This document shows positions 1 through 64,000 of a DNA stretch of 64,000 nt, piece after piece; position 1 is the first letter of the stretch, and each line of letters starts with the position of its first letter. The notes under the pieces are model-generated. The model did not search any database and was not told where the DNA came from. It was given only the letters and a program-made list of their open reading frames with translations. Origin of the DNA: Candidatus Pacearchaeota archaeon (lineage in GTDB: Archaea; Nanobdellota; Nanobdellia; Pacearchaeales; GW2011-AR1); contig JAAOYK010000056.1 in the NCBI GenBank assembly GCA_018221305.1, forward strand, positions 26,863 through 90,862. The letters are read 5' to 3'. The translations under genes were made by a program, and so were the position numbers.

Positions 1-363
1 AGAATAATGTGAAAATTTTACATCATCTTGAAAATAATCAAAACTATGTTCTGTAAAAAATCTTACATGTGTTGGGTCTCGATATGCTGCTTCATATTTG
101 TAGTATGGGGCACTAACAAAGATTTTTGCTCCAGGTTTGCAGATTCTGTGAATTTCTTCAAGTAATGGTATCAGGTTTGTAATGTGTTCTAATATGTGTT
201 CGCAAATCACTTCAGACACAGAATCTGTTTTTAATGGGATTGGGGTTTTTTCTAAATCCCAAAGAAGGTCGGCTTGTATTAATGGGGCTTTGTCTATATT
301 TATATGGTGTGGGTATCTTTTTTCTCCACAACCCAGATTTAGTTTTAAATCTTGACTTTGCAT
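1..363 (-). CDS. class I SAM-dependent methyltransferase, C-terminally truncated by the window edge
   Basis: My translation of the reverse strand from the ATG at 363-361 gives MQSQDLKLNLGCGEKRYPHH...KIFVSAPYY. LNLGCG is the glycine-rich SAM-binding motif I. The ORF runs off the window start. Confidence 0.6.
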   Translation of the reverse strand, partial: MQSQDLKLNLGCGEKRYPHHINIDKAPLIQADLLWDLEKTPIPLKTDSVSEVICEHILEHITNLIPLLEEIHRICKPGAKIFVSAPYYKYEAAYRDPTHVRFFTEHSFDYFQDDVKFSHYS

Positions 364-550
364 GATATGCTAAATTCGGACTAGAATAAAGATATTGCCA
401 ATATTTTCCTTATGGGAGATATATTTGAATAGTGTGCATATTGTTTTTGAAAAACGAAACAATTTTTGTGATAATAAATTTTAAAAAATTAGAATTAAAA
501 ATAAAATTAAGAAAAAGAAAAGGGGTTTTGGATTAAAATGCTTCAATTTT

Positions 551-808
551 TTAGTCTTCTGTAAACATTGTGAAGCATTTCTCGTTGCAATATGGAGAAC
601 CGCCTGGACTTAAATAAAATCCATTATGTTGCTGCCCTTTGTACTTTCTTTTGGGATCTGAGCCTAACATTTGTCCATTACGATTCAAACCCATTTTTTG
701 TGCAGCTGTTTTGCTTATCTGTAGTCCAGCATCACAATATCCACATTGGGGTCTACTGTCCCCTATGCCTGTTTGTTTTTTGGCTTCTTGTTCTAAAGTC
801 GTTTTCAT
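551..808 (-). CDS. small hypothetical Cys-containing protein, possibly a zinc-binding TRASH/YHS-like C-terminus
   Basis: 85-aa ORF with CGYC...C...C spacing. No confident family assignment. Confidence 0.3.
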   Translation of the reverse strand: MKTTLEQEAKKQTGIGDSRPQCGYCDAGLQISKTAAQKMGLNRNGQMLGSDPKRKYKGQQHNGFYLSPGGSPYCNEKCFTMFTED

Positions 809-971
809 GAAAGTAGTAGTGCTGCCGCTTATTTATCCTTTACCCCTTGTGAATATATTTTACACTATGTTCACTAGTGTGTATATTGGGAAAGCTTTAA
901 ATATATTGTTTGTTTAATTATCTAATCAATATCTAACATGATTTGAATTTGTTTATACAAAATCTGGAATA

Positions 972-1964
972 ATGAAACGAAAAATTATTAAGCAAGGGCA
1001 TAATACTCTTACCATCACCTTACCTTCTGTTTGGACAAAGCGCTTTAACTTAGAGGCTGGTAAAGAGGTTGATTTGGTTGAACGTGATAATGGACTTTTT
1101 GTGACAACTGAAAAAGCTGATGAAGGTAGAAAAGCTGAATTTAACATAGAAAATATGGATATTGCTACGATTTGGAGATATTTTATGGCTGCGTATCGTG
1201 AAGGGTGTGATGAAATAACTATACATTTTAGGCCAAGTATGACTCTTGATAATCCTTACAAATTTTTTGCAGAACATAAGCTTGATTTAAAATATGGAAA
1301 AGAAAGAGAAAAAGAATCTCCTTTAGAATTTTTTCATTCCTTAGTTAATAGGTTTATTGGGTTTGAAATTGTTGATTATGGGCGGGATTATGTTGTTGTT
1401 AAAGAAATGTCTATTTCTACCTCGCGTGAATTTGATAATTCTTTAAGAAGAGTTTTTTTGCTTGCAGAACAAATGTTTGAAGAAACTTGTGAAGCATTAA
1501 AAATAAATGACCCCAAAATTTTGCAGCATTTGCATGACGTTGATATTAATTTGGACAAATTTCATGATTATTGTGTAAGAATTCTTAACAAAATTGGTAA
1601 TAAAGAGTCAAGAAAAATGTCTTTATTGTTTAGTACGCTTTGCTTTTTAGAGCTTATTGGTGATGAATTTAAGAACATTTCGCACCATTTATTGTATGAT
1701 TTCCCAAAAGCTGATTTTAAAAATATTGTGGAAATAGCTGATTCTATACATGAACAATTTATTCTTTATTATTCTTTATTTTATAAGTTTGACACTCAAA
1801 AGGTTCTTGAAATATCAAAAATTGATTCTGGACGATATTTTAATGTAAAAAAGGTCTATAAGAAGGCAAAAACTTCTGAAGAAAGAGAAATTTTTCATCA
1901 TTTGCGTGTTGTTGCAAAATATCTTAATGCTTTGGCAGAATTGCGTATTGAGATGGAATTTTAG
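972..1964 (+). CDS. AbrB/SpoVT-type N-terminal domain fused to a PhoU-like domain; archaeal phosphate-uptake-regulator-like transcription regulator
   Basis: N-terminus KQGHNTLTITLPSVWTKRFNL resembles the AbrB/MazE swapped-hairpin fold. The remaining ~250 aa are helical with a repeated PhoU-like pattern. TATA-like tttataca sits ~20 nt upstream. Confidence 0.45.
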   Translation: MKRKIIKQGHNTLTITLPSVWTKRFNLEAGKEVDLVERDNGLFVTTEKADEGRKAEFNIENMDIATIWRYFMAAYREGCDEITIHFRPSMTLDNPYKFFAEHKLDLKYGKEREKESPLEFFHSLVNRFIGFEIVDYGRDYVVVKEMSISTSREFDNSLRRVFLLAEQMFEETCEALKINDPKILQHLHDVDINLDKFHDYCVRILNKIGNKESRKMSLLFSTLCFLELIGDEFKNISHHLLYDFPKADFKNIVEIADSIHEQFILYYSLFYKFDTQKVLEISKIDSGRYFNVKKVYKKAKTSEEREIFHHLRVVAKYLNALAELRIEMEF

Positions 1965-2004
1965 TCATAGAAAATTTTAAAAGAAGCTTTTTCTAGATAT
2001 TTTT

Positions 2005-2916
2005 ATGATAGATTCTGAACTCAATAAGAAACTTATTAATTTAGATGCTGCAGTGATAAATGCTTTAAATTTGTTTATTGAACAAAAAGTGCCAGATCTT
2101 GACTTTAGTAGTTTTAAGCGGCCAATTGTTCTTGGAAGTGGAAATGCTGCTGTTACTGGGAGAATTTTAATGAATCATCATGATGCTGTTTTTGCTGATG
2201 AGTCTACTTATGAGGAAAAAATACGCAATTTTCAAGGTATTGATGGAGCAATACTTATTTCTGCTAGTGGTGAGAAACATTCACCGATCTTAGCTAGGAG
2301 ATTAAATGAACTGGGTTTACCTATAAAGTTTTTGACCACAAACCCAAATTCTTCTACAAACGGGTTTATTAAACCTGAGAACATGTTTGTATTTCCAAAA
2401 AATCCTGAAGCTTATACTTATAATACTTCTACATATATGGGCATGATGCTTGGTAAAACTAACGAAAATCCTAAACAAATCTTGGATTTTATTAGGGAGC
2501 AAATTGATCCCATAATCCCAGATGACTTGTCAAATTTTGATTCAATTTATATAATTGTTCCAGAAAAATTTGACCCTATTCGGGAAATGTTTTTAACTAA
2601 ATTTGATGAACTTTTTGGTTCAAAAATTTCTGGTAGGGTTTTTACAATGGAGCAGACAAGGCATGGAAAAACAGTTGTACCTAACGATGGTGAATTGTTT
2701 GTTGGGCTTGGTGTCGATAATTCTATTTTTGGGCAACATAAATTTAATATTCCCTTGCCGCCTGATGCAGGTTTTGCAACCATGATGGCTATTGGATATT
2801 ATTTTATTGGTCAGATTCAAAAACAAAACCCTCCTTATTTTAAGGAAAATATTGGTAGTTATGCTGAATTTGCAAGCAAATCTTTTGGTTCTAATATCAG
2901 TCCTGTTGTTGAATAA
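2005..2916 (+). CDS. hypothetical protein
   Basis: 303-aa ORF with balanced composition and no recognisable motif. A possible Rossmann/SIS-like stretch VLGSGNAAVTG is not diagnostic. Confidence 0.4.
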   Translation: MIDSELNKKLINLDAAVINALNLFIEQKVPDLDFSSFKRPIVLGSGNAAVTGRILMNHHDAVFADESTYEEKIRNFQGIDGAILISASGEKHSPILARRLNELGLPIKFLTTNPNSSTNGFIKPENMFVFPKNPEAYTYNTSTYMGMMLGKTNENPKQILDFIREQIDPIIPDDLSNFDSIYIIVPEKFDPIREMFLTKFDELFGSKISGRVFTMEQTRHGKTVVPNDGELFVGLGVDNSIFGQHKFNIPLPPDAGFATMMAIGYYFIGQIQKQNPPYFKENIGSYAEFASKSFGSNISPVVE

Positions 2917-2956
2917 AAGCAAATATTTAAAAGAGATTTTAATTCTATATAATTGG

Positions 2957-2974
2957 TTAGCCCCTTAGTACAGT
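2957..2974 (+). repeat. 18-nt direct repeat of the 5' end of tRNA-Gln (tagccccttagtacagtg), a partial tRNA copy
   Basis: Exact 18-mer shared with 4092-4109, the start of the tRNA-Gln gene. The sequence is GC-rich in an AT-rich background. Confidence 0.6.
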
Positions 2975-2995
2975 GTTTAACGTTTTGTGAACTCT

Positions 2996-3508
2996 TTATA
3001 CTCTGATAAAAGTAATTAATGCTAATATAAATAGGCTTATTGAGAATAGGGTTGCAAGAGATTGAATGATAATTGTTATTATTTTAAGTGTAAATAAACT
3101 CTTTCTCCATTTCTTATTTTTTATATCCCACTGGATGGTAAATTTAAATAAACTAATCCCTAAAACCAGGGAGAAAATAAAAGAAATATTATAAGTTATG
3201 AATGCCCTTTTAGTATTATCTACAAATATATTTAGATCAATAACTTTTTGAGAACACTCCTCTGTTGCTTGAATAATTTTGTTATCACATTGTTGATTAA
3301 GATCTGTTGTTAATTGTGTTTGGTTTTGGAGTTGAGGCAAACAAGCATTAAGTTCATTTGTTAATCTGCTTATTTCCGCCTTTTCATTTTGGCAGAACAT
3401 GCTTTGTAATGCCCCTATCATTGCAGCACCGATTACTAGTATTGCAAATATTGTGATTATTCCCCAAACTATTTGCATTGGATCATCAAATTGGCCTTTT
3501 TTATTCAT
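2996..3508 (-). CDS. hypothetical membrane protein, TM-coiled-coil-TM
   Basis: 170 aa with hydrophobic N- and C-terminal segments and a Q/N-rich coiled-coil-like middle (LNQQCDNKIIQATEECSQ). Confidence 0.35.
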   Translation of the reverse strand: MNKKGQFDDPMQIVWGIITIFAILVIGAAMIGALQSMFCQNEKAEISRLTNELNACLPQLQNQTQLTTDLNQQCDNKIIQATEECSQKVIDLNIFVDNTKRAFITYNISFIFSLVLGISLFKFTIQWDIKNKKWRKSLFTLKIITIIIQSLATLFSISLFILALITFIRV

Positions 3509-3589
3509 AAAATAAACAAACGCACTATTTTTATAAAGTTAATGTATTTAATATGTATAACCTAAAATGAAAAAAGAAACCCTCTAAAT

Positions 3590-4018
3590 ATGAACAATAA
3601 AGAAAAAATAAGGCTATTAGAAAAATATATTGAGAATTATCAAAATTTTAAATTACCTTTGGGTTTGGATAAAGAATTAAGTATATATTCAAATAGATTT
3701 GGGATAAAAAGTATTGAAGGAGCACTAAGTTATCTTGGTGAATTAAAAAGAGAAGAAAGAGATAAGGTAATAATTAATATTCAAAGAAAACAAACTGAAT
3801 TTAATCGCATATTGGCATTAGCAACTACTGTTTTAGCGTTAGGAGTTTTTATTGAATGGATTATCAAGTTGTTTGAAAATCCGGGCATGTTAATCGGAAG
3901 GAGTTCATTTACTGAATTTGTTTTGATAGGTCTTCCAATGGTAGTTATTGTTTTAATAACAATAGAATTGGTTCGAATCTATTATCTAAACGCAAATTGG
4001 AGGCGTGAGGTAAAATGA
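3590..4018 (+). CDS. hypothetical membrane protein
   Basis: 142 aa with a charged N-terminal half and two C-terminal TM helices. Uses a TGA stop. Confidence 0.35.
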   Translation: MNNKEKIRLLEKYIENYQNFKLPLGLDKELSIYSNRFGIKSIEGALSYLGELKREERDKVIINIQRKQTEFNRILALATTVLALGVFIEWIIKLFENPGMLIGRSSFTEFVLIGLPMVVIVLITIELVRIYYLNANWRREVK

Positions 4019-4053
4019 AGAAATACTTTAAAATTATCTTAGTAATTCTAAAT

Positions 4054-4063
4054 AATAACTTTT
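4054..4063 (+). promoter_or_regulatory. TATA-box-like element (ttttaaaaa) about 30-38 nt upstream of tRNA-Gln
   Basis: The same ttttaaaa/tttttataaa box is seen at a similar distance upstream of every tRNA gene in the window. Confidence 0.3.
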
Positions 4064-4092
4064 AAAAACGTTACAGTGTTCACAAATTTACT

Positions 4093-4165
4093 AGCCCCTT
4101 AGTACAGTGGTCAAGTATCATCGGTTCTGGGCCGATGGACCCAGGTTCGAATCCTGGAGGGGCTA
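4093..4165 (+). tRNA. tRNA-Gln (anticodon CTG)
   Basis: Hand-folded cloverleaf: acceptor AGCCCCT/AGGGGCT, D-arm GTAC..GTAT, anticodon stem ATCGG/CCGAT with loop TTCTGGG, T-arm CAGGTTCGAATCCTG. No encoded CCA. Confidence 0.8.
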
Positions 4166-4171
4166 TCTGGT

Positions 4172-4244
4172 GCCCCGATAGTGCAGCGGCCAAGCATCCA
4201 GCCTTCTCAAGGCTGTGACCCGGGTTCGAATCCCGGTCGGGGCA
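4172..4244 (+). tRNA. tRNA-Glu (anticodon CTC)
   Basis: Acceptor GCCCCGA/TCGGGGC, anticodon stem CAGCC/GGCTG with loop TTCTCAA, T-arm CCGGGTTCGAATCCCGG. Only 6 nt after tRNA-Gln, so probably co-transcribed. Confidence 0.8.
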
Positions 4245-4364
4245 CTTTTTATCAAAGATAAAATATAGTAATAATAACAAGCCCATATGTAGAGGCTAAG
4301 AACTATTTCTTAGAGTATAGTACAAAACCTATTTATTTAAAAGATAAAAACAATTTCATCTGAA

Positions 4365-4841
4365 ATGATTGGCTACCCAATATATTTTAAAACAAATCCC
4401 CGAGCTTGGTGGATGTTTCGAAGCAATGATTGTATCCAGAGACCCTCGCGTTCTTCAGAGATATGGATTCCCTGGGATCGCAAGTTTCCGAAACACATAC
4501 AATTATATCCGATGGTAAAAGAAGATGCTATTTACTTTTTAGATAATCATTTCTCAAACATTAATTTTAATTGTTCTTCTTCAAGCATGATTATTGACTC
4601 CATAAAACCAGTTAAGTTCAAGATGAGGGTAGAAAAAAATCTTTCTTTAGAAGAAAAGTGTCGAACTGTGATGCATGAAACAATACACGGATTTTATAGG
4701 GTTCATGGTTCTTTATACGCAGAAGATGAAGATGAAAAAGCAATAGAGACAGAGGCTATTAGATTTTGTAATGCTGAAAGTGTATTTATCCAAGATTATG
4801 TAAACAATCTATTACAAAAAGCTAATTCTTCTCAAGATTAG
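4365..4841 (+). CDS. hypothetical protein with an HExxH zinc-metallopeptidase motif (ImmA/IrrE- or SprT-like)
   Basis: VMHETIHGFY contains HETIH (HExxH), with a downstream E/D-rich region. Sits just after the tRNA pair. Confidence 0.35.
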   Translation: MIGYPIYFKTNPRAWWMFRSNDCIQRPSRSSEIWIPWDRKFPKHIQLYPMVKEDAIYFLDNHFSNINFNCSSSSMIIDSIKPVKFKMRVEKNLSLEEKCRTVMHETIHGFYRVHGSLYAEDEDEKAIETEAIRFCNAESVFIQDYVNNLLQKANSSQD

Positions 4842-4966
4842 AACCAAAATCCATCACTCCCATCTCGACAATCTTTATAAATCAAAGCAGTCACAACACC
4901 CTAGCAAAATGTAGGTATTTTGTCATTACAAAAAATACCCCTGATTATCACATTTTACTGCAGTCT

Positions 4967-4979
4967 TCGGCAGGGGCAT
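4967..4979 (+). repeat. 13-nt GC-rich core tcggcaggggcat, identical to the putative attR at 59396-59408 and to the 3' end of tRNA-Glu(TTC)
   Basis: Exact 13-mer shared with 59396-59408. The flanks also match as aGTCtTCGGCAGGGGCATcTTA versus gGTCaTCGGCAGGGGCATtTTA. 12 of 13 match the tRNA-Glu(TTC) 3' end. Confidence 0.55.
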
Positions 4980-5033
4980 CTTACGGTTTTGACCATTTGA
5001 TGAGTGTTTTTAGAATAATATGGTCTTATCTTT

Positions 5034-5309
5034 TTACTTTTCAATTTTTATAGCTTTTCCATGCACTATTGCATCGGCTATTTTCTTTCTTCCAGATTTT
5101 AAAACTCTTGATAAAGTAGATTGTGACACTTGCATTTCTTTTCCTGCTTCTTCTTGAGGAACTTCATTTAAATCAACCAACCGAATCGCTTCAAATTCAG
5201 GCATGGTTAAAACAGACTCTTTTAGTTCAGTCATTCTTATTCCAGAAGGTTTAAAATAAGAAGAATTAGGTCGACCTCTAATTCTTCTTCGTTTACATGG
5301 TCTTGACAT
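5034..5309 (-). CDS. DUF134/UPF0251-family predicted DNA-binding protein
   Basis: The N-terminal basic tail (RPCKRRRIRGRP), MPEFEAIRLVDL and a sigma-70 region-4-like HTH (QEEAGKEMQVSQSTLSRVL..ADAIVHGKAI) match the archaeal UPF0251 pattern. Confidence 0.55.
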   Translation of the reverse strand: MSRPCKRRRIRGRPNSSYFKPSGIRMTELKESVLTMPEFEAIRLVDLNEVPQEEAGKEMQVSQSTLSRVLKSGRKKIADAIVHGKAIKIEK

Positions 5310-5520
5310 TTTTAATTGTCCAGTTGGTTTTGGAATCTATTGCCTCTGCCTCTACCAAGGCCTTTTCCGCAAGCGCCTCGCCCTTGTCCTCTTCCAGCAA
5401 TTGGTTTTGCTCCTTTGCAATCTCCCATTTGCCTTCCAGTTTTTGATCCTTTTCCTTCAGGGCCTGTTCCGTCTCTATTTGGCATTTTCTTTTTCCTCCA
5501 TTAAATTTAGTTACCTTCAA
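5293..5520 (-). CDS. small charged coiled-coil protein overlapping the start of the DUF134 gene
   Basis: 75 aa, E/K-rich. The region has locally higher GC and a 17-nt overlap with the downstream gene, suggesting an operon. A Pro-rich ORF on the opposite strand is probably spurious. Confidence 0.3.
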   Translation of the reverse strand: MKVTKFNGGKRKCQIETEQALKEKDQKLEGKWEIAKEQNQLLEEDKGEALAEKALVEAEAIDSKTNWTIKNVKTM

Positions 5521-5650
5521 AAACTTTTATGGTTTTTGGAGGTCTGAAAATCTATTGATTTTCATTATGAATATATATGCATAATACTATTTAAATGTTT
5601 CGTTTTGAATATATATTCATAATTATTTAGAAATATACTTATTCTCAAAT

Positions 5651-6064
5651 TTAAATCTTCAAAACAATCAACTTTGTGTTACCAAGATTTGTTCTTTTAA
5701 TAACTTCTCTTTGTTCTAATTCCATTAAAACCCTGGAAATTTTTACTTTATTTATTCCAGTTAGGGCAACAATCCTATTTTGTTCTAATGCATTATTATT
5801 TTTAATTAATACTTTTACAATTTTTCTTTGAATTTCTGGAAGAATTTTTAATACTTTTTCTAACTGCACCTTGTTTATCTTCCATTGAAATAACATTACA
5901 ACAAAACCTCCAATAATGATTGAAACAAAAGAGATAGCATACATTATCAGCGGGAGGGACTGATCAACTTCTTCTGTATAAATCCCATTAACAACTGCAA
6001 ACATTACTCCAAGTAAGAAAATTGCTACAAATCCTATGACCAACTTTTCTGATGATACTTCCAT
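5651..6064 (-). CDS. membrane-anchored winged-helix (MarR/TrmB-like) transcription regulator
   Basis: Two N-terminal TM helices, then ALEQNRIVALTGINKVKISRVLMELEQREVIKRT, typical of a wHTH. Confidence 0.45.
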   Translation of the reverse strand: MEVSSEKLVIGFVAIFLLGVMFAVVNGIYTEEVDQSLPLIMYAISFVSIIIGGFVVMLFQWKINKVQLEKVLKILPEIQRKIVKVLIKNNNALEQNRIVALTGINKVKISRVLMELEQREVIKRTNLGNTKLIVLKI

Positions 6065-6065
6065 T

Positions 6066-6302
6066 TTATTGGATTTCCTTTTTTAATTTCAAGAATTCTT
6101 TGTCAGTTATTTCTCCTTTTGCATATCTTTTCTTTACAATATCCATTGCAGTTTCTTTTGTCTTATTTCCTTTTAAAACCCAATACACAATTAAAATAAA
6201 AGCTATAAGTATTAGTAATTGGAATAACCATCCATAACCGTGTATTCCAAATATTCTTCCTATTCCCAGAGGTTTTCCTATTAATCTCTCACAGAGTGTC
6301 AT
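6066..6302 (-). CDS. SHOCT-domain membrane protein
   Basis: C-terminal KKRYAKGEITDKEFLKLKKEI matches the SHOCT short C-terminal domain. One TM helix precedes it. Confidence 0.5.
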   Translation of the reverse strand: MTLCERLIGKPLGIGRIFGIHGYGWLFQLLILIAFILIVYWVLKGNKTKETAMDIVKKRYAKGEITDKEFLKLKKEIQ

Positions 6303-6393
6303 TTTTATCCTCCATTATATTTAATTTATTTAGTTTATAAAATGAACTAAGATAAAAAAATAAAAATAAATCTTCTTAGTCATTTATATTAGC

Positions 6394-6837
6394 TTAGTTA
6401 CCATATGGGCAAATTCCATTATTTCCTTGACCTCTTGAACCAGTTCCTTTTCTTGATCCCTTATTCATTTGGTTTCCCATTTTATGACCTGTTCCATCCC
6501 TTGAACCTTGTCCATTTCCAAGTCCAAGCTCAGCTCTAAGTTCTGCAGCTAATTCGAAATCACCGGATTCTGCTGCTTCGTGAGCTTCTACAAATGTTGC
6601 AAAATTGTCTACAGTTATTACATCAACAACTCTTGGATGTCTACCATTTTCAGTCATTAAAGCAACCCAAGCATCATAGTCTAGATTTTCAAATGCTGTT
6701 TCCATTGCTTCATGCCTATCCTCAGAATAATTAGGTCCTTTTACAGAATAATCTCCTTGATAAGCAAAGACCAAACTAACGCCTAAAAGAGCGATAACTC
6801 CTAAAGCTAAAATTCCTAGTGTTTGTTTGTTTTTCAT
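6394..6837 (-). CDS. secreted/anchored hypothetical protein with a Gly-rich C-terminus
   Basis: The ORF track starts at 6888, but the likely start is MKNKQTLGILALGVIALLGV, a signal/TM segment. The C-terminus is rich in G/S/N/K. Confidence 0.4.
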   Translation of the reverse strand: MKNKQTLGILALGVIALLGVSLVFAYQGDYSVKGPNYSEDRHEAMETAFENLDYDAWVALMTENGRHPRVVDVITVDNFATFVEAHEAAESGDFELAAELRAELGLGNGQGSRDGTGHKMGNQMNKGSRKGTGSRGQGNNGICPYGN

Positions 6838-7166
6838 TTTTTTCTTGTACCTCCTTACAACTACACAGTTTCTGTGTTTTTCATACATTTCATAAGGTGA
6901 AACAAGGTATGTACTTTACTGAAACGAGTTAAGAAAAACATGAAACAAGTTAAAGAAAAAGAGAAATAAGATAAAAAAATAAATTATTTTGCATCCGGAT
7001 TGCATTTTTTATACCAATTACAATCCCAACATTTTAACCCGCTTTTAGATTTTGGACAATTAGGTCTTTTATTTAACGATCCAGCAATAAACCAACATTC
7101 TCTCCCAGAATTATATTTATATGCAGGACATTTCTCACGGACTTCTTTTGGACACTTTTCAAATTC

Positions 7167-7547
7167 TCAACAATTTTCTGATTCTCTAATATTATCTATT
7201 AATTTTTCTATTTCTAAATAGTGTTTTTTAATTATTTTTTTATCCCTAAAATCCTTTGAATAGTCTTTTAATGCAGAAATAACTTTTTTTAAATCATTTT
7301 TTGTTGGATCATCAAAATTTCCATCAACACCACTGAACACTTTTTTAATTAAAGCAATAACTTCAATTTTTTTAGTTGATTCTTTTTCTTCCTTTGAGAG
7401 ATTATCCATCCCCTCACGTTCATTGTCCAGGGCATTATTATGCGCTTTACTAAAACACCTAATAATCGCATCCCTTACATCTAATCCGCAAATAGTCTTA
7501 GAAATGTCTACCCCATAAATTTTATTACATTTTTTGTTGTCGTTCAT
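7167..7547 (-). CDS. hypothetical protein ending at a TGA that is followed in-frame by a Cys-rich 60-codon extension (6984-7166)
   Basis: ORF ends ...IRESENC then TGA. The same frame continues EFEKCPKEVREKCPAYKYNSGRECWFIAGSLNKRPNCPKSKSGLKCWDCNWYKKCNPDAK to a TAA. Confidence 0.4.
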   Translation of the reverse strand: MNDNKKCNKIYGVDISKTICGLDVRDAIIRCFSKAHNNALDNEREGMDNLSKEEKESTKKIEVIALIKKVFSGVDGNFDDPTKNDLKKVISALKDYSKDFRDKKIIKKHYLEIEKLIDNIRESENC

Positions 7548-7883
7548 GGTGTTATCTTAGATAAGTTCCCTTATATATTTTTACTTATAATACGTTATCC
7601 TAATTCTGTCTCATATTTATAAAAAAATAAAAAATCTATTCAATAGGCTCCCTAGCTAAGAAAGCCCACCCCTGTTTCTTTGTTTTAATCACTTCTCCTC
7701 AATCAACTTCCCTAATATAATCATCCATTTAGGCTCTTTTTCTAGCAAAAAGTATAAGATAAAAAAATTGTGTCCCCTGCGCATGCTATTGGAGCACGGT
7801 CGGCGGCAGGGTCTAATATCCTTATTCTGGAGTAGTAACATTATGGGAAGGTTTATAAGGGTGAAAATATGACCTAAAGTACA

Positions 7884-8177
7884 ATGTTATACAATAATCT
7901 AAGGGCTAACCTGTATGGGGTCATGGAATTAGTAGAACAGGGTGATACTGTTATGATTGATGTTAATGACGTAGGTGTTTCACCAATGGGTGTTGTAACT
8001 GAAAAAACACCGGATTATATCCAAACTGCTGTTAATGCAAATCCAAATACACGCAGGGTTGCATGGAAGGATTCTCCTGAAGAATGTGACTTTTCCACAA
8101 CTTCTTGTGGAAGAATTAAAGATATAACTATATTAACTCGAAGTCCTGAGAACATTTTACGAAAAAAGGCTCAATAA
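7884..8177 (+). CDS. hypothetical protein
   Basis: 97-aa ORF downstream of a GC-rich intergenic patch. No motif recognised. Confidence 0.3.
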   Translation: MLYNNLRANLYGVMELVEQGDTVMIDVNDVGVSPMGVVTEKTPDYIQTAVNANPNTRRVAWKDSPEECDFSTTSCGRIKDITILTRSPENILRKKAQ

Positions 8178-8297
8178 ATTGATAAATGGGTTTATCATAT
8201 ATTTTAGAATTATAAAATTTGCTAATAATCCTGATGATGTTTAATTATTATACTCTTTTATAAGTAACTTTAAATTCTCTGGTATTTTCTTCTTTTA

Positions 8298-8753
8298 ATG
8301 GTATTAAAGCAGGTTATTGGTGGTGTTGTGTTATTATTTATTATTATTTTATTTATTAATTTTCTGGCGACTCCTAATAAGCCTGAATTTTTAAAAAATG
8401 GGTTTGGAAAAATTGTTGAATTTGTTAAAAGCCCCCCTATTACTGGAAGTGCTGTAGCTGATGTGCAAGAAGAACCGATCCGATTTTTAAGCTTAAGAGG
8501 GCTTGATAACAATCCTTCAAAATATTTAGGTGATATGGTTGAGATACGATTTGTTATGGGTGGGGAGTTTTATTTGGATGGTATTTATCATATTTATGAT
8601 TCTAGTGGTAATTCTTTTAAAGTAAAAAAGAATAATTTTGAGTTTTCTGAAGGTGAAGAATATCTAGCCTTAGGTGTAGTTAAAAAGGAGACACGTTTGT
8701 ATCTTTATAATAAGGTTACTGTTTATTATGTGAGTGTTTCAAAAGTGTTTTAA
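8298..8753 (+). CDS. hypothetical membrane-anchored protein
   Basis: N-terminal TM helix (VVLLFIIILFINFL) followed by a soluble domain. Confidence 0.35.
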   Translation: MVLKQVIGGVVLLFIIILFINFLATPNKPEFLKNGFGKIVEFVKSPPITGSAVADVQEEPIRFLSLRGLDNNPSKYLGDMVEIRFVMGGEFYLDGIYHIYDSSGNSFKVKKNNFEFSEGEEYLALGVVKKETRLYLYNKVTVYYVSVSKVF

Positions 8754-8894
8754 AAGTGTTTTAAAGTCTATTTTTATAAGACTTCTTGTTGTGTATAAAA
8801 TAATACTACAGAATAATAAACTTTAAAAGGGCGTTCTCGCTCTATAATTAGAATTATTTTAAGAGGTGGATACTAGAGATGATAGGAATCATGA

Positions 8895-10337
8895 ATGGAT
8901 CCACTAAAAATTGCTATTGTTGATGATAAAGTTGAATACGCAGAAAAATTGCGAAAAGAATTAAGACGTTCTACTGGTATTCTTGACAAATTTAAGATTA
9001 ATTATCAGATTTGGGATTCTTCTTATGAGTCTTTGGATGCACGAGATTTTGTACGAACTAAACCTGATGTTCTCTTACTTAACGAAAATGTTTCTAATAG
9101 GTGTGGGTTTGAAATTTGTAGAGAGATTAAAAAAATGAGTCCATTTACGTCTGTGATTTTAACCTCAGGAACTCCGGCATTTAGAAGTTATCGGCAATTA
9201 CGAGATGCCCTAAATCAAGATGATGTGCCTTTGGATGGTATTATTGATGAAGGTTTGACTGTAACAAAAAAACAAAGAGTGTTGAGATCAAATTTGCGTA
9301 AACCATTAAACCTTGCAGTTTTAGGGTTAGGATATTTGGGTGTTGGGTTTATGCAAAACTTTTTAGAAATGCCTGAGGTTGCAAAAGTTAATGGTTTTAG
9401 TGAAAGAGAAAAAACGCCTGGAGAGGGGATTGTTGATTATGATAGTGTTTATAAATTATTAGAAGTCTTAGACCAAGGATATGGCCAGAATGATAAGCTT
9501 AATTTGTTGAATAGTTTAGAAGAGGCTGTAAGTAATACTGATGCCGTAGTTATTGCTACTTCTGCTATACATGGATCGAGTCTTGGTAAGGTTGCTAAGA
9601 CCCCTCATCGAATGGATTTAATAGACGTTGAAGGGGACAAAATTTCAAGATATTGTCAATTGCTCCATGATGTTGGATATAATGGTCTTGTTACTATTTT
9701 TACAAATCCTGTTGGGGGTAATTTAACTTTAGGGCGAAAAGTAGGGCTTGAATGTGGGCAATTAACATCTTCTATAAATATTGATGAAGAAAGATTACAT
9801 ACTGCTGCAAAAGCGGTTTTAGGTAATAATTTTGACGGGTTTTTTAAGAAGTTTTATCAAATTGTTGGGGATCATGGGGATGCGCATCTTGCACAGTTGC
9901 ATGGTGGTTATGATGATATACAACGCTTTACTGCTGATTATCGTCGTGTTAAGGATGCTATTAATGATGTTCTTTTGCAGGCGCGCCAGATGGCTCCTGA
10001 TTCTATGAAAGCGTCTAGTGATACTGGCATGCCTTATTATAAGTCTCAGCTGCATGGTTCAAAAATGTTTGCCAAACTTGCACGGTTTGGTTTTAATGGT
10101 ATTGATAGCGCGTATTGTTATGCTAATATCGGTGATCAAAAAGGATATTTAGCACTTCCTGTCAAAGTTGATTATTATCCTGAAATAAGATTTTATCCTG
10201 ATTCAGAGGTTATTAATGATTTGGATGGATCAACTATTCAAGGGCTTGAAGATCGGCTGAAATTTCAAGGATTATATGTTGAAAATTTTTTAAGGCATAG
10301 GGAGAAAAATGAAAGAAAAAATCATGCAAGTGTTTAA
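8895..10337 (+). CDS. fusion of a degenerate response-regulator receiver (REC) domain to an L-lactate/malate dehydrogenase-like NAD-binding domain
   Basis: N-terminus KIAIVDDK...DVLLLNENV is CheY-like, but the phospho-acceptor position is Asn rather than Asp. C-terminal part has LAVLGLGYLGVGF (GxGxxG), FTNPVGG (compare TNPVD) and IVGDHGDAHLAQ (compare GEHGDS), which are LDH/MDH signatures. Confidence 0.5.
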   Translation: MDPLKIAIVDDKVEYAEKLRKELRRSTGILDKFKINYQIWDSSYESLDARDFVRTKPDVLLLNENVSNRCGFEICREIKKMSPFTSVILTSGTPAFRSYRQLRDALNQDDVPLDGIIDEGLTVTKKQRVLRSNLRKPLNLAVLGLGYLGVGFMQNFLEMPEVAKVNGFSEREKTPGEGIVDYDSVYKLLEVLDQGYGQNDKLNLLNSLEEAVSNTDAVVIATSAIHGSSLGKVAKTPHRMDLIDVEGDKISRYCQLLHDVGYNGLVTIFTNPVGGNLTLGRKVGLECGQLTSSINIDEERLHTAAKAVLGNNFDGFFKKFYQIVGDHGDAHLAQLHGGYDDIQRFTADYRRVKDAINDVLLQARQMAPDSMKASSDTGMPYYKSQLHGSKMFAKLARFGFNGIDSAYCYANIGDQKGYLALPVKVDYYPEIRFYPDSEVINDLDGSTIQGLEDRLKFQGLYVENFLRHREKNERKNHASV

Positions 10338-11046
10338 GTCGATTGGCTTGGCAAAAAATGAAATTAAGGTTTATTTAGACCTAGTCCAGTATGGGCTTTC
10401 ATCAGCCTTAGAAATCTCTAGACGGATAGGGATACATCGACCAAATACTTATGACGCACTACGCGGATTGATTGAAAAAGGATTTATTACAGAAACTGTT
10501 AAAGAAAATAGGAAATGTTTTGTTGCTGTTAATCCTGAAAGGATTACTGAATATGTTATGCAAAAAAAGCATGATGTTGAAGAAGTTATTCCGTATTTAA
10601 AGGATTTTACAAAAAAGATTGAAGGTGATGAAGAAGTTTATATTACAAAAGGTGTATATGCTTTTAGAAATGCATTGATAAGTTTATTAGAACTTAATAA
10701 GCCTATAAATATTTCAGGAATTCCTATTGGGTCTCATGATGTCTTAGGTGATGGGTTCTTGGCTGATTTTCATGATCGACGAATAAAGAAAAAGATTTTA
10801 ATGAGGCATATCTATAATAGGGAAGCAACAGATAGGGTAAAAGAATTGAATAAATTGCCTTATACTGAAGCAAAGCATTTAGCACGAAAGTATGATGCTG
10901 ATGTTAGCATAAATATTTGCGGAAATGTGGTTTTAATGGTTATCTTTAGTAATCCTATATCTATTATAGAAATTAAAAACAAAGAAATTGCTGCTACCTA
11001 TAATAAGTATTTCGAGATTCTATGGAAGCATGCGAAAAGTGCATAA
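10324..11046 (+). CDS. TrmB-family transcriptional regulator
   Basis: N-terminal HTH LAKNEIKVYLDLVQYGLSSALEISRRIGIHRPNTYDALRGLIEKGFI is typical of TrmB. The track ORF starts at 10309; the start was moved to MQVF. It overlaps the end of the upstream gene. Confidence 0.55.
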   Translation: MQVFKSIGLAKNEIKVYLDLVQYGLSSALEISRRIGIHRPNTYDALRGLIEKGFITETVKENRKCFVAVNPERITEYVMQKKHDVEEVIPYLKDFTKKIEGDEEVYITKGVYAFRNALISLLELNKPINISGIPIGSHDVLGDGFLADFHDRRIKKKILMRHIYNREATDRVKELNKLPYTEAKHLARKYDADVSINICGNVVLMVIFSNPISIIEIKNKEIAATYNKYFEILWKHAKSA

Positions 11047-11152
11047 TTTTATGTTACTATCCCAAAAGGGTAACTTGGTTGTCTAGAAAAATACTACCTT
11101 GCTTTTTATACAAATTTTTCTTAATATATTTATAATTTCGGAGGATTATAAA

Positions 11153-11491
11153 ATGATAGATGACATGTGTATAAGTTGTTCAGAACCAATAACAAATCCT
11201 ATTTGCTATAGGTGCTTTTTAAAGCAGATACACTTATGGCTTTATGACAAAAATTTTGAAAAAGATGTAATTAATGAAATATTGCGTGAGGTGCGCAAGG
11301 AAGTTTTTGTTGACTCATTGAGTGAGACGTGCTGTATACTCTGCGATGACGAGTATGTCGCGGTTTGCTCATATTGTGTGTTTTTTCGGGCAGCTAATGT
11401 TTTGAAACGGTTTGGCGTGAATAATGAACTTCTTGAAGATTTTTTAGAAATCTTTAATTATCAGCTAGGTCATGCCTCATACCATTTGTAG
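11153..11491 (+). CDS. Cys-rich hypothetical protein, putative zinc-binding
   Basis: Motifs CISC...CYRC...CCILC...CSYC. Likely start is MIDDMC inside the longer track ORF. Confidence 0.35.
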   Translation: MIDDMCISCSEPITNPICYRCFLKQIHLWLYDKNFEKDVINEILREVRKEVFVDSLSETCCILCDDEYVAVCSYCVFFRAANVLKRFGVNNELLEDFLEIFNYQLGHASYHL

Positions 11492-11493
11492 GT

Positions 11494-11530
11494 TTTTTTC
11501 TTTTTTTTTTCTTTTTTTTCTTTTTTATCA
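11494..11530 (+). terminator. oligo-T tracts (archaeal-type terminator candidate)
   Basis: tttttttctttttttttttcttttttttcttttttatc lies immediately after the stop codon. Confidence 0.35.
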
Positions 11531-11629
11531 GAATCAAAAAATTTATAACTATCTTTTTATTATATATAATATAAAATAGTTATTAAAACTAGAAATGTAT
11601 GAAAGGAGGTAGAAGTTTTAAAGCATAAA

Positions 11630-11896
11630 ATGGCACGGAAAAAAGTAGTTAAGAAAGCTACAAAAAAGAGCGCACCACCAAAGCGTCTTAGAAGTGATAA
11701 GCACTTTATTGCTAAATTATTAAGATTAGTTGTCTGGATTACCGGCGTATTAGTCTCATTAGCTGTAGGGTCTGGAATGATTAAAGGAATATTGTATATT
11801 CCATATATTCATGCAACTGTAACTTGGTTAGCTGGATGGGCAGTCATACTTTTGACACTAAGTGGGGTTATTTTAGCAATCTTGCATAGGTTGTAA
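11630..11896 (+). CDS. small membrane protein with a Lys-rich N-terminal tail (MARKKVVKKATKK)
   Basis: Basic tail plus 2 TM helices. A similar MARKKVSKKKTKR N-terminus occurs on 50005..50391. Confidence 0.4.
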   Translation: MARKKVVKKATKKSAPPKRLRSDKHFIAKLLRLVVWITGVLVSLAVGSGMIKGILYIPYIHATVTWLAGWAVILLTLSGVILAILHRL

Positions 11897-11930
11897 TTTT
11901 TTTTATTTTTTTATTTTTTTTATTTTAGGG
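11897..11930 (+). terminator. tandem T8-9 A tracts (ttttttttattttttttatttttttttatttt)
   Basis: Directly after the stop of the upstream gene. A T-rich archaeal terminator candidate. Confidence 0.35.
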
Positions 11931-11982
11931 TGTTTCTTGAACTTATCGAAAGGTATTTAAATGAAAACATCTATCTTTTAGA

Positions 11983-13194
11983 ATGAAAAGAGGATTGGTG
12001 TTAGGATTACTTGTTGGGATTTTTATGTTTAGTTTAGTTGGCGGAGTTTTTGCTGCTATGGAGCCTTCTGAATATAACCCTATTAATGAAGATGCTGCTA
12101 ATATTCTATCTGGGAGAATAAAAGAAGTTAGCACTCTTGGTGATGCAGGATCTTTTAATACTACTGGATGTTTTGAAAATCGGATGTTTGTAGTTGGAAT
12201 CGTTGAGGTTTTTAAGTCTGAAGATGGCTTGGAAGTAGGCGGCGATATTAATGTGGAGTTTGTTCATCAAGTAGTGCCTATTGTTGAAAAATGTGCTGTT
12301 GTTGGTGGGCGTTTTGCAGATGTTCAAGCAGGGGATGCTGTTAAAATTTATGTTAATAAGAGCGGTGAAAATTATGCTTTTGTTGTAGGGGGCTATTCTC
12401 TTGAACCGACTATTTTAGATGACGCTGAATGTACAATAGACAGTGATTGTTATCCTGATGATTTTGAGCCTGCAGACTGTGGTAATTTTTATAATTGTGC
12501 TGAAGGTGCTTGTATTGTGGGGTCTACTGCGTGTGCAAATGACACTGATGATAATAATGACTCTGAAAAACCTGATAAATTAAAATGTGATGGATTGGCA
12601 ATGAAACGGTGCAGATTACGTAAAAATTGTTATTATAATCCTCTTGATGAAAAATGTTATGATCTAAATATTGATGATATAAAAAATAGATTTCGTGACA
12701 AAATTGGTAAGGTTGTGAAACCGCATGTTGCTGAGTATCTTGATTCTTTAGAATGTCCTGAAAATTGTAAGTGTACTGGTAGTGTGATAAAATGTGAGAC
12801 TGCAAACGGCCGAGAAATGACTATTATTGCAGGACGTTCTGGTAATGTTATTTTCCAGGTTAAAGGGGTTAATGCAACAACACGTGTTGAGATAATTAGA
12901 AACGGTAGTGAGTTTATTGGAAATTTTTCTGGAAGAATGAAGCGGATTAAAATAATGCCGGATCAGGTTAAGAACAAGACCTTGAAACGGCTTAAGATGA
13001 AGAATTGTACTGAGTGCGATGTTGAATTATTAGAAGATGGATCTTATGAAATGAAAACAAAAAGAAAGTATAGAGTTTTTGGTATTTTTCCTGCAAAGAA
13101 AACTATTGTAACAAGAATTGATAGTGAAAGTGGAGAAATTATTAGCGAGAAAAGGCCGTGGTGGCGGATTATTTCTTGGAAGAGTTCAAAATAA
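11983..13194 (+). CDS. secreted Cys-rich surface protein with a signal peptide and many N-glycosylation sequons
   Basis: MKRGLVLGLLVGIFMFSLVGGVFA signal. More than 20 Cys in clustered CxxC/CxC patterns and many NxT/NxS sequons. Confidence 0.5.
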   Translation: MKRGLVLGLLVGIFMFSLVGGVFAAMEPSEYNPINEDAANILSGRIKEVSTLGDAGSFNTTGCFENRMFVVGIVEVFKSEDGLEVGGDINVEFVHQVVPIVEKCAVVGGRFADVQAGDAVKIYVNKSGENYAFVVGGYSLEPTILDDAECTIDSDCYPDDFEPADCGNFYNCAEGACIVGSTACANDTDDNNDSEKPDKLKCDGLAMKRCRLRKNCYYNPLDEKCYDLNIDDIKNRFRDKIGKVVKPHVAEYLDSLECPENCKCTGSVIKCETANGREMTIIAGRSGNVIFQVKGVNATTRVEIIRNGSEFIGNFSGRMKRIKIMPDQVKNKTLKRLKMKNCTECDVELLEDGSYEMKTKRKYRVFGIFPAKKTIVTRIDSESGEIISEKRPWWRIISWKSSK

Positions 13195-13217
13195 TATTTA
13201 GATAATCTTTTAAAGTT

Positions 13218-15824
13218 TTGTTTCTAGAATATTTTATGGATTGGCATGCATTATCATCAAAAGAGGTCGTAGAGAGGCTTGACACGTCTACAAAAGGGCT
13301 TGAAAAAGAAAAAGCTGGTGAAAAGTTAAATGAGTATGGATTAAATCGGATAAAAAAGACTCGTAAGTTTAGTGCTTTAAAGGTCTTGTTTGATCAGTTT
13401 AAATCTTTTCTAATTATCATATTGATCCTTGCTGCTATTGTTTTATTTTTTATTGATTCACAAATAGATGCGATTGTTATTATGGGTATTGTTATTCTGA
13501 ATGCATTACTCGGGTTTTCGCAAGAGTATAAGGCTGATAGGGCTATAGAACAGCTAAAGAAGATGATGACCCCTGTTGCTAAAGTTATGCGAGGGGGTAA
13601 GGTGATGAAAATAAATTCTGAACAAATTGTCCCAGGCGATATTCTTATCTTAGAGGAAGGTGACAAAATTGTTGCTGATGCTCGAGTATTGGTGTCTGAT
13701 GGTTTAAAAGTTAATGAGTCTGCATTGACTGGTGAAAGTGTTTCTCAGGCAAAACATTGTTCGCGATTAGGTTTGTCTTTAGCATTAGCAGATAGAATCA
13801 ATATGGTTTATCAAGGCACTCAAGTTGTTGAAGGCGGGGCAGAGGTTGTGGTTGTTAGTACTGGGATGCAAACAGAACTTGGGAAAATTTCAGGCCTTGT
13901 TCAAGAGATAAAGGCTGAAAAAAATCCGTTTAAAGATAACTTGGATCGTTTTGCAAAAAAGGTTGGAATTTTTATTTTGATCCTTGCTGCTGGAATAATT
14001 AGTTTAATGATGTTTAAACAGTCTGCAGAGCTTGTTGAAGCATTTTTGGTTGGGGTGAGTTTGGCAGTTTCTGCGATCCCTGAAGGGCTTCCTGCAGTTA
14101 TTTCTTTGGGCTTAGTTTTTGCAACAAAGCGTATGATTAAGAAAAATGTATTAGTTAGAAAACTTCCTGCAAGTGAAACTTTGGGGCGAGTGACTGTTAT
14201 TTGCACTGATAAGACTGGGACACTTACTGAAGAAGAGATGAAAGTGACGCGCATTTATGCAAATGGAAAAGATAATCCTGTTAAGGGTAAGGATTTGCTC
14301 TTAAAAATTGGAGTATTATGTAATAAGGCAAGGCTTGAAAAAGATGATTCTGGTAATGAATATACTTTAGGCGATCCTACTGAAATTGCGTTAGTGCTTT
14401 CTGCAAAAGATAGTTTTTTGGATAAAGCTCAATTGGAAAAACAAGAGTCAAAGATTAAGGAATTTCCGTTTAATTCAGAACGTAAAATGATGTCTGTTGT
14501 CCGTAGAAGTAAGGGTAAGGTTATATCTTATGTTAAGGGAGCACCAGAGCGTGTTATTGAGAGGTGTAGCTATGAATTAATTAATGGTAAGAAAGTAAAA
14601 TTAAATGATGCTTCAATAAAGAGGATAACTGGTAAGTATGAAGATATGGCTAAACAAGGGCTTCGGGTATTGGGTTTTGCATATAAGAAGTTATCATCAG
14701 ATAAAAATCTTTCACAAGATTTAGCAGAAAATAAGCTTGTTTTTGTTGGTTTTCAGGGGATGATTGATCCTCCAAGAAAGGAAGTAAAAAATTCTATAAA
14801 ATTGTGTAAGCGAGCAGGTATTAAGGTCTTAATGATTACTGGTGACTCTAATTTGACTGCGAACGCTGTTGCTAAACAAATCGGCCTTACTGGTGAGTCT
14901 GTTGATTCAATAGAATTACAAAATATGAGTGATAAGGATCTGCTCTCGCGTATAGATAAAATTAGTGTGTTTTCTCGTATTTCTCCAAAAGATAAACTTA
15001 GAATAATTGATATTTTGAAGCAGAAAAAGGAAATTGTTGCAATGACTGGGGATGGTGTTAATGATGCATTAGCATTAAAACGTGCAGATATTGGTATTGC
15101 AATGGGGATTCGTGGGACTGATGTTGCCCGGGACTCTTCAGACATCATACTTCTTGATGATAACTTTGCCTCAATTGTTGAAGGTGTGAAAGAAGGGAGA
15201 CGTATTTATGATAATATTAAAAAGTTTATAAAATATTTATTTTCTGCTAACTTTTATGAAGTTTTCTTGGTTGCTATTGCAATACTTATTGGGTATCCTC
15301 TACCCTTGCTGCCGCTGCAAATTTTATGGATTAATCTTGCTACAGACAGTTTTCCTGCACTGTCTTTAAGTGCTGAAGAATTAGAAAAAGATGCAATGAA
15401 ACGAAAGCCAAGAAAAGGTAGTCTTTTAGCAAGAACTGGTGGTTTTATTATGCTGGCTGGAATTGTAGGATTAATTATTACTCTTATTATGTTTTTGACA
15501 ACTTATGATAAGGCAAATCCCGATAGCTTAGCACGAGCACAAACAATTACATTAACAACGTCTGTGATTTATCAAATGTTTTTGGTTATTAATTGTAAAT
15601 CTAAGAAATTCTTTTTTAAGTCTAAATTTAATAAGTATCTCTTTTATTCAATAGTTGGTGTAATAATCGCACAATTCGTAGTGATATATTATGGGCCTGT
15701 TGCTGCACTGTTTTCATTTGTTCCTTTGACTTTGGTTGAATGGGGAAAAATTGTAGGGATTACTTTTGCAGCTTTTGTATTTATTGAACTAACTAAACCG
15801 ATTTTAAAGGGGGCACATAAATAA
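13218..15824 (+). CDS. P-type cation-transporting ATPase (P2A/SERCA-like Ca2+ pump)
   Basis: Has ICTDKTGTLT (DKTGT phosphorylation site), MITGD, VAMTGDGVNDALAL and TM segments typical of P2-type ATPases. Confidence 0.9.
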   Translation: MFLEYFMDWHALSSKEVVERLDTSTKGLEKEKAGEKLNEYGLNRIKKTRKFSALKVLFDQFKSFLIIILILAAIVLFFIDSQIDAIVIMGIVILNALLGFSQEYKADRAIEQLKKMMTPVAKVMRGGKVMKINSEQIVPGDILILEEGDKIVADARVLVSDGLKVNESALTGESVSQAKHCSRLGLSLALADRINMVYQGTQVVEGGAEVVVVSTGMQTELGKISGLVQEIKAEKNPFKDNLDRFAKKVGIFILILAAGIISLMMFKQSAELVEAFLVGVSLAVSAIPEGLPAVISLGLVFATKRMIKKNVLVRKLPASETLGRVTVICTDKTGTLTEEEMKVTRIYANGKDNPVKGKDLLLKIGVLCNKARLEKDDSGNEYTLGDPTEIALVLSAKDSFLDKAQLEKQESKIKEFPFNSERKMMSVVRRSKGKVISYVKGAPERVIERCSYELINGKKVKLNDASIKRITGKYEDMAKQGLRVLGFAYKKLSSDKNLSQDLAENKLVFVGFQGMIDPPRKEVKNSIKLCKRAGIKVLMITGDSNLTANAVAKQIGLTGESVDSIELQNMSDKDLLSRIDKISVFSRISPKDKLRIIDILKQKKEIVAMTGDGVNDALALKRADIGIAMGIRGTDVARDSSDIILLDDNFASIVEGVKEGRRIYDNIKKFIKYLFSANFYEVFLVAIAILIGYPLPLLPLQILWINLATDSFPALSLSAEELEKDAMKRKPRKGSLLARTGGFIMLAGIVGLIITLIMFLTTYDKANPDSLARAQTITLTTSVIYQMFLVINCKSKKFFFKSKFNKYLFYSIVGVIIAQFVVIYYGPVAALFSFVPLTLVEWGKIVGITFAAFVFIELTKPILKGAHK

Positions 15825-15897
15825 TGGCCCAAAAAGCTTTTATATCCTGATAATCTTAGTATCTTGTTAAGGGAGGAAATGGTTAAGAGCTGAAAAA

Positions 15898-16224
15898 ATG
15901 ATTAATTGGATAATTGTTGCAGTATTTTTAATTGGAATACTTTTTTTTATGAGAATGAACCATTTAAAGCATAGGTATACTATTATCTTCCTTATATTGC
16001 TAGCGTTATTTCTATATGCAACAATTTCTGTTGTAAATAGTCGGAATGAATTTGATCTTACTACTACTAAGGGTTCGTTAAATGCAGTAAAGGTGTATCT
16101 AGGGTGGCTTGGCCACGGTTTTCAGAATTTGAAAGCATTAACTGGGAATGCGATTAAGATGGATTGGACTAATACTAATGGGACCTTTTTTAATAAGACT
16201 GACATTAACCCTCAAGTTAAATAG
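15898..16224 (+). CDS. hypothetical membrane protein
   Basis: Two N-terminal TM helices followed by a soluble tail. Confidence 0.35.
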   Translation: MINWIIVAVFLIGILFFMRMNHLKHRYTIIFLILLALFLYATISVVNSRNEFDLTTTKGSLNAVKVYLGWLGHGFQNLKALTGNAIKMDWTNTNGTFFNKTDINPQVK

Positions 16225-16227
16225 CAT

Positions 16228-16440
16228 TTGTATAAAATGAAAACTGTAATGATTTTGGTGATGTTTTTATTGATTGGGGCTTTTTTTATTATTTCTAATG
16301 AAAATCTTTTACTTAAGGATAAGGAAAGTCTTGATACTTTTTTTGTGAGTTATACGCAGTGGCTTGATCAATTGTTAGGGAACGGAAAAACTTTTGCAGG
16401 GTATGTTGTAAAAATGCAGTGGTTACCTGAAGAAAGTTAG
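16228..16440 (+). CDS. hypothetical small membrane protein
   Basis: 70 aa with an N-terminal TM helix, 4 nt after the previous ORF. Confidence 0.3.
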   Translation: MYKMKTVMILVMFLLIGAFFIISNENLLLKDKESLDTFFVSYTQWLDQLLGNGKTFAGYVVKMQWLPEES

Positions 16441-16444
16441 ATTT

Positions 16445-17077
16445 TTAACAAACTTCAATGATTGGGGCAAGAAGTTTTTTGTATGAACATTCGATTGTTT
16501 TGTCAGCAATTTCCCCGTAAACTTGAAAACTTGTTGCTAGTGGCTGTATTTCATTGGCTTCTAGGTATACTTCTTCAGATGTGCTGTCAATCTCTGATGA
16601 ATTTTCTTTATTAATTATTAAAAAACCAATCTCAAAGTTTCCTCCAGTTTCTCCCCAATTTTGTACTGTAAGTGAGCAAGAGATTTCTTTATCAATGCAC
16701 TGGCTTTGGTTATATTCATTACATATTGTGTTTTGCACAAAATTGCCTAAAATGTATGGATTTCGTTTGTAAATGCATCCTGGTTGGGTGATTGGGGTTT
16801 CTCCGTCACCTCCTGCGCCGCCGCCACCACCACCGCCTGCGCCGCCGGTGCTAGGTTTTGTAGTTCCAAGTTCTCCTAAATTTTCTGGATCAATTCCGTC
16901 TCCGGCAGTAATTTCATCAAAATATTCTGGACTTTGTGGCTTAAATATTGTTTTAAGTATTGGAACTTCTGATAAAGACCTTCGTAGTTTTTTGTTTGAT
17001 AATATGTTAATAGTTAAAGTCATTGAAATTAAAAGAATGCTAACAGCAACGATAATTATTTTACTTCCTTTTTCCAT
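16445..17077 (-). CDS. membrane-anchored secreted protein with a poly-Gly linker and Cys-rich domain
   Basis: N-terminal TM, then GGAGGGGGGGAGGDGE linker and a C-terminal domain with 6 Cys. Confidence 0.4.
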   Translation of the reverse strand: MEKGSKIIIVAVSILLISMTLTINILSNKKLRRSLSEVPILKTIFKPQSPEYFDEITAGDGIDPENLGELGTTKPSTGGAGGGGGGGAGGDGETPITQPGCIYKRNPYILGNFVQNTICNEYNQSQCIDKEISCSLTVQNWGETGGNFEIGFLIINKENSSEIDSTSEEVYLEANEIQPLATSFQVYGEIADKTIECSYKKLLAPIIEVC

Positions 17078-17120
17078 GATTGTTGAATGTTTTTTATGTT
17101 TATAAACATTTCAATAATCT

Positions 17121-17129
17121 TTTTAAAAT
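17121..17129 (+). promoter_or_regulatory. TATA-box-like ttttaaaat about 27-35 nt upstream of tRNA-Thr
   Basis: Position and sequence are consistent with the other tRNA upstream boxes. Confidence 0.3.
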
Positions 17130-17155
17130 GAGATGTTCTAACTTAATTGATATGC

Positions 17156-17282
17156 GCCGCAGTAGCTCAGTTTTGGTTAGAGCGCGTCATTGGTAATCTA
17201 AAGATCTTAATTGATTTTTATCTTTTAAGATTCATAGAATCTAAAAATGACGAGGTCCCGGGTTCGAGCCCCGGCTGTGGCT
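17156..17282 (+). tRNA. tRNA-Thr (anticodon GGT) with a ~51-nt intron at the canonical 37/38 position
   Basis: Acceptor GCCGCAG/CTGTGGC, D-arm GCTC..GAGC, anticodon stem CGTCA...TGACG. The loop TTGGTA is followed by an AT-rich insert (17196-17246) before A38. T-arm CCGGGTTCGAGCCCCGG. Confidence 0.7.
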
Positions 17283-17295
17283 TTGTATCTTCTTA

Positions 17296-17700
17296 ATGAG
17301 CATAATCTTTAAAAATAATAGATTAATAGTATTTTCATCCTATTTTAGGAAAAAAAGTTCTGATAAAATTAATATGGTAATAGACAAGAAAGTTGAAGTT
17401 GATGGTGAGCAAGTCTTTGATAATAAACATATCTGGGTTGTTATAGATGGTCAAAAAGATTGGGCTAATAAGGATGCAGGTGGGCATGGGTTTATTTATA
17501 GAAATTTTATCGGAGCTTCTAAATCAAAAGCAAATGCTTTAGAACAAGCTTATAGAAAAATGGATTTTATTGGTGGGGATTTCACATTAAAAAATCAGAC
17601 TGATTGTTTTGTTCAGTATGAAGGAGAGGTACGTAACTATTATGTTTCGATAATGAAATATGATCTAGATGGCCCAAGTGTTTTTGATATGAACCATTAA
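17296..17700 (+). CDS. hypothetical protein
   Basis: The true start may be MVIDKK at 17374. No motif recognised. Confidence 0.35.
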   Translation: MSIIFKNNRLIVFSSYFRKKSSDKINMVIDKKVEVDGEQVFDNKHIWVVIDGQKDWANKDAGGHGFIYRNFIGASKSKANALEQAYRKMDFIGGDFTLKNQTDCFVQYEGEVRNYYVSIMKYDLDGPSVFDMNH

Positions 17701-17795
17701 AAAAGTCATTTTAGGTTGTTTTTGTCCTTTTTTATACAACTATTGTATTTATAGAAAAAGTTCTTATATTCTAAGTATGTATCTTCTTTTGTAAA

Positions 17796-17984
17796 ATGGA
17801 ACGCATTTTTACCTTTGATGAAGGTGATTATCTAGTTGAAACTTTAGGTCTTTATGATAATGATGATAGTGATATTGATGTGGGCAATGAAGAAGGGGAT
17901 GATGGGTCTTTTAGTGAATTAATAATACCAATATTTCCAGACTCTGAGTATGTTTGCTATAAAAAAGAAGGATTTGTTATATAA
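17796..17984 (+). CDS. small acidic hypothetical protein
   Basis: 62 aa, D/E-rich. Confidence 0.25.
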   Translation: MERIFTFDEGDYLVETLGLYDNDDSDIDVGNEEGDDGSFSELIIPIFPDSEYVCYKKEGFVI

Positions 17985-18212
17985 ACATCTAAAAGTTTAA
18001 ATTGACGTGTTTGTATTATTTGGTTATGAAAAATAATATAAAATTTGTTGATGTTAAAGAAAAGAAGATTATATCTACGAAAAACGCATGTGAAAAAGTC
18101 ATGGATTATATTGATGAATGTGGTAAAGATTCTTTAAAGCCAAAAAGTGATGAAAACCGCAATTCTGAATAATTTTTGCAAATAGGTTTATAAAGATTAA
18201 CAAATATCTTTT

Positions 18213-18428
18213 TTGATGGCTACTAGAAATCTGATCAGATATGAATTTTTTGTAATAGTTGGGTTGTTAATGGTTTTTGGGACCTTAATAAAACTTTTAA
18301 AAATAATTGATTTTTCATCGGACTGGTTCTGGTTTTTGGCCGGAGTTGGCTTAATTGTCGAGGGTGTTATCTCTCTTGTAAAACAAAAAAAGTTTGAACG
18401 CAAATATAAGATAATCGAAAGAATATAA
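18213..18428 (+). CDS. small two-TM membrane protein
   Basis: 71 aa with two hydrophobic helices. Confidence 0.3.
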   Translation: MMATRNLIRYEFFVIVGLLMVFGTLIKLLKIIDFSSDWFWFLAGVGLIVEGVISLVKQKKFERKYKIIERI

Positions 18429-18469
18429 TGATTCATTAATTTTATAAAGCATATGTTTCTAGCTTTTTT

Positions 18470-18964
18470 ATGACAAAAGATATTGAGGTATGTTCTAATC
18501 TGCAAGACTTAAAGTCTGAGTATGTTAAATTTAAAGAGAAATATGCTTTGCCAGAATTTGATGATTTAAACAGAGTTTTTGATATTGAAGAATTGGATAT
18601 TGAGACTGATTTTTTGTTAAGACGGATTCGACGCATTATTACTGATCGAATCGCAAGTTATTTGCGTTTTGTTGAAGCGATCTTAAATCCTAGTAATGCT
18701 CCAATGTTTTTCTTTAAAGTAATAAAAAAATTAGAAAACAGTGATAAAGAAAGTCTGACTCGATTGCAGGGAATTTTGGGAAAGATTGAAATAAATGTTG
18801 TGGCATTAGATCTTGATTATCATGAAGAAATGGAAGCAAAATTTATAGTTAGAATCTCTAAATGTTTTGAAGAAGATATTAAAGCTACTCTTCTTGACAT
18901 TGTGTATAAGATGGGTAATGGTGAAAATCAAAGAACTGAAGAAAAAACTAGTTATTTTGGATAG
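18470..18964 (+). CDS. hypothetical protein
   Basis: 164 aa, helical and charged. Confidence 0.4.
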   Translation: MTKDIEVCSNLQDLKSEYVKFKEKYALPEFDDLNRVFDIEELDIETDFLLRRIRRIITDRIASYLRFVEAILNPSNAPMFFFKVIKKLENSDKESLTRLQGILGKIEINVVALDLDYHEEMEAKFIVRISKCFEEDIKATLLDIVYKMGNGENQRTEEKTSYFG

Positions 18965-19023
18965 TTAACACGTTTTTTACTTTTTTTAGTTAATATTATA
19001 AACTAAGTCATCTATATTTTTTT

Positions 19024-19635
19024 ATGCAAAAAAATGAGGGCGGTCAAGGGAATAGTGCAGTTAATTTGCCAAAGAAAACTAAGAATTCTAAGTTGCAACA
19101 ATTTTTCATTCTAGTTTTAATAGTATTATTAGCTATTATTGGATTTTTCGTAGGAATTTTGGTTTTTGAGGATGTTATTTTTAGTGAACCTGGTAACTTG
19201 GATAATGATAGTGATCTTGCTTTACTGGGATCAGCGTCTGAATGTACTGTCCCAACATATACTACTACTGGGTGTGAGGCAATACCCTTAAGCCCAGATT
19301 ATCTTGGTTTTGGAGCTGTAGGGCTTTTAGAAGATAATGATCGTATAACTTTTACAAGCGGGCCTCATGAGGGTAATACTTATACTGTTGATTTTTGTAA
19401 GGGAAAACTTTGTTGGCCTGGAGCTAATGATTGTTGTTGGATGGCAGATTTTGACGCGTGTACTGCTGTTCCAGATGAGACTTATAATCATGATTTTGTT
19501 ATAGTTAATACTCAAGGAACCTGTGAAACTGGGCTTGTATGTAACCAGGGCATGTGTGATGCCCCATTGCCTAGTATGGGCCTTGTGGCACAGATCTGGC
19601 GTAGTGCAAAGAGATTTTTTTCAAGAATTTTTTAA
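19024..19635 (+). CDS. membrane-anchored Cys-rich extracellular protein
   Basis: One N-terminal TM helix, then a domain with about 12 Cys (CKGKLCWPGANDCCW...CETGLVCNQGMC). Confidence 0.45.
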   Translation: MQKNEGGQGNSAVNLPKKTKNSKLQQFFILVLIVLLAIIGFFVGILVFEDVIFSEPGNLDNDSDLALLGSASECTVPTYTTTGCEAIPLSPDYLGFGAVGLLEDNDRITFTSGPHEGNTYTVDFCKGKLCWPGANDCCWMADFDACTAVPDETYNHDFVIVNTQGTCETGLVCNQGMCDAPLPSMGLVAQIWRSAKRFFSRIF

Positions 19636-21278
19636 AAAGCGTTAATCTTAATTTCTATACTTGCTGTTGGCATTTTAATCTTATTATTTTTTAGAACGAT
19701 TGGTTTTATTTCACCGATTATTCCTATGTCTTTATTATCTATAGAAATCTTTCCGCATCTGCCTTCAATAAAGCTTGGATGTGATGTTTCTTTCATTTCA
19801 TACTTTTTGTCTAACATCCGCATTAAGTAGTCTAAAATTTGTTTTAATTCTGTAAAGTTTGCTTTTTCATGACAAAGCGTTATGCATAAGTTTTCGGATT
19901 CTTCAACTCCAGTTTCAGTTTTATTATCTGTAAAAAATATTCTTCCAAGTTCAAAGATTTTTTGTGGGTATGATGCGTCACTATTTTCTGATAATATTTG
20001 TATTGAGTTTGCAAGAAGAGAGTTTCTTAATATATTATTTTCAGTCTTTGAATCAATTACTTCAATAATGTCTGCAGATTTGTAATCTTTGTTAATTTTT
20101 TTGAATTGTTTTTCTTTAGTTGACAAATGATATGTTGATATTTCTTGCAGGCCGAGTCCCGCAAGGATTTGGGCAATTTTTCTTTTTTTAATTGATTCTG
20201 GGTCTTCCTGGCCGATTGTTGAAATTTTTGGAATGATTGGGTCAAACTTATCATAGCCATATGCAATCGCTACTTCTTCTACTAAATCTACTTCATGTAA
20301 AATGTCTGTACGATATGCAGGAATTAATGCTGTTGGTTTGTTTTTTTCTTTAACGTATCCAATACCCATTTTTGCAAGTAAACTTTTTATTTCTTTTTCT
20401 TTAAGATCTAGGCCTAAATTTTTATTAATATATTCAATAGAAAAAGGCATTTTTTCTGGGCTTAACTGAGGCGAAATTTCTTTTGTTTTGTCAATAACCT
20501 CCATTGCATAAATTTTTCCGCCCATGTCTGCTAATGCTGTAACTATCATGTTTAAGGTCTTTTTTAGATATTCTTTATGAAACCCTGAACATTCAATAAA
20601 AATATCTTTTGTCTTTTCATTAATTTTACCAGTCTTATGTGAATTAATGATTGGAGGCATGGATAAGACTTCTCCAGCACCGTCAATAAAAATTGGATAA
20701 ATGTCTGCACCTTCAAGTAGGTGGCCGTATTCTCGTCCTGTCGGATGCTGAGATAAAATCTGGCGCCCGTTAATCTCGCGAGGGAATTCTAGTGGCTGAA
20801 ATCTTATGCTTTCAGGTTTTAATGCTAAGAATTTTATTGGTAGGGTTATTTCTTCTAATGGGTAAACTCCTACTGCTAATTTCTTTCTATTACGGCCATA
20901 GCTTCCGTGAAGCTTTTCCTGAATTTCTACTACTTCTTTAATTTTTTCTTCATCAAATTTTAATCCTTTAATAATTGCGCAAGCAGTAAATGGTCGCACT
21001 TTTTTGACAGAGTTTTCTATTGTTACTTGATAATCTTTCTGGGGTTTTTCAACCTTGTAAGTTTTCAGTCCTGGTTTTTTCAAAAATGCTGTAATTGCTC
21101 GAACAAATCCTTGAAATGAGAGCAGGTCTGGACGATTTGGAAAAACTTCTATACTAACTTCATTGTCTGTGACCTCTTCGATAGGTGTTCCAAACATTGA
21201 GATTTTGTTTTGCAAATCCTCAGTCATTTTTCCGATCTTTGACTCTAATTGTTTTTTGTTTAATGTTAGTATTGTCAT
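19632..21278 (-). CDS. pheT: phenylalanine--tRNA ligase beta subunit (archaeal type)
   Basis: 548 aa. Archaeal PheT domain order (B3/4-like, B5, catalytic-like fold). Adjacent to pheS with a MazG-like gene between them. Confidence 0.8.
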   Translation of the reverse strand: MTILTLNKKQLESKIGKMTEDLQNKISMFGTPIEEVTDNEVSIEVFPNRPDLLSFQGFVRAITAFLKKPGLKTYKVEKPQKDYQVTIENSVKKVRPFTACAIIKGLKFDEEKIKEVVEIQEKLHGSYGRNRKKLAVGVYPLEEITLPIKFLALKPESIRFQPLEFPREINGRQILSQHPTGREYGHLLEGADIYPIFIDGAGEVLSMPPIINSHKTGKINEKTKDIFIECSGFHKEYLKKTLNMIVTALADMGGKIYAMEVIDKTKEISPQLSPEKMPFSIEYINKNLGLDLKEKEIKSLLAKMGIGYVKEKNKPTALIPAYRTDILHEVDLVEEVAIAYGYDKFDPIIPKISTIGQEDPESIKKRKIAQILAGLGLQEISTYHLSTKEKQFKKINKDYKSADIIEVIDSKTENNILRNSLLANSIQILSENSDASYPQKIFELGRIFFTDNKTETGVEESENLCITLCHEKANFTELKQILDYLMRMLDKKYEMKETSHPSFIEGRCGKISIDNKDIGIIGEIKPIVLKNNKIKMPTASIEIKINAF

Positions 21279-21281
21279 TTT

Positions 21282-21608
21282 TTATATTTCATAATTTCTT
21301 TTTTTAATTATTTCCATTTTTTCTTTTATTGACTTTTCAATGTCAATATTAAAACGTCTTGCAATGATTATTAATACAAACAAAACGTCTGCGAATTCTT
21401 TTTCAATGTCGTCTTTTTTTAATTTTTCTAGTTTAGATTTTCGTTGGTACCCTTTATGTGCTAAGATTTCATTAAATAGTTCACCGGTTTCTTCTATTAG
21501 TTTTAGGGACATAGCCATTGTTAATTCTTTTTCATCTTTGTCTTTGTAATAGTCTTCAAGACGATTTATTTCCCAGTCTATGAATTCGTTTAGTTCTTTG
21601 ATTTCCAT
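21282..21608 (-). CDS. MazG-like nucleoside triphosphate pyrophosphohydrolase
   Basis: EETGELFNEIL...EFADVLFVLIIIA matches the MazG/NTP-PPase all-alpha signature (EExxE...D). Confidence 0.55.
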   Translation of the reverse strand: MEIKELNEFIDWEINRLEDYYKDKDEKELTMAMSLKLIEETGELFNEILAHKGYQRKSKLEKLKKDDIEKEFADVLFVLIIIARRFNIDIEKSIKEKMEIIKKRNYEI

Positions 21609-21609
21609 G

Positions 21610-23145
21610 TTATTTGTCCCATATTTTCATGTCTCGTAGTTTATTTATGTCATTTTTGAACATTTCTCTTAAATCTTTTATGTTGAAGAATTTTGTGATC
21701 ATTCTGTCAAATCCCATTCCCCAGGCTAAAACTGGTATGTGCCTTCCAAATATTGGTATTGTTAATTCTGGTCTAAACATTCCTGCCCCAACTAATTCTA
21801 CCCATGCTTTTTTTACTGGATTAAAATAATCTACTTCGACGCTTGGTTCTGTGTATGGGAAGTATCCTGGTCTTACCCGTATTTTATCAAAGCCCATTTT
21901 ATTGAAAAATTTTGTTAAGTATCCTATTAGTTGTCCAAATGTTGCGTTTTCGTCAATTACTATGCCCTCTGTTTGATTAAATTCAAATCCGTGAGACCAG
22001 TCTAAAGTTTCGTTTCTAAATACTTTTCCTACTGAAAAATATTTCGCAGGGAATTCTTTAGTTTGTGAAATCTCCTTTAGGGTTTTGGCTGATAAACAAG
22101 TTGTGTGTGTCCTGAGTGCCACTTTTTTTGCTTCTTTATCTTTCCAGTTGTATTGCCATCCAATTGAACCCGGGATTTTTCCTTCATGAGCCTTTTTTAC
22201 TTCGGTTACAAATTTGTTATCTGGAAGTTTTGCTATTTTGTCTTTTATAAAAAATGTATCTTGCATTTCTCGAACTGGGTGATCTTGTGGTGTGAATAAA
22301 ACATCAAAGTTCCAAAAGCTTGATTGTGTCATGTTACCGCTCATTTCTTTAAAGCCCATGTCTGTCCAGATCTTTTTTGCATAATCTGTTGCCTGATTAA
22401 CAAAATGACGTTTTCCACCATTAATTCTAGGTACTGGGCTTGTTAAGTCATATCTTCTAAATTTTTTACCTTTCCATCTTCCAGATTTTAATATTTCTGG
22501 GGTTAGTTGTTCAATCATGTCTTTAGTAGGGGTTAGGTTTTGTTGCATTATTTCTCTTCCAAGGTCTGTTGGTTTGAAGCTTACTGTCTTTTTATCTTGA
22601 ATGTCGATAATATTTTTTCTTGACTTAAGTTTGTCTAACGAATATTTTTCTTGTGGTTCTAATTGGTCTGTATTTTTTGGCAAGGTTTCTAAAAACTTTT
22701 CTTCTAATGACTTTTCAACAAGTGCTTCTTTTTTACCTGTCAGAATTATGTTACCATTAACCAAATTAATAAGTGCTTTACGCTTTAAAGCGCCAAGAGC
22801 GGCTTTAAATTCATTATCTGAAATGCCTGACTTGCTCATAGCGTCTGGGATTGAAATGGTTGTTTTTTCAGCTATAACGTTTGCAAGTCTTCGTTCTGGT
22901 AATCCTTGCTTTTTGTATGTAAGCCCATTTATGCCAAGTTCTATGATTCTTTCCTTTTTTATAGAAATCTGGATAATTTTTTTGTTTGATAAAAATTCTA
23001 ATGCACGCATTATGGCAGTCTTTCCAATGGTTGTTTTTTCGTCAAGGCCTTTGAATGTACTTCCTTCTAAATATGGTATTATTTTTCTTTCATTTGGAGA
23101 TAATGATTCTATTACTTTTTGTATCTCAATGTCTTTTTCAGTCAT
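21610..23145 (-). CDS. pheS: phenylalanine--tRNA ligase alpha subunit (archaeal type)
   Basis: 511 aa. Class II motifs (FRNETLDWSHGFEFNQTEG, GAGMFRPE, GFDRMIT) and N-terminal winged-helix repeats. Confidence 0.85.
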   Translation of the reverse strand: MTEKDIEIQKVIESLSPNERKIIPYLEGSTFKGLDEKTTIGKTAIMRALEFLSNKKIIQISIKKERIIELGINGLTYKKQGLPERRLANVIAEKTTISIPDAMSKSGISDNEFKAALGALKRKALINLVNGNIILTGKKEALVEKSLEEKFLETLPKNTDQLEPQEKYSLDKLKSRKNIIDIQDKKTVSFKPTDLGREIMQQNLTPTKDMIEQLTPEILKSGRWKGKKFRRYDLTSPVPRINGGKRHFVNQATDYAKKIWTDMGFKEMSGNMTQSSFWNFDVLFTPQDHPVREMQDTFFIKDKIAKLPDNKFVTEVKKAHEGKIPGSIGWQYNWKDKEAKKVALRTHTTCLSAKTLKEISQTKEFPAKYFSVGKVFRNETLDWSHGFEFNQTEGIVIDENATFGQLIGYLTKFFNKMGFDKIRVRPGYFPYTEPSVEVDYFNPVKKAWVELVGAGMFRPELTIPIFGRHIPVLAWGMGFDRMITKFFNIKDLREMFKNDINKLRDMKIWDK

Positions 23146-23231
23146 GTTAAAGTATAGTTTGGATGTTTTATAAATTTAAGGTTCTGACATAATACCGATA
23201 AGTTTTTATATTAATTTTTGTATGAATTGCA

Positions 23232-23957
23232 ATGAAATGTTCTGATAATCAGGCATCATGGCTTGATACTGACGATTTAAATGATAAGGCTGAGGTGTAT
23301 TATGATGATGATAATCTTTGTGATTCTTATAGTTGTTTAAAGCAAATCTCTGACAGGGGGTCAACACCTCCACATATCCGGTTTAATCAAGGACTTATTT
23401 TTTCTAAAAAAGCTAGAGAAGATCCTACCTTGTATTCTATTGCGCAAAAAATCTTTTCAGAGGTTCTTGAATCTCCATTGTATCGTTTAGATTGTTTGCA
23501 TGCTCTTGGAAATATTAGCCTTTTGTCTGAGGATCATGAACTTGCAATACCTACTTACCGAATAGCAATAGAATCTGATCCTACTTTTAAACCTGCATAT
23601 GAGGGATTGATCGCTGGTTTTTGTTCTTTGAAAGTTTTTGAAGAAGCTGATCAAGCTTACTCTGAGGGCATTACTAATTGTGATGGCGGATTAGAGGCTG
23701 GTTTGTTTAATATGGCTTTAGCTGCGACTTTGGAAAAGGACCGCGTTAGATCTAAAAAGTGTTTTGATGCGTGCTTAAATTCTCTTGATGATCTAAGTGA
23801 GGCTTTGTCTGCTCATAATTTAGATCATTACTTTGAAAAACCAGATTTTGAAGGGTTTTTTGAATATGTTTCTAAAGATCCAGAGGGGCGATCCCTACCT
23901 CTTTTTTTGAGAACTCCTGCTTGGAAACCTAGGGAATCTTTTGGAAGTTCTGACTAA
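23232..23957 (+). CDS. TPR-like repeat protein
   Basis: Repeated A/L/Y-rich helical hairpins (ALGNISLLSEDHELAIPTYRIAIESDPTFKPAYEGL...). Confidence 0.4.
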   Translation: MKCSDNQASWLDTDDLNDKAEVYYDDDNLCDSYSCLKQISDRGSTPPHIRFNQGLIFSKKAREDPTLYSIAQKIFSEVLESPLYRLDCLHALGNISLLSEDHELAIPTYRIAIESDPTFKPAYEGLIAGFCSLKVFEEADQAYSEGITNCDGGLEAGLFNMALAATLEKDRVRSKKCFDACLNSLDDLSEALSAHNLDHYFEKPDFEGFFEYVSKDPEGRSLPLFLRTPAWKPRESFGSSD

Positions 23958-24406
23958 TGTGGTGATGCTTCTTTTGCTTGATTTGTTGAAGCACCTAAGC
24001 TTAGAAAAATGCTTGAAATTTCTTGGTTAGATAAACTTTTTGGATAAATTATGATTTGAGTTTTTGTACGTTTGCATAAATCAATGTTTTGTTTTATGCG
24101 TGACAACATGATTGCTTTATCTTTTTTTGCCATTTTTTTAATTAGTGGCCAGTCTATACCAATTTTTATGTTATTTTGTTTTGCTAATTTGCACAGAACC
24201 TCATTTAGCCCTGAGTCGCGCTGTTTCATGTAATCTTTACGATCATGTACGTGTGGGTCTAGGAATATGTCTACATCTTTATTTTCTACAACTTTTCGGT
24301 TAAATTCTTGTGATCCTGCTTGCACGACTACTGTTTCCTTTTTTTCTTTTAAGGTCTTGATTTCTTTTCTTAAGGTGTTTAAGTTTGATGTTGTTATCAT
24401 TTGCAT
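23954..24406 (-). CDS. RNase P protein component 3 (Rpp30-like), short form
   Basis: VVVQAGSQEFNRKVVENKDVDIFLDPH...IKIGIDW resembles the Rpp30 TIM-barrel core (NR.A.E..VDIL..PE). At 150 aa it is shorter than typical. Confidence 0.4.
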   Translation of the reverse strand: MQMITTSNLNTLRKEIKTLKEKKETVVVQAGSQEFNRKVVENKDVDIFLDPHVHDRKDYMKQRDSGLNEVLCKLAKQNNIKIGIDWPLIKKMAKKDKAIMLSRIKQNIDLCKRTKTQIIIYPKSLSNQEISSIFLSLGASTNQAKEASPH

Positions 24407-24452
24407 AAATATTATTGTAAGGAGATATATTTAAAGTTTCGGAAAGAAATAA

Positions 24453-25658
24453 TTACTTATGAAGTTTTCTTTTGTTAGTTTTTAAGGCTTCAAAAACAGG
24501 CGTAGTTGCATTAACAATAAAATAAAGTGCAGAGCCTCCTCCTGTTGAAGATACTCCTTCATAATTAACTTCTGCTGCAGTATCTCCACCTAATACTGCA
24601 CAATTTTCTAAATTCTTCCTCATGCTTGCTAATACTGGGTCTGTTGCTTGTTTAAATCCTTTATTATATATCCCTGGAGTTCCTGCTAAAATTCCTCTTC
24701 CTCTTTCTTGGATCATCTGATCTAGTGATTGAATCGCAGTATTGGGTAAGATAAAATCAACTATCATGTAGTCTTTAGGAATTTGGGTATTTTTTGGATT
24801 TATTGTATGTGGGTTAAGATATTTATCATCTTGTTTTTTAGCAATAACTACTTTTTCAGGGATATGAATTTTATGTTTATTTTCTCCTCTTAAAGCTTCT
24901 GCTACTTGTTTTTCATAGGTTTTTCCACTATCTTTAATAAGAGACTTGCCAATAGGAAATCCTTGTACATGTAGAATGGTATTTAATACGATTCCTCCGG
25001 GAATAATTGCATCATAGGTTTCTAAAAAACCAGCAAGACCTGTTAGGATTTTTTCTTTTTTTATTCCTCCAAGGATAGCAACAGAGTAGCTTTCTGGGTC
25101 TTTTCCGGCCCATGGTTCTAATAATTTCATTTCTTTTAATTGACTTTTTGTTGCATAACCTGGCAAATATCTTAAAATACCTACATTTGAAGCATGGATT
25201 CTATGGGCTTTCCCAAAACCACCTACTGCAACATTTTGTCCTAATCTGGCAAATTCTGCTGCAAGAAATGGATCATCTTTTTCTTCACCTTCATTTTTCC
25301 TAGTATTTCCCATTATTGCTACTGTTCCTGGCTTTAATCCTTGAACAAATTGAACCGCTTCATAAGTGCTATTTTCTGGAAAATATTCAACTTTGGATTC
25401 TAATTTGCTGGATAAATAAGGTACAATAAAATCAAGATCTTCTGTATCTCCTTTTTTAAATCTGCCCTTGTGAGCTAAAATAATTGGGTTGCCTCCTTGA
25501 TCTAGAATATATTTTAAATCTTCAATTTCTACATCTACTCTGTCTGTGTTCTTTAGTTTACTGTTTTTATGTTTAATATTAAAATCTGCCGCATAAATCC
25601 ATTTACTGTTTGGATTTATCTTTGTTTCTTGTAATTTTGCTACATCATCGAAATTCAT
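24453..25658 (-). CDS. pgk: phosphoglycerate kinase
   Basis: ADFNIKHKN (compare VDFNVPL), ILAHKGR (compare SHLGRP) and C-terminal STGGGSALYF (compare STGGGASLE). 401 aa fits archaeal PGK. Confidence 0.8.
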   Translation of the reverse strand: MNFDDVAKLQETKINPNSKWIYAADFNIKHKNSKLKNTDRVDVEIEDLKYILDQGGNPIILAHKGRFKKGDTEDLDFIVPYLSSKLESKVEYFPENSTYEAVQFVQGLKPGTVAIMGNTRKNEGEEKDDPFLAAEFARLGQNVAVGGFGKAHRIHASNVGILRYLPGYATKSQLKEMKLLEPWAGKDPESYSVAILGGIKKEKILTGLAGFLETYDAIIPGGIVLNTILHVQGFPIGKSLIKDSGKTYEKQVAEALRGENKHKIHIPEKVVIAKKQDDKYLNPHTINPKNTQIPKDYMIVDFILPNTAIQSLDQMIQERGRGILAGTPGIYNKGFKQATDPVLASMRKNLENCAVLGGDTAAEVNYEGVSSTGGGSALYFIVNATTPVFEALKTNKRKLHK

Positions 25659-25814
25659 TATTAAAATGTAAATTAATGCATTTAAAAGAATTATTGTGAT
25701 GGATTTTGAAATATCTTTCTTATATCGTTTGCGATTAAAGGAAGTTGCAATTGAATAACCCTCTAGGGGCTAAAAATGCAATTTGGGAGAACCGCAGTGA
25801 ACTCTTTAATCGCT

Positions 25815-25909
25815 GTTATCGGTTTTCAGAGAACAAGAAGCTTTAGCTTCGCAGAGTTTTATGAGCAAATGGGGTGGGCTTCCTATTAAATAAGGGAAAG
25901 CACGATAGG
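25815..25909. repeat. left arm of nested inverted repeats (gttatcggt / gttttatgagcaaat / gggaaagcac) flanking the 25916..26188 ORF
   Basis: Three segments are perfectly complementary, in nested order, to 26326-26334, 26308-26321 and 26281-26290. Confidence 0.55.
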
Positions 25910-25915
25910 CATTAT

Positions 25916-26188
25916 TTATTTTTTTCTATTTTCATAAGCTCTTTTCCATTTATCATAACATTCTTTGTGATGCTCTTCCTGTTTTTTAAAAGCTTCTCGT
26001 ACCAATTTTGACTCGCTTTCAAACATTGGCAAAAATTGATCATGCATGTAATAAACAATGCTCATATTTATACCTTTTAAATTATTCTTTCTAATCATGT
26101 TTTGAAAAAGTGCTTTTTCCCCAACCCCTAAGTGAATATTGAAAATATCTTCAAATGCTTCGTACCAATATCTGTAATCTTCTCCCAT
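25916..26188 (-). CDS. hypothetical 90-aa protein enclosed by the inverted repeats
   Basis: MGEDYRYWYEAFEDIF...ECYDKWKRAYENRKK. Charged, helical, no recognisable motif. Confidence 0.4.
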   Translation of the reverse strand: MGEDYRYWYEAFEDIFNIHLGVGEKALFQNMIRKNNLKGINMSIVYYMHDQFLPMFESESKLVREAFKKQEEHHKECYDKWKRAYENRKK

Positions 26189-26280
26189 TCTAAATTATTT
26201 TATGAATTTAGTATCAAGAACTCTTCTTCCCCCATTAGGTTAAAGATGTTAAGCTTGCCCGGTTTTTATAGCTTTCGCGA

Positions 26281-26334
26281 GTGCTTTCCCCTATCTGGGT
26301 GGGCAGAAATTTGCTCATAAAATTACCGATAACT
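26281..26334. repeat. right arm of nested inverted repeats (gtgctttccc / atttgctcataaaa / accgataac)
   Basis: Complement of the left-arm segments. Additional short direct repeats (tagctt(t)cgc, gggtgggc) are shared between the arms. Confidence 0.55.
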
Positions 26335-26364
26335 ATATTTTTTAAGAAGTTATGATTTTAAAGT

Positions 26365-27057
26365 TTAGCTTTTGATAATTGTTCCAACAAAATGTTTATG
26401 GTTTAACAAATTATCAAGATTTTTTGTGTTTGAACCTAAAATGTATGTTGTGATGTTGTTTTGTTTTATGATCTTTGATGCTTTTTGATCTAAGACAAAA
26501 TGTTGGCCTGGTTTGTATTTGATCTTGTTTGCAATCTTAAAGAATTCTTTATGCGAAATTTCATGAATAAATTTGGCACTTTTATATTTTTGAGGGTTTT
26601 TGTCATATAGTCCCTTGACATTTGTAAGATTAATAAAGTCACATTTTAAAGATTTGGCAATCTTTGCTGCAGCACTGTCAGATGTTTCTTTTTTTTGATA
26701 TGTTAGGCCGCCACAAAAAACTATTGAATTTTTCTTAAGTGATTTTTTTATTGATAAAATATTATGTGGGATGCCTTGTTTTTGATTAATTCCAAAAAAA
26801 TGCTGAACAAAACGAGCGTTAAGGCGCGTTATTGCAATACCGACCATGCTTTGAAAATAAACTTTACGTTTATCTTTGATATGATCTAGGGCGCTCATAT
26901 AGTTGCGTGCAACACTTCCGCCCCCACAAACAATAACAAATTTATAATTTTTCAAATTTTTTAATAGAATCTTTTTTATTTCTTTTAGATATTTTGTTTG
27001 TATTTTATTTGGAACAATTAAGCTTCCGCCAAGACTAATTATTATCACCTTTTTCAT
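26365..27057 (-). CDS. pyrH: uridylate (UMP) kinase, archaeal type
   Basis: KKVIIISLGGSLIVP (amino-acid-kinase-fold N-terminus) and VIVCGGGSVARNY. 230 aa. Confidence 0.75.
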   Translation of the reverse strand: MKKVIIISLGGSLIVPNKIQTKYLKEIKKILLKNLKNYKFVIVCGGGSVARNYMSALDHIKDKRKVYFQSMVGIAITRLNARFVQHFFGINQKQGIPHNILSIKKSLKKNSIVFCGGLTYQKKETSDSAAAKIAKSLKCDFINLTNVKGLYDKNPQKYKSAKFIHEISHKEFFKIANKIKYKPGQHFVLDQKASKIIKQNNITTYILGSNTKNLDNLLNHKHFVGTIIKS

Positions 27058-27156
27058 GTATTCGTTAATTTGTTTGTTTATTTAAATTTTTTGAAAATGA
27101 GTAGTGCAATAGTTGGTATTAAATTATGCTTTTTAGAGTATAGCAAGTGTTTTTAA

Positions 27157-27591
27157 GTGAAACTTTTAATATATTCTGTTCGAAAAATGTCGCATAAAAG
27201 TTATAACTCTGCAGAATACAAGGGGCAGAGATTTATTGATCATGTTATTGATACTACAAATCTCTCAAAAAGATTCAAAGAACGCCTTGCTCAGAGTGAT
27301 TCTATGTACCAGACATATGGCTGGAGTGTTCTAAACACAAAACAGTCTGGAGACTCTGTTTATTTTGATCTTTTTGGTGTTAATTGCCATGTGACTTTTG
27401 AAAGTAAAAAAAAGAAGAATTATGCTGTTTTAGAAAAAAAGCTTGGTGCTGGGGGATGGGAGGCTGAAAAATGGTTTGCGTTTAAAATTGAAAGATCAAA
27501 AACTAAGCGTATTAATGAGAGTAAAACATTTTCTGACCTTTTCGAACAGATGGTCAAAGATATTGCAACTTATCGATCTTCTAAACTGTGA
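27157..27591 (+). CDS. hypothetical protein
   Basis: 144 aa, no motif recognised. Confidence 0.35.
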   Translation: MKLLIYSVRKMSHKSYNSAEYKGQRFIDHVIDTTNLSKRFKERLAQSDSMYQTYGWSVLNTKQSGDSVYFDLFGVNCHVTFESKKKKNYAVLEKKLGAGGWEAEKWFAFKIERSKTKRINESKTFSDLFEQMVKDIATYRSSKL

Positions 27592-28003
27592 ACAATTTGT
27601 TGTCTGTGACAATGTACACTTTTAGGCGTGCACCGCAGTCTAGCCAACCATGTGCATAATTAAGGGCCCCATAGGAATTTACAAAATCTTTTTTTTCTTT
27701 GAAATGTAATGCGTCTGATAAATAACATTCTACCATCAGAAAAATTTCTTTTGCTTGCTTCTCTTTTCCTTTGGCCACTGCCTTTTTTGCGATCATTAAT
27801 GCTTTGCTGGTTAGGTTATGGTACTTGTTTATTTTTTCAATTGTTATTTTATTATTTTTTTTCATGAAATGTTTAGGTAAAGTTGGTTTAAATATATTTT
27901 CAAAAGGGCAGTTTGTAAAATGAGGATTTGGAAGTCGCATTTTTGAAAAATAGGATTTGAAAATAAATTTGTTATAGATTACTTTGAAACTCCTTATATT
28001 CAA
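27581..28003 (-). CDS. DUF357-like archaeal protein
   Basis: YAHGWLDCGARLKVY resembles the conserved AHGWLDaG core of DUF357. Confidence 0.35.
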   Translation of the reverse strand: MNIRSFKVIYNKFIFKSYFSKMRLPNPHFTNCPFENIFKPTLPKHFMKKNNKITIEKINKYHNLTSKALMIAKKAVAKGKEKQAKEIFLMVECYLSDALHFKEKKDFVNSYGALNYAHGWLDCGARLKVYIVTDNKLFTV

Positions 28004-28084
28004 TCACCAAAATGATTTAAAAAAAGAAATGATTCTTATTTTTGAAAAAGGGGAATGGGAGGAGTCCTCTTCTCCCTTCAATTT

Positions 28085-28780
28085 TTAATTTATTATTTTT
28101 GATCTTGATGCGATTTTGTTAATTATAAAACGTGAGCCGACAAATTCAGAAATTACTGCAGAAATTATCAACTCGCCTACTGCTGCTTTGAACAAACCTC
28201 CAATGACTGGAATTCTTGCTTCTTTCGAAAATTTATTTATCACTTCGGTTATCTCATCTTGTGTAAGCGTGATCTGGGTTGTATTTATTTTGTTATGGCG
28301 TTTTAATAAAACATTTCTTCCCGGGCCGGAACATTCAATAGTCTGGACTGCTGGATCTTTTATTAATAATTCTATTCTTCCTAAATTAAATCCGCTTGGT
28401 CTTGGCGCTGATTGAGGCCTTACATTTATTTTTACTTTTTGGCCTTGGGGTGGTTTCTTTTTAATATGTCTTGCGATAATTTCTTTAATGTCTTTAAGTC
28501 TTGGGCCTTTTTTCTTAGGCTGTTTTGGGCGGCTTGCAGCTTGTTGCATTTCTACCTTGCTCATTGCTTGATATGGGGATGGTTTAAAGTTTGGTGCTTG
28601 AATTATTTTTCTAAATGCATCTTCAGGACTTATATTGGGTGTTATAAACCTTTGTCGAAGTTTTGCTGATTCTATTCTTCTTTTTGTATCGAGCCTGTGA
28701 GAAACTTCTTTTAAGATCATTGATGTAAATTCTGTTAGAAAAACTATTCTTTCCTCTTTTTTTACTTGTTTTAATCCCAT
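28085..28780 (-). CDS. protein resembling only the N-terminal domain of a type II/IV secretion (FlaI/GspE-like) ATPase; no ATPase domain
   Basis: DPAVQTIECSGPGRNVLLKRHNKINTTQITLTQDEITEVINKF...GSRFII parallels the GspE/FlaI N-domain (DP.V.EI.VNG...V...G...T....E.......DGSR.N). The ORF ends before any Walker A. Confidence 0.4.
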   Translation of the reverse strand: MGLKQVKKEERIVFLTEFTSMILKEVSHRLDTKRRIESAKLRQRFITPNISPEDAFRKIIQAPNFKPSPYQAMSKVEMQQAASRPKQPKKKGPRLKDIKEIIARHIKKKPPQGQKVKINVRPQSAPRPSGFNLGRIELLIKDPAVQTIECSGPGRNVLLKRHNKINTTQITLTQDEITEVINKFSKEARIPVIGGLFKAAVGELIISAVISEFVGSRFIINKIASRSKIIN

Positions 28781-29284
28781 TTAATATCTTGGAAGGGGCC
28801 GTGATTTAAACATCTGACCAAACTTTGATTTTTGAGATTGTTGCATTTGTTGTTGCGGTTGTATTCTTTGCGGGATTTGCTGTGATTGTGCGGTAGATAA
28901 TGCTTTATTTTTAATCTTTTCTTCCATTAACATTATTCCTTTAGCAATTGTTTTATTTTGATCTAATAAACTATCTAATTTTGATAAGAAATCTTTGTCT
29001 ACTTGAGATTGTTGTTGTACTTCTTCTTTTTTGTCAGAATATTTTTCTGCGAAACTTTTAGCAGAAATTTCAAACAATTGTAGCATCTTTGTAATGTTTC
29101 CAGATAATTCATCAAATTTTATTGATAAATTTGTAAGAACTCTTTGTAAGTTTATGAAGTTGTCAATAAGTGCTCGTTGCATGTCTTCATCTTTTAATCT
29201 TTTTTTAATTGGCTCTTTTTTTACAATATTCTTTTTAGTGACGACTTTCTTTGTTTTTATTGTTTTTACCTCTTCTTGTGCCAT
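28781..29284 (-). CDS. coiled-coil hypothetical protein with a Q-rich C-terminus
   Basis: Abuts the previous gene head-to-tail, suggesting an operon. Heptad-like K/E/L pattern. Confidence 0.4.
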   Translation of the reverse strand: MAQEEVKTIKTKKVVTKKNIVKKEPIKKRLKDEDMQRALIDNFINLQRVLTNLSIKFDELSGNITKMLQLFEISAKSFAEKYSDKKEEVQQQSQVDKDFLSKLDSLLDQNKTIAKGIMLMEEKIKNKALSTAQSQQIPQRIQPQQQMQQSQKSKFGQMFKSRPLPRY

Positions 29285-29324
29285 GTGAAAATTAAGAATG
29301 TGTAATTTATAAAGATTTGGGGTT

Positions 29325-30134
29325 TTGGCTAATCTTTATAAAAAACTTTTAACATGTATTTTGATGATATCAATAATTAAAGCTATAATTTTAAGTATTG
29401 TGCAAGGAATTACTGAATGGTTACCGATTAGTAGCTCTGGACATTTGGCACTTTTTGGACATTTTTTCAGTTTCCAGGATTTGCCTTTTGATATTTTCCT
29501 GCATTTTGCAAGCGTTTTGGCTGTGATTGTTATTTTTTGGAAAGATATAATAAAAATTTGTGATATCCGACAAAAGGGGAATGTACGGTTTATTTTGTTA
29601 ATGCTTCTTGCATTGATTCCTGCAGTGGTTGTTGGTATCTTTTTCAGTGAAGTGATTAGTGGCTTTTTTAGCAATTTGTTTTACTTAGGGCTATTTTTTA
29701 TATTAAGCGGGGTCATTGTTTATTCTACAAAATTTGTCAAACCTTCAAAAAAAAGAATTAGTTGGCTTGATTCCTTATTTATTGGAATCTTTCAGGCCTT
29801 AGCAATATTGCCAGGGATTTCTAGGTCTGGAAGTACGATTAGTGCTGGGCTTTTTCGTGGAATAAAAAAAGATGATGTGATACGGTTCTCCTTTTTAATG
29901 TCAATACCCTTAATCCTCGGCGCATCTATAATGGAAGCAAAAAGTATTGTTTTTGGAAATATTGATTATCTGATCTTAGCAGTTAGCTTTATTGTAACCT
30001 TTTTTATTAGCTTATTTGCAATAAGGATTTTGTTAAAAATAATTCGTGGCGGAAGATTTTATTTATTTGGGTTGTATAATCTGCTTCTTGGAATTTTTAT
30101 TTTAGTCTGGAAACTTCTTGTTTCATTTGTTTAG
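29325..30134 (+). CDS. uppP: undecaprenyl-diphosphatase (BacA/UppP)
   Basis: SIVQGITEWLPISSSGHL matches the UppP signature EWLPISSSGH. About 8 TM helices, 269 aa. Confidence 0.85.
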   Translation: MANLYKKLLTCILMISIIKAIILSIVQGITEWLPISSSGHLALFGHFFSFQDLPFDIFLHFASVLAVIVIFWKDIIKICDIRQKGNVRFILLMLLALIPAVVVGIFFSEVISGFFSNLFYLGLFFILSGVIVYSTKFVKPSKKRISWLDSLFIGIFQALAILPGISRSGSTISAGLFRGIKKDDVIRFSFLMSIPLILGASIMEAKSIVFGNIDYLILAVSFIVTFFISLFAIRILLKIIRGGRFYLFGLYNLLLGIFILVWKLLVSFV

Positions 30135-30149
30135 AAAATTTGATAAATA

Positions 30150-30220
30150 TGGGCACGGGGAGAATCGAACTCCCAGCTGAAGGTCTGGAGCCCTCTGTTT
30201 TACCACTAAACTACGCACCC
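30150..30220 (-). tRNA. tRNA-Trp (anticodon CCA)
   Basis: Reverse strand: acceptor GGGTGCG/CGTGCCC, D-arm GTTT..AAAC, anticodon stem GAGGG/CCTTC with loop CTCCAGA, T-arm GGGAGTTCGATTCTCCC. Confidence 0.75.
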
Positions 30221-30251
30221 ATTTGCGTATATTATTATAGAAATATTATTT

Positions 30252-30260
30252 CTTTTAAAG
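30252..30260 (-). promoter_or_regulatory. TATA-like ctttaaaag about 32-40 nt upstream of tRNA-Trp
   Basis: Followed by an AT-rich tataataatata block just upstream of the tRNA. Confidence 0.3.
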
Positions 30261-30279
30261 TTATGCTTTTTTAGAATGA

Positions 30280-30984
30280 TTAAAGCTTAATTAACTGTTT
30301 TATTTCTTCCATTGATACTGAGCATCCTTTGTATTTTATCCCATAAAGCATTGCTCTATATGCTTTTGGATCTTTTAACTGAATTAAATTAAGTTTGTTG
30401 GCTATGTATATTAGTTCACTTGACCTAATTACTTTGAATCCATCAAAATAATTATAGTTTTTTTTGTTTCCTGTAACTTTTGTATGCAGTTTGTTTTCTA
30501 AAATTTGGCGGGCGCTTTCGGGATTTTCAACAAGCATTCTTGCGGTTCGTTCATCAATCGCTAAAACGCTTTCATCTTTTAATACGAACTCTAGTGCAAA
30601 AGCTGCTGCCTCTCCTTTATCTAAGATGTGGATGTTTCGCTTTTTTGCCCGAAACATTGTGTTTGAAATATTTAATATTTCATCACGTTTCTTTTTTAAT
30701 TGACTAACTTGTTCTGGGGTAAGTTCTGCATGTTTAATTATTCCGCGATTAAACAAGTCACGAAGGCGTAATGCTCCAAGTTCAAAACGTTTAATTTTTG
30801 AAGGATGGTCAATTATTTCTTCTTTGACTTCTTTTGTTATTAAAAATTCTCCTGGAAAATTTTCTTTCAATCTTTCCAGTAATGGTAAAAGCCCGTTCAT
30901 TGAAAAGTTTATTAACGGTCCTGCATCAAATATTATGTATCTTTTTTGTGTCATTTTATTTAAGTTTTTTTGAATAAAACGCAA
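30280..30984 (-). CDS. PIN-domain protein (N-terminal PIN plus helical C-terminal domain)
   Basis: IIFDAGPLINF is typical of the first PIN acidic motif. 234 aa. Confidence 0.45.
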   Translation of the reverse strand: MRFIQKNLNKMTQKRYIIFDAGPLINFSMNGLLPLLERLKENFPGEFLITKEVKEEIIDHPSKIKRFELGALRLRDLFNRGIIKHAELTPEQVSQLKKKRDEILNISNTMFRAKKRNIHILDKGEAAAFALEFVLKDESVLAIDERTARMLVENPESARQILENKLHTKVTGNKKNYNYFDGFKVIRSSELIYIANKLNLIQLKDPKAYRAMLYGIKYKGCSVSMEEIKQLIKL

Positions 30985-31408
30985 TAAGTTTTTGTTTTTT
31001 GTAGCCTGTTTTTTCTACAAGTTTTTGCATTCGTTTATTTGTTATGATAACTTCAATTTCTATTTGACATTTTTGTTCTTGTTTTGCTAACTGTTCTATG
31101 TGTGCTAGCAGTTTTTGTCCAAGGCCTTGTCCTTGGTGTTGTTTTTTGACGATTAGTGAATTGATGTAAATATAATTTTTCCAAAATTGTGCTAAAAGTG
31201 CTGCAACAATTATTTTATCTTCTTCATAAACAATCATTTTGCTTACGTCTTTTTTTATGTAATCTTTTATATCTTCTATGTCGTATTCTTCTCTGTTTTC
31301 ATTGTTGCCTGCAATATTTGGGTCACTGTTAAATAATTCTAATATTTCTTGTGCGTCTTTTTTCCGTGCATCTCTTAACATTTTATTTTCTAAATATCTC
31401 CTCAACAA
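30956..31408 (-). CDS. GNAT-family N-acetyltransferase
   Basis: QGQGLGQKLLAHIEQLAKQ (Q/RxxGxG/A acetyl-CoA motif) and a C-terminal tail typical of GNAT. Confidence 0.65.
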   Translation of the reverse strand: MLRRYLENKMLRDARKKDAQEILELFNSDPNIAGNNENREEYDIEDIKDYIKKDVSKMIVYEEDKIIVAALLAQFWKNYIYINSLIVKKQHQGQGLGQKLLAHIEQLAKQEQKCQIEIEVIITNKRMQKLVEKTGYKKQKLIAFYSKKLK

Positions 31409-31946
31409 TTTTTATGCGATCTTTTATTGACATTGTAACTGAAAGGTTTACATCTGCAACCCCTGTTTTTCCACTATATTCTGCTAATTCCCAAAGTGAT
31501 ACTCCTAGAATCTTTGCAGTCTTTTCCATAGAAATTCCATGTTCGTAAAGGCGGGAAGCTTTGTTAATTTTTGCTCGCCGGAACACATCTTCTATATATT
31601 TTTTTAATCTGCCTGACAACTTTTCTATTAATTCTCTGATAAATGATATTTCTGTTCTAAATGCTTGAATGTTATCTTTTTCTAAAGCTTCTATAGAATT
31701 GTTTAATGCTTTGATATAACTGGAATAAAAACCTTGCCAATTTTTTTCTTGTTTATAACTGTCTCTTTCTATTAGTTTGCTTAAAGAATAAATTATAACT
31801 GCAACAGAAATTATGTCTGGGTCTTGATGAATTGACGAAGAATGAAGAATCTCTTCACTTAATTGTTTTACTTTTACATAATCTTGATTTGTAAGTGCTG
31901 AATTTACCTTTTTTAACACTTTTAAAACATGTGATTTTTCTTCCAT
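31383..31946 (-). CDS. hypothetical protein with a C-terminal HTH
   Basis: GISMEKTAKILGVSLWELAEYSGKTG is helix-turn-helix-like. Confidence 0.4.
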   Translation of the reverse strand: MEEKSHVLKVLKKVNSALTNQDYVKVKQLSEEILHSSSIHQDPDIISVAVIIYSLSKLIERDSYKQEKNWQGFYSSYIKALNNSIEALEKDNIQAFRTEISFIRELIEKLSGRLKKYIEDVFRRAKINKASRLYEHGISMEKTAKILGVSLWELAEYSGKTGVADVNLSVTMSIKDRIKIVEEIFRK

Positions 31947-32105
31947 ATATTGGTTAAAGAAATATGATTATTTAAAAATATGCCTTAGGTTTATAAGGGA
32001 AATCAGGGTCTTGTACTTTTACACTAAATCTTTCCAGATGGGTGCACTTTTTCATTATTTTTGGGGTTGAGTTAATTATTTAAGCATTATCCTTTTCTAA
32101 AATAT

Positions 32106-32492
32106 ATGAAAATAATATTAGATACTAATTTTCTTATATATTGTGCTAAAGAAAAATTAGATTATTTAGAAAATTTGCAAAATTTGCTTAATGAAGATTT
32201 TGAATTAGTTGTGCCTTTGCAAGTTATTAAGGAACTAAAAATGCTGCGTGATGATAAGCTTAAAAAAGTTAAAGGGAAAGATAAAGAAGCTTGTAGCTTG
32301 GCTTTAAAGTTATTAGACGCAAATAACGTCAAATCTGTAAAAGTTAAGGGTGATACTGTCGATGAAGGGATTATTAATCTTGCTAATGAGGGTAAGGGAA
32401 ATATTGTCTGTACATTAGACCGGGGTATGCGAAAGATTTTGCCTCGTGTTATATTGCTCAATAAAAATCGTCAGTTGATTGTTGCTAGATAA
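32106..32492 (+). CDS. small PIN-domain nuclease (Fcf1/COG1412-like) upstream of rpoE
   Basis: IILDTNFLIY...NIVCTLDRGMRK carries the PIN acidic residues. The PIN, RpoE', Spt4, S24e, S27ae gene order is conserved across archaea. Confidence 0.5.
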   Translation: MKIILDTNFLIYCAKEKLDYLENLQNLLNEDFELVVPLQVIKELKMLRDDKLKKVKGKDKEACSLALKLLDANNVKSVKVKGDTVDEGIINLANEGKGNIVCTLDRGMRKILPRVILLNKNRQLIVAR

Positions 32493-32548
32493 AGATATGT
32501 GACGCTTGTAGTAAGCTTTATAAAGCCAAATTTTTTATTAAAATTAAC

Positions 32549-33136
32549 ATGTTCTATATAGTTGAAGTTGAGGATTATGTAAGGGTCGAGCCAAAGTTAT
32601 TTGGTCTTAAAACTAGCGATGCAGTTGCAAAACAGTTGCAAGAGACTTATTTTGATTATCATGATAAAGAGATTGGGGAGGTAATTGGTGTTATTTCTGT
32701 CTTAGAAGTTGGCGATGGAATAATCATTCCTGGAGATGGTGCTGCGTATTATAATTCACGATTTAAATTAATTGTATGGAAACCTGAATTGCAAGAATTA
32801 GCTTTTGGAATTGTTAATGAAATCACTAATTTTGGAGCTTTTATGAATCTTGGTGTTATGAGGGGTATGATCCATATTAGTCAAACAATGGATGATTATG
32901 TTAGTTTTTCAACAACTAATACTTTACTTGGTAAGGATAGTAAAAAGGTTTTAAAGAGGGGTGACGCTTGCTTAGCTCGTGTTGTAGCATTATCTTATAA
33001 GGGTGATAACCCTAAAATCGGTCTTACTATGAGGCAACCTGGACTTGGGAAACTTGATTGGATTAAAGAAGAAAAAAAGAAGGTTTTAGCATCTATGAAG
33101 AAAGTGGCAAAACCTAAATCTGGAGATAAAAAATAA
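32549..33136 (+). CDS. rpoE: DNA-directed RNA polymerase subunit E' (Rpb7 homologue)
   Basis: N-terminal Rpb7-like fold (FYIVEVEDYVRVEPKLFG) and an S1 domain (GEVIGVISVLEVGDGIII...). Confidence 0.8.
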   Translation: MFYIVEVEDYVRVEPKLFGLKTSDAVAKQLQETYFDYHDKEIGEVIGVISVLEVGDGIIIPGDGAAYYNSRFKLIVWKPELQELAFGIVNEITNFGAFMNLGVMRGMIHISQTMDDYVSFSTTNTLLGKDSKKVLKRGDACLARVVALSYKGDNPKIGLTMRQPGLGKLDWIKEEKKKVLASMKKVAKPKSGDKK

Positions 33137-33137
33137 A

Positions 33138-33323
33138 ATGGCAAAGGAAAAAGCATGTAAGGGATGTAAGTTAATTTATACTGGTGATTCTTGTCCTCAT
33201 TGCGCAAAAAAAGATATATCAGATAATTTTAAAGGTAAAGTAGAAATTGTACACCCGGAGAAATCTGTTCTTGCAAAAGAATTAAAGGTTGATAAGAAAG
33301 GGCTTTATGCAATTAAATTATAG
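33138..33323 (+). CDS. spt4: transcription elongation factor Spt4 (RpoE'')
   Basis: 61 aa with a CKGC...CPHC zinc ribbon, immediately after rpoE. Confidence 0.8.
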   Translation: MAKEKACKGCKLIYTGDSCPHCAKKDISDNFKGKVEIVHPEKSVLAKELKVDKKGLYAIKL

Positions 33324-33338
33324 GAATTCTGTAAAAAA

Positions 33339-33758
33339 ATGAAAATTATAACTGAACAACAAAATGATCTTTTTAATCGAATTGAATTAAAAGCTGTAGT
33401 TGAAGCAAAAGTGAATCCTAGTTTCCCTGAGGTTAAAAAACTTCTATCAGAAAAGAAAGGCGTTTCAGAAGATCAGATAGATGTTGAAGGTATTAATGGT
33501 AATTTTGGAAGTCATACTTTTCAGATTTCTGCATGTATCTATGGCACAAAGGAAGATTTAGAAAAAGCAAAACAAACTACAAAAAAACAAAGGGTTGCTG
33601 CAAAAAAGACAAGTGATGAAGATTATAAGACTCAAAAGGAAGCAGAACAAAAACCTGCGGATGATGCTCCTGCTGAAGAAGCGCCTGTTGAAAAAAAGAT
33701 TGAAGAAGAAGTGAAAGATGCTCCTGTTGAAGAAAAAGCTCAAGACGCTCCTGCTTAA
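33339..33758 (+). CDS. rps24e: 30S ribosomal protein S24e with an acidic Ala/Pro/Glu-rich C-terminal extension
   Basis: NDLFNRIELKAVVEA...FGSHTFQISACIYGTKEDL parallels the S24e consensus (NPLLNRRE..F.V.H....FG...T.G.A.IY.S.E.A). Confidence 0.7.
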   Translation: MKIITEQQNDLFNRIELKAVVEAKVNPSFPEVKKLLSEKKGVSEDQIDVEGINGNFGSHTFQISACIYGTKEDLEKAKQTTKKQRVAAKKTSDEDYKTQKEAEQKPADDAPAEEAPVEKKIEEEVKDAPVEEKAQDAPA

Positions 33759-33774
33759 GTTTCTTACAATTTAG

Positions 33775-34062
33775 TTAATTCTTATAAACAATTTTTTGTA
33801 TTAAAAATGTTGTCCACATTATACCGTTAAAACTGCAGACCAGGCCTGAATATGTAAGCCCTAATGTAAGAAACGCTATCCCTGTGGCATATAATCCAAT
33901 TGATGTTAAAACTGAGGTTTGAATCGTTATTGATATTTTTTGAGTTCTGAATCCGTGAAATACTTGTATTATTAATGCGTATGTAAATATTAGGTTTGCT
34001 ACTGTTATTACTAAATCTTGTATAACCATAGATTTTTTAGTTGTGAGAATATTTAAATACAT
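33775..34062 (-). CDS. three-TM membrane protein, possibly PQ-loop/SemiSWEET-like
   Basis: 95 aa, three TM helices, with IQVFHGFRTQKIS weakly resembling a PQ-loop motif. Confidence 0.3.
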   Translation of the reverse strand: MYLNILTTKKSMVIQDLVITVANLIFTYALIIQVFHGFRTQKISITIQTSVLTSIGLYATGIAFLTLGLTYSGLVCSFNGIMWTTFLIQKIVYKN

Positions 34063-34081
34063 ATAGGTTCTATAAAGTAAT

Positions 34082-34342
34082 ATGGTGGGTACTAAGAAAA
34101 AGTCAATGAAGTTTAAGGTTCATAAAGGCGACTTTAAAAAAAGTGTAAAAATGACTGAAAAGGGAATTGGTCAGGAAGTTCATGAGGTCTCAAAAAATAT
34201 TAAAAAAGAGTTTAGTGGATTAAAAAAACTTACAAGAAATCGGAAAAAGATTTTTATTAGGTTGTTGTGGGCTATTGGCGTGTTTGCCATTATTTTGATT
34301 TTGATATATTTTTGGTTTAGGCTTGTTGGTTCTGGTTGGTAA
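34082..34342 (+). CDS. small Lys-rich protein with a C-terminal TM helix
   Basis: 86 aa. Confidence 0.3.
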   Translation: MVGTKKKSMKFKVHKGDFKKSVKMTEKGIGQEVHEVSKNIKKEFSGLKKLTRNRKKIFIRLLWAIGVFAIILILIYFWFRLVGSGW

Positions 34343-34401
34343 CTTTTTTAGTAAGCTTTAAAAAGCTGTAAATTTAGAATAAAATATTACTGTAATACAA
34401 A

Positions 34402-34641
34402 ATGGCTAAAAAGGAAGCAAAAGGAAAAAAACAAAAAAGGAATAAACCTACTTCAAAGAAGTATACAATGTATCGTTTTGAAGGGGATAAAGTTATTCGG
34501 GAAAGATACTGTCCTAGGTGTGGGCCTGGTATTTTTTTGATGAAAGCAAGTAATCGGCTTTATTGCGGTAAATGTCATTATACTGAATTTTTGAGTAAAG
34601 GTGACAAAAAAGAAGAAAAAAAAGAAGAAGAAAAAAAATAA
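34402..34641 (+). CDS. rps27ae: 30S ribosomal protein S27ae
   Basis: C4 zinc ribbon CPRCGPGIF...CGKCHYTEF with a Lys-rich N-terminus, in the classic position after S24e. Confidence 0.85.
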   Translation: MAKKEAKGKKQKRNKPTSKKYTMYRFEGDKVIRERYCPRCGPGIFLMKASNRLYCGKCHYTEFLSKGDKKEEKKEEEKK

Positions 34642-34669
34642 AAAAGAAGAAAGAAAACTAGCTTCTTTC

Positions 34670-35143
34670 TTAAAGTTTTGTTATCCTTTGGAGTGCTACT
34701 GGGTCAACTTTGTCTAAGAACAAGTCGTAGATTCTTCCATTGCCATCTTCTCTTGCTGCTCTAATAACTGCTTCTTTTGGTGTGTTTTCAAGCAATTCTA
34801 TGTTACTGTATGGGGCAAATTCGCCTTCATATGGTTCCTCAGTAAATATCCTGTTTCCTCTTCTATTAATGTTATTGTCTGAGTCTCTTATGTCTGTAAC
34901 TTGTCTTGTATACAGTGTTTCTCCCTCATAAATTCCTACGGTTGTTGAGGGGTTATTAAATCCACCGATGTCCCTGAATCCTTCTGATGCTAGTGAAAGG
35001 GTTACTAAATCACTGTCTGGTATCTTTTTCAGTGAACTAATGGTTGTGCCCTTGTAGTTACATAATCTGTCTGACAAGTATTCTTGTAACTTTGGGAACA
35101 TTTCTATTTCTTTAAGCATTTCAGTTTGATTTTTTTGTGTCAT
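34670..35143 (-). CDS. hypothetical protein
   Basis: 157 aa, no motif recognised. Confidence 0.4.
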   Translation of the reverse strand: MTQKNQTEMLKEIEMFPKLQEYLSDRLCNYKGTTISSLKKIPDSDLVTLSLASEGFRDIGGFNNPSTTVGIYEGETLYTRQVTDIRDSDNNINRRGNRIFTEEPYEGEFAPYSNIELLENTPKEAVIRAAREDGNGRIYDLFLDKVDPVALQRITKL

Positions 35144-35325
35144 TTTTTGTTTTTACCTCCTTACAATCAACTCTTAAATTTGACTGTCTTTAATCACTTT
35201 GTAGTGACTACATATAATATGTAAATGAACTATAATAAAGATTCTATTGATTTTTTATCCTTTTTACGATAGATTTATAAATATTACTTAATTATGATAA
35301 ATATGCGCTAAAATCTGGTTATAAC

Positions 35326-36291
35326 ATGGAAATAAAACTAACAAAGGCTGATAAAATAATTTTAAGGAATGTTGAGTATAATGCTCGAATCTTTGAAAAA
35401 GAATTGGCACGGAAATGTAATCTGTCAAAGGATAGTATCCGTTATAGGATCAATAGATTGAAAAAATTGGGGGTGATTACTGGAACTGGGGCATTTATTG
35501 ATTATACTGCCTTGGGTTATAGTTCTTATAAATTATACTTAAAATTAAGTGCAACTAATGAGCAGAAAGAAGAATTAAGAAAATATCTTGGAACTCAAAA
35601 GCAGATTTTTGCCATCTTTGAATCGAGTGGGAATTGGGATATTGCAATAGCTGTTTTTGCAAAAACAAGGGGAGAATACTATGAATTTGAGAATAATCTT
35701 TTATCAAAATTTGGAAACTTGATTTATTCAAAAGACTTTTGTTTAATGATTGATGCTGTGCTTTTGCAAAATAATTTGATTATTCATGAAAATCAAAGGG
35801 ATGAGTTTCCTGTTTGGGGTGGGAAAATTGTTGATGTTGATGCTAAGGATAAAATTTTGATGAATGAATTGCATCGGGACGGAAAACAAAATTTATTAGA
35901 TCTTGGTGGGCGTGCTAAGCTCAGTATTGATTCTGTAAGTAGACGAATAAAACGTCTTGTAAAATCTAAAGTGATTCCTTTTTTTTCTACGTCGATAAAC
36001 TATAATAAATTAGGCTTTGAGAAATATAAGTTGTTTATTTATGTTAAAAATTATTCTAATGATGTTGAAGAAAAAATACTTGATTTTTTAAGGACTAATA
36101 AACACACGTTGAATTATATTAAGATGATCGGTCCCTGGAAATTAGAGGTTGAGTTTTTGGTAAAGAATCATGATGAATTTGAAAACATTCTTTCATTGAT
36201 TCAAGAGAATTTTCCAGACATAATCCAAAAACTAGAATTTTCAATATTTAGAAATGAGGTTTGGTTTCCTTGTGAGAAGTTGCTTGTCTAG
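35326..36291 (+). CDS. tandem Lrp/AsnC-like (double wHTH plus RAM-like) transcription regulator
   Basis: Two repeats of the Lrp-type HTH (KADKIILRNVEYNARIFEKELARKCNLSKDSIRYRINRLKKLGVI and KDKILMNELHRDGKQNLLDLGGRAKLSIDSVSRRIKRLVKSKVI). Paralogue of 56933..57904. Confidence 0.5.
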   Translation: MEIKLTKADKIILRNVEYNARIFEKELARKCNLSKDSIRYRINRLKKLGVITGTGAFIDYTALGYSSYKLYLKLSATNEQKEELRKYLGTQKQIFAIFESSGNWDIAIAVFAKTRGEYYEFENNLLSKFGNLIYSKDFCLMIDAVLLQNNLIIHENQRDEFPVWGGKIVDVDAKDKILMNELHRDGKQNLLDLGGRAKLSIDSVSRRIKRLVKSKVIPFFSTSINYNKLGFEKYKLFIYVKNYSNDVEEKILDFLRTNKHTLNYIKMIGPWKLEVEFLVKNHDEFENILSLIQENFPDIIQKLEFSIFRNEVWFPCEKLLV

Positions 36292-36355
36292 TTTTGATGA
36301 GTTTATGAAATTCTGTGAAAGATAAATTTATATATTAAAAGAACTAATATTTAAC

Positions 36356-36553
36356 ATGGGTGATGGGGTAAAAAGTTTTATGAATGTCCTTTATTATGTA
36401 GGGACGATACTTTTTATAGTATATACAATATTTGTATTTCGTGAGACTTATATTTTATATGGAATGTTTAGTACAAACTTTTTAGTTAGATTGATATTGC
36501 ATTTATTCTTAATAATAATCTTAATTTATTCTATTTTTAAGAATAGAAAATAA
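36356..36553 (+). CDS. small hydrophobic protein
   Basis: 65 aa, two TM helices. Could be spurious in AT-rich DNA. Confidence 0.25.
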   Translation: MGDGVKSFMNVLYYVGTILFIVYTIFVFRETYILYGMFSTNFLVRLILHLFLIIILIYSIFKNRK

Positions 36554-36887
36554 AAAAAGAGTAAATTTTTTAGTAGTGCCTTATTTTAGAAAGGATTGCT
36601 TTATTTTAATATACTCTTTTTTTCTTATAAGAAGTATGACTTAATAATCTGCGAGTTTCTCAACCCGGGAGATGAAACCCTAGAGGAGCCGGTGTCATGT
36701 CATAAATGAAATGTCCTGACTCTTCTGGGGAAAAAGAGGTGATAAAATATATAATTAAAACTAATATATAAAGCTTTCGGTTTGTTGTAACTGTTGAATG
36801 ACAGCACATATATGGTGTATTTTAGTATACTATTTATGGTCTATTTATGATAAAAGACTTTAAAAACATGTGGGATTTTTCTAATGA

Positions 36888-37934
36888 ATGGATTTTGATG
36901 CACAAATAAAAGAGATGACTCAAGATAATAGTGTCGAGGAAGTTCTTACAGATAAAGAATTAGTCGAAAAAGTTGGACAAAATCAAATCTATGATATTAT
37001 TCTTAGTAGAAAGCCTGATTGGCAGTCAATAATTTATGATTTAATACATACTGAGCAGCTTGATCCTTGGGATGTTGATTTGGTTATTCTTACTAATAAA
37101 TATTTTGAAAGGCTTCATGAAATCGAAGAGGCAGACTTTTATGTTTCAAGCAAGGTTTTGTTTGCAGCAGCATTATTGCTTAGAATAAAATCTGAATTCT
37201 TGTTAAATAAGCATCTTAAAAGTATTGATGCCATACTTTTTGGTAAGCCTGCAGAAGAGAAATATGTTGTAGAACGTATTGAAATTGATGAAAATGAGTT
37301 ACCAATTCTTATTCCTAAAACCCCTTTGCCAAGATCGCGAAGAGTTACACTCCCTGAGCTGTTAACTGCACTTGGAAAGGCGATAAATACTGAATCTAGA
37401 AGAATTAAAAGAGAAGTCGCAGTAAAACGGGCAGAAAAATTATCTGAAGTTGATTTCCCAAAATTTAGAAAAATTGATTTAAAAGATCGAATAAAGCAAT
37501 TTTATGCAAAAGTTTTAACCTCTATTAGAAAGAAAGGTACGAACCCTGAAAAACATTTGAACAAAATAGGTTTTACAGAACTTTCTGGAAATGAGCGAGA
37601 TGAAAAACTTGCATGTTTTTTGCCGGTTCTTCATCTTAGTAATAACCAGCGATTATGGTTAGAACAAGATGGGCATTTAGAAGAAATTTGGGTATATCTT
37701 TATCAATATTTTAAAAAGAATAAGGATCAGTTTATTGAAGAATTAGAAGAAGATATTGAATCTATGAAACAGGAATTAGGGCAAGCTACTGGTAAGGAGA
37801 TAACAAAAAATGAAGAAGAAAGTATGGCAAAAGAAATTGCTAGTGAGTTAATTGAAGATTTGGATAAAGAAATTAAAGATGTTGAAAAGGAAGAAAAGAT
37901 TGATGAGCTTACTGGTTTTAGTAATGAGCAATAA
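36888..37934 (+). CDS. scpA: segregation and condensation protein A (ScpA kleisin)-like
   Basis: DPWDVDLVILTNKYFERLHE...SKVLFAAALLLRIKSEFLL matches the ScpA N-terminal signature (DPWDIDI...AA.LL.IKS..LL). Acidic C-terminal winged helix. Confidence 0.55.
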   Translation: MDFDAQIKEMTQDNSVEEVLTDKELVEKVGQNQIYDIILSRKPDWQSIIYDLIHTEQLDPWDVDLVILTNKYFERLHEIEEADFYVSSKVLFAAALLLRIKSEFLLNKHLKSIDAILFGKPAEEKYVVERIEIDENELPILIPKTPLPRSRRVTLPELLTALGKAINTESRRIKREVAVKRAEKLSEVDFPKFRKIDLKDRIKQFYAKVLTSIRKKGTNPEKHLNKIGFTELSGNERDEKLACFLPVLHLSNNQRLWLEQDGHLEEIWVYLYQYFKKNKDQFIEELEEDIESMKQELGQATGKEITKNEEESMAKEIASELIEDLDKEIKDVEKEEKIDELTGFSNEQ

Positions 37935-37972
37935 TTCTAAATATTTATATAATCATTTTTATTAACAATTTC

Positions 37973-39193
37973 ATGGTAGATAAAAAACATATACGTGCTT
38001 ATGCATTAAAAAATGCTCTTGAGCATGATGGTAAGGCTGTTGTTGGTAGTGTTATTGCCGGACTTTTTAATCACGGCCTACAAAAAAGTCAGATAAAAGA
38101 GATTATGCCAAAAATTCAAGATGTATTAAAGGAAATTAATTCTATGTCAGGGCAGGAATTAGAACAAGAGTTTGCTAAATTAGAATCTTTGATTGGTCAT
38201 CGGGTGGAGCGTGATGGTTTGGCAGAATTGCCTGGCGTTAAAAAGGGTAGTGTTAATACTCGAATGTCTCCAAGTCCGAGCGGGCCGTTAACTCTGGGAC
38301 ATATCTTAACAATCGGACCTAATTATCTTTATACAAAAAAATATGGTGGAACTTTTTTTATACGGATTGAAGATACAAACCCTGAAAATATTGACCCAAA
38401 AGCGTATAAAATGATTAAAGAAGAATCAAAATGGCTTTGTGATGGTAATGTAAAAATTGTTATTCAGTCTGAGCGTATGGATTTGTATTATAAATATGCG
38501 CAAAAGTTTATTGATAAGGGTGCTGCATATGTTTGTACTTGTGATGTTGATGCATTTAAAGATCTTTTATTGAAAAAAACGGGGTGTCCTTGTAGGAGTT
38601 TAGATAAGAAAGAACAAAAAAAACGTTGGAAAAATATGCTTGATAAGGATGGGTATAAACAAGGGGAAGCAGTGCTTCGTTTTAAGAGTGATATAACGCA
38701 CAAAAATCCTGCAATGCGTGATTTTCCTCTTGCTCGAATAAATACTACGCCTCATCCAAAACAGAAAAAGAAGTATCGTGTCTGGCCTTTAATGAATTTG
38801 GCTGTACCTGTTGATGATATTGAGATGAAAATGACTCATATTATTCGGGGTAAGGATCATATGGATAATTCTAAGCGACAAAAAATGATGTATAAAGCAT
38901 TAGGTAAGGAAAAACAGTATCCTTGGGTGGCTTTTATTGGACGTTTGCATTTTACTGATTTTGTTATGTCGACAAGCAAGATGCGCAAAGCAATTGAAGA
39001 AGGTAAATATTCTGGTTGGGATGATCCAAAACTGCCTACTGTTGTATCATTAAAAAATAAGGGATATTGTCCTGAAGCTTTTTGGAAATATGTTGAGCAA
39101 CGTGGGGTCTCAGAAACTGATAAAACAATCTCTCAGAAGGACTTTTTCCAACTTATTGATAATTTTGAGAAAGACTTGAAAAGAGACAAATAA
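37973..39193 (+). CDS. gltX: glutamate--tRNA ligase (class I Glu/Gln-RS catalytic core), unusually short
   Basis: RMSPSPSGPLTLGHILTIGPNY...FFIRIEDTNPE (HIGH region) and MSTSKMRK (KMSKS). At 406 aa it lacks most of an anticodon-binding domain. Confidence 0.6.
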   Translation: MVDKKHIRAYALKNALEHDGKAVVGSVIAGLFNHGLQKSQIKEIMPKIQDVLKEINSMSGQELEQEFAKLESLIGHRVERDGLAELPGVKKGSVNTRMSPSPSGPLTLGHILTIGPNYLYTKKYGGTFFIRIEDTNPENIDPKAYKMIKEESKWLCDGNVKIVIQSERMDLYYKYAQKFIDKGAAYVCTCDVDAFKDLLLKKTGCPCRSLDKKEQKKRWKNMLDKDGYKQGEAVLRFKSDITHKNPAMRDFPLARINTTPHPKQKKKYRVWPLMNLAVPVDDIEMKMTHIIRGKDHMDNSKRQKMMYKALGKEKQYPWVAFIGRLHFTDFVMSTSKMRKAIEEGKYSGWDDPKLPTVVSLKNKGYCPEAFWKYVEQRGVSETDKTISQKDFFQLIDNFEKDLKRDK

Positions 39194-39245
39194 AAGAAAC
39201 GTTTATAAATAAAAACATCTTAGGTTAGTTATTAATAGAAAAGGG

Positions 39246-39803
39246 TTGGAGATGGAAAAACGAGCACAAGCGCAAATAATTACAACAGTTTTAATAATTC
39301 TTTTAGTAATCACTGCAATAATCATTGTTGCTGCTGTTGTAAGGCCTTTTATCCAAGAGGGTACTGGTGGTGTTGCAGGACTTGCAGATTGTTTTATTGT
39401 TGATGTTGAAATCGCAGAAGCTTCAGCAATTCAAGGCAATGAATTAAAGCTTGACCGTGGTGTTGGTGAAGGTGAAATTGCTGGGATACAAATTTTTGTT
39501 GATGGTCAGTTAATGGGTTCAAGTGCAGTGTCTGGTTTAGATCCTCTTGAGACTGGTTATGCTACTGATTATACAATACCTCTTACTGCAGAATATATTA
39601 GAATTGCTAAACTATTGGGTGATGATTTAGAAGGTGCAACACTTTGTGATGCTGATGGAAATTCTAGGGATAATAGTGGTAAGGGTGTAAGAGTTAAGAG
39701 TGATTGTACTGCTGCAGATTGTACTAAGTGTGATGCCTCTGAGTGTGCTAATGTTTTAGGTTGTAGTTGGGATGAGACTACTAATTGTACTGCACTTAGT
39801 TAA
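39246..39803 (+). CDS. archaeal type IV pilin-like protein (class III signal peptide)
   Basis: MEMEKRAQAQIITTVLIILLVITAIIIVAAV has a basic residue, then Ala before Gln, then a hydrophobic helix, as in prepilin-peptidase substrates. C-terminal Cys-rich domain. Confidence 0.5.
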   Translation: MEMEKRAQAQIITTVLIILLVITAIIIVAAVVRPFIQEGTGGVAGLADCFIVDVEIAEASAIQGNELKLDRGVGEGEIAGIQIFVDGQLMGSSAVSGLDPLETGYATDYTIPLTAEYIRIAKLLGDDLEGATLCDADGNSRDNSGKGVRVKSDCTAADCTKCDASECANVLGCSWDETTNCTALS

Positions 39804-39811
39804 TTTTTTAG

Positions 39812-41200
39812 TTAAATCTTTTTTTCCATATAAATATTATTTTTGTCTAATGTGTAGCCTAGCTTTTTGTAATACTCTCGCGCGCCGATCCCTGAAATGA
39901 TTTTAAGGGAGTTTATTTTATATTTTCTGGTTATATCTTCTGCATGTGCTATTAATTGTTTGCCCAGGCCGCTGTGTTGGCCTAAAAACTTTGCTTTTTC
40001 GCCTATCTTTAATGCTTTACCATAAACATGAACCTCGCGCACGATTGCTGTTTTTGAGGTATTATTAATCCTTAGGCGACAGAGTCCAAATAAGATATTA
40101 TCTTTGTTTACAAATTCTATAAAATATTCTGTCCCATTGCTTGACTTATATTTAGATGTTTTAAGTTTTAATTTATTGTTAATAGTTTTTCCAGGTTTTA
40201 GGTCACGAATAGCAAAACCTATTTCTCTAAATCTTATTTCCTTAATTTTTGATTTCTTGATTTTTAAATGGGCCTCAATATCGCGTCTAAGATCGATTCT
40301 AGTTGTCCCAGCGATTAAAAAGTCTGGCGCGATCTCTCGCATGATACGCATTACCCTGCAATAGTTTGGGATTATTTTCATTATTTTAATAATTAGTTCT
40401 TGAATGTCATCTTTACTGTATGGATGATATTTGCCTTGATTGTACATTTTTGCAAGAGCTGCTCCTTGTAAGACTTGGGTTGGGTATATTTTTAATTGGT
40501 CTGGTTTAAAACTTTGATCTTTGAATAATTGTTTGAACATTTGCATGTCTTTTTTTGGGTTTGATTTTGGAAGGCCTAACATCATATGGTACCCAACTTT
40601 AAACCCTGCTTGTTTAAGGCGCGTGCTTGCATCTATTACATCTTTAACTTTGTGGCCCCTATTTACAAACTTGTAAATATTGTCATCTAAACACTGAACC
40701 CCTATTTCTACGCGTGTGGTGCCCCAGGAGAGCATTTTTTGTATGTCTTTGTCTGTGCACGTATCAGGGCGTGTTTCAATACATAATGCAACACATCTAT
40801 GTTTTGCTTTTTGATTAAGTTTTAGTGCATCTTTTAAGTTTTTTGAAACTTTGTTGTTTAGTGCATCATAACATTTTTTTATGAAATTGTTTTGATACTT
40901 GGTTGGATATTCCAGAAAATTTCCACCCATTATGATTAATTCGATTTTGTCAACTGGATGATTCATTAATTTGAAGGCTTTAAGCCGAGATTGTAATTGT
41001 TTAAATGCGTCATATTTTAGTATTGCTGCGCGGAGTACTGGTGGACTTTTTGGTGTGTATGATTGTGGGACATTAAGTGATGGACAATAAATACAGGTTC
41101 CGTGCTTGCATTTCTTTGGTTTGCACATGACTGCTATAGGGCTTACGCCAGCTAATGTTTTTGATGGTTTTCTTATCTCTCCTGGTTTTGGTAATTGCAT
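39812..41200 (-). CDS. elp3: Elp3-family radical SAM plus GNAT tRNA-modifying enzyme
   Basis: N-terminal CKHGTCIYCPS radical-SAM cysteine motif, C-terminal GNAT (GLGKQLIAHAEDI...KLGY). 462 aa fits archaeal Elp3. Confidence 0.8.
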   Translation of the reverse strand: MQLPKPGEIRKPSKTLAGVSPIAVMCKPKKCKHGTCIYCPSLNVPQSYTPKSPPVLRAAILKYDAFKQLQSRLKAFKLMNHPVDKIELIIMGGNFLEYPTKYQNNFIKKCYDALNNKVSKNLKDALKLNQKAKHRCVALCIETRPDTCTDKDIQKMLSWGTTRVEIGVQCLDDNIYKFVNRGHKVKDVIDASTRLKQAGFKVGYHMMLGLPKSNPKKDMQMFKQLFKDQSFKPDQLKIYPTQVLQGAALAKMYNQGKYHPYSKDDIQELIIKIMKIIPNYCRVMRIMREIAPDFLIAGTTRIDLRRDIEAHLKIKKSKIKEIRFREIGFAIRDLKPGKTINNKLKLKTSKYKSSNGTEYFIEFVNKDNILFGLCRLRINNTSKTAIVREVHVYGKALKIGEKAKFLGQHSGLGKQLIAHAEDITRKYKINSLKIISGIGAREYYKKLGYTLDKNNIYMEKKI

Positions 41201-41277
41201 CTTCTTATAATATTAATACTTTATTATATATTCTAGAGAATATATTTAGTTTATAAAGCTATTTTTTTAATTAATGT

Positions 41278-41559
41278 ATGAAGTCGTCTAAAAAAAATAT
41301 TGAGAGTTATTTAAAAGGGATCGAAAGTCCTAGCTCTAAAAATATTTTAGCGACTGATAAATTAATCATTAGTAGTGGCCCTTTAATTATTGCTCTTCCT
41401 GTAATAAAAATTAGGGAGGAAGGTGTTACTGCAGGTTCTGGGAAATTGTCTATAACCAGAAAATATGAAGACTGTTTAATTTTAAAGCCTGATGGGACCT
41501 ATTTAATTGGAAACAAAATTGTTGATGATACTCAAGAATTTTTTAAATATCATCGTTAA
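41278..41559 (+). CDS. hypothetical protein
   Basis: 93 aa. Confidence 0.3.
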   Translation: MKSSKKNIESYLKGIESPSSKNILATDKLIISSGPLIIALPVIKIREEGVTAGSGKLSITRKYEDCLILKPDGTYLIGNKIVDDTQEFFKYHR

Positions 41560-41581
41560 GAGTAATGGTTAATTTTTTAAG

Positions 41582-42292
41582 TTGATTTTCTTTTCTTTTT
41601 TTATGACAATACCTATAAAAATTATTAGCAGAATGCAGTATTTAGAAAATAATGCAAAGCCAAACCAGGAACAAATTTGGGATGTAATTGCAAAACCTTG
41701 GAGAACTTATGTTCAGAAGAAAATTCCATTAGTTGTTGAATTTTTAAAAAATAAACGCGGTAAAATAATTGATCTTGGATGTGGGAGTGGACGAAACATG
41801 ATAAAAAATAAAGAGATTGAATATTATGGTCTTGATTTTTCAAAAAAACAAATAGAAAATGCTGCTCTATTGACTGCTGTTGAAGATATTAATGTTTTGC
41901 TTTTCCAGTCAGCAGTAGATAAACTTGACAAAGATACATTTAAGGATGAAATGTTTGATCATGGATTGTTTATGGCTACACTTCATTGTTTGGAAACTGA
42001 GCAAGAGAGATTAAATTCTTTAAAAGAACTTTATCGGATCTTGAAAAATGGAGCACAGGCTATGATTAGTGTTTGGAGTAGTGATGATAAGCGTTTTAAG
42101 GGGTTAAAAGGAGACATTTATATGTCTTGGAGGGAAGAAAATGTTCCTTATATGAGGTCTTATTATTTGTATGATAAACAAGAATTAATTGATTTGTTAA
42201 AATCTGTTGGTTTTGAAATCTTACAATTTTATGAATCTCTAACTGATGACAGATTTTCTAGAAAAAACTGGATTTTAAGGATAAAAAAATAG
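41582..42292 (+). CDS. class I SAM-dependent methyltransferase
   Basis: IIDLGCGSGRN (motif I) and DHGLFMATLHCL (motif II/III region). The real start is probably MQYLENN at 41633. Confidence 0.6.
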   Translation: MIFFSFFMTIPIKIISRMQYLENNAKPNQEQIWDVIAKPWRTYVQKKIPLVVEFLKNKRGKIIDLGCGSGRNMIKNKEIEYYGLDFSKKQIENAALLTAVEDINVLLFQSAVDKLDKDTFKDEMFDHGLFMATLHCLETEQERLNSLKELYRILKNGAQAMISVWSSDDKRFKGLKGDIYMSWREENVPYMRSYYLYDKQELIDLLKSVGFEILQFYESLTDDRFSRKNWILRIKK

Positions 42293-42350
42293 TATACAAA
42301 ATCTTAAATATCTTTATTTTATCCATATTATTAAGTGAATTACACATATT

Positions 42351-42830
42351 ATGGTACAAGAATCAGAACGTATAGGGAAAAAATATACTACCAAATCCGG
42401 TACTGTTTATTATTACATTGCACAGTTGGATGAAGAACGGTTTGCTTCAAAACACCAATGGATTAGAGATTCTAAGGATGGTAAGATCAAGGATATTGTT
42501 GGAGCGTCTTATGTTTCTGTTGATACTTGTAAGGATTTGATTAAAAAGTATCGAAAAAATCCGCAAACAAGCCATAAGTCTCTTGCAGAATTTATTGGTA
42601 ACGCGACAGATAGTAATTATTCTGCGATGGGTGGTGTGTTGTTTATCATGAGTGAGGTTAGCAAAAAGGATGATCACTATAAATTATTTCATTCTTCTTT
42701 AGTTGAGAAAATAGAACGCTTGAATGAGGGTGATATTGAAAAGATTTTAGCAAAACGAATTGAGGATATAATGTCTGAGCCAGATACTTCTGGGAAGTCT
42801 ACGGAGATTCATTTAGTCTCTGATGAATAA
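42351..42830 (+). CDS. hypothetical protein
   Basis: 159 aa. Confidence 0.35.
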   Translation: MVQESERIGKKYTTKSGTVYYYIAQLDEERFASKHQWIRDSKDGKIKDIVGASYVSVDTCKDLIKKYRKNPQTSHKSLAEFIGNATDSNYSAMGGVLFIMSEVSKKDDHYKLFHSSLVEKIERLNEGDIEKILAKRIEDIMSEPDTSGKSTEIHLVSDE

Positions 42831-42842
42831 TTTTTCTAAACA

Positions 42843-43232
42843 ATGGTAAGAAACTTAGATACAATAAAAGAAAGCACGTATGAGCTTAATGGTGGTGAAG
42901 ATAGTTTTAGGATTAAAAACGGAAAACGTGAAAATATTGGATTGGCAGAATATGCTTCTGAGAAGTTGATCAAGCAATATCTTGTACAACTTGATAGAAG
43001 TAATACTTTGGATAGTGAGGCTCGTGATCATTTGTATCAGGATGCTCAGAAAAGAAATTACAATCACATTGGCGGGCGAGTGTTTTTCTTTAAACCGGTT
43101 GGAAAAAGGTTTAAGCTAGAATTAAGCAGTAAGGTTTTAAAAGGTGATCCAAATCTTTCTGAAGGGAGCGGGTTTGAGCTGGATTTTAATTTACAGCCAG
43201 AAGAAGGATCTTCTATTATAAACATTGAGTAG
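42843..43232 (+). CDS. hypothetical protein
   Basis: 129 aa. Confidence 0.35.
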   Translation: MVRNLDTIKESTYELNGGEDSFRIKNGKRENIGLAEYASEKLIKQYLVQLDRSNTLDSEARDHLYQDAQKRNYNHIGGRVFFFKPVGKRFKLELSSKVLKGDPNLSEGSGFELDFNLQPEEGSSIINIE

Positions 43233-43246
43233 TGTTAATCTGAATT

Positions 43247-44413
43247 TTAATTTTTTAACTTTTCTAAGAATTTTGTTAATTGCGTATTGCTTAGTGCCTG
43301 TTCTTTACCAGTCTTCATATCTTTAATTTTTATTTTTTTGCTTTTTACTTCTTTATCTCCTAAAAAGATTACATATGGTATATTGTACGAGTTTGCATAT
43401 TCTAATGCTTTTGATGGTTTTTTGTAAAATGTTTGGCATGGGATGTTTTGGTTTCTTATTTTTTGTGCTAATTCAATTGCTGCCTTATCTTGATTAAGGG
43501 ATATGATCAAAATCTGGTTTTTGTCCAAATCTATTTTTGCAAGTGTTGAAAGGCGGTCAAGGCCTGCAGCATATCCACAACACTGAATATTATTGAACAA
43601 GTATGCTCCTCCGCCAAAGATTGTTTCTTTCATTTCTTTTGTTTTCACTTCAAAAATAGTTCCGTTATAATATGAAAGACCGCGGGCAAGTGTTGCTAAA
43701 AACTCTGTTTTTATTTTATAGAGCTTACAAAACTTTTCTAATTCTTTTATTTCCTGAAATGCTTTGTATTTTTCAAAATATTTTTTTGGCTTTTTAAAAA
43801 TGAGTAATGCTTTTTCTGCATTATATTTCTTAAGATTTTGTTTTACTTCTTTTTCAGAAAGTTTGTCAAGTTTATCAATCTCTTTAATTACCGCAGATTT
43901 ATTTTTTATTCCTAAGTCGTCTAGAATTTCGTTTAGTAGTCGCCGGTTATTTATGTAAATTGTAAATTTGATGTTTAATTTGTTTAATATATCTGAGATT
44001 GTTGATAAGATCTCAGCTTCATCTTTTGTCTTTGTATTAATTATATCAATATCGCATTGAGTAAATTGTCTAAACCTGCTCGTTGAAATCGGTTCATTTC
44101 TAAAGACTGACCCTATTTGGTATCTTTTGTATGGCAGTTTTTTATTTTTCATCAATCTTTTTAACTGAAATGTAAACTCGTAACGAAGCGCAAGTTTTCT
44201 TTTTCCTTTATCTTCTAATTTGTAAATGTCTGAGACCGCTTCATCATTAATATTATCTCCTTGTACAAAACTGCGGTTCTCAATTATTGGAGTCTCTGCA
44301 GGCTCAAAACCATAAAGCTTGAAAGTGTCTTCTATGATTTGTTTTACTTTTGCACGTTTAAATGCTTTTTCTCCTGTATAGTCATTAAAACCTTTAACTA
44401 AATTTGTGTTCAT
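43247..44413 (-). CDS. hisS: histidine--tRNA ligase
   Basis: N-terminal GFNDYTGEKAFKRAKVKQIIEDTFKLYGFEPAETP, motif 2 LRYEFTFQLKR...RYQIGSVFRNEPISTSRFRQFTQCDIDI, motif 3 GGGAY. Confidence 0.8.
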   Translation of the reverse strand: MNTNLVKGFNDYTGEKAFKRAKVKQIIEDTFKLYGFEPAETPIIENRSFVQGDNINDEAVSDIYKLEDKGKRKLALRYEFTFQLKRLMKNKKLPYKRYQIGSVFRNEPISTSRFRQFTQCDIDIINTKTKDEAEILSTISDILNKLNIKFTIYINNRRLLNEILDDLGIKNKSAVIKEIDKLDKLSEKEVKQNLKKYNAEKALLIFKKPKKYFEKYKAFQEIKELEKFCKLYKIKTEFLATLARGLSYYNGTIFEVKTKEMKETIFGGGAYLFNNIQCCGYAAGLDRLSTLAKIDLDKNQILIISLNQDKAAIELAQKIRNQNIPCQTFYKKPSKALEYANSYNIPYVIFLGDKEVKSKKIKIKDMKTGKEQALSNTQLTKFLEKLKN

Positions 44414-44817
44414 TTTGCATTCTCCAGTTCTTTTACTAAGTCTTTTGTTTTTTTAACTATTTTGTTTATTAGATTATCTACCCTTTTTTTATTATCGTCT
44501 GTATCGCTCAAGTTCCAGACCTGAATATTTTTTGGATTTATTTTTTCTGTTAAAAGGGATTTTGGAACATCATTAGCTACAATTATTGCTAGGTCAGTGT
44601 TACCTAGTAGTTTGGAGCTCATTGTTTTTGGTCTGCCTTTAATATTAATGCCCCAAAGTCTTTTTGATGCGCCAACTCCATAACCATCAACTTTATCCCC
44701 TTTTATTACTCCAGCACTTTTTACTTTTATGTTTTTATTTTTATTAATTTTTTTAAAGTATTCTGCAGCAATCCTGCTTCTAAAACGATTGTATTTGCAT
44801 ATAAATAGTATGTTCAT
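44410..44817 (-). CDS. low-molecular-weight protein-tyrosine-phosphatase-like (CX5R P-loop)
   Basis: MNILFICKYNRFRS has the CX5R(S) P-loop. The track ORF was trimmed at the 5' end because it ran into the tRNA-His gene. Confidence 0.45.
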   Translation of the reverse strand: MNILFICKYNRFRSRIAAEYFKKINKNKNIKVKSAGVIKGDKVDGYGVGASKRLWGINIKGRPKTMSSKLLGNTDLAIIVANDVPKSLLTEKINPKNIQVWNLSDTDDNKKRVDNLINKIVKKTKDLVKELENAK

Positions 44818-44845
44818 TTTTGTACCTCTTTTTATGGGGATAATA

Positions 44846-44917
44846 AGCGAAAGGGGAGAATTGAACTCCCGTTTTACGGACCACAACCGTACGTTCTACC
44901 ATTAAACTACAATCGCC
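44846..44917 (-). tRNA. tRNA-His (anticodon GTG) with an encoded G-1
   Basis: Reverse strand: G-1 plus GCGATTG, D-arm GTTT..GAAC, anticodon stem TACGG/CCGTA with loop TTGTGGT, T-arm GGGAGTTCAATTCTCCC, 3' acceptor CTTTCGC. The acceptor stem has two U-U mismatches at 5-68 and 6-67. Confidence 0.55.
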
Positions 44918-44947
44918 ATAATTTATATTATTGAATGAACTATCTGG

Positions 44948-44956
44948 TATAAAAAA
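44948..44956 (-). promoter_or_regulatory. TATA-like ttttttata about 30-38 nt upstream of tRNA-His
   Basis: Followed by caataatataaat immediately upstream of the tRNA, the same motif as upstream of tRNA-Ile. Confidence 0.3.
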
Positions 44957-45171
44957 GTTATTATTAGCAAAAATAAGAGAAAATTTGTTGAAAGCAGGGC
45001 TAGAGTTATTTATTCTTGTTCTAGTGATGGGGATAACTCCCAATTAATATTCTAGCTTTCATTGTACTTTTATGCAGAATTAATGGTATATAAGCGTTGC
45101 GGTTGAATTGTATTGTTAAGTTAAAGGATGTTGTTAGATAATTTTTTAAATAAACCTTTCTTAAGTAAGTA

Positions 45172-45783
45172 ATGGAAAAAGGGACAAAATATTCTATTTT
45201 AGTTGGATTATTTGTGATGGCTTTAACTGTGTCTGCTTTAATTGGAGTGAAAATTATTCCTTTTTGGGGGATATTTTTTTCTGCAACAGCTATAACCTTC
45301 CCTATAACTTTTTTAGTAACAGATATAATTTCAGAAGTTTGGGGGAAAAAGAAAGCACACCAAGTTGTATGGGTTGGATTTTTTACAACCATAATTGCAT
45401 ATATCTTAGTACTTATAGCAATAAAATTACCTTTTGCTCCATTTTGGCAAGGGCAAGAAGCTTATGCTCAAACTCTTGGACTTGTAGGAAGAATTGTTTT
45501 TGCAGGATTAATAGCTTATATAATAAGTCAACATCATGATGTTTGGGCATTTCATTTTTGGAAAGTAAAAACAAGAAACAAACATCTATGGTTTAGAAAT
45601 AATGCTTCTACAGTAATGTCTCAATTAATTAATACAATTATTTTTGTACCTATTGCTTTTTATGGGATTTTACCAACCACTGCATTAATTCCAACAATCT
45701 TAGGACATTTTTTAATTAAAGTTATTTTTGCTATCGCAGATACCCCTTTTGTTTATTTAGGAGTTGCTTGGGCAAGAAGATAG
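45172..45783 (+). CDS. YhhQ/VUT-family (queuosine-precursor transporter-like) membrane protein
   Basis: ITFPITFLVTDIISEVWGKKKA matches the YhhQ signature (ITFP.TFL.TD...E.YG). 6 TM helices. Confidence 0.55.
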   Translation: MEKGTKYSILVGLFVMALTVSALIGVKIIPFWGIFFSATAITFPITFLVTDIISEVWGKKKAHQVVWVGFFTTIIAYILVLIAIKLPFAPFWQGQEAYAQTLGLVGRIVFAGLIAYIISQHHDVWAFHFWKVKTRNKHLWFRNNASTVMSQLINTIIFVPIAFYGILPTTALIPTILGHFLIKVIFAIADTPFVYLGVAWARR

Positions 45784-45876
45784 ATTAATCAATTCCAACC
45801 CCCTATCTGTGCCTGCGATCATTGCATCATAGATTTCTTTTTGCATTTTACCTTTTTGTTGTTTGTATGATTTGGA

Positions 45877-46821
45877 TCAACACCACCATAAACACTTTTC
45901 TTTTGGTTTTACAAATTTTTCGTTTATCCACCTGAATAGGTTGGGCTTTAATGCAGATACGCTTGAATCAAAATTTAAATTACTATCTAATATATACATT
46001 TCATCAGTAAAGTACCAAATAACTAGGATTTTTTCTTCAGGAAGATTTTCTTTTAATTGGCGATAATTTCTAATATTTGCGCCATGAAGCATTACAAAAT
46101 CTGCATCCATTTCCTCAATTTCTTGATAAAGTTTGGATGTAAGAAATTCTGTGCCAAAAAATGAACTTTCAATAGTATAGTAGATCTTGCCGGTTTTTAT
46201 CTTTGGATATTGGTTTTTGAATTCTATTACTACTTCTTTTGATACTGAACTAAAAATTGTTGTGTTCATTATGTTGCGCCTTTTGCAGTCTTCAACAATA
46301 TATTGTACTAGTATTTTATCATCAGTAAAGTTTCCTTGAGATTTTAGTTCAATGTCTAATGGTTTTTTGCCTGCAATAAGTTCCATTACTTCTTCGTAAG
46401 TTGGGATATGAAATCGTGTAATATTTTGTAGTTGGGCATAAGTTAAATCTTTTACATTGTAACTTTTTCTGTGAAGGCGTATGAGGCCTTGATCATGGTA
46501 AATGATTGGGATTTTATCTTTTGTATATTGAACATCAAATTCTATAAATTTATACCTTGGTTCATCAAGAGCGCTTTGAAATGCTTCAATGGTGTTTTCA
46601 ATGTAATCTATTGCATTCCCCCGATGTGCGCCAAGGATGACGTTTTCATCTTTGATTGCATCAATGCTCGGGATCAATAATATAACTGAAAGCATAGAAA
46701 CTATTAAAGATAGAATAAACAAGAAAAACGTGATAAAAATTATTTTTGTAATAATCCTTCTTTGAGGCACGTGTTGCTTTATTTTTTCATTTGTTTTTTT
46801 TCTTATTCTCTTTTTTTTCAT
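45877..46821 (-). CDS. membrane-anchored glycerophosphodiester phosphodiesterase (GDPD) domain protein
   Basis: GAHRGNAIDYIENTIEAFQSA...EFDVQYTKDKIPIIYHD carries the HRG and E.D catalytic motifs of GDPD. N-terminal TM helix. Confidence 0.7.
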   Translation of the reverse strand: MKKKRIRKKTNEKIKQHVPQRRIITKIIFITFFLFILSLIVSMLSVILLIPSIDAIKDENVILGAHRGNAIDYIENTIEAFQSALDEPRYKFIEFDVQYTKDKIPIIYHDQGLIRLHRKSYNVKDLTYAQLQNITRFHIPTYEEVMELIAGKKPLDIELKSQGNFTDDKILVQYIVEDCKRRNIMNTTIFSSVSKEVVIEFKNQYPKIKTGKIYYTIESSFFGTEFLTSKLYQEIEEMDADFVMLHGANIRNYRQLKENLPEEKILVIWYFTDEMYILDSNLNFDSSVSALKPNLFRWINEKFVKPKEKCLWWC

Positions 46822-46862
46822 TTTATATATACTTTTATTAACTATTACAATATAAAAAGATT

Positions 46863-47489
46863 ATGAAAAAGAAACAAAAATTTTATTCGTTATGGTTATG
46901 CTTGATTATTGTGATAATCTTTGTAATTCAGTCAATTATTCCGAATTTTACTGAAATGTTTCTTTTAAATGAGAAAGCAATTACTGGTGAATACTGGAGA
47001 TTTTTTACTAGTATTTTTATTCATGCTGACATTGCGCATTTAATGTATAACTTGTTTGCATTATTTTTCTTTGGAATTCTTTTAGAAAAACTTATTGGGA
47101 GCACTAAATTCTTGATTGTCTTTTTTACATCTGGTATTATTGCAAGTTTGATTAGTGTTAATTTTTATGGCTCAAGCCTTGGTGCTTCTGGGGCTATTTA
47201 TGGTTTGATCGGATGTTTGGCTATACTAAAACCTTTAATGATGGTTTGGGCTTTTGGTCTAGTTATGCCCATGTTTATTGCTGCTATTGTCTGGATTTTG
47301 GGCGGTGTTTTAGGGCTTTTTATCCCGAGTAATACTGGGCATATTGCACACTTATCTGGCATTGGGGTTGGTTTTATTATTGGTCTTAGATTATTACTTG
47401 GATCAAAGAAAAAGAAACAAATAAAGCATAATAAGATTGAAATTCCTGAAAATTATGTTCGTATCTGGGAAAATCAGTACATGAAATAA
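46863..47489 (+). CDS. rhomboid-family intramembrane serine protease
   Basis: GASGAIYGLIG (GxSG catalytic Ser) and HIAHLSG (catalytic His). 6 TM helices. Confidence 0.75.
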   Translation: MKKKQKFYSLWLCLIIVIIFVIQSIIPNFTEMFLLNEKAITGEYWRFFTSIFIHADIAHLMYNLFALFFFGILLEKLIGSTKFLIVFFTSGIIASLISVNFYGSSLGASGAIYGLIGCLAILKPLMMVWAFGLVMPMFIAAIVWILGGVLGLFIPSNTGHIAHLSGIGVGFIIGLRLLLGSKKKKQIKHNKIEIPENYVRIWENQYMK

Positions 47490-47541
47490 ATATATATTCA
47501 ATATTGCTAAAATTTATATATTAACATGTATCCTAGATCTT

Positions 47542-48180
47542 ATGGAATCTGGGAATCGGTATTCTGGTTCAGGGGGATCTGGAAGATCTAATCGAGGAAA
47601 TGGTAATTCTAGGTTTGGTTCTAATCGTTTTAATTCTAACCGTTCTAATAGCAATGGGTATAATGGTAATAGGTCTAACGGTAACTCTGTTAATGGTAAT
47701 CGGAAAGCTGATCGGCCCCCGAGGTCTAGGGGCTCTTCTGATACGCTTTTAAATCAGATTGTAACCTTTAGGATTGATAGTCATGTAAAATCCCGTTGGA
47801 GATTTGTGCCTTATGCTCAGGGGAAAACTTTCCCAGTACTTTTAGGGGATGTCCCTGATGAGCTTCATGTTGGGGACCAGTTTAATACAATTATTGCAAA
47901 AAGAAAACAAAGTTCTATTGAAGGAAAAACACATAAGACTCCGCACAGAACGTTTCAATTACGCGAAAATGGTTATATTGGTCATATGATTTATGATGAT
48001 TCTATGAATGTGTCAAATACTAAAACACTTGATAGAAAATATGTAAGGCAGAACTTGGTTTATCGGGTCGAAGTTGTCCAAGCCCCTAGTAGTTTTGATG
48101 TGTTTAAATTTCGGCCTCTTAGTTTTATTTCTCGCACGGATTCTCTTATTAATTGTCACTATCAGGCAAAGGATGATTAA
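47542..48180 (+). CDS. protein with an N-terminal G/S/N/R-rich low-complexity region and a C-terminal globular domain
   Basis: SGSGGSGRSNRGNGNSRFGSNRFNSNRSNSNGYNGNRSNGNSVNGNRKADRPPRSRGSS, then a 140-aa domain with no recognised motif. Confidence 0.4.
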   Translation: MESGNRYSGSGGSGRSNRGNGNSRFGSNRFNSNRSNSNGYNGNRSNGNSVNGNRKADRPPRSRGSSDTLLNQIVTFRIDSHVKSRWRFVPYAQGKTFPVLLGDVPDELHVGDQFNTIIAKRKQSSIEGKTHKTPHRTFQLRENGYIGHMIYDDSMNVSNTKTLDRKYVRQNLVYRVEVVQAPSSFDVFKFRPLSFISRTDSLINCHYQAKDD

Positions 48181-49316
48181 TTTTTATAACTTTTAATAAA
48201 ATCTTTTTTAAATTTAGAAAATGTGTTTGATTTGATATGCCCTCGTGCCTGTTGTATTATATTTGTTAAGAAGAAAAGGTTATGATATGAAGCAAGTTCT
48301 TTTCCAATGGGTTCTTGTTCACGAAGTAAAAATCTAATGTAAGCTCTTGTATAATTCTGACAAACAAAGCAATCGCATTTCTTGTCTATTGGATCTTTTG
48401 AATGTTCATATTTTTTGTTAAGAAGCTTGAGTGGGCCAATGCTAGTGAAAAGGGTTCCACGTCTTGCGTTTTGGGTCGGAAGACGAGAGTCAAACATGTC
48501 AACGCCTAAACCAATGGCTTCTAAGATTTCTATTGGAGAACCAATGCCCATTAAATAAATTGGTTTGTTTTCAGGTAAAATTGATTTCTGTAGTTTTACT
48601 ATTTTCATTTCTTCTTTCCAAGATTCGCCTAATCCAAAACCTCCGATTGAGTATCCATCAAAATTTAGTTTTGCTAAATCTTTTATTGATTGTTCTCGTA
48701 AATCTGGATGTATTCCTCCTTGAGTTATGCCAAAAAGTAATTGCTGCCTATTTTTTGGTTTTAATTTTTGTAGCTTGCTATGATGAATTTTGCATCTTTG
48801 TGCCCAAAGTGTTGTAAGTCTTACTGCTTCTTTTATTGAAGTTTTACTTTCTTCATACATTGGCATAGAATCCAGACACATTGCGATGTCACTATTTATT
48901 GCTAATTGTATTTCCATGTTTTTTTCAGGGGTCATAAAAATCTTGTCACCATTTTTTGGATTTTTAAAATGAACTCCAATGTCATTTGATTTTAGATATA
49001 TAGATTCACTGTACATTTGAAAACCTCCAGAATCTGTCACATTTATTCCATGAAAGTTCATAAATTTTCTAATTCCACCAAGTTTTTTTATTAATTTTTC
49101 TCCTGGGTTTAAATGAAGAATTAATGCATTGGAAATTATTACATTTGCTCCTATTTCTTTTAGCTGGGGGGTGTTAATGAATTTTGCTGCAGCTTTGGTT
49201 GCTACTGGCATAAAAAACGGTGTTTTGACTGTTCCAGACTTTGTGTGAAGCAGGCCTGTTCTTGCTTTTGTTTTTGAATCAGTGTGTGTTATTTGAAATA
49301 CTTTTTGACTTTCCAT
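48177..49316 (-). CDS. tgt: tRNA-guanine transglycosylase catalytic core (archaeosine-type in an archaeon), no PUA domain
   Basis: ARTGLLHTKSGTVKTPFFMPVAT, TDSGGFQ and the zinc site CDCFVCQNYTRAYIRFL. 379 aa. Confidence 0.8.
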   Translation of the reverse strand: MESQKVFQITHTDSKTKARTGLLHTKSGTVKTPFFMPVATKAAAKFINTPQLKEIGANVIISNALILHLNPGEKLIKKLGGIRKFMNFHGINVTDSGGFQMYSESIYLKSNDIGVHFKNPKNGDKIFMTPEKNMEIQLAINSDIAMCLDSMPMYEESKTSIKEAVRLTTLWAQRCKIHHSKLQKLKPKNRQQLLFGITQGGIHPDLREQSIKDLAKLNFDGYSIGGFGLGESWKEEMKIVKLQKSILPENKPIYLMGIGSPIEILEAIGLGVDMFDSRLPTQNARRGTLFTSIGPLKLLNKKYEHSKDPIDKKCDCFVCQNYTRAYIRFLLREQEPIGKELASYHNLFFLTNIIQQARGHIKSNTFSKFKKDFIKSYKN

Positions 49317-49372
49317 AGGGATATTTAAGAAATAGGTCTTTTAAGGGTTTTTGTTTACAGAAACATTTAAAT

Positions 49373-49573
49373 ATGTTGGTTACGAATCGTATACAGATGG
49401 TAACTAACAAAGAGACTACAGTTAAGGTCAGTAGATGGCTTGTCGAAGAAATTGATAAGTATGTTAATAAAAACATGAAAAATGCTTCTGATTTTCCTTC
49501 TAAACGAAATTTTGTTGATCGTGCAATTATGCTTTTACTTGAAGAAAAGGGGGTTAAGTTAGATGAAAAATAG
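49373..49573 (+). CDS. ribbon-helix-helix (CopG/Arc/MetJ-like) DNA-binding protein
   Basis: TVKVSRWLVEEIDKYV...SKRNFVDRAIMLLLEEKG has the beta-strand plus two helices pattern of RHH. Confidence 0.45.
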   Translation: MLVTNRIQMVTNKETTVKVSRWLVEEIDKYVNKNMKNASDFPSKRNFVDRAIMLLLEEKGVKLDEK

Positions 49574-49745
49574 ATTAGAACTGCAAGGAAGAATAGAAGA
49601 TGCACGTGAATTTTTTGAGCGTTTGGAGCATTTGAAGGGTCGAAATGCGGCTGTTGAAGATGTTAAGAGGATCTGTGTTGCACATCTTTTAATTAAGACC
49701 AAATCTCAAATTAATACTCAAAATTCTGTATTACGTAAACATTAA
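49563..49745 (+). CDS. small hypothetical protein overlapping the RHH gene stop (ATGA)
   Basis: 60 aa with translational coupling to the upstream RHH gene. Confidence 0.3.
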   Translation: MKNRLELQGRIEDAREFFERLEHLKGRNAAVEDVKRICVAHLLIKTKSQINTQNSVLRKH

Positions 49746-49773
49746 TTATATCGCTAAGAGCGATATAAATATA

Positions 49774-49894
49774 TGAGCCTACCAGGATTTGAACCTGGGA
49801 CCCCTGCCTTTCTTAGCAGATGCTTAGAAAATACATTTCTAGTGAAACATACTCTTATAAGAGCAGTGCTCTGACCTGACTGAGCTATAGGCTC
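49774..49894 (-). tRNA. tRNA-Ile (anticodon TAT) with a ~46-nt intron, assuming the canonical 37/38 intron position
   Basis: Reverse strand: acceptor GAGCCTA/TAGGCTC, D-arm GCTC..GAGC, anticodon stem CTGCT...GGCAG, loop 5' part CTTATA followed by an AT-rich insert, T-arm CCAGGTTCAAATCCTGG. Confidence 0.55.
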
Positions 49895-49921
49895 ATATTT
49901 ATATTATTGCAATATTAGCAG

Positions 49922-49930
49922 CATTTTTAA
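49922..49930 (-). promoter_or_regulatory. TATA-like tttaaaaatg about 30-38 nt upstream of tRNA-Ile
   Basis: Followed by caataatataaatat immediately upstream of the tRNA. Confidence 0.3.
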
Positions 49931-50004
49931 ACCTTATTAAATGAACAAAAATCAAAATCTTTATAAACTGCGAAGTATATATTCAAATGTAAAAAGAGGA
50001 AAAA

Positions 50005-50391
50005 ATGGCACGAAAAAAAGTTTCTAAAAAGAAGACCAAACGATCTGGTAAGAAGGGTAAGCATCATGATAGTAAAGCAGATGTAAAAAAAGATAATGAA
50101 AAATTGATGGCTTTTGTTGCTGTATTTTTTACAATCATTGGATTTATTGTTGCATTAATTATTAGGCGTAATGATAAATATATAATGTATTATGCAAAGC
50201 AAGGCTTAGTGTTATTTATTGCATTTGTTCTTGTGGGTATTATTGGAAGTTTGCCAGGTCTTGCTTGGCTTAGCGGAATTCTTTGGATATTAGTTATTGT
50301 ATTGTGGATTATTGCATGGATTAATGCTATTTCTGGACAAGCAAAAAAGACTTTTATTATTAGTGAGATTGCTGAAAAAATTGATCTGTAA
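50005..50391 (+). CDS. small membrane protein with a Lys-rich N-terminal tail (MARKKVSKKKTKRSGKKGK)
   Basis: 3 TM helices. N-terminus resembles that of 11630..11896. Confidence 0.4.
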   Translation: MARKKVSKKKTKRSGKKGKHHDSKADVKKDNEKLMAFVAVFFTIIGFIVALIIRRNDKYIMYYAKQGLVLFIAFVLVGIIGSLPGLAWLSGILWILVIVLWIIAWINAISGQAKKTFIISEIAEKIDL

Positions 50392-50435
50392 TAATACTCA
50401 ATAAGGTTTATATGTTTTGAAGTTCTTTAATTATT

Positions 50436-50630
50436 ATGAAATTAAGTCTATTGAAGCGTCTTGCAGATACTTGCGCAAAAGATTCTGTAGAAATTGGTCA
50501 ACTGGAACATCATGTGCCTAAGTATGTGCAAAAAGTTTCTAAGCAAAATAGAAAAACTGCAGGTCAGGCAAGGCGGGCATCTTACTGTGCTCACAAAATG
50601 CCTGCAAATTATAAGGGATTACTTGATTAA
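50436..50630 (+). CDS. hypothetical small protein
   Basis: 64 aa. Confidence 0.25.
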   Translation: MKLSLLKRLADTCAKDSVEIGQLEHHVPKYVQKVSKQNRKTAGQARRASYCAHKMPANYKGLLD

Positions 50631-50632
50631 AT

Positions 50633-50869
50633 TTACATTAATTCTCTAATTACTTTGTGTGTTCCTATTAGGATTATAAGTCCAACAAGGGTAGACGCCC
50701 ACAAACTTAAGGCAATATTTTTTGGGAAAACATAAATGTCCCATAATCCCCAAATTCCTCTCCAAAAAGAAATAACTGCAAATCCAATTATAAGTGCATA
50801 AAGTATCTTTTCAGTTTTTTTTAAATCTCTTTTAAGCGAAGGTTTCTCCTTTCTTTTCCTCTTTTTCAT
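50633..50869 (-). CDS. small two-TM membrane protein with a basic N-terminus
   Basis: 78 aa. Confidence 0.3.
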   Translation of the reverse strand: MKKRKRKEKPSLKRDLKKTEKILYALIIGFAVISFWRGIWGLWDIYVFPKNIALSLWASTLVGLIILIGTHKVIRELM

Positions 50870-50923
50870 ATTTTTATAAGAAATTTATTATTTATAAACC
50901 TTTTTTATCTCTAATTTTGCAAA

Positions 50924-51484
50924 TTATTTAAATTTAAATACATAAATCATTCTTCCGAATGGATGAGTATTAAAAATACGATTTAAAATTTTTTTAAGTT
51001 TTCCAACTTTTTGAAAGGGGACTGAAATCTTTTTTATAGGTTTGACTCCCAAGGTCCAATCTTTTATGATTGCATTATTAATCTTGTTATGATTTTTATA
51101 TTTAGATTTTGTCCATTTATATGGAAAACTAAGGATCGCGTATTTTGAGATTCTCATAACCTCACGAAAAGCCTGTTTTTGCCTTCCATCTAAATGTTCC
51201 CAAACTTGTAATGCAATAAATAAGTCGTATTGTTTGTCTTGTATTGGCCAAGGAACAATCCCTGCATCTTGAGGATATTTAATGCCTTTTAGATGATTAT
51301 CACAATCCATAATGTCTGAGCCTGAAACAAAAGGCGCTCGATAAGGTCCAAGTTCTAAAACATTACTCGGTTCAATCTTTTTAATAACTTCAATAACTTC
51401 TTTAAAATACTTCCACCGCCCCCTATAATATTCATCAGATTCTCCAAGCCTTAAATATTCCTCATGGGTTAATAATTTCATCAA
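50924..51484 (-). CDS. class I SAM-dependent methyltransferase-like protein
   Basis: VLELGPYRAPF (degenerate motif I) and DLFIALQVWEHLD (motif II/III). Confidence 0.45.
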   Translation of the reverse strand: MMKLLTHEEYLRLGESDEYYRGRWKYFKEVIEVIKKIEPSNVLELGPYRAPFVSGSDIMDCDNHLKGIKYPQDAGIVPWPIQDKQYDLFIALQVWEHLDGRQKQAFREVMRISKYAILSFPYKWTKSKYKNHNKINNAIIKDWTLGVKPIKKISVPFQKVGKLKKILNRIFNTHPFGRMIYVFKFK

Positions 51485-51540
51485 AATAGTGTTGTATCTT
51501 TGATTTATAAACTCTTATCAATAAGTTTAAAAAGCAAAAT

Positions 51541-51550
51541 TTTTTATAAA
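51541..51550 (+). promoter_or_regulatory. TATA-like tttttataaa about 32-41 nt upstream of tRNA-Glu(TTC)
   Basis: Same box type as the other tRNA promoters. Confidence 0.3.
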
Positions 51551-51581
51551 GAGTATTAGTTTCTTTTAAACAAACTAATCT

Positions 51582-51654
51582 GCCCCTGTAGTGCAGCGGC
51601 CAAGCATCCGGCCCTTTCGAGGCCGTGACCCGGGTTCGAATCCCGGCAGGGGCA
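51582..51654 (+). tRNA. tRNA-Glu (anticodon TTC); putative integration target (attL)
   Basis: Acceptor GCCCCTG/CAGGGGC, anticodon stem CGGCC/GGCCG with loop CTTTCGA, T-arm CCGGGTTCGAATCCCGG. Its 3' end cggcaggggcat is repeated at 59397-59408. Confidence 0.8.
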
Positions 51655-51731
51655 TGTCTATATTATGATTAAAAAGTGGGACTCGGAATTTGTATAGAAA
51701 ATACTAAAAAGTACTAATTCTCTAATAAGCT

Positions 51732-52346
51732 ATGGCTTTTAATTGTGAAGTTTGTAAAGAAGAAATAACCGAAAAAGAAAATAATTATTCTACAAAAAAC
51801 TGCGGAAGACCATTATGCAGGAAACATCAGCATACTAAAAATAACAGCATGTCAAAAAAAGATATGTATTCTAAAGAAAATATGATTAAAGGAAGGATCG
51901 CTGAAACTTTAATCGAAGAACTCTTTCTTTATTTAGGATATAATGTATTCAGATATGGTATGGAAAATACAGTTCCGGGGGTCATGGGCTTATTAAAGGG
52001 AGTAAGAAGCGATGTTGCAGATAATATAAGACGTATGCCAGATTTTGTTATACAAAGCAATAGTGGAGAAAACAAAGGGGAAGTATATTTTATTGAAGTG
52101 AAATTTAGAGCAAGTGAAGAATTTTCAATAAAAAACCTACCAAAAAATTATCCTTTTGAAAATTGCTATTTTATTCTTGTTTCAAAAAAACATATCAAAT
52201 GCATTTCCTACAAAGAACTTCAAGCTGGAAAAGTGATCAGTCCAAAATCTCAAAATTATCTTGGAAGCCGAAAAGAATTTGCATTAGATAAAAAGGTTAT
52301 AATCGAATTTTGTAATTTTGCAGTTAAGTTTTTTGAGAATGTTTAA
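51732..52346 (+). CDS. N-terminal zinc ribbon fused to a PD-(D/E)xK (restriction-endonuclease-fold) nuclease-like domain
   Basis: CEVCKEE...CGRPLC ribbon. Core AETLIEELF...MPDFVIQSNSGENKGEVYFIEVKFR supplies E, PD and E-V-K in canonical order. Confidence 0.45.
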   Translation: MAFNCEVCKEEITEKENNYSTKNCGRPLCRKHQHTKNNSMSKKDMYSKENMIKGRIAETLIEELFLYLGYNVFRYGMENTVPGVMGLLKGVRSDVADNIRRMPDFVIQSNSGENKGEVYFIEVKFRASEEFSIKNLPKNYPFENCYFILVSKKHIKCISYKELQAGKVISPKSQNYLGSRKEFALDKKVIIEFCNFAVKFFENV

Positions 52347-52384
52347 AAATTCATAAGAATTTAGAGGTTTATTAAGAAAAAACA

Positions 52385-53254
52385 CTAGGCAGTAATTAAT
52401 TCTTTTTTAGAGATCATAAAATTTATCTGGGGTTTCGGCTTTACAAATAATTTAGAAGTTTGAGTATCGTATAATTTTTTTGTTCCATATTTTATATGAT
52501 ATTTAATTCCTCTTTTTTTACAAAAATTCTCAACAATCTTTGCACATCTTTCATAAAATTCTTCATTCTTGTTAAATGCACTACTCTTAACATTATAATT
52601 TAATTTACCAAAGATTATATTATTAACAAAAGAGATCTCATTCAGTAATTTGATTAATGCTTGAAATGGATTTTTTTCTTTACTAATGTTTGGAGTAGGA
52701 TAAGGTTCCATACTAACCCAAGTTTTTAGTCCGGCTTTATGTAATCTTTTTAGAGATTTAATTCTTCCACGATAAGGGGCACTATTTGGTTCAAACCGAT
52801 TTTTAAATTCTTTATTTAAAGATACTAAGGTAATCCCATATTCATTATTCCTACTATATTTTTTAATATCCTTTAGATTTGTAGGATATATTCCTTTGGT
52901 TAAAACAGTACATTTAATCCCATTAACATTTAATTTATTAATTATTTTCAAAGTCATATCAGTAACTTCAGGATATTTATACATAAATGGATCTGTAGTA
53001 AAACACAAATGAACAAATTTTATTTCATCCTTATATTTTGGAATTTCTTTATCTAAAAGTTCTAATGCATTTTTAACAAGTTTTGGTTGTTTCCACCCTT
53101 CAAAAGATTTAACTTTTCCAAATCTTCTTGCCATATTATATGCATAACAAGGGAATGTGCATCCATGAGAACAACCTTCAACATGATTTATACAAAAGTC
53201 TGCATACTCAACCTTACTCTTATACAATAAGCTCTTTCTAGTAACTTTCTTCAT
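52385..53254 (-). CDS. three-Cys-motif radical-SAM-like / phage Gp37-Gp68 (DUF5131)-like protein, the expected partner of TcmP
   Basis: N-terminal YADFCINHVEGCSHGCTFPCYAYNMA has a clustered Cys motif ending in CYA, as in Gp37/Gp68 and SplB-type proteins. 289 aa. Abuts the tcmP-like gene on the same strand. Confidence 0.4.
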   Translation of the reverse strand: MKKVTRKSLLYKSKVEYADFCINHVEGCSHGCTFPCYAYNMARRFGKVKSFEGWKQPKLVKNALELLDKEIPKYKDEIKFVHLCFTTDPFMYKYPEVTDMTLKIINKLNVNGIKCTVLTKGIYPTNLKDIKKYSRNNEYGITLVSLNKEFKNRFEPNSAPYRGRIKSLKRLHKAGLKTWVSMEPYPTPNISKEKNPFQALIKLLNEISFVNNIIFGKLNYNVKSSAFNKNEEFYERCAKIVENFCKKRGIKYHIKYGTKKLYDTQTSKLFVKPKPQINFMISKKELITA

Positions 53255-53293
53255 TTTTCACCTTTTTATATGAATATAATGGAAGCCTCATTT

Positions 53294-54418
53294 TTATATG
53301 TTGTTATTTAAATTGTTAAAATCGATAATTGTTTTTCCCGGAGGAAATACGCCCCTTCTATTCTGCCCATTTCTCTCAACAGAAATCTTTTTATCTTCTT
53401 CCATTTCAGTAAGAACAACCCTAGCATGTTTATCTAAAAAAGATGTTTTAACAAGTACGTAGTCGAATACTTCTTCAACATCTACTTTCTTAAATTTAAA
53501 TTCTTCAACAATTTCTTTTTGCAACCGATTATAATCCGGTTCATTAGAGAATAAAACTGATTGATTGGGATTGTAGGTAAAATCCGAAAAAGTAAATTCT
53601 CCACTATCATCTACAGACCACATAGCTTCCTTCATTTTTTTTAATCCCAATTTATTCTTTGTGACAAAAAAAAGAACATAATCTTTCTTATTGAATTTAT
53701 TAACCATATCAAATGTTCTAATATAACATTCCCCTTCGCAAGAATTACGTAATTGTTTTTCGTATAAAGATACTAAAAATAAATATCTTTCTTTCGGTGT
53801 TTTATAATTATGAACTTCTTTCCATTTAGATTCTTCTCCAAATAAAGCGCATACATTTTTTTTATTTTGAGGAAGAGAAATAAATCGAATTAATTCCTCG
53901 TACATAAAGTTAATGAGTACTTCACAAGACTTTTTATTCATCATACGACTAATAGTATTCAAGGATAATCCTTTAATACCAAAAGGATCTATGAAGCAAA
54001 AAGTAGGAGCTATATTCTTATTATCTTTCTCTAATTCATTAAGAATATTATTAACCACTGTTTCAAATTCTGCATTGATTGTTTTTATCTTAAGATTTTC
54101 TTTAGAATAGCTTTTTAATTTTTCATTTAAATATTCTATTACTTTCTTTTCCTTATCTACAAAAATAAAACTTACTTCCTTTATTCTTTCTTTTAGTGAA
54201 TGTTCTAAATAACAATCAATTGCTATTATTGGTGAACCTTTAACTTTTTCACCTTTTTTAGTAAGATATTCTCCAGGTCCAGCAAAACCATCAAGATAAA
54301 TTATCCTCTTATTAGTTGAAGATAAAATAGCCATCCAAGGTTGAAGATACTTTCGAAGAATTTCATGTTTAGCAGAAGTATGGGGGTCAATTAGCCAAGG
54401 AATTTTTTTGATTTCCAT
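53294..54418 (-). CDS. tcmP: three-Cys-motif partner protein (TcmP)-like protein
   Basis: N-terminus WLIDPHTSAKHEILRKYLQPWMAIL and IIYLDGFAGPGEY (SAM/nucleotide-binding-like DxFxGxG) fit my recollection of the TcmP family. Size (374 aa) and adjacency to a three-Cys protein match the described pairing. Confidence 0.45.
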   Translation of the reverse strand: MEIKKIPWLIDPHTSAKHEILRKYLQPWMAILSSTNKRIIYLDGFAGPGEYLTKKGEKVKGSPIIAIDCYLEHSLKERIKEVSFIFVDKEKKVIEYLNEKLKSYSKENLKIKTINAEFETVVNNILNELEKDNKNIAPTFCFIDPFGIKGLSLNTISRMMNKKSCEVLINFMYEELIRFISLPQNKKNVCALFGEESKWKEVHNYKTPKERYLFLVSLYEKQLRNSCEGECYIRTFDMVNKFNKKDYVLFFVTKNKLGLKKMKEAMWSVDDSGEFTFSDFTYNPNQSVLFSNEPDYNRLQKEIVEEFKFKKVDVEEVFDYVLVKTSFLDKHARVVLTEMEEDKKISVERNGQNRRGVFPPGKTIIDFNNLNNNI

Positions 54419-54621
54419 AAATTTTTAGAACAAATATTCTTTATAAACCCCACTCTAAAACAAGGATAAATAATAAGCTATTTTTATCTTTTCCCCCTTA
54501 GCCCCCTTTCCCCCCATAGTATCTATGTATGTTTATACATATATACAGAGCACGATTTAGTGACTCTTTTGAGGCATCCCAACGTCGATGAAACTCCTTT
54601 TACACCCTAAAAATCTGGGTG

Positions 54622-55674
54622 TTAGATTTTCATTAATTTTTTAAGCTTTTTTCGCATATCTCTCCGTTGGGTGCACAATCCAAATTTTGAATATGCTTTA
54701 TATAAATCTCTATTAGAAACTACAATCATCCATCTTCTCCCATACCTATTTTTTAAAAATTCTATTTTATCCTTTAATTGTTTCTTTTTTCTTAATAAAC
54801 TGCCTGTTTCAACCTCTATTGCATATTTTTTAGATCTTATCTTAAATGTTATATCTGCATCTCGAGTATCATGATCTATTATTTTTTCAGTTTCTAAACA
54901 CTCTAATAATAATTGTTTGACATTCCAAACAAGAAAGGTGTGAGTTGCAGAATGATTTAAAATTTGCTTCACCAATACAGGAATTATTTTATTTTCGAGA
55001 ATACAATATTCATTAACTTGAGAAAATCCTTCTTCTTTCAAAACTTCAATCTCTTTTTCAGATAAATCCTCTTTTTTGAAAACTTTTTTATCATGTATAT
55101 CTAAATCTTCTTCTATTTTTTGTTTTATGTCCCTTTGTTTTGCTTCTAGATCTCTTTTTTCTCCTTCTAATTCAGAAACCTTTTTTTCTAATTCATAATT
55201 TTTTTCATAAATCTTTTCTAATTTTTCTTTATTTTTTGTTTTTATAAGAACTGCTTCTGCCTCTTTTACTTTTTTCTTAATTTCATTTTTATAATTCCAA
55301 AACCTAGATTCCAGAAACTTATCAGATCCTAGTTCCTCAATAAAACTCTCTAATTCTTTAGAGGTTAAGTATTCAAGATCTTTGTTAAGATATTTCTCGA
55401 CATATTCTTTATCTTGTTTTATTTTCTTTTTTCTCTCTTCTTTTTGTTTTGCAATCTTAAGGAGATAAACATGTAATTTATAATTAAGATAAATAAGAGT
55501 AATTAGGAAAATACAAATCATAACTAACTGAAAAATTAAGTTATGAATAAGATTGTTTAAACGCCCTGGAATTTTAGGGATTTCTTGTATTATTCCCATA
55601 ATAGCTTCATAGACCACATATCTTAGAAAAAGAAAAAATAAAATTGCAAGGATAACAAATTCATCTTGCTCCAT
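54622..55674 (-). CDS. membrane-anchored long coiled-coil protein with a C-terminal PD-(D/E)xK-like nuclease domain
   Basis: Two N-terminal TM helices and ~150 aa of E/K heptads. C-terminus has HSATHTFLVWN...IIDHDTRDADITFKIRSKKYAIEVETGS, a D...D...E.E arrangement. Confidence 0.35.
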   Translation of the reverse strand: MEQDEFVILAILFFLFLRYVVYEAIMGIIQEIPKIPGRLNNLIHNLIFQLVMICIFLITLIYLNYKLHVYLLKIAKQKEERKKKIKQDKEYVEKYLNKDLEYLTSKELESFIEELGSDKFLESRFWNYKNEIKKKVKEAEAVLIKTKNKEKLEKIYEKNYELEKKVSELEGEKRDLEAKQRDIKQKIEEDLDIHDKKVFKKEDLSEKEIEVLKEEGFSQVNEYCILENKIIPVLVKQILNHSATHTFLVWNVKQLLLECLETEKIIDHDTRDADITFKIRSKKYAIEVETGSLLRKKKQLKDKIEFLKNRYGRRWMIVVSNRDLYKAYSKFGLCTQRRDMRKKLKKLMKI

Positions 55675-55676
55675 CC

Positions 55677-56846
55677 CTACTCCTTCACCATCCTTTCCAT
55701 TTTTAATACATACATACCAATAGTTTTCATTTGGCTTTTTAGGATATCTATTTCATTTTGCATAGAACTAACTTCTTCTTTTAAAATATCATTTTTATTT
55801 TCAGCCTTTACTAATCTCTTCTCAATCTCTGTTTTTGTTAAATCCATTAACATATCTTCCTCACTTATTGTATCACGCATCCCTAACATTTCGCTGTAAT
55901 AATGGATTTTATCTGATTTTTTCCAGCCAAATCTAAATTTTAGGGCAGATTCGGATTTATATCTTAATAACCAATAACAGCAACTGCAGTGCCTAAAATC
56001 ATACATTGTTAAATCTGAATATTTCTGTCCTGCAGGACTTTTCTCATCCCCTAAGATTCTTTTCCCTAATCTCTTCAGATAATTATTAACACTATAAGGA
56101 TTAATAGGAAATAGTTGATCATTTGGTTTTAAGTCCTTAACTTTAACATATTTTTTAATTAAATCAGAGCATAGCATTAACTTAATTTTCCTTCCAAAAG
56201 TTTTAGAAATTTCTTCTTTAATGTTCAATTCTTTAAAATCGTTTGATAGGTCTGAAACTCTTAAATTAACTAATTCGGTAGGACTTCTAATTCCTGTATC
56301 AAATAAAAACATAATTAAAATACTATATTCATATTTTGCTTCATCGCATAATTGCTTAATTTGTTCTTCTGTTAAATAAACCCATTCGGGTTTATCTCCC
56401 GTTGTATCTAAATATTGAGTTATGTCTGGAAGAGTTTGTCCTTCTTTATTCTTAATTTTTTGATACCAGTGCCAAAAAGCTTTATAGATTTTAGCATAAT
56501 CTCTAATGCTCTTGTATCTTTCACCATCCTGCCTTTTAACCTCTCCATTTCTCATGGCAGTAAAAAAAGAACATAGCTCATTTTCGCTTATTTCTGTTAA
56601 ATTTTTATTAAATTTAGTTTTAAAGTGCTTTGCTAAGAAAACCATACGATTTCTTAACGTGTTAAGCCGTGTGTAGCTTCTTGCCCCTTTTTTGTTAGAC
56701 ATAGAGATGTTTATGCCAAGTTCCATATCTTTTAGATATTGAAGAATTATCTCTGAATTTTCTTTAGACAAATCAGGGATTTGTCCCTGTATTAATTTTT
56801 TCCATCTCAAATACTTTTCTTTATTCTTATATGGATCGATCTTCAT
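55677..56846 (-). CDS. tyrosine recombinase / integrase
   Basis: Box I FLFDTGIRSPTELVNLRVSDL (catalytic Arg), box II YDFRHCSCCYWLL (R-H), then KIHYYSEMLG (candidate nucleophilic Tyr). N-terminal SAM-like core-binding region. Sits inside the tRNA-bounded element. Confidence 0.7.
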   Translation of the reverse strand: MKIDPYKNKEKYLRWKKLIQGQIPDLSKENSEIILQYLKDMELGINISMSNKKGARSYTRLNTLRNRMVFLAKHFKTKFNKNLTEISENELCSFFTAMRNGEVKRQDGERYKSIRDYAKIYKAFWHWYQKIKNKEGQTLPDITQYLDTTGDKPEWVYLTEEQIKQLCDEAKYEYSILIMFLFDTGIRSPTELVNLRVSDLSNDFKELNIKEEISKTFGRKIKLMLCSDLIKKYVKVKDLKPNDQLFPINPYSVNNYLKRLGKRILGDEKSPAGQKYSDLTMYDFRHCSCCYWLLRYKSESALKFRFGWKKSDKIHYYSEMLGMRDTISEEDMLMDLTKTEIEKRLVKAENKNDILKEEVSSMQNEIDILKSQMKTIGMYVLKMERMVKE

Positions 56847-56932
56847 CTTATTAGTCGTGTGTGTCTAGATGGAGCTTATTTTTAAATCTTGTCGAGAAGG
56901 AAAGGATGCGATGGGAGTGGTGGAAGAAGGGT

Positions 56933-57904
56933 TTATTTTTTAAGAAAGGGAAGGGTATTAGCTTCTTGTTCTCCTTCAATAAGTAATACATCAAGATTAG
57001 AAAATTCATTCTCTCCAAATAGCTCCTTTAACTTATCTATTTGACTTCTTAATTCAAATTCATTTTTATGAAATAATTGAATAAAACAATTCGGTTTAGA
57101 CATGGTCAAAAAAAGTGAATTAACAAATTGGGAAGATCTCGCAAAATTTTTTATTTTAGCTTGATTTTCTATAGATAAATTATTGAATTCCAAAGAAATT
57201 ATGGAAAAGAAGTATCCCAATCTTTTCATATCGAATAAAATTCTAGAGCCAAGAATAACTTTCTTTTGATACAACTTTTTTAATTTATATAAAACTAGTT
57301 CTGCAGAAAGATTTATTTTTTTAGCTATATCTATTATTTTAATTCTTCCATCTTCTTCTAAAATCCTTAGTATTTCTAATTCTTTTTGATCTAATTTAAT
57401 CTTCTTTGATTTTTCAGTTATTTCAATGCTCTCCTCCTTTTTATTTTTAAGGAATTTAAGGGGATATTTTTCAATAAAAAAAGGCTTTAAAATCAAATAA
57501 TCTAAAATTAAGCCTTTATCCCTGCCTAGAATGAAATTAAGAGAATCTCTAAAATCTTTCTCATCTTTAAAAATAAGATTCAAAAAGAGATCATATTTAT
57601 TAAAAACAGCCCCACTAGAGATACAATGTTTACTTTGCTTGAACTCTTTTTCAAAAGCCTTAATTTTCTCCTTATCTGAAAATTTTAAGAATAAGATAAC
57701 TAAATAATTATAACCTAAAGATTCATAATTAAAAAACGTTGCAAATTTCTTGATTATGCCTTTTTCCAAGTACTTTTTTATTTTATAGTCTACTTGTTCT
57801 CTAGATAATTTCGTTTCCTTAGCTATTTTTGTTAAAGACTCCCGATTATTGTGATACAAATATGAAATGAGTTTTATATCTAACGGTTTAAGAGATTTTT
57901 CCAT
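56933..57904 (-). CDS. tandem Lrp/AsnC-like regulator (paralogue of 35326..36291)
   Basis: Two Lrp-type HTH repeats (LDIKLISYLYHNNRESLTKIAKETKLSREQVDYKIKKYLEKGII and LDQKELEILRILEEDGRIKIIDIAKKINLSAELVLYKLKKLYQKKVI). Confidence 0.5.
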   Translation of the reverse strand: MEKSLKPLDIKLISYLYHNNRESLTKIAKETKLSREQVDYKIKKYLEKGIIKKFATFFNYESLGYNYLVILFLKFSDKEKIKAFEKEFKQSKHCISSGAVFNKYDLFLNLIFKDEKDFRDSLNFILGRDKGLILDYLILKPFFIEKYPLKFLKNKKEESIEITEKSKKIKLDQKELEILRILEEDGRIKIIDIAKKINLSAELVLYKLKKLYQKKVILGSRILFDMKRLGYFFSIISLEFNNLSIENQAKIKNFARSSQFVNSLFLTMSKPNCFIQLFHKNEFELRSQIDKLKELFGENEFSNLDVLLIEGEQEANTLPFLKK

Positions 57905-58026
57905 ATTTTTAATGTATATTTTTAGTATATAAAATTATCTATTAAATAAAGATTAAACTAAATTTATTTCTTTTATTCGTATTTTACCTAAGAATACTTT
58001 AAATATCTTTTAAATATAAGTCAATT

Positions 58027-58986
58027 ATGGCAAAAACTACATTAGTGGGACAAGTTGAATCGCAATTTGAACCTATCTCTAATCAGATCACGGAAACCGG
58101 AAGTTTGGCTAAATATGTTTCTGATTCTCTTATGGATAAAACACCTAGGATTTCTCCAGAGTTGTTTGGTCTATCAAGAAAAGCTAACCTTAATTTAACC
58201 CCTGAACAAGAAGGTCATATATGCAATGAATATCTTGGACATTATAGCCCCGCATTTACATACAGAATTAGCAGGGAAGATTTCAAATATGCCTTTTTAG
58301 ATTCAACAAAAATAAGTGTTGATGCAAAGATCCCTTACTTTGCTTATGCTATTCTACCAGATAATAAAGAAGTCATTTTCTCTAAATCTGCAATAATTAC
58401 TGCTTTAGATAAATTTGATATTTCAACAAGTAATAGGGATCATCCTTTCAAAGAGTATACCGATCTTGTCATAAGTCATAACAATCATTCTTCATCCTTT
58501 TCTGGATTAATCGAGGATAAAGATATAGATGGGAAAAACCTGAAGAAATATTCCTTCCCTTCAAAATCTTACGGAAATGTTAGCCTAGATGTTAATGCAA
58601 AATGGACAGCTCCATTCAAATTAGATGTCTTGACTAAAGTCCCAGAGATTCCAGAATCTTTTATAGCCCTTGGAGATGAAGCTATATCTGCCTACTATAC
58701 TGCCCTAAAAAACGCACCAAAAAAGTTAAGGCAAAAAACTTCTCTAATTTCCCCAAGAATAGGTGTATTGTGGGTTCCTAGCAACGCATCTTTATGTTGT
58801 GTCGGAAAAATTCCAAAGGCTAAATCACCCCCAAGAATAAAAGGAGATCCAATCCTAGTTTTAGACATACCTGACAAAGATAAAAGTCATAAACATGCTA
58901 TTGCCGCATGGAATATAGATGAAGAACTCCCATTTAAATATTGGATCACAGAATTTAGTGAAGGAGCACTGGGAAATATAAAATGA
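58027..58986 (+). CDS. hypothetical protein (island cargo)
   Basis: 319 aa, no motif recognised. Its stop overlaps the next ORF (ATGA). Confidence 0.35.
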   Translation: MAKTTLVGQVESQFEPISNQITETGSLAKYVSDSLMDKTPRISPELFGLSRKANLNLTPEQEGHICNEYLGHYSPAFTYRISREDFKYAFLDSTKISVDAKIPYFAYAILPDNKEVIFSKSAIITALDKFDISTSNRDHPFKEYTDLVISHNNHSSSFSGLIEDKDIDGKNLKKYSFPSKSYGNVSLDVNAKWTAPFKLDVLTKVPEIPESFIALGDEAISAYYTALKNAPKKLRQKTSLISPRIGVLWVPSNASLCCVGKIPKAKSPPRIKGDPILVLDIPDKDKSHKHAIAAWNIDEELPFKYWITEFSEGALGNIK

Positions 58987-59348
58987 TTTTTGGCGGTTTT
59001 GGAATTTCTGATTCTGAGGGTAGAAAAAAACTTTGCAAGGATAAAGGCAATCTTTTAAATGCGATAGCAGAACATGTAAAAGAACAGTCTACAAGAAAAA
59101 AACTTTCAGATAAGGATCCCTTTGTTCAGTATCTAATAGAATGCTCTGCAAGAGAAAAACTTTTGTTTGGAAAAGCATTAAAAGACTATGGAAATTACAT
59201 GGAATATTGTACTGCTAGAATTGAGGCAAGGTTGGTAAGAAATGCCCTTGAAGATTTTGATAAGGGAGATTATCAAAGTTCCAGAATAAAACCTTATCAA
59301 AGGTTTTTGATAGATATTATAGAAGGAAAAGACCCACAAATAAAATAG
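58983..59348 (+). CDS. hypothetical protein (island cargo)
   Basis: 121 aa, translationally coupled to the upstream ORF. Confidence 0.35.
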   Translation: MIFGGFGISDSEGRKKLCKDKGNLLNAIAEHVKEQSTRKKLSDKDPFVQYLIECSAREKLLFGKALKDYGNYMEYCTARIEARLVRNALEDFDKGDYQSSRIKPYQRFLIDIIEGKDPQIK

Positions 59349-59395
59349 CCAAAAAATAGCCCGAGTCCCATCAATTCATCACAACATAGAGGTCA

Positions 59396-59408
59396 TCGGC
59401 AGGGGCAT
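59396..59408 (+). repeat. putative attR: 12-13-nt direct repeat of the tRNA-Glu(TTC) 3' end (tcggcaggggcat)
   Basis: An exact 12-mer cggcaggggcat is shared with 51644-51655. The same 13-mer also occurs at 4967-4979. Confidence 0.55.
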
Positions 59409-59665
59409 TTTATCATCTTGAATGAATTGGGTGTTTTTTGTAAAAGTAAATTATTTAAACAAAGAAACTAATTTAATTAAGAGGTGTTATAATTGTAAAA
59501 AATCCTTTTAAAATAGTAAGGCTAAAAGAGCTTGAAACATTAATCTGTCTTTCCTCGAATCCAAAAAGATTTATCTTAAGAAAAAAAGATTTTCATAAAC
59601 ATTTAAAATTTGGAGATGCTATATTTTCTTTAAATTTACCACATAGAAAAGGAACCGGGGCCAAG

Positions 59666-60196
59666 GTGGTTATGAAAGTAACCAGATCCCGAATAAATCA
59701 TGTGGAAATGTATGTCGGAAGAGGAAAGGTAATCAACGGTCTTGTTAATCGAGCGTTCATAGATTATGAAAAATTAATGGACATGAAAAATCAAGTTCTA
59801 GTCGTATTAAGAGCAGATTTGTCCCCGATACAAAAAAAGAAATTACACCGAGTTGTGGATGAGGTATTAAAATCTAAACCTCGATATAATTTAAGGGGAT
59901 TAGTTGGCCATGCAATTTATAGGGCTACTGGATTTTTTCCTCGATGGCTAAACCGTACTGGGCGCTTTTTTTGTTCAGAACTAGTTTATGAATGTTACCT
60001 GAAAGCAGGATTTAAATTAGGCGAGCACGAACATAGCGAATTTGTTTCTCCTACTGATATGTTTGAGTCAGATAAACTCCAAATGATATTTTTATTAGAT
60101 GGTATTAATGGGATAAAATTGTCGCGAAAAACAAGGGATTCCAACAAAAAGATAAAAAGAGAAACTAAGAAATTATTATTAAAAAAAATCAAATAA
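59666..60196 (+). CDS. YiiX/DUF830-like permuted papain-fold (NlpC/P60 superfamily) protein
   Basis: INHVEMYVG (His), RFFCSELVYECY (Cys) and a lysine-rich tail. The order fits the permuted YiiX arrangement. Confidence 0.4.
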   Translation: MVMKVTRSRINHVEMYVGRGKVINGLVNRAFIDYEKLMDMKNQVLVVLRADLSPIQKKKLHRVVDEVLKSKPRYNLRGLVGHAIYRATGFFPRWLNRTGRFFCSELVYECYLKAGFKLGEHEHSEFVSPTDMFESDKLQMIFLLDGINGIKLSRKTRDSNKKIKRETKKLLLKKIK

Positions 60197-60284
60197 GTTC
60201 TATCAATTGATCGTAACATCCTATTATTTTGGACTAGTGACAAAAAATAAGTTTTATAAATGAATTCTAACTCTGCATATCGCT

Positions 60285-61082
60285 ATGAAGACCAAAACTA
60301 AGAAACAAGAAAGACTTGGAAGATTAACAGAACTAATCCAAGAATCTAAACCTCTATCTGGGGATAGAAAAGAAAAAATCAAATCTGCGGCAGCAGAACT
60401 GCTTGAAGAGGGTTGGTTATTCTGGGCGTATGAAGGATTCAGCCGGATTAATTCAAGGGAAGGATTGCTTCAAGTAATTAAAGAAGCTGACAAGAAACCT
60501 GATGCAGTAACTTTAAATGAAGCGACCGCATCATATATTGGAAGCGAGACATATCTAAGAAATCTAAACTGTTTCTATTCTTGGGCAGAAGAAATCGGAT
60601 TTCCAAACCGATATGCTTTTGAATTACCAAAAGTTCTAAAAATGGCATATTCCCTTTCACAAGAATATGATTTAGGGGTGGGAATTGCTAAGGGGGGACT
60701 TTATTCAACTTACGTTTTCAATTTAATGGGATTAGATGTAAAAGTTGCAGAATCGCATAAACAAGAAATTGGGGAATCTTTTAATTGGATAAGTCAATTT
60801 TCCCCATCAGACATTCAAAACAAGAGGGTTTTGGTCTTAGATAAAGATGTTGATGGTGGCAGAACAAGTAAAAAGGTTTTAGAAACATTACAAAAATATA
60901 AACCTCAGAAAATAAGCCTTGCTTTAAATATTGAACCCGTAGATGAAAGATTTTTTACTGGGGGGGGAACAATGATGTCTAATGTTCCAAGAGGATTTGG
61001 TGAAATTTATTATCCCTCAAAATTTAATTATCAGAATTTTGATGTTGCTGTTGAAATATTTTCTGATAAATTGCCGGTTTGA
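60285..61082 (+). CDS. phosphoribosyltransferase (type I PRTase) domain protein
   Basis: KRVLVLDKDVDGGRTSKKV matches the PRPP-binding motif (VLLVDDVLTTGGT). Confidence 0.5.
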   Translation: MKTKTKKQERLGRLTELIQESKPLSGDRKEKIKSAAAELLEEGWLFWAYEGFSRINSREGLLQVIKEADKKPDAVTLNEATASYIGSETYLRNLNCFYSWAEEIGFPNRYAFELPKVLKMAYSLSQEYDLGVGIAKGGLYSTYVFNLMGLDVKVAESHKQEIGESFNWISQFSPSDIQNKRVLVLDKDVDGGRTSKKVLETLQKYKPQKISLALNIEPVDERFFTGGGTMMSNVPRGFGEIYYPSKFNYQNFDVAVEIFSDKLPV

Positions 61083-61172
61083 TCATTTGATGATACCTTT
61101 TTCGTTATATTTATATAATTCTTTTTTGTTAATAAGGTATGAAACATAAAACAGAAAAAATAAGAAAATAAA

Positions 61173-61739
61173 TTATCCAATTGGAAGAAGTTTTTTTCTG
61201 CGAGATTCATTCAACACTTCTGCCATTGCAAGATATATTGCACTAAATCCGCAGATTATTCCCTCATAGCCTGCAACAATCTTTATCCATGCAATTCCAG
61301 TAAAGTCTCCTATTGCCAATAAAAAGAAAAGGATTGTCAAAGATAGAAAAACAAACTGTAATGCTTTGCTCTTTTTTAAAGTTCCAAAATACATGAATAA
61401 TGTAAAGATGCCCCACAGGCTAAGATATGCTCCCATGGCTATTTTTCCTGGTGCTTGTCCAAGTCCAAATTTTGGCATTACTATTAAAGCAACTAATGTA
61501 AGCCAAAATATTCCATAAGAAGTAAATGCTGTTGTTCCAAATGTATTTCCTTTCCTAAATTCTAAAACTCCTGCTATTATCTGAGCGATTCCTCCAAAAA
61601 ATATTCCCATTGCAAGAATCATACTGCCTAATGCAAAAAATCCTGCATTGTGCAAATTTAATAAAACTGTTGTCATTCCAAAACCCATTAGCCCTAATGG
61701 TGCTGGATTTGCTAATTTTACTACCTCTTTATTTTTCAT
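61173..61739 (-). CDS. satP: GPR1/FUN34/YaaH (SatP) family acetate/succinate transporter
   Basis: [14 protein letters not shown] is the family signature. 6 TM helices, 188 aa. Confidence 0.8.
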
Positions 61740-61837
61740 CGTTTTAATCTAATCTTATTTTTGAAAGTTAAGATTATATATAAGGTTAACTGTATTTTCA
61801 ATTTTTAAAACAAGCAACATTTTTTAAACTGTGAAAA

Positions 61838-62842
61838 GTGTTTTGTTTTATGGAAGATGTATATTTTTCTAAGAAAATAAAAAGCATACTTGATAATTTA
61901 GATTTGATGAGTCTTGGGAAAAATGTTGCAATAAAGGTTCATTTTGGAGAAAAAGGTTGTGATACGCATATTAGTCCTGAGGTAGTAAAGGCAGTATATG
62001 AGAAGGTTTTGTCATGTGGTAAGACGGCTTCGTTGGTTGAATGTAATACTCTTTATAAGGGAGAACGTACCACTAGTACGAATCATATTAAACTTGCAAA
62101 AGAACATGGTTTTGGTTTTGCTCCAATAGATATTTTGGACGGGGAATATGGGCAGGATTATGTTGAAATAAATGGTTGCAAGATCGGAAAAGGAATAAAA
62201 AAATATGATTCAATGATTGTTTTAACACATTTTAAAGGGCATATCATGGCCGGTTTTGGGGGCGCAATAAAAAATATTGGTATGGGGCTTGGAAGTCGAG
62301 CTGGGAAGCTTTATATGCATGCTAACATAAAACCTACTGTAAATAGTGAGGTCTGTACTGGTTGCGGGATTTGTGTAAAAAATTGTAATGAAAATGCAAT
62401 AACGATTATTGATGGTAAGGCATATATTGATCATGAGAAATGTGTTGGTTGTGCAATGTGTATTGCTGTTTGTCCTAATGAATCTATAGAAATCGCCTGG
62501 GATAGCCATACTGGGGAAGAAATTCAAGAAAAAACTTCTCAGTATGCAAACGGCGTGGTAAGTGCGTTTAAAAAGAATCAAATTGTTTACGTTAATGTCT
62601 TAGAAAATATAACTACTGATTGTGATTGTTTGGGTGAGAAGCAAGAGCCTATAATGAAAGATGTAGGTATTTTAATGTCAAAGGATATTGTTGCAATTGA
62701 CAAGGCAAGTTTGGATTTAGTAAGAAAGCATTCTGGTGATGAATTTGATCAAATTAATCTTATTAATAAAGATAATCAGATTAAGTGTGCTATTGAAAAC
62801 AATTTAGGATCTAGCAAATATAATTTAATTGATTTGGATTAA
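61838..62842 (+). CDS. DUF362-domain protein with an embedded 2x[4Fe-4S] ferredoxin domain
   Basis: CTGCGICVKNC and CVGCAMCIAVCP ferredoxin motifs sit inside a DUF362-like scaffold (VAIKVHFGEKG...FKGHIMAGFGGAIKNIGMG). Confidence 0.55.
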   Translation: MFCFMEDVYFSKKIKSILDNLDLMSLGKNVAIKVHFGEKGCDTHISPEVVKAVYEKVLSCGKTASLVECNTLYKGERTTSTNHIKLAKEHGFGFAPIDILDGEYGQDYVEINGCKIGKGIKKYDSMIVLTHFKGHIMAGFGGAIKNIGMGLGSRAGKLYMHANIKPTVNSEVCTGCGICVKNCNENAITIIDGKAYIDHEKCVGCAMCIAVCPNESIEIAWDSHTGEEIQEKTSQYANGVVSAFKKNQIVYVNVLENITTDCDCLGEKQEPIMKDVGILMSKDIVAIDKASLDLVRKHSGDEFDQINLINKDNQIKCAIENNLGSSKYNLIDLD

Positions 62843-62845
62843 AAT

Positions 62846-63457
62846 TTATAGGTCAATTCGTATCTTGATAGAATTAATAAGTTCGCCCATGTTTCGTCGC
62901 CGCCTTTTAGCTAATTGGTTTTCAAATGAAGCGTTCCAGTTTATGACATATTTTCGCCAGTTCCTATTTTCTAGCTTTTTTGAATGTTTGCCAAAAAATA
63001 CATTAATCTGTTTGTCAGTGAATGGATCTTTCCTGCTTTCGATAACCAAATGTGGGACCTCATTAAGGTATTTTTTGTTTAAAAGTGAATATGCAACCAG
63101 TGTGTGATGTCCATCAAAAATAAGCCATTCGTTTTTGTTTGTCTTGACTAACTTAATGTTTGGTATGCCTGACTTTGCAAAAACATGTCGGCCGCTTTCT
63201 ATTAATCTTACAAGGCGTTTTATTTTTTTTATTTTTAATCCGTTTTCATCATGAAGATTAATTATTTTTTTTATTTGAATCTCATCCTTAACTTTTGCTT
63301 TTGTACATTTAAATTTAGACTTTGCAAATATTTCGTCTTCAAAAAAGCCAAGAGCATCATAGATTGTTTCTTCATAAGGCGGCACCATTACTAAATCTGT
63401 TTTAAAAACAAAGTTGCCGATTAATGGAACAGCAAAGTAAACTAATTTTGAACCCAT
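62846..63457 (-). CDS. hypothetical protein
   Basis: 203 aa. Confidence 0.35.
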   Translation of the reverse strand: MGSKLVYFAVPLIGNFVFKTDLVMVPPYEETIYDALGFFEDEIFAKSKFKCTKAKVKDEIQIKKIINLHDENGLKIKKIKRLVRLIESGRHVFAKSGIPNIKLVKTNKNEWLIFDGHHTLVAYSLLNKKYLNEVPHLVIESRKDPFTDKQINVFFGKHSKKLENRNWRKYVINWNASFENQLAKRRRRNMGELINSIKIRIDL

Positions 63458-63554
63458 TTTGTAGATTTACAAAAAGAAATTAGCATTTAAAGTTATCTGT
63501 AGCAAGATTTCATTGAAAAACATTTATTAATGGCCTAGCTTTTGTAATCATAAG

Positions 63555-64000
63555 ATGAAAAAAGGGGATTTTGAAAAAAGAATTATTGTAGGGATTACTG
63601 CGTCTCCTAAAAATGGGAAAGGTTGGAAAAGACAAATTAGGGATATTTACAAATATGGCATAACTCGAGCAGCATTGTTTTTGGAATATATTTCTAAAGC
63701 AGATCGGGTTGTGCTTTACAAATTATTGCTTCATAGTCCAATTAAGGAAATACCCTTAGTTCATATAAGGTCTGATATAAGCAAGGATGAGATTGAGTTT
63801 TTTATTAAGAATTTTAAATCTAAATATTTTACGATTCATGAATCTGATTTTAAGGTATTAAAGAAGTGGAAAGGCGTGCAAAAAAAGTTGTATTTAGAAA
63901 TGAATTTTGATGATGCTGTGTCAAAAAGTGTTAAAGTAGAAAGGATAGGAGGATTTTGTGTTGACTTGGCACATTTTAAAGCGTCAAGTAAAGAAAGAAC
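63555..64000 (+). CDS. hypothetical protein, truncated at the window end
   Basis: ATG at 63555 (MKKGDFEKRIIVGITASPKNG...). Open to the end of the window. Confidence 0.3.
   Translation, partial: MKKGDFEKRIIVGITASPKNGKGWKRQIRDIYKYGITRAALFLEYISKADRVVLYKLLLHSPIKEIPLVHIRSDISKDEIEFFIKNFKSKYFTIHESDFKVLKKWKGVQKKLYLEMNFDDAVSKSVKVERIGGFCVDLAHFKASSKER

Follow-up and report, generated by a model that had tools for sequence, protein, structure and literature searches.

An intron-containing tRNA-Ile(UAU) gene as the probable AUA decoder of a Woesearchaeota/Pacearchaeota-group DPANN archaeon

How does an archaeon read AUA as isoleucine without also reading AUG? The archaeal tRNA-Ile2 that does this with agmatidine carries a CAU anticodon, is TiaS-dependent and is usually intronless, whereas the interrupted tRNA gene described here, on an archaeal stretch of 64,000 nucleotides (the window), encodes U34 and would do the same job. 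Few precedents have been published. Among 167 archaeal genomes surveyed, UAU turned up only in N. equitans and in K. cryptofilum, whose gene has an intron (PMC6000648), and in both it replaces CAU and agmatidine (PMC6000648, PMC3895270, PMC3575796); ARMAN-2, -4 and -5 likewise have a tRNA-Ile(UAU) and lack tRNA-Ile(CAU) and TiaS (PMC3239211, PMC12397907). We asked what the mature anticodon of the window gene is, whether the gene appears functional, and whether it would take the place of the agmatidine system. Judged from sequence, we put the probability at about 0.9 that it is a functional chromosomal tRNA-Ile(UAU), a minor AUA decoder with a genomic UAU, of a Woesearchaeota/Pacearchaeota-group DPANN archaeon.

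The gene occupies the minus strand at 49774-49894 and is 121 nt long as pre-tRNA. Rfam model RF00005 matched this interval with 57.9 bits (E=6.7e-10), above its curated gathering score of 29, over model positions 1-71, which is the full model, and the alignment contained a 47-nt insertion within the anticodon loop. ARAGORN run on the window without intron search did not call the gene; ARAGORN -i reported tRNA-Ile(tat) at 49774-49894, with a 46-nt intron and the junction ttata/intron/aggca. Read from the sequence, the 5' part of the precursor is GAGCCUA-UA-GCUC-AGUCAGGUCA-GAGC-A-CUGCU-CUUAUA, followed by the intron AGAGUAUGUUUCACUAGAAAUGUAUUUUCUAAGCAUCUGCUAAGAA and then by A-GGCAG-GGGUC-CCAGG-UUCAAAU-CCUGG-UAGGCUC-A. 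The complete precursor, on which Rfam, ARAGORN -i and an alignment of orthologues agree, thus comprises a 39-nt 5' exon ending in CUUAUA (tRNA positions 1-37; 49856-49894), the intron at 49810-49855 and a 36-nt 3' exon (positions 38-73; 49774-49809), all on the minus strand. The anticodon UAU (positions 34-36) lies at 49857-49859 and the discriminator A73 at 49774, and CCA is not encoded at the 3' end of the gene. The spliced product, 75 nt long and with the 7-nt loop CUUAUAA, folds into a clean cloverleaf at -28.3 kcal/mol, and chance is excluded by the E-value, a fold z-score of -3.4 and covariation among orthologues. A73, A37, A38, C4-G69 and U12-A23, isoleucine identity elements in E. coli, are present. 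Position 34 is T in the gene, so that the C34 required by TiaS in the CAU class is lacking.

The intron, which runs from AGAGUAUG to CUAAGAA and was delimited by ARAGORN -i, a bulge-helix-bulge (BHB) scan and intronless orthologues, sits at the canonical position 37/38. For the scan, the 121-nt precursor was searched with a purpose-written program for an outer helix, a 4-bp helix and two 3-nt bulges on opposite strands, with cleavage set after the second bulge base. In the canonical register the outer helix is the 5-bp anticodon stem, C32-U33-U34-A35 (49858-49861) forms 4/4 Watson-Crick pairs with intron positions -6 to -3, UAAG (49812-49815), and the bulges, 3 nt each, are U36-A37-A, the last being intron nt 1 (49855-49857), and A-A-A38 (49809-49811). 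Since intron nt 1 is A and so is nt 38, the boundary (A/A) can slide by 1 nt in either direction with the product unchanged. A neighbouring register with a 48-nt intron would leave a 5-nt loop and is not viable, and all remaining BHB motifs in the precursor destroy the tRNA, so that only the canonical register yields a normal one. In the inner helix h', G-C is the one strict pair and A.G comes next, which makes the motif a relaxed hBHBh', and an additional intron hairpin, AUGUUUC-ACUA-GAAAUGU (49833-49850), was recovered by RNAalifold and shows compensatory changes in orthologues. The BHB was obtained by constrained folding and by the scan and is absent from the unconstrained minimum free energy fold, which reaches -41.3 kcal/mol versus -36.6 kcal/mol with cloverleaf and BHB imposed; a competing hairpin formed by the CUCUUAUAAGAG palindrome accounts for a preference of 4.7 kcal/mol. 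Box C/D motifs were not seen in the intron by eye, and a relaxed-threshold Rfam search returned nothing besides the tRNA.

These data bear directly on the reading that the intron lies elsewhere and splicing yields an anticodon other than UAU, such as UGA for serine. ARAGORN, which is blind to BHB geometry, does produce such calls: 22 orthologues (L032, L009, L011 and 19 others) were labelled tRNA-Ser(tga) after the program had displaced the intron by a few bases, and a few others came out as Ala, Thr and so on. For the window gene, however, the same program gives Ile(tat), only the canonical BHB register results in a 7-nt loop, and the UAAG partner is kept in 36/36 aligned orthologues. The junction is fixed by intronless orthologues in syntenic contigs, which read the exact spliced sequence CTGCT CTTATAA GGCAG directly. 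The reading with another anticodon is thereby effectively refuted and we consider it highly improbable; the tRNA-Ser(tga) calls are an artefact of the shifted intron and a systematic annotation hazard for such genomes. The earlier note on this DNA, made from the letters alone, had placed an intron-containing tRNA-Ile with a TAT anticodon and a canonical 37/38 intron at 49774-49894. Its coordinates proved exact, with Rfam and ARAGORN -i assigning the minus strand; the anticodon was upheld by ARAGORN -i, the BHB register and the CTTATAA loop of intronless orthologues (L167, L181 and L121), and the intron position by BHB geometry and the same intronless genes. The BHB-aware scan neither moved the intron nor changed the anticodon.

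We then compared the gene with its closest 36 relatives carrying 45-48-nt introns among the matches listed (alignment A1). Pairing reaches 99-100% in the four cloverleaf helices, where double changes are numerous, and 97.2% in the central helix of the BHB. In the inner helix, the first pair (G-C) is kept in 36/36 sequences and the second is non-standard in 10/36, namely A.G in the window gene and in nine others. All 7/7 pairs of the intron hairpin show compensatory changes and the helix is 96.8% paired (RNAalifold). Over the whole structure, 95.7% of cells are paired compared with 84% in shuffled alignments, 19 pairs show double changes, and the covariation score of 0.371 (0.139 in shuffles) was reached by 0/500 shuffles; slid controls were 30-43% paired. 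Because of this conservation and covariation, we interpret the intron as an inherited, structured intron of the Woese/Pacearchaeota clade.

To see how far the architecture extends, a degenerate pattern for intron-containing tRNA(UAU) genes was run against one genome per GTDB species, which gave at least 120 loci. At least 97 of these share the architecture of the window gene, defined by an anticodon stem of 5/5 pairs, an acceptor stem of 7/7, a central helix of at least 3/4 pairs and A73, and nearly all carry DPANN labels: 36 Woesearchaeota, 11 Pacearchaeota, 13 Nanoarchaeota/Nanobdellati, 14 Micrarchaeota/Anstonellales, two each of Iainarchaeum, Aenigmarchaeota and Undinarchaeota, and one Altiarchaeota, the rest being 10 unclassified archaea and 6 doubtful cases. 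The at least 97 species-level genomes with the gene thus span at least 8 DPANN phylum-level labels. Among the matches listed, the nearest is in a Pacearchaeota MAG (L032), with 94.7% identity over the spliced tRNA; the intron has homologues of 45-48 nt in Woese/Pacearchaeota orthologues, with at most 79% identity among the matches listed, and proteins neighbouring the window gene are about 50-59% identical to those at orthologous genome loci. The claim in the earlier note that a genomic UAU is known from only a few small-genome archaeal lineages therefore stands for the published record (ARMAN, Nanoarchaeum, Korarchaeum) but understates the actual spread, which reaches at least 97 genomes. Among the loci retrieved, six with a DPANN-type intron-containing tRNA-Ile(UAU) carry other labels, namely L016 (Omnitrophota), L087, L092 and L115 (Methanosarcinales), and L019 and L112 (Methanobacteriota). 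In L016 an archaeal-looking tRNA follows directly after tRNA-Ile(UAU), and L087 contains a homologue of the window's orf128; for all six, an error of binning or labelling is probable. Were Methanosarcinales the right label, UAU would occur in a lineage that bears TiaS. The retrieved archaeal loci contained no tRNA-Ile(GAU) or tRNA-Met for a comparison of tRNA bodies.

A search of metagenome contigs with a pattern specific to the clade, in which the intron could be 0-30 nt long, gave 84 loci. Intronless genes account for 27 of these; they are 79-95% (most 87-95%) identical to the window's spliced tRNA, adjoin homologues of window genes and carry the CTTATAA loop uninterrupted between the halves of the anticodon stem. 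Another 8 have shorter introns, and 49 represent a different tRNA(UAU), probably bacterial. The intronless contigs include close relatives: L167 shares 82% nucleotide identity with the window over 683 nt around tRNA-Glu(UUC) and has a neighbouring ORF with 89% amino acid identity, L181 is syntenic with the window over 39.8-51.7 kb, and L121 carries an ORF 64% identical to window ORF 55677-56846. The intron is thus missing from the nearest known relatives and shared with the window by more distant ones, which leads us to conclude that the intron is ancestral and was lost repeatedly. Intronless alleles at the same locus further imply that the intron is not required for a functional tRNA.

This pattern also separates the gene from its eukaryotic counterpart, which resembles it in anticodon and in having a 37/38 intron that pairs with the anticodon (PMC3895270, PMC9602550). 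In eukaryotic tRNA-Ile(UAU), AUA is decoded by a U-derived wobble base, with pseudouridine at positions 34 and 36 (PMC3895270, PMC9602550), and this pseudouridylation can be intron-dependent. An obligatory intron-dependent step is unlikely for the window tRNA because its close relatives lack the intron, and an obligatory, eukaryote-like intron-dependent modification of U34/U36 was rejected as an explanation on account of the 27 intronless orthologues. The two also differ in setting, the window gene having an archaeal context and a BHB motif in place of a eukaryotic nuclear context.

Could the sequence nonetheless be eukaryotic, or bacterial? All eukaryotic tRNA-Ile(UAU) genes are intron-bearing, at 37/38 (PMC9602550, PMC3895270), which would fit a eukaryotic origin. 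The window, however, is about 77% coding with short intergenic spacers, its markers and neighbours are archaeal, the orthologues of the gene come from DPANN MAGs, and the intron is bounded by a BHB with two 3-nt bulges. The window encodes archaeal-type PheRS alpha and beta subunits (B5/B1 domains), GluRS, HisRS, PGK, Rpo7 (SHS2_Rpb7-N plus S1), ribosomal protein S24e, an Elp3-like radical-SAM/GNAT protein and TGT; a match to RNase P p30 was weak and below cutoff. On the strength of Rpo7, S24e, PheRS, Elp3, the DPANN orthologues and the syntenic neighbours the window is archaeal, and a eukaryotic or bacterial origin, refuted by this genomic context, has a negligible probability.

The window contains a second intron-containing tRNA gene, tRNA-Thr(GGU) at 17156-17282 on the plus strand, with a 51-nt intron at 37/38 (ARAGORN -i; Rfam 48.8 bits), which default tRNA finding also missed; by eye, its U32-U33-G34-G35 pairs with the 3' end of the intron (A, A, U, C) and the bulges are of AAA type. 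We also noted that window tRNAs vary widely in base composition for a genome of 31.6% G+C (4092-4245 and 51581-51655 versus 30149-30221 and 44845-44917), with 68% G+C in Glu(UUC), 66% in Glu(CUC), 60% in Thr and 47% in His(GUG), and that ARAGORN draws tRNA-His(GUG) with two U.U mismatches in its acceptor stem.

Is the gene in working order at its locus? A candidate archaeal TATA box, TTTAAAAA, lies at 49924-49931 on the minus strand, 30-37 nt upstream of the mature 5' end, and many orthologues carry a BRE/TATA-like (A)AACCTTTAAATA at about the same distance (30-37 nt; L008, L011, L018, L025, L033, L048, L067, L080, L084 and others); such a box is a weak signal in AT-rich DNA, and we regard its assignment to tRNA-Ile(UAU) as tentative. 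On the 3' side, right behind the tRNA, a T-rich trailer contains an inverted repeat at 49743-49771 (minus strand) with 13-nt arms of 92% complementarity, found by repeat search. In many orthologues the discriminator base is directly followed by a hairpin, unrelated in sequence, and the window hairpin is possibly a terminator or a processing element.

The surrounding gene order is kept in relatives, with orf128, tRNA-Glu(UUC) and a homologue of ORF108 in the neighbourhood, and relatives' tRNA-Ile(UAU) genes are co-oriented with orf128 and tRNA-Glu(UUC). The window gene is inverted in place relative to these conserved neighbours (compared with L121, L167, L181 and L002), and a perfect 10-nt inverted repeat flanks it at 49763-49772 and 49895-49904 (ATATAAATAT and ATATTTATAT), which also extends the acceptor helix. 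This repeat could reflect a small inversion or could be chance in AT-rich DNA. Together with the weak inner BHB helix, the inversion and the repeat are what would speak for a decaying or non-functional copy, or for cargo of a mobile element or virus. Against this, all four cloverleaf stems are intact, the gene is 92-95% identical to orthologues that are under clear purifying selection with compensatory changes, the neighbourhood is conserved, and it is the only AUA decoder seen in the window, for a codon used 30 times per 1000. We consider decay or cargo very unlikely.

The demand for such a decoder is evident from codon usage. The AT-rich, AUA-heavy coding remarked on in the earlier note is borne out by the 31.6% G+C content of the window and by AUA at 30.0 per 1000 codons, or 32.6% of isoleucine codons, which makes it commoner than AUG (23.4) or AUC (13.3). 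Comparison with bacterial PGK homologues of about 25% identity was uninformative, and codon substitution was assessed from 42 alignments with archaeal relatives. Window AUA aligns with isoleucine codons in 48% of cases and with AUG in 3.3%, much as AUU does (51% and 2.5%), whereas AUG aligns with AUG in 55.5%. AUA thus substitutes like AUU and AUC and unlike AUG, which lends indirect support to its being read as isoleucine.

Putting these elements together, we propose that minus-strand transcription of the gene is probably driven by the TATA box about 33 nt upstream. In the precursor, as sequence and conservation show, C32-A35 pairs with UAAG to form the 4-bp BHB central helix flanked by the two 3-nt bulges. 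By the established archaeal pathway, the splicing endonuclease (EndA) would cut both bulges and an RtcB-type ligase would join the exons. CCA, absent from the gene, would be added post-transcriptionally, and the mature tRNA would receive t6A37, likewise by an established archaeal pathway. With its loop CUUAUAA, A37 and A73, the 75-nt product would be charged by IleRS and would read the AUA codons, and by precedent it would replace tRNA-Ile2(CAU), TiaS and agmatidine together.

The last step has an alternative, in which tRNA-Ile(UAU) coexists with TiaS and tRNA-Ile2(CAU) as an extra AUA decoder. The conclusion of the earlier note that TiaS is absent, for which precedent is the ground, would then be wrong. 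AUA is frequent enough that two decoders would not be absurd, and our view of the genome spans 64 kb. In the published cases, however, ARMAN-2, -4 and -5, N. equitans and K. cryptofilum all pair UAU with loss of TiaS and CAU (PMC3239211, PMC3575796, PMC3895270). Within the 64-kb window, none of about 70 scanned ORFs of at least 100 aa contains a TiaS-like domain and none of the 7 tRNAs has a CAU anticodon. We therefore rate coexistence as unlikely and favour replacement of the agmatidine system by tRNA-Ile(UAU).

Among known systems, the closest counterpart is ARMAN-2 (Candidatus Micrarchaeum), also a DPANN archaeon, whose tRNA-Ile(UAU) gene is interrupted at 37/38 by an intron of 25 nt; the archaeal endonuclease cleaves the precursor in vitro (PMC3239211, PMC12397907). 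The two genes share the anticodon and the canonical intron in a BHB; they differ in lineage, the window gene belonging to the Woese/Pacearchaeota group, and in that the ARMAN-2 intron forms a strict hBHBh' at 25 nt whereas that of the window is 46 nt long, with an extra covarying hairpin and a relaxed inner helix. Genes of this kind from Micrarchaeota were among the genome-scan matches listed. Korarchaeum cryptofilum and Nanoarchaeum equitans also encode UAU, the former with an intron as well, but belong to other phyla, and in K. cryptofilum the gene seems to have arisen recently from that organism's own tRNA-Ile(GAU), in contrast to the window gene, an old orthologue common to many DPANN archaea. 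In Mycoplasma mobile, a prokaryote that has lost its C34-modifying enzyme and reads AUA with a tRNA-Ile2(UAU), the tRNA is bacterial, intronless and unmodified at U34, and it is an adapted IleRS (Arg865), together with the ribosome, that provides specificity; this case shows that such a strategy can work (PMC3575796). An intron-containing tRNA-Ile(UAU) has thus already been described in ARMAN and Korarchaeum, and the arrangement is common in DPANN archaea.

What keeps such a tRNA off AUG is the question that M. mobile answers for one bacterium. In haloarchaea, an engineered UAU tRNA-Ile acquires cnm5U34 and binds and misreads AUG, and IleRS uses it poorly as a substrate (PMC3895270). Because of this misreading, the DPANN archaea with this gene must compensate in some way, whether through U34 modification, IleRS or the ribosome. 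The window offers one candidate: an Elp3-like protein at 39812-41200 (minus strand), with Radical_SAM and Radical_SAM_C domains, a weak below-cutoff GNAT match and 69% amino acid identity to its counterpart in syntenic L181, is a candidate wobble-uridine modifier and one possible route to U34 specificity. A TGT of 379 aa consisting of the catalytic domain only is encoded at 48177-49316, just downstream of tRNA-Ile on the same strand (minus), and 2.4 kb from it, at 45172-45783 on the plus strand, is a transporter of the Vut_1/YhhQ family, the family of preQ0/queuosine-precursor transporters. The pair is consistent with salvage of 7-deazaguanine precursors for tRNA modification in a reduced genome.

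As a separate observation, the searches also returned bacterial tRNA(UAU) genes with an extra arm of about 20 nt in the variable region, in Actinomyces (L001, L015, L017, L029, L041, L056), in Pyrinomonadaceae/Acidobacteriota (L004, L024, L039, L071, L081, L093, L094, L096, L100, L111) and in L023, L066 and L106. The 7-nt loop of this arm often contains GAU (CUGAUAA in Actinomyces, CAGAUCA in Pyrinomonadaceae), so that it resembles a second anticodon arm like that of tRNA-Ile(GAU). One of these genes lies in an Acidobacteriota array of 34 tRNA genes in 6.5 kb (L004, 1-8000). A relationship to the published long-variable-arm allo-tRNAs, among which UAU is a common anticodon (PMC7609411), is possible.

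For the organism, a tRNA-Ile(UAU) is what one would expect in a DPANN genome, and the chief value of the present gene is a correct annotation of something that intron-blind tRNA finders miss. For the wider group, the UAU solution to the AUA/AUG problem occurs in at least 97 species-level genomes, nearly all of them DPANN, well beyond the three textbook exceptions, and we found no open-access paper tying DPANN at large to agmatidine loss. Read from tRNA genes alone, a large slice of archaeal diversity may do without agmatidine. The stronger generalization, that a vertically inherited tRNA-Ile(UAU) rather than agmatidine is the rule across much of DPANN and that its 45-48-nt hairpin intron is kept for something beyond its own removal, is speculative and in our judgement unlikely to hold as a whole; the intron may aid anticodon-loop modification or give rise to a stable excised RNA, and its patchy occurrence at the same locus among close relatives speaks against a eukaryote-like modification that is essential and depends on the intron. 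Comparative genomics can now be used to look for the feature that compensates against AUG misreading; if the generalization were true, DPANN lineages would be natural systems for learning how an archaeal U34 tRNA avoids AUG.

Follow-up and report, generated by a model that had tools for sequence, protein, structure and literature searches.

A probable 7.7-kb integrative element at the 3' end of tRNA-Glu in a Pacearchaeota archaeon

DPANN archaea are host-dependent organisms with very small genomes, and little has been charted of their mobile elements and defences. In a 64,000-nucleotide stretch of a Pacearchaeota (DPANN) genome (called the window here), an intact tRNA-Glu(UUC) gene is followed by lower-GC DNA that ends at an exact copy of the tRNA 3' end. 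Is this DNA an integrated mobile element, and what would its genes do? We conclude, with a probability of about 80%, that positions 51656–59396 are a 7.7-kb integrative genetic element that was inserted into the tRNA 3' end by site-specific recombination. By kind, it is an ordinary integrase-driven island; we found no description of the large family to which it belongs. The features of the locus are as follows.

51582..51654, plus strand: tRNA-Glu(UUC), intact, integration target, attL side (ARAGORN; Rfam RF00005, 62.1 bits)
51644..51655, plus strand: attL core CGGCAGGGGCAT, covering the final 11 nt of the tRNA and one further nucleotide (exact repeat)
51656..51688, plus strand: P' arm with GTGGGACTCGG (51676–51686), left inverted-repeat half, probable integrase-binding site (I5; L028 match)
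51732..52346, plus strand: 204-aa protein, CCCH zinc ribbon and Hjc-like PD-(D/E)xK nuclease
52385..53254, minus strand: 289-aa radical-SAM-like enzyme, partner of TcmP, C21...C28-x3-C32-x3-C36 (PF04055)
53294..54418, minus strand: 374-aa TcmP, modelled as an RlmJ-like class I SAM methyltransferase domain with a C-terminal winged helix
54622..55674, minus strand: 350-aa protein, two N-terminal hydrophobic helices, Lys/Glu-rich coiled coil, conserved C-terminal domain at aa 187–332 (sequence reading)
55677..56846, minus strand: 389-aa tyrosine recombinase, the integrase (phrog_1, E 7e-18)
56933..57904, minus strand: 323-aa tandem Lrp/AsnC-type regulator, encoded upstream of the integrase gene in the same orientation (HTH_24 and HTH_AsnC-type, twice each)
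58027..58986, plus strand: 319-aa protein without detectable relatives in the libraries used (Pfam, NCBIfam, PADLOC, PHROGs)
58983..59348, plus strand: 121-aa protein, likewise without detectable relatives; its start and the stop of the preceding 319-aa ORF overlap
59357..59396, plus strand: P arm with CCGAGTCCCAT (59361–59371), right inverted-repeat half (I5; L028 match)
59397..59408, plus strand: attR core CGGCAGGGGCAT, then the T-rich stretch GTGTTTTTT (exact repeat, 12/12 nt)

Borders, composition and integration

ARAGORN called tRNA-Glu(ttc) at 51581–51655, and Rfam placed it at 51582–51654. An earlier reading of the locus (called the sequence-only reading here) had claimed that the 3' end of an intact tRNA gene is duplicated exactly, over 12 nt, at the far border; both copies were confirmed and the tRNA is intact. 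The T-rich stretch that follows the attR core is what we take to be the original tRNA trailer. The window holds three exact copies of the 12-mer compared to 0.02 expected, and none of 100 shuffles reached three; a chance origin of the repeat is thus rejected. The third copy, which the sequence-only reading had missed, lies at 4968–4979.

The DNA bracketed by the 12-mers measures 7,741 bp and encodes an intact tyrosine recombinase. Its GC content is 28.5%, versus 31.9% in the rest of the window. Sliding windows of the same size have a mean GC of 31.6% (sd 1.2), and their minimum starts at 50,800, nearly coincident with the island. The GC3 of the island genes is 0.17–0.26, versus 0.21–0.30 for flanking genes. 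The compositional shift that had been noted from the letters is real but modest. All eight ORFs named at that stage are present at the coordinates listed above.

Directly inside the direct repeats lies an imperfect inverted repeat (I5; 51657–51686 and 59361–59390). Its core is the GTGGGACTCGG at 51676–51686, and the complement of this core is at 59361–59371. We propose that the tyrosine recombinase of the element (55677–56846) recombines an attP made of the P arm, the core and the P' arm with the tRNA gene. Because the final 11 nt of the tRNA are also present on the element, the gene would stay intact and the core would be duplicated at the far end. The inverted GGGACTCGG motifs, approximately 25 nt inside each core, are putative integrase-binding sites. 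Strand exchange probably takes place within GGGGCA(T). At the related locus L001, the distal copy and the tRNA copy differ only at 2 nt, 5' of GGGGCAT, which would place the crossover inside this motif. The comparisons revealed neither a true empty site nor a circular attP junction; among available genomes, the closest are only approximately 70% identical in a housekeeping protein. An exact search of the JGI metagenomes with the P' arm returned no matches.

The integrase family and the element backbone

The integrase matched the XerA model with an E value of 6e-12, below the cut-off, and had no match in Pfam at E 0.01. PF00589 is recorded for many of its homologues, and NCBI lists an identical protein under the name 'phage integrase family protein'. 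The catalytic set of tyrosine recombinases, R-K-(H)-R-(H/W)-Y, is present: R187, K215, R285, W308 and Y316/Y317 are invariant across 31 integrase sequences. There are at least 2,209 homologues of this integrase, and at least 447 metagenome homologues adjoin tRNA-Glu, tRNA-Asp or tRNA-Gly genes. Among 80 metagenome loci, the integrase gene lies directly 3' of tRNA-Glu in nine, of tRNA-Asp in nine and of tRNA-Gly in six. Elements with both ends visible measure 4.6–7.7 kb and have 11–19-nt repeats of the tRNA 3' end; in the family survey, such repeats of 14–19 nt delimit elements of 4.75–7.1 kb. An exact look-up of the integrase and one flank protein in an assembly index gave no match. Identity within the integrase family is 61–65%, compared to 49% for HisRS and 67% for TGT. 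The integrase is about as conserved as housekeeping genes, so the locus may have been resident for a long time instead of having moved recently.

The same ends around other cargo were found at the locus L028. Its integrase is 86% identical, and the element is bounded by two copies of CGGCAGGAGCA, 4.56 kb apart. Both sub-terminal arms with their inverted motifs are conserved: 51627–51686 (tRNA 3' end and P' arm) is 90% identical in nucleotides to L028 14336–14395, and 59357–59409 (P arm and attR core) is 92% identical to L028 9796–9848. Its cargo is unrelated to that of the window element, and its flanks are different. At L023, by contrast, it is the block of the 204-aa, radical-SAM-like and TcmP genes that is shared (84% nucleotide identity over 2,765 bp), and the homology ends at the P' arm. 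A 371-aa gene of L023 was considered as an integrase relative and rejected. Further loci show tRNA-Glu with an 11-nt repeat 4.6 kb away and an integrase 65% identical (L030), or three copies of the tRNA-Glu 3' 12-mer with a distant integrase and a Rep-like (HUH) gene (L002). Homologous stretches of 11–13 nt are repeated in L001, L002, L023, L028, L030 and L033; in L032, a second att copy was not found. The tRNA, the repeat and the element-encoded recombinase support the proposal of a tyrosine-integrase element in the tRNA-Glu 3' end. Movement between genomes, also proposed earlier, is supported by the integrase and arms shared with L028 around different cargo and by the cargo block in L023. 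These comparisons indicate that the locus is a real mobile element.

A domain homologous to the C-terminal region of the 350-aa protein is encoded right after the integrase in 28 of the 80 loci, and also in L028 and L033. This domain family has an invariant D88 and E101-x-E103, and nine of 20 members match CoiA_nuc weakly (best E 3e-4, below threshold). The protein had been described as a membrane coiled-coil protein with a second nuclease-like domain. The helices and the coiled coil can be read in its sequence, and the CoiA_nuc matches indicate a nuclease only weakly. We do not claim a relationship of this domain to the 204-aa family: a profile–profile comparison aligned their D...ExK/E motifs, with a probability of 1.9%. 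The regulator matched HTH_AsnC-type (50.9 bits, above threshold) and HTH_24 (55.5 bits) in two stretches each, in agreement with the tandem-Lrp assignment, and a distant homologue of it adjoins the integrase in L098. The backbone would thus consist of the integrase and a downstream protein with a conserved CoiA-like C-terminal domain, possibly a nuclease, probably under the control of the tandem Lrp regulator. Everything outside this backbone would be cargo.

Cargo genes

The main cargo is probably a two-gene unit. TcmP matched TIGR04474 over its full length (212.1 bits, cut-off 53) and also the PADLOC model PDC-M30A (E 3.5e-61, full length). Its N-terminal domain has a Rossmann methyltransferase fold, with the glycine loop of motif I and a (D/N)PP(Y/F)-like element as motif IV. 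The protein is modelled as an RlmJ-like fold of the SAM-dependent amino-methyltransferase kind, with a winged helix as putative DNA-binding domain. The gene of the partner lies 39 nt downstream of TcmP on the same strand. The partner passed the general model PF04055 (E 6e-13, 49.6 bits, gathering cut-off 29.5). It matched DUF5131 (Gp37/Gp68, PF07505) with 23.4 bits, under the cut-off of 28.9 and only over positions 1–112 of 243, and PDC-M30B (E 1.9e-5) only over the N-terminal 110 of 241 positions. The TcmP and radical-SAM families that had been suggested from the letters were thus recovered above their cut-offs, and Gp37_Gp68/DUF5131 was not. The partner also matched phrog_13321 (E 8e-25) and, weakly, the Rv2578c, PA0069 and mobile-pair-B radical-SAM families. 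Its cysteines C28-x3-C32-x3-C36 are conserved in L023 and L085, and a fourth conserved Cys lies upstream. We call the protein radical-SAM-like as its motif is CX3CX3C instead of the canonical CX3CX2C. It may be an enzyme of the [4Fe-4S]/SAM type, akin to the spore-photoproduct-lyase/Rv2578c group.

The pair recurs on mobile DNA. In L085, a second element at tRNA-Asp, a radical-SAM-like protein (66% identity) and TcmP adjoin the integrase. TcmP with a three-Cys or radical-SAM protein also occurs in Gordonia phages and on bacterial and haloarchaeal plasmids; TcmP with DUF5131 or a radical-SAM protein was found in a Gordonia prophage immunity region, on a Halopiger plasmid and on defence-island-like contigs. 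This pairing is already catalogued, as an NCBIfam family and as the PADLOC candidate PDC-M30, a system suspected of virus defence. Our literature searches on TcmP, DUF5131, PDC-M30 and the family accessions returned listings and no functional study. The two proteins may act jointly on DNA and install or process a base modification for defence or self-marking.

The 204-aa protein has the nuclease fold and the catalytic acidic/lysine signature E...D...ExK of Hjc and other PD-(D/E)xK nucleases. Its family counts approximately 1,900 homologues across DPANN (62–92% identity), usually without TcmP. A gene of such a conserved, DPANN-wide family inside the borders is odd for cargo. Genes for 188-aa and 197-aa proteins downstream of TcmP in L025 and L026 were considered as homologues and rejected. 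The sequence-only reading had named a zinc-ribbon PD-(D/E)xK nuclease among the genes of the island; its fold is Hjc-like, and its family is not specific to TcmP. PDB sequence and profile searches with TcmP, its partner, the 204-aa protein and the 350-aa C-terminal domain gave noise only. The 319-aa and 121-aa proteins had been listed as two unknowns and are still without relatives: both are without matches in Pfam, NCBIfam, PADLOC, PHROGs and the fetched loci, and the 319-aa protein also in 50,697 INPHARED phage genomes. That the cargo forms one undescribed DNA-modification or defence module does not hold, as the pair is already in NCBIfam and PDC-M30, the nuclease family is usually found without TcmP, and the 350-aa C-terminal domain follows the integrase.

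Alternative readings and known systems

The 12-mers could instead be recombination sites of integron-like or cis-mobilisable cassettes. A resident, vertically inherited integrase beside tRNA-Glu would capture and shuffle integrase-less cassettes that have mimics of the tRNA 3' end at their borders, and the locus in the window would be a one-cassette array instead of a self-contained element. This would fit the same-strand 12-mer copies in L033 (six) and L023 (five), with no tRNA in 20 kb, the integrase-less segments of 0.75–1.9 kb with their own matched inverted repeats adjoining the cores, and the conservation of the integrase, which is close to that of core genes. In the window, a 734-bp segment with one gene follows tRNA-Glu(CTC) and ends at the copy at 4968. 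However, the elements of the window and L028 share both arms and the integrase as a single unit. Several different tRNAs serve as targets of the integrase family, and one contig has two copies, which is mobile-element behaviour. Segment genes point both ways, and the integron-integrase model TIGR02249 scored 24.8 bits against a cut-off of 265. Tandem accretion and decay account for the arrays equally well: beside TcmP, L023 retains a fragment of the integrase-partner gene. We consider this reading quite unlikely. A wider proposal, rather unlikely in our judgement, is that a DPANN-wide gene-cassette system uses the 11–12-nt mimic of the tRNA-Glu 3' end as its recombination site. Conserved integrases would mobilise in trans integrase-less, arm-matched mini-cassettes of one to few genes (for example toxin–antitoxin, methyltransferase, TcmP/radical-SAM or even metabolic genes), stacked in arrays that may also lie away from any tRNA. 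If true, symbiotic archaea with reduced genomes would have an integron-like way to exchange accessory genes.

The locus is very unlikely to be an integrated small archaeal virus or plasmid in which the 319-aa, 121-aa and 350-aa membrane proteins serve divergent virion, replication or transfer functions. Three of the eight element proteins are without a family match, among the relatives L002 has a Rep-like HUH protein and L085 a T4SS-pilin-like gene, and the radical-SAM-like protein matches a PHROG family. But no replication, conjugation or virion genes (capsid, portal, terminase, Rep) were recognisable in the window copy with Pfam, NCBIfam, PADLOC and PHROGs, and the same libraries gave no restriction-modification, CRISPR, toxin or capsid hallmarks, as had been stated before. 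The integrase and the 204-aa protein have no relatives in IMG/VR, the 319-aa protein has none in the phage genomes, and close relatives differ completely in cargo. Highly improbable, finally, is a three-gene restriction-modification-like system in which TcmP and its partner mark host DNA and the 204-aa nuclease cuts unmarked DNA. The three genes adjoin each other and form a conserved 2.77-kb block in the window and L023, and the nuclease fold is supported. Yet this reading is largely refuted by the distribution of the nuclease family, whose members sit in housekeeping contexts without TcmP; the nuclease is absent from all 80 integrase loci, the second TcmP/radical-SAM element included. TcmP homologues (58–60% identity) have unrelated neighbours instead, and the 204-aa gene is convergent with the pair and not co-transcribed.

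Read as an integrative element, the locus is cleanly delimited, with a core, arms, an integrase and a partner gene. DPANN lineages hold many hundreds of such small elements that target tRNA genes, and these can thus be easily annotated and used as markers of gene flow. The TcmP/radical-SAM pair is placed in archaea as recurrent element cargo, and the predicted RlmJ-like methyltransferase fold offers a concrete biochemical hypothesis. Current ideas are not overturned by these findings.

Integrase elements that target tRNA genes are known as P4-type islands in bacteria and as pNOB8/SSV-type and Thermococcales integrated elements in archaea. Like them, the element is inserted in the 3' end of a tRNA gene, restores the tRNA through a short direct repeat and encodes its own tyrosine recombinase; variable cargo and the formation of tandem arrays are further shared traits. 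It differs in its integrase, which belongs to a distinct, highly conserved DPANN family of 385–395 aa and is under the Pfam and NCBIfam cut-offs, in the very small size of the elements (4.6–7.7 kb) and in the recurrent downstream partner with a CoiA-like domain. Literature searches found no published description of this family or of DPANN or Pacearchaeota integrases. Streptococcal ICEs provide known examples of cis-mobilisable elements and of tandem accretion at att sites. As in these and in integron arrays, same-strand att copies bracket integrase-less, arm-matched segments (L023, L033 and window 4246–4979). Unlike in integron arrays, the sites here come from the 3' end of a tRNA gene and have no attC-type structure, gene orientation is mixed, and the integrase is not of the integron type. 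The predicted 204-aa nuclease shares the fold and signature of archaeal Hjc and other PD-(D/E)xK nucleases, with only 14–20% identity and no Pfam match; it differs by its N-terminal CCCH zinc ribbon and a C-terminal extension. The cargo pair appears to correspond to PDC-M30/TIGR04474 in the full-length TcmP match, the adjoining three-Cys radical-SAM-like protein and the location on mobile DNA, as in the Gordonia prophage and plasmids. Here, the host is an archaeon, and the partner is not DUF5131 but a different protein that passes the general Radical_SAM model.

Borders and composition of the island

The tRNA-Glu(ttc) gene was called by ARAGORN at 51581-51655, and Rfam places it at 51582-51654 with 62 bits. 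The last 11 nt of this tRNA plus one base form the 12-mer CGGCAGGGGCAT, and an exact second copy is found at 59397-59408. A third exact copy at 4968-4979 had been missed by the sequence-only reading. Three copies are thus observed in the window against 0.02 expected. The island proposed in that reading, bounded by tRNA-Glu and its repeated 3′ end, is confirmed. The first two copies are 7,741 bp apart, and this span has a GC content of 28.5% compared with 31.9% elsewhere in the window. Among stretches of equal length in the window, the one with the lowest GC nearly coincides with it, and GC3 of its genes is also somewhat lower. The compositional shift noted earlier is genuine, but small. Immediately inside both direct repeats is an imperfect inverted repeat (51657-51686 / 59361-59390), the G+C-rich core of which is GTGGGACTCGG and its complement.

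Features of the window and of two comparison elements
Window, both arms (P′, 51656-51688; P, 59357-59396): arm motif GGGACTCGG
Window 4246-4979: mini-segment of 734 bp between tRNA-Glu(CTC) (4172-4245) and the third 12-mer (4968-4979)
L002 731-6149: element at tRNA-Glu(UUC) with a distant integrase and a 256-aa protein with an HUH-like motif (HMHTIIYG)
L085 3071-10213: element at tRNA-Asp with an integrase of the same family; beside the integrase are rSAM (66% identity), TcmP and an N6/N4 DNA methyltransferase

The arm motif also occurs with one mismatch on the minus strand at 20152-20162 (GCGGGACTCGG), remote from every att copy; this is probably chance. The archaeosine tRNA-guanine transglycosylase (TGT) of the host is at most 71% identical to its best matches, all from Pacearchaeota MAGs, and the host is a Pacearchaeota-like DPANN archaeon. 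NCBI lists proteins identical to the integrase and the 204-aa protein under "Candidatus Pacearchaeota archaeon".

Mobility and the integrase family

The integrase encoded in the comparison locus L028 is 86% identical to that of the window, and its element is bordered by two copies of CGGCAGGAGCA, 4.56 kb apart. Nucleotide identity between the two loci is 90% over the tRNA 3′ end and P′ arm, TATATTATGAT(T)AAAAAGTGGGACTCGG, and 92% over the attR core and P arm (CCCGAGTCCCATCAATT.ATCACAA.ATAGAGGTCAT), whereas the intervening genes are unrelated. Conserved integrase and ends with swapped cargo are the signature of a mobile element family, and the comparison with other loci shows that the window island is a mobile element. 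The tRNA-side att copy of L028 (14368-14440) is preceded by no more than some 34 nt resembling a tRNA (T arm and acceptor), and ARAGORN called no tRNA there. Either the tRNA has been copied in part, or the gene, close to the end of the contig, is of an unusual type (split or intron-containing).

A further locus, L030, has an integrase of 65% identity and a tRNA-Glu(UUC), from which an 11-nt repeat is separated by 4.6 kb. The 12-mer of the tRNA-Glu 3′ end occurs three times in L002, which encodes a more distant integrase (26% identity) and an HUH Rep-like gene. The 256-aa product is possibly a rolling-circle Rep; if so, the L002 element would be a plasmid that integrated through the same 12-nt core. 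In L001, the distal copy CGGCAGGGGCAT and the tRNA copy CGGTGGGGGCAT show two differences, both 5′ of GGGGCAT. If the left part of attR is element-derived, these mismatches would place strand exchange inside GGGGCA(T).

More than 2,209 proteins make up the integrase family, and the 120 best matches share 60-69% identity with the window integrase. The catalytic residues R187, K215, R285, W308 and Y316/317 are invariant. We surveyed 80 metagenome loci with the integrase. It lies directly 3′ of tRNA-Glu(UUC) in 9/80, of tRNA-Asp in 9/80 and of tRNA-Gly in 6/80, with single cases of tRNA-Ser or tRNA-Gln. Elements of 4.75, 6.5, 7.1 and 7.1 kb are bounded by 14-19-nt repeats of the tRNA 3′ end, and one 534-kb contig carries two integrase copies. 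Conservation of the integrase (61-65%) is comparable to that of housekeeping proteins (49% for histidyl-tRNA synthetase (HisRS), 67% for TGT), suggesting that the elements may be old residents of the lineage. In L090 (9606-10000), three copies of a 19-nt repeat of the tRNA-Glu 3′ end (TCGGACGGGGCGTTGACCT), spaced 81 nt apart, separate the tRNA from the integrase.

Arrays, mini-segments and the 204-aa protein

Same-strand copies of CGGCAGGGGCAT form arrays in two loci, with five copies in L023 (4014-18415) and six in L033 (9144-19866); no tRNA was found within the 20 kb examined of either. Several segments of 0.75-1.9 kb that lack an integrase carry matched inverted repeats of their own beside the cores, as at L033 9155-9908 (TTCCATGCCC / GGGCATGGAA). 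The array segments hold MazE/ParE, methyltransferases, an epimerase and an adenylosuccinate-lyase-like gene. The mini-segment of the window has a single ORF (4365-4841) for a 158-aa HExxH protein with a weak match to Peptidase_M78/IrrE (E 0.003). The 120 nt before its 12-mer at 4968 share 77.5% identity with L023 4652-4771 and also resemble L002 7700-7772, and the segment looks like an integrase-less mini-element or remnant.

The window and L023 share a block comprising the 204-aa gene, rSAM and TcmP, with 84% nucleotide identity over 2,765 bp, and the homology ends at the arm. A fragment of the integrase-partner gene is retained beside TcmP in L023. Together, the block and the fragment suggest that L023 is related to the window element and has decayed. 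The arrays are accounted for by tandem accretion and subsequent decay; that their integrase-less segments are instead cassettes mobilised in trans is an unlikely account. The 204-aa gene directly follows the P′ arm in the window, L023 and L033, in att-bounded segments with three different arm types.

The Hjc-like nuclease family of the 204-aa protein was noted in the window (51732-52346), L023, L033 and L036, and no Pfam or NCBIfam model covers it. Approximately 1,900 homologues at 62-92% identity are spread over Pacearchaeota, Woesearchaeota, Nanoarchaeota and Nanohaloarchaea. A role as a TcmP accessory is ruled out by this DPANN-wide spread, by the plain housekeeping neighbourhoods of some homologues and by its absence from all 80 surveyed integrase loci. 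The family may serve in DNA repair or resolution throughout the lineage.

Cargo genes and comparison with known systems

The 374-aa protein is a clear TcmP, as first called (TIGR04474, 212 bits against a cut-off of 53), and its full-length match to PADLOC PDC-M30A has an E of 3.5e-61. Two motifs, D43-GFAGPG49 and D144-PFG147, are invariant, and the C-terminus is a winged-helix (wHTH) domain. The prediction for TcmP is an active amino-methyltransferase that depends on SAM and has a tail for DNA binding. The 289-aa neighbour, described earlier as radical-SAM-like with three cysteines, passes the Radical_SAM model (49.6 bits). It scores under the DUF5131 cut-off, and its match to PDC-M30B is limited to the N-terminal 110 residues. 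Its cysteines are arranged as CX3CX3C, not CX3CX2C, and are conserved in two homologues.

The partner of TcmP differs between settings. In a Gordonia prophage, within the lysogeny region, it is a true DUF5131 protein, and on a Halopiger plasmid it is a radical-SAM protein. SPL-like radical-SAM partners occur on contigs with adjoining abortive-infection (AIPR) and type I restriction-modification genes. Given these varied partners and settings, the pair is an already catalogued, widespread candidate module; no functional study of it was found in the literature. With the window and L085, the pair recurs as cargo in this element family. The L085 element also carries a T4SS-pilin-like (TrbC/VirB2) gene. 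In Gordonia phage ThankyouJordi (L118, 31674-37741), the TcmP homologue gp42 ('methyltransferase') and the DUF5131 protein gp41 (E 3e-101) lie between the integrase and the immunity repressor. This interval is the usual location of prophage-encoded defence genes.

The 350-aa membrane/coiled-coil protein ends in a domain (aa 187-332) that is encoded just downstream of the integrase in 28/80 loci and is also present in L028 and L033. Residues D88 and E101-x-E103 of this domain are invariant, and 9 of 20 members show weak matches to the CoiA nuclease-like Pfam model (best E 3e-4). The second nuclease-like domain claimed for this protein is thus plausible but not established. The tandem Lrp/AsnC regulator gene is upstream of the integrase on the same strand, and a distant counterpart adjoins the integrase in L098; we infer that it controls the element. 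The 319-aa and 121-aa proteins have no matches in the profile libraries (Pfam, NCBIfam, PADLOC, PHROGs) or the compared loci, and the 319-aa protein has none in phage genomes.

The island and most domain calls of the sequence-only reading stand; its view of the gene set as one undescribed module does not, since the TcmP pair was already catalogued, the 204-aa family is found across DPANN and the 350-aa domain accompanies the integrase. The window element is one of a large family of small DPANN elements, of which we found no description in the literature. It is a tRNA-targeting tyrosine-integrase island, a known kind, and as main cargo it carries a known candidate pair for defence or DNA modification, in which the radical-SAM partner is a variant.

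Follow-up and report, generated by a model that had tools for sequence, protein, structure and literature searches.

A TcmP-family protein and a photoproduct-lyase-like radical SAM enzyme as a candidate two-enzyme DNA modification pair on an integrative island of a Pacearchaeota archaeon

The window analysed here, a stretch of 64,000 nt from a contig of a Candidatus Pacearchaeota archaeon, contains two neighbouring genes that a sequence-only reading had singled out. Both open reading frames are present on the minus strand, together with the motifs named in that reading: WLIDPHTSAKHEILRKYL and DGFAGPG in the upstream product and GCSHGCTFPCYAY (residues 27–39) in the downstream one. The upstream gene, tcmP, and the radical SAM gene that follows it form one operon (Table 1), and their products very probably act as one complex on DNA. 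Upstream of tcmP, the box TTTATAAA can be read as a putative archaeal promoter, from which a leaderless operon transcript might start. A 2.8-kb block of 84% DNA identity is shared with another contig, L001, and one of its edges falls exactly at this TATA-like box, at position 54447. A convergent gene for a 204-aa protein also lies inside this shared block.

Table 1 Features of the tcmP–radical SAM locus and its island, in window coordinates
Feature	Position	Strand	Basis and remarks
Integrative island: regulator, integrase, 350-aa gene, tcmP, radical SAM gene	52347..58000		GC content and synteny break; ~6 kb, borders approximate
Radical SAM enzyme, 289 aa, SPL / DUF5131 / PA0069 clade	52385..53254	(-)	Same operon, 39 nt downstream of tcmP
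Predicted [4Fe-4S] loop C28-SHG-C32-TFP-C36-Y-A, Cx3Cx3C	53141..53173	(-)	Between β1 and α1 of the barrel (model)
tcmP, 374-aa three-Cys-motif partner protein	53294..54418	(-)	N-terminal class-I SAM methyltransferase domain and C-terminal winged helix
Winged helix-turn-helix (wHTH), TcmP C-terminus, ~residues 285-366	53321..53566	(-)	PF22560 GMT-wHTH, 34.2 bits vs 27; model topology H-E-H-H-E-E
TcmP methyltransferase domain, residues 1-280	53579..54418	(-)	Seven-stranded Rossmann core with N-terminal 'motif X' helix (model)
Catalytic motif IV DPFG, TcmP residues 144-147, after β4	53978..53989	(-)	Counterpart of RlmJ 164-DPPY-167; invariant in alignment A3
SAM-binding motif I DGFAGPG, TcmP residues 43-49, end of β1	54272..54292	(-)	Aligns with RlmJ YLDTHAGAGRY
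N-terminal block WLIDPHTSAKHEILRKYL, TcmP residues 8-25, counterpart of RlmJ motif X, with invariant K17	54344..54397	(-)	Alignment A3 and pairwise motif comparison
TATA-like box TTTATAAA, putative archaeal promoter	54440..54447	(-)	Read from sequence; centre ~26 nt upstream of the tcmP ATG
350-aa protein: N-terminal membrane segment, coiled coil, conserved C-terminal domain	54622..55674	(-)	Element core gene, integrase-linked
Tyrosine recombinase (integrase)	55677..56846	(-)	phrog_1 integrase, 66 bits; NF040815 XerA-type, 45.6 bits, below its cutoff
Regulator with two HTH domains (AsnC/MarR-type), far end of the island	56933..57904	(-)	PF13412, 55.5 bits; PF13404, 50.9 bits; GC 24-27%

The pair is cargo of an integrase-bearing, low-GC island and forms a horizontally mobile, self-contained module; the GC content of the island is 24–30%, against 31–36% in the flanks. 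It had been described beforehand as cargo of an integrative element in a DPANN-like archaeon, which agrees with the integrase, with the low GC content and with full (100%) identity between one window protein and a protein of Candidatus Pacearchaeota. The integrase shares 27% identity (E 1e-19) with the one that occupies the corresponding site of a further contig, L107, where it is followed by a homologue of the 350-aa gene (61% identity over the C-terminal part) and where this homologous gene pair carries different cargo. In L001, a 95-aa remnant of the 350-aa gene (47% identity) lies upstream of tcmP. No Pfam family was found for the 350-aa protein, and we rejected its gene as a part of the module since it travels with the integrase. 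Attachment sites were sought in two ways: the 3′ end of the tRNA-Glu gene, with up to three mismatches, matched only the adjacent tRNA-Glu itself and another tRNA-Glu, and no convincing direct repeats were found to bracket 52.3–58.0 kb, the scan of 51.0–60.5 kb returning short AT-rich chance pairs.

The 204-aa gene was considered as a third (nuclease) component and rejected as well. Its product has 1,915 homologues, 62–100% identical, across DPANN, which marks it as a DPANN-wide chromosomal gene; in L107 and L108 it is followed by other content and the pair is absent beside it. It is, moreover, unrelated to the third genes found elsewhere, and its matches to PD-(D/E)xK nucleases stay at E ~0.07. 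An action on DNA had earlier been read from PD-(D/E)xK domains in the flanks, an argument that has to be given up, as the nuclease assignment is sub-threshold and both flanking genes lie outside the module.

The upstream product belongs to the TcmP family, as had been supposed, with 212.1 bits on TIGR04474 (E 1.3e-62; curated cutoff 53; profile positions 1–262 of 263) and more than 2,000 homologues in the database search. TIGR04474 is defined by sequence and neighbourhood only, with no function attached, and its name leads one to expect an adjacent three-Cys protein, an expectation that the window pair fits. Apart from the wHTH, a Pfam scan of TcmP gave no match. The structure model displays the methyltransferase-like Rossmann fold that had been anticipated, with predicted strands β1 (38–44), β2 (81–88), β3 (110–115), β4 (139–143), β5 (165–172), β6 (232–240) and β7 (245–253). 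In alignment A3, the invariant residues are H13, T14, K17, D43, G47, G49, S62, D144, P145, F146 and G147, and among 120 homologues the DGFAGPG motif occurs in 117 and DPFG in 119.

A fold search returned RlmJ and Trm1, both RNA-acting, as the closest structural relatives of TcmP. The elements of an RlmJ-like fold, namely the motif-X helix, motif I, the GSP loop and the Asp-Pro motif IV, are all present in the model. The RlmJ residues K18, H19, S100, E118 and D164 bind SAM or are essential, D164 being among the essential ones (PMC3814359), and their TcmP counterparts K17, H18, S62, E/D88 and D144 are invariant or near-invariant. Judged from the model and these motifs, TcmP is a complete RlmJ-type SAM-dependent methyltransferase, with the catalytic Asp, the motif-X Lys and the SAM-contacting Ser/Glu/Asp, and is predicted to transfer a methyl group. 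Methyl transfer stays a prediction because motif IV reads DPFG, whereas characterised N6-adenine enzymes have DPPY/F, a difference that weighs against it. Trm1 may likewise carry a DPFG motif, of which no evidential use is made here. Compared with RlmJ/YhiR (the 23S rRNA m6A2030 methyltransferase; PDB 6qe5, homologue 2oo3), TcmP lacks the helical subdomain and adds the C-terminal wHTH, and while RlmJ acts alone on rRNA, TcmP is paired.

The relationship between TcmP and RlmJ rests on the fold search and the correspondence of motifs. Membership of TcmP in the RlmJ sequence family was rejected, since Pfam/HMM, PDB profile and hhalign comparisons all lacked a family-level match. RlmJ was not among the PDB matches of the TcmP profile, single-protein and profile searches of the PDB gave no significant match for either protein of the pair, and hhalign of the TcmP profile against Escherichia coli RlmJ returned a 21-column local match at motif I (E 0.011, probability 3.9%).

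The downstream product matches PF04055 (Radical_SAM) with 49.6 bits, against a gathering threshold of 29.5, over residues 22–181, and has more than 6,000 homologues in the database search. It is modelled as a partial (β/α) TIM barrel with the Cys loop after β1, and its best structural match is spore photoproduct lyase (SPL; SplB, PDB 4fhc); the profile match, the SPL-like model and the three Cys together uphold the earlier view of a SplB-type radical-SAM-like protein. A fold search against viral structures gave generic radical SAM matches only. C28, C32 and C36 are conserved in all 51 diverse full-length representatives of the partner, which removes the objection, raised in advance, that the Cys residues might not be conserved in homologues; every other Cys varies, C84 being conserved in only 35 of the 51. 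For both proteins, the profile scores, the numbers of homologues and the invariance of the three Cys lie well outside what chance would produce. The three should hold the predicted [4Fe-4S] cluster that cleaves SAM. Their spacing is C-x3-C-x3-C rather than the canonical radical SAM C-x3-C-x2-C, so that the canonical motif is absent. Cx3Cx3C-YA occurs in all 120 nearest homologues and Cx3Cx2C, within the first 80 residues, in none; a set of 50 more distant full-length relatives divides into 34 with x3/x3 and 16 with x3/x2 spacing. Given this distribution, the loop is a one-residue insertion variant. A literature search for a Cx3Cx3C radical SAM motif found no example, and we know of no demonstration of SAM cleavage with such a loop. 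Y37, directly after the third Cys, is invariant in the representatives and is presumably the counterpart of the SPL Tyr that follows the Cys motif.

Besides its Cx3Cx3C loop, where SPL has Cx3Cx2C, the partner differs from SPL in being ~50 residues shorter and only 15% identical. The SPL family models (PF20903/TIGR04070) are not among its profile matches, and a search of its profile against the PDB reaches SPL only at E 0.07. The sequence-only reading had also likened it to the phage Gp37/Gp68 proteins, and this part did not hold: as a member of PF07505 (DUF5131) it was rejected, scoring 23.4 bits against a threshold of 28.9 over the N-terminal 110 residues only, whereas genuine DUF5131 proteins paired with other TcmPs reach 316–345 bits. 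Its loop, G-C-x3-C-x3-C-Y-A, contrasts with G-C-x6-C-x2-C-Y-A in DUF5131 (CTKVSPGCxxCY in the DUF5131 partners), and it passes PF04055, for which the typical DUF5131 proteins examined have no listed match. The two are nevertheless homologous over ~200 columns, with the three Cys, LTK(G/R) and S-x-EP aligned (hhalign probability 84%, E 8e-6). On these profiles and alignments, the window partner is a distant homologue of DUF5131 and not a member.

That the two genes form a conserved pair was borne out by the neighbourhood survey: in all 17 independent loci of the window partner class, tcmP is the gene immediately upstream and has the same orientation, and a three-Cys partner adjoins TcmP in 70 of 93 loci overall. 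Across these 93 loci, DUF5131 is the commonest partner class (47), followed by the window class (14) and the SPL family PF20903 (9). TcmP pairs with three interchangeable and mutually homologous partner classes of the lyase clade, which is new here. Two natural TcmP::radical SAM fusion proteins (P0364 and P0365) were also found, both of them metagenome gene calls for which a sequencing or calling artefact is conceivable. The literature searched held no earlier account of the TcmP fold assignment, the partner-class census or the fusions, and no demonstrated function or experiment for TcmP, its partners, DUF5131 or PDC-M30, in keeping with the earlier statement that the pair has no characterised function. 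In loci of the window class, mean identity is 64% for the radical SAM partner, 43% for TcmP and 37% for the TcmP wHTH, the pattern expected if TcmP carries the target specificity; within TcmP, the wHTH is the most variable part (37% mean pairwise identity vs 45% for the N-terminal domain).

The pair had been thought unusual in DPANN, a view contradicted by the nearest 120 of the more than 6,000 partner homologues, which are 66–88% identical and for the most part derive from metagenomes of Pacearchaeota, Nanoarchaeota and CPR. DPANN archaea and CPR bacteria commonly carry the pair, and the window instance is an ordinary family member. With the patterns used, 325 matches were obtained among 185,579 species genomes, in unrelated phyla, and the pair is present in 15 viral or proviral contigs. 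No conserved third gene emerged from an all-against-all comparison of the flanks of 17 loci, nor when 142 proteins encoded in the flanks of 37 loci were scanned with Pfam and PADLOC. Because a conserved nuclease or other third gene is missing, the pair does not qualify as a classical restriction-modification system. In the 37 loci, the DNA methylase N6_N4_Mtase was the family met most often in the flanks, and ResIII, AAA_5 and phage-repressor-like genes were also found; many of the flanking genes are housekeeping genes, and defence genes are modestly enriched.

The reading that we put forward, tentatively, is that the two proteins work on nucleic acid as a complex, with double-stranded DNA the likeliest target, to install or process a covalent base modification. 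TcmP would recognise a site, flip out a purine or cytosine and methylate, or at least hold, its exocyclic amine. The [4Fe-4S] cluster of the radical SAM partner would cleave a second SAM, and the resulting 5′-deoxyadenosyl radical would allow radical chemistry at the base handled by TcmP or at one next to it; abstraction of H from the new methyl or from a neighbouring pyrimidine, for example, could yield a hypermodified base, C-C-linked or of another kind. The product would probably serve as a DNA mark for self/non-self discrimination, either in defence or in shielding the mobile element from restriction. That DNA is the substrate, like the sequence, the chemistry and the role of the two reactions, we infer from the catalytic residues of TcmP, the gene linkage and fusions, the exchange of partners within one clade, the differences in evolutionary rate and the mobility and context of the module; the housekeeping nature of many flanking genes and the lack of a conserved third gene weaken this reading. 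A step on a DNA base is made plausible by radical SAM precedents, SPL and gp53 of phage M6. The latter takes part in thymidine hypermodification, post-replicatively and as one step of a multi-enzyme pathway whose starting point is 5-hydroxymethyl-dU and which relies on kinases and PLP enzymes, all of them absent from the window pair; gp53 is cited as a chemical precedent only, with no claim of kinship in sequence or neighbourhood.

Part of the same evidence could be accommodated by a DNA repair module, in which the SPL-like enzyme would reverse a bulky or cross-linked lesion that TcmP finds and presents, with SAM perhaps a structural or regulatory ligand. Not only is SPL the closest structure to the partner, but true SPL-family proteins are the partners in nine TcmP loci, LexA/SOS regulons include the nearest named radical SAM families (Rv2578c and PA0069), the flanks repeatedly contain LexA/Peptidase_S24 and Y-family polymerase genes, and partner-type proteins carry the JGI label 'DNA repair photolyase'. 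We nonetheless consider repair unlikely, as it leaves unexplained the full catalytic motif set of a methyltransferase in TcmP, the fast evolution of its DNA-binding end and the patchy, horizontally transferred spread on integrase islands and at prophage ends, and as the window partner reaches no SPL family model. It is quite improbable, in our estimate, that the pair is an anti-virus effector without host marking, the radical SAM enzyme altering invading nucleic acid or the nucleotide pool in a viperin-like manner and TcmP acting as a sensor or targeting subunit. TcmP does match PADLOC PDC-M30A over its full length (205 bits), with the two-gene architecture of PDC-M30, a system found more often in Pseudomonas strains resistant to phage (68.8% of 32 strains), and AIPR, KAP NTPase, AAA_21, GmrSD and type I/ISP restriction genes occur in the neighbourhoods. 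Against this, PDC-M30 is a candidate, non-validated 'guilt-by-embedding' defence system in PADLOC, the defence-gene enrichment in the flank survey is modest, and the window partner, a Cx3Cx3C radical SAM protein of another class than the DUF5131-like M30B, reaches only 22 bits on the latter, over its N-terminal 110 residues. Viral contigs carry the pair too, and counter-defence would suit this at least equally well.

The RNA substrates of RlmJ and Trm1, the closest structures to TcmP, weaken the DNA reading and raise a further alternative, in which TcmP would methylate an rRNA or tRNA purine and the partner would add a second modification in the manner of RlmN, Cfr or TYW1. The very strong conservation of the partner (64–88% identity) and the position of the pair beside EF-1alpha, GatD and primase genes in two DPANN genomes would suit such an activity. 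A core RNA-modification enzyme would not, however, be expected to show so sparse a distribution over unrelated phyla (the 325 matches above) or to be carried by integrase islands and prophages; the clade of the partner (SPL, DUF5131 and the SOS-regulated PA0069/Rv2578c) is linked to DNA, and the RlmJ active site has been described as nearer to those of DNA m6A than of RNA methyltransferases (PMC3814359). We regard RNA modification as having only a slight probability.

Returning to DNA modification, a bolder form of that reading, which we consider conceivable though rather doubtful, is that TcmP and its lyase-clade partners are the machinery for an undescribed DNA hypermodification, in which site-specific N-methylation (or base capture) by TcmP would come first and a radical SAM step would then produce a rearranged or C-C-bonded adduct. 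The outcome would be the first radical-SAM-dependent epigenetic mark for self/non-self discrimination, with three interchangeable radical enzymes, in DPANN, CPR, many soil bacteria and their viruses.

The TcmP/three-Cys pair has thousands of members in bacteria, archaea and proviruses, and was hitherto an annotation name and an untested defence candidate. It can now be described, from models and motifs, as a complete RlmJ-like methyltransferase with a DNA-binding-type domain and, as its constant partner, a radical enzyme of the photoproduct lyase clade, the two being sometimes fused to each other, which yields a concrete and cheaply testable hypothesis of a two-step, SAM-consuming DNA modification. 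If true, it would add new chemistry to prokaryotic epigenetics and to virus-host conflict, and would bear on how SMRT and nanopore data are read for DPANN and CPR, organisms with few recognised defence systems.

The 374 aa protein belongs to the TcmP (three-Cys-motif partner protein) family, as the sequence-only reading had claimed, with 212.1 bits against TIGR04474 (cutoff 53), and both stretches quoted for it, the N-terminal block WLIDPHTSAKHEILRKYL (residues 8–25) and the putative nucleotide-binding DGFAGPG (residues 43–49), were confirmed. The PADLOC model PDC-M30A covers its full length (205 bits), and its Pfam match is restricted to the C-terminal end (PF22560 'GMT-like wHTH', 34.2 bits vs 27). 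A short spacer of 39 nt, with GGTGA just 5′ of the second ATG, separates tcmP from the gene of its radical SAM partner, and the two would form a two-gene operon with a putative archaeal-type promoter of its own at a TATA-like element.

Positions of the tcmP operon, other window genes and genes of comparison contigs L001 and L107
Feature	Contig	Position	Strand	Remark
tcmP, 374 aa	window	53294..54418	-	ORF
rSAM partner, 289 aa	window	52385..53254	-	ORF
TATA-like TTTATAAA	window	54440..54447	-	~26 nt 5′ of tcmP ATG
350 aa protein gene	window	54622..55674	-	membrane segment, long coiled coil, conserved C-terminal domain (DADITF...YAIEVETG)
350 aa homologue	L107	9483..10526		after integrase
95 aa remnant of 350 aa gene	L001	7567..7854		
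204 aa protein gene	window	51732..52346	+	N-terminal CxxC...C Zn-ribbon-like segment; D...E-x-K-like core
tRNA-Glu (UUC)	window	51581..51655	+	77 nt 5′ of 204 aa gene, ~0.7 kb from island
tRNA-Glu (CUC)	window	4172..4245	+	
Tgt	window	48177..49316	-	
212 aa protein gene	window	47542..48180	+	
Apyc1-like gene	L001	15154..15915	-	metallo-beta-lactamase fold

An AlphaFold2 model of TcmP (41 homologues as input; pLDDT 85.9, pTM 0.84) bore out the proposed Rossmann methyltransferase fold, predicting a seven-strand class I core (strands 38–44, 81–88, 110–115, 139–143 and 165–172 and hairpin 232–240/245–253) preceded by a long N-terminal helix (12–35) and followed by a winged helix (H-E-H-H-E-E, ~296–366). 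Its structural relatives were the Legionella RlmJ homologue LPL1258 (PDB 2oo3, score 16.7), Escherichia coli RlmJ (6qe5, 16.4) and Trm1 (2dul, 13.9); sequence searches of the PDB with TcmP and the partner gave no significant match. Compared with RlmJ of E. coli MG1655, TcmP has YLDGFAGPGEY for YLDTHAGAGRY at motif I, GSPIIA for GSPLIA and FIDPFG for LIDPPY, and both share an N-terminal H...KH helix. In RlmJ, K18 and D164 are essential, and H19, S100, E118 and D143 contact SAM (PMC3814359). Among their TcmP counterparts, K17, S62 and D144 are invariant across the homologue alignment, with conservation above 90% at H18 and E/D88; DGFAGPG-like motifs occur in 117 and DPFG in 119 of 120 homologues. 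Given these RlmJ-like motifs and conserved catalytic counterparts, TcmP is predicted to be an active enzyme on the exocyclic amine of a flipped base. Membership of the RlmJ sequence family was ruled out (no HMM match; an hhalign match of 21 columns only). By its model and motifs, TcmP is a full methyltransferase of RlmJ type that also carries a winged helix.

The partner, a radical SAM enzyme resembling photoproduct lyase, has an unusual Cys spacing. Its assignment to the radical SAM proteins held (PF04055, 49.6 bits vs 29.5), and its supposed Gp37/Gp68 membership failed (PF07505 DUF5131, 23.4 bits vs 28.9). A match of 88.5 bits was found to phrog_13321, a phage family without annotation, and hits to the Rv2578c, PA0069 and 'mobile pair B' radical SAM models fell far under their cutoffs. 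The clustered-Cys block was recovered as GCSHGCTFPCYAY (residues 27–39), and its Cys loop (27–36) leads from strand 1 into helix 1 of the modelled barrel, the cluster-binding place of radical SAM enzymes. C-x3-C-x3-C-Y-A is shared by the 120 closest homologues without exception, and the canonical C-x3-C-x2-C was found in none of them. C28, C32 and C36 are present in 51/51 diverse full-length representatives, with no other Cys invariant. In the 50 representatives other than the window protein, the spacing is x3/x3 in 34 and x3/x2 in 16, a mixture which argues that the family includes a one-residue (Pro) insertion variant of the motif. No functional Cx3Cx3C radical SAM motif was reported in the literature searched, the two apparent mentions being a mis-statement and an unrelated peptide.

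The two proteins are obligately paired, and TcmP can exchange its partner inside one clade. In all 17 independent loci having the window's partner class, tcmP lies directly 5′ on the same strand. When the 93 TcmP loci collected from species genomes and from viral contigs were classed by their adjacent three-Cys protein, 47 had a DUF5131-type partner (Cx6Cx2C), 14 the window's class (Cx3Cx3C) and 9 a canonical Cx3Cx2C partner; for the other 23 none was seen by crude gene calling on partly short contigs. Spot checks gave 316–345 bits to PF07505 for DUF5131-type partners, and canonical ones passed PF20903 'SPL' (spore photoproduct lyase). Homology between the window's class and the DUF5131 partners was shown by profile–profile comparison (probability 84%, E 8e-6; ~200 columns), which places the three Cys of both in register.

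An exhaustive representative search returned 2,254 relatives at E<=1e-3 (123 at E<=1e-30), including two TcmP::rSAM fusions in operon order, P0364 (634 aa; TIGR04474 170.7 bits) and P0365 (592 aa; 109.9 bits), each with the radical SAM domain C-terminal. These fusions, which are metagenomic gene calls, offer Rosetta-stone evidence for a putative physical complex. The winged helix is seemingly missing from P0365; other relatives differ in their N-terminal extensions (e.g. P0362, 1,002 aa), and in P0394 a sigma-70-like region follows the radical SAM domain on its C-terminal side. The two proteins differ in evolutionary rate: pairwise identity averages 64% in the radical enzyme, 43% in TcmP and 37% in its winged helix, as expected if target specificity resided in TcmP.

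The host is archaeal; the window encodes archaeal PheRS alpha and beta, an archaeal-type GluRS and Elp3. Its tRNA-guanine transglycosylase (Tgt) matches the bacterial queuosine type (TIGR00430, 408.6 bits vs 306.75) and reaches 148 bits as archaeosine TgtA (cutoff 350), which is unexpected for an archaeal genome. The 212 aa protein has a Gly/Ser/Asn/Arg-rich low-complexity stretch in its first ~60 residues (SGSGGSGRSNRGNGNSRFGSNRFNSNRSNSNGYNGNRSNG...) and no family, with a weak DpnII-MboI-like match in the tail only (E 0.12).

The description of the pair as cargo of an integrative element was upheld by a low-GC stretch (24–30% at 52.3–58.0 kb vs 31–36% outside; window ~31%), by the gene order in element orientation (HTH regulator, integrase, 350 aa gene, tcmP, rSAM) and by an island in L107 with different cargo, an integrase homologous to the window's (27% identity, E 1e-19) and a homologue of the 350 aa gene. 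Searches with the tRNA-Glu 3′ end and for direct repeats found no att repeats around the island. The 350 aa protein has no family assignment; in two distinct DPANN islands its gene comes after the integrase, and it may belong to the core of this element family. L001 shares window positions 51689..54447 at 84% DNA identity, covering the 204 aa gene and the operon and beginning at the TATA box; it looks like a decayed copy, since a remnant of the 350 aa gene is kept and the integrase is absent. The L001 Apyc1-like gene, which matches the anti-Pycsar Apyc1 family, lies in a variable region also holding MazE/ParE and DNA methylase genes.

The flanking genes proved irrelevant to the pair, contrary to the sequence-only reading. 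The 204 aa gene, rejected as a module component, occurs without the pair in a housekeeping context in comparison contig L108 and beside a different island in L107, and its TnsA_N/VRR_NUC matches are sub-threshold (E ~0.07). The protein is unannotated and highly conserved throughout DPANN, and a Candidatus Pacearchaeota homologue matches it with 100% identity; among the best 120 of its 1,915 homologues (62–100% identical), those with a named source are from DPANN lineages. In two genomes this gene adjoins integrase islands, which makes its position a possible hotspot of integration. The 3′ halves of the two window tRNA-Glu genes are nearly identical, and no tRNA was found in the place equivalent to tRNA-Glu (UUC) in L107, L001 or L108.

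DPANN and CPR assemblies commonly contain the pair, which is also scattered across many bacterial phyla, so its presence in a DPANN genome, taken earlier as unusual, is not. TcmP was also found on 15 viral or proviral contigs, often near the contig end. Across 142 flanking proteins of 37 loci there was no conserved third gene; DNA methylases (6/142) were among the commonest families, with S24/LexA-like repressors, HTH_3, ResIII and AAA_5, and housekeeping genes were intermixed. The flanks included four LexA/Peptidase_S24, two LexA_DNA_bind and two impB/mucB/samB Y-family polymerase proteins. These neighbours, and the LexA/SOS regulation of Rv2578c and PA0069, the nearest named radical SAM families, hint that the wider clade may be connected with the DNA-damage response.

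We tentatively favour a reading of the pair as a DNA base-marking complex for self/non-self discrimination. It builds on a full methyltransferase active site joined, in the model, to a variable winged helix, on a radical SAM enzyme of the lyase clade in which three Cys and no others are invariant, and on a pair that is strictly adjacent, sometimes fused and horizontally mobile. The complex would assemble on double-stranded DNA, where TcmP would pick the site, flip a base and methylate or hold it; the radical SAM enzyme would make a 5′-deoxyadenosyl radical for a second step on the same base or a neighbour, yielding a non-canonical mark that would serve self/non-self discrimination. The mobile-element context of the pair points to DNA as substrate, as do the DNA-linked partner clade (SPL acting on DNA, SOS-regulated Rv2578c and PA0069), the RlmJ active site, likened to that of DNA m6A methyltransferases (PMC3814359), and phage M6 gp53, which sets a precedent for radical SAM chemistry in DNA hypermodification. 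Repair of DNA lesions is unlikely, a defence effector that leaves self DNA unmarked is somewhat less probable again, and modification of RNA is the least probable role we considered.

The pair belongs to an annotated, functionally blank kind, 'TcmP + three-Cys partner', for which no function-assigning paper was found in the literature searched, in agreement with the sequence-only reading. In outline that identification stands; Gp37/Gp68 membership, rarity in DPANN and relevance of the flanking genes do not. PADLOC's candidate defence system PDC-M30 is a relative, but its partner class differs, and the window's own pair is an ordinary instance of the family. The fold assignments, partner census, fusions and rate asymmetry provide a concrete basis for experiments, and the TcmP family is a good target for finding new nucleic-acid modification.
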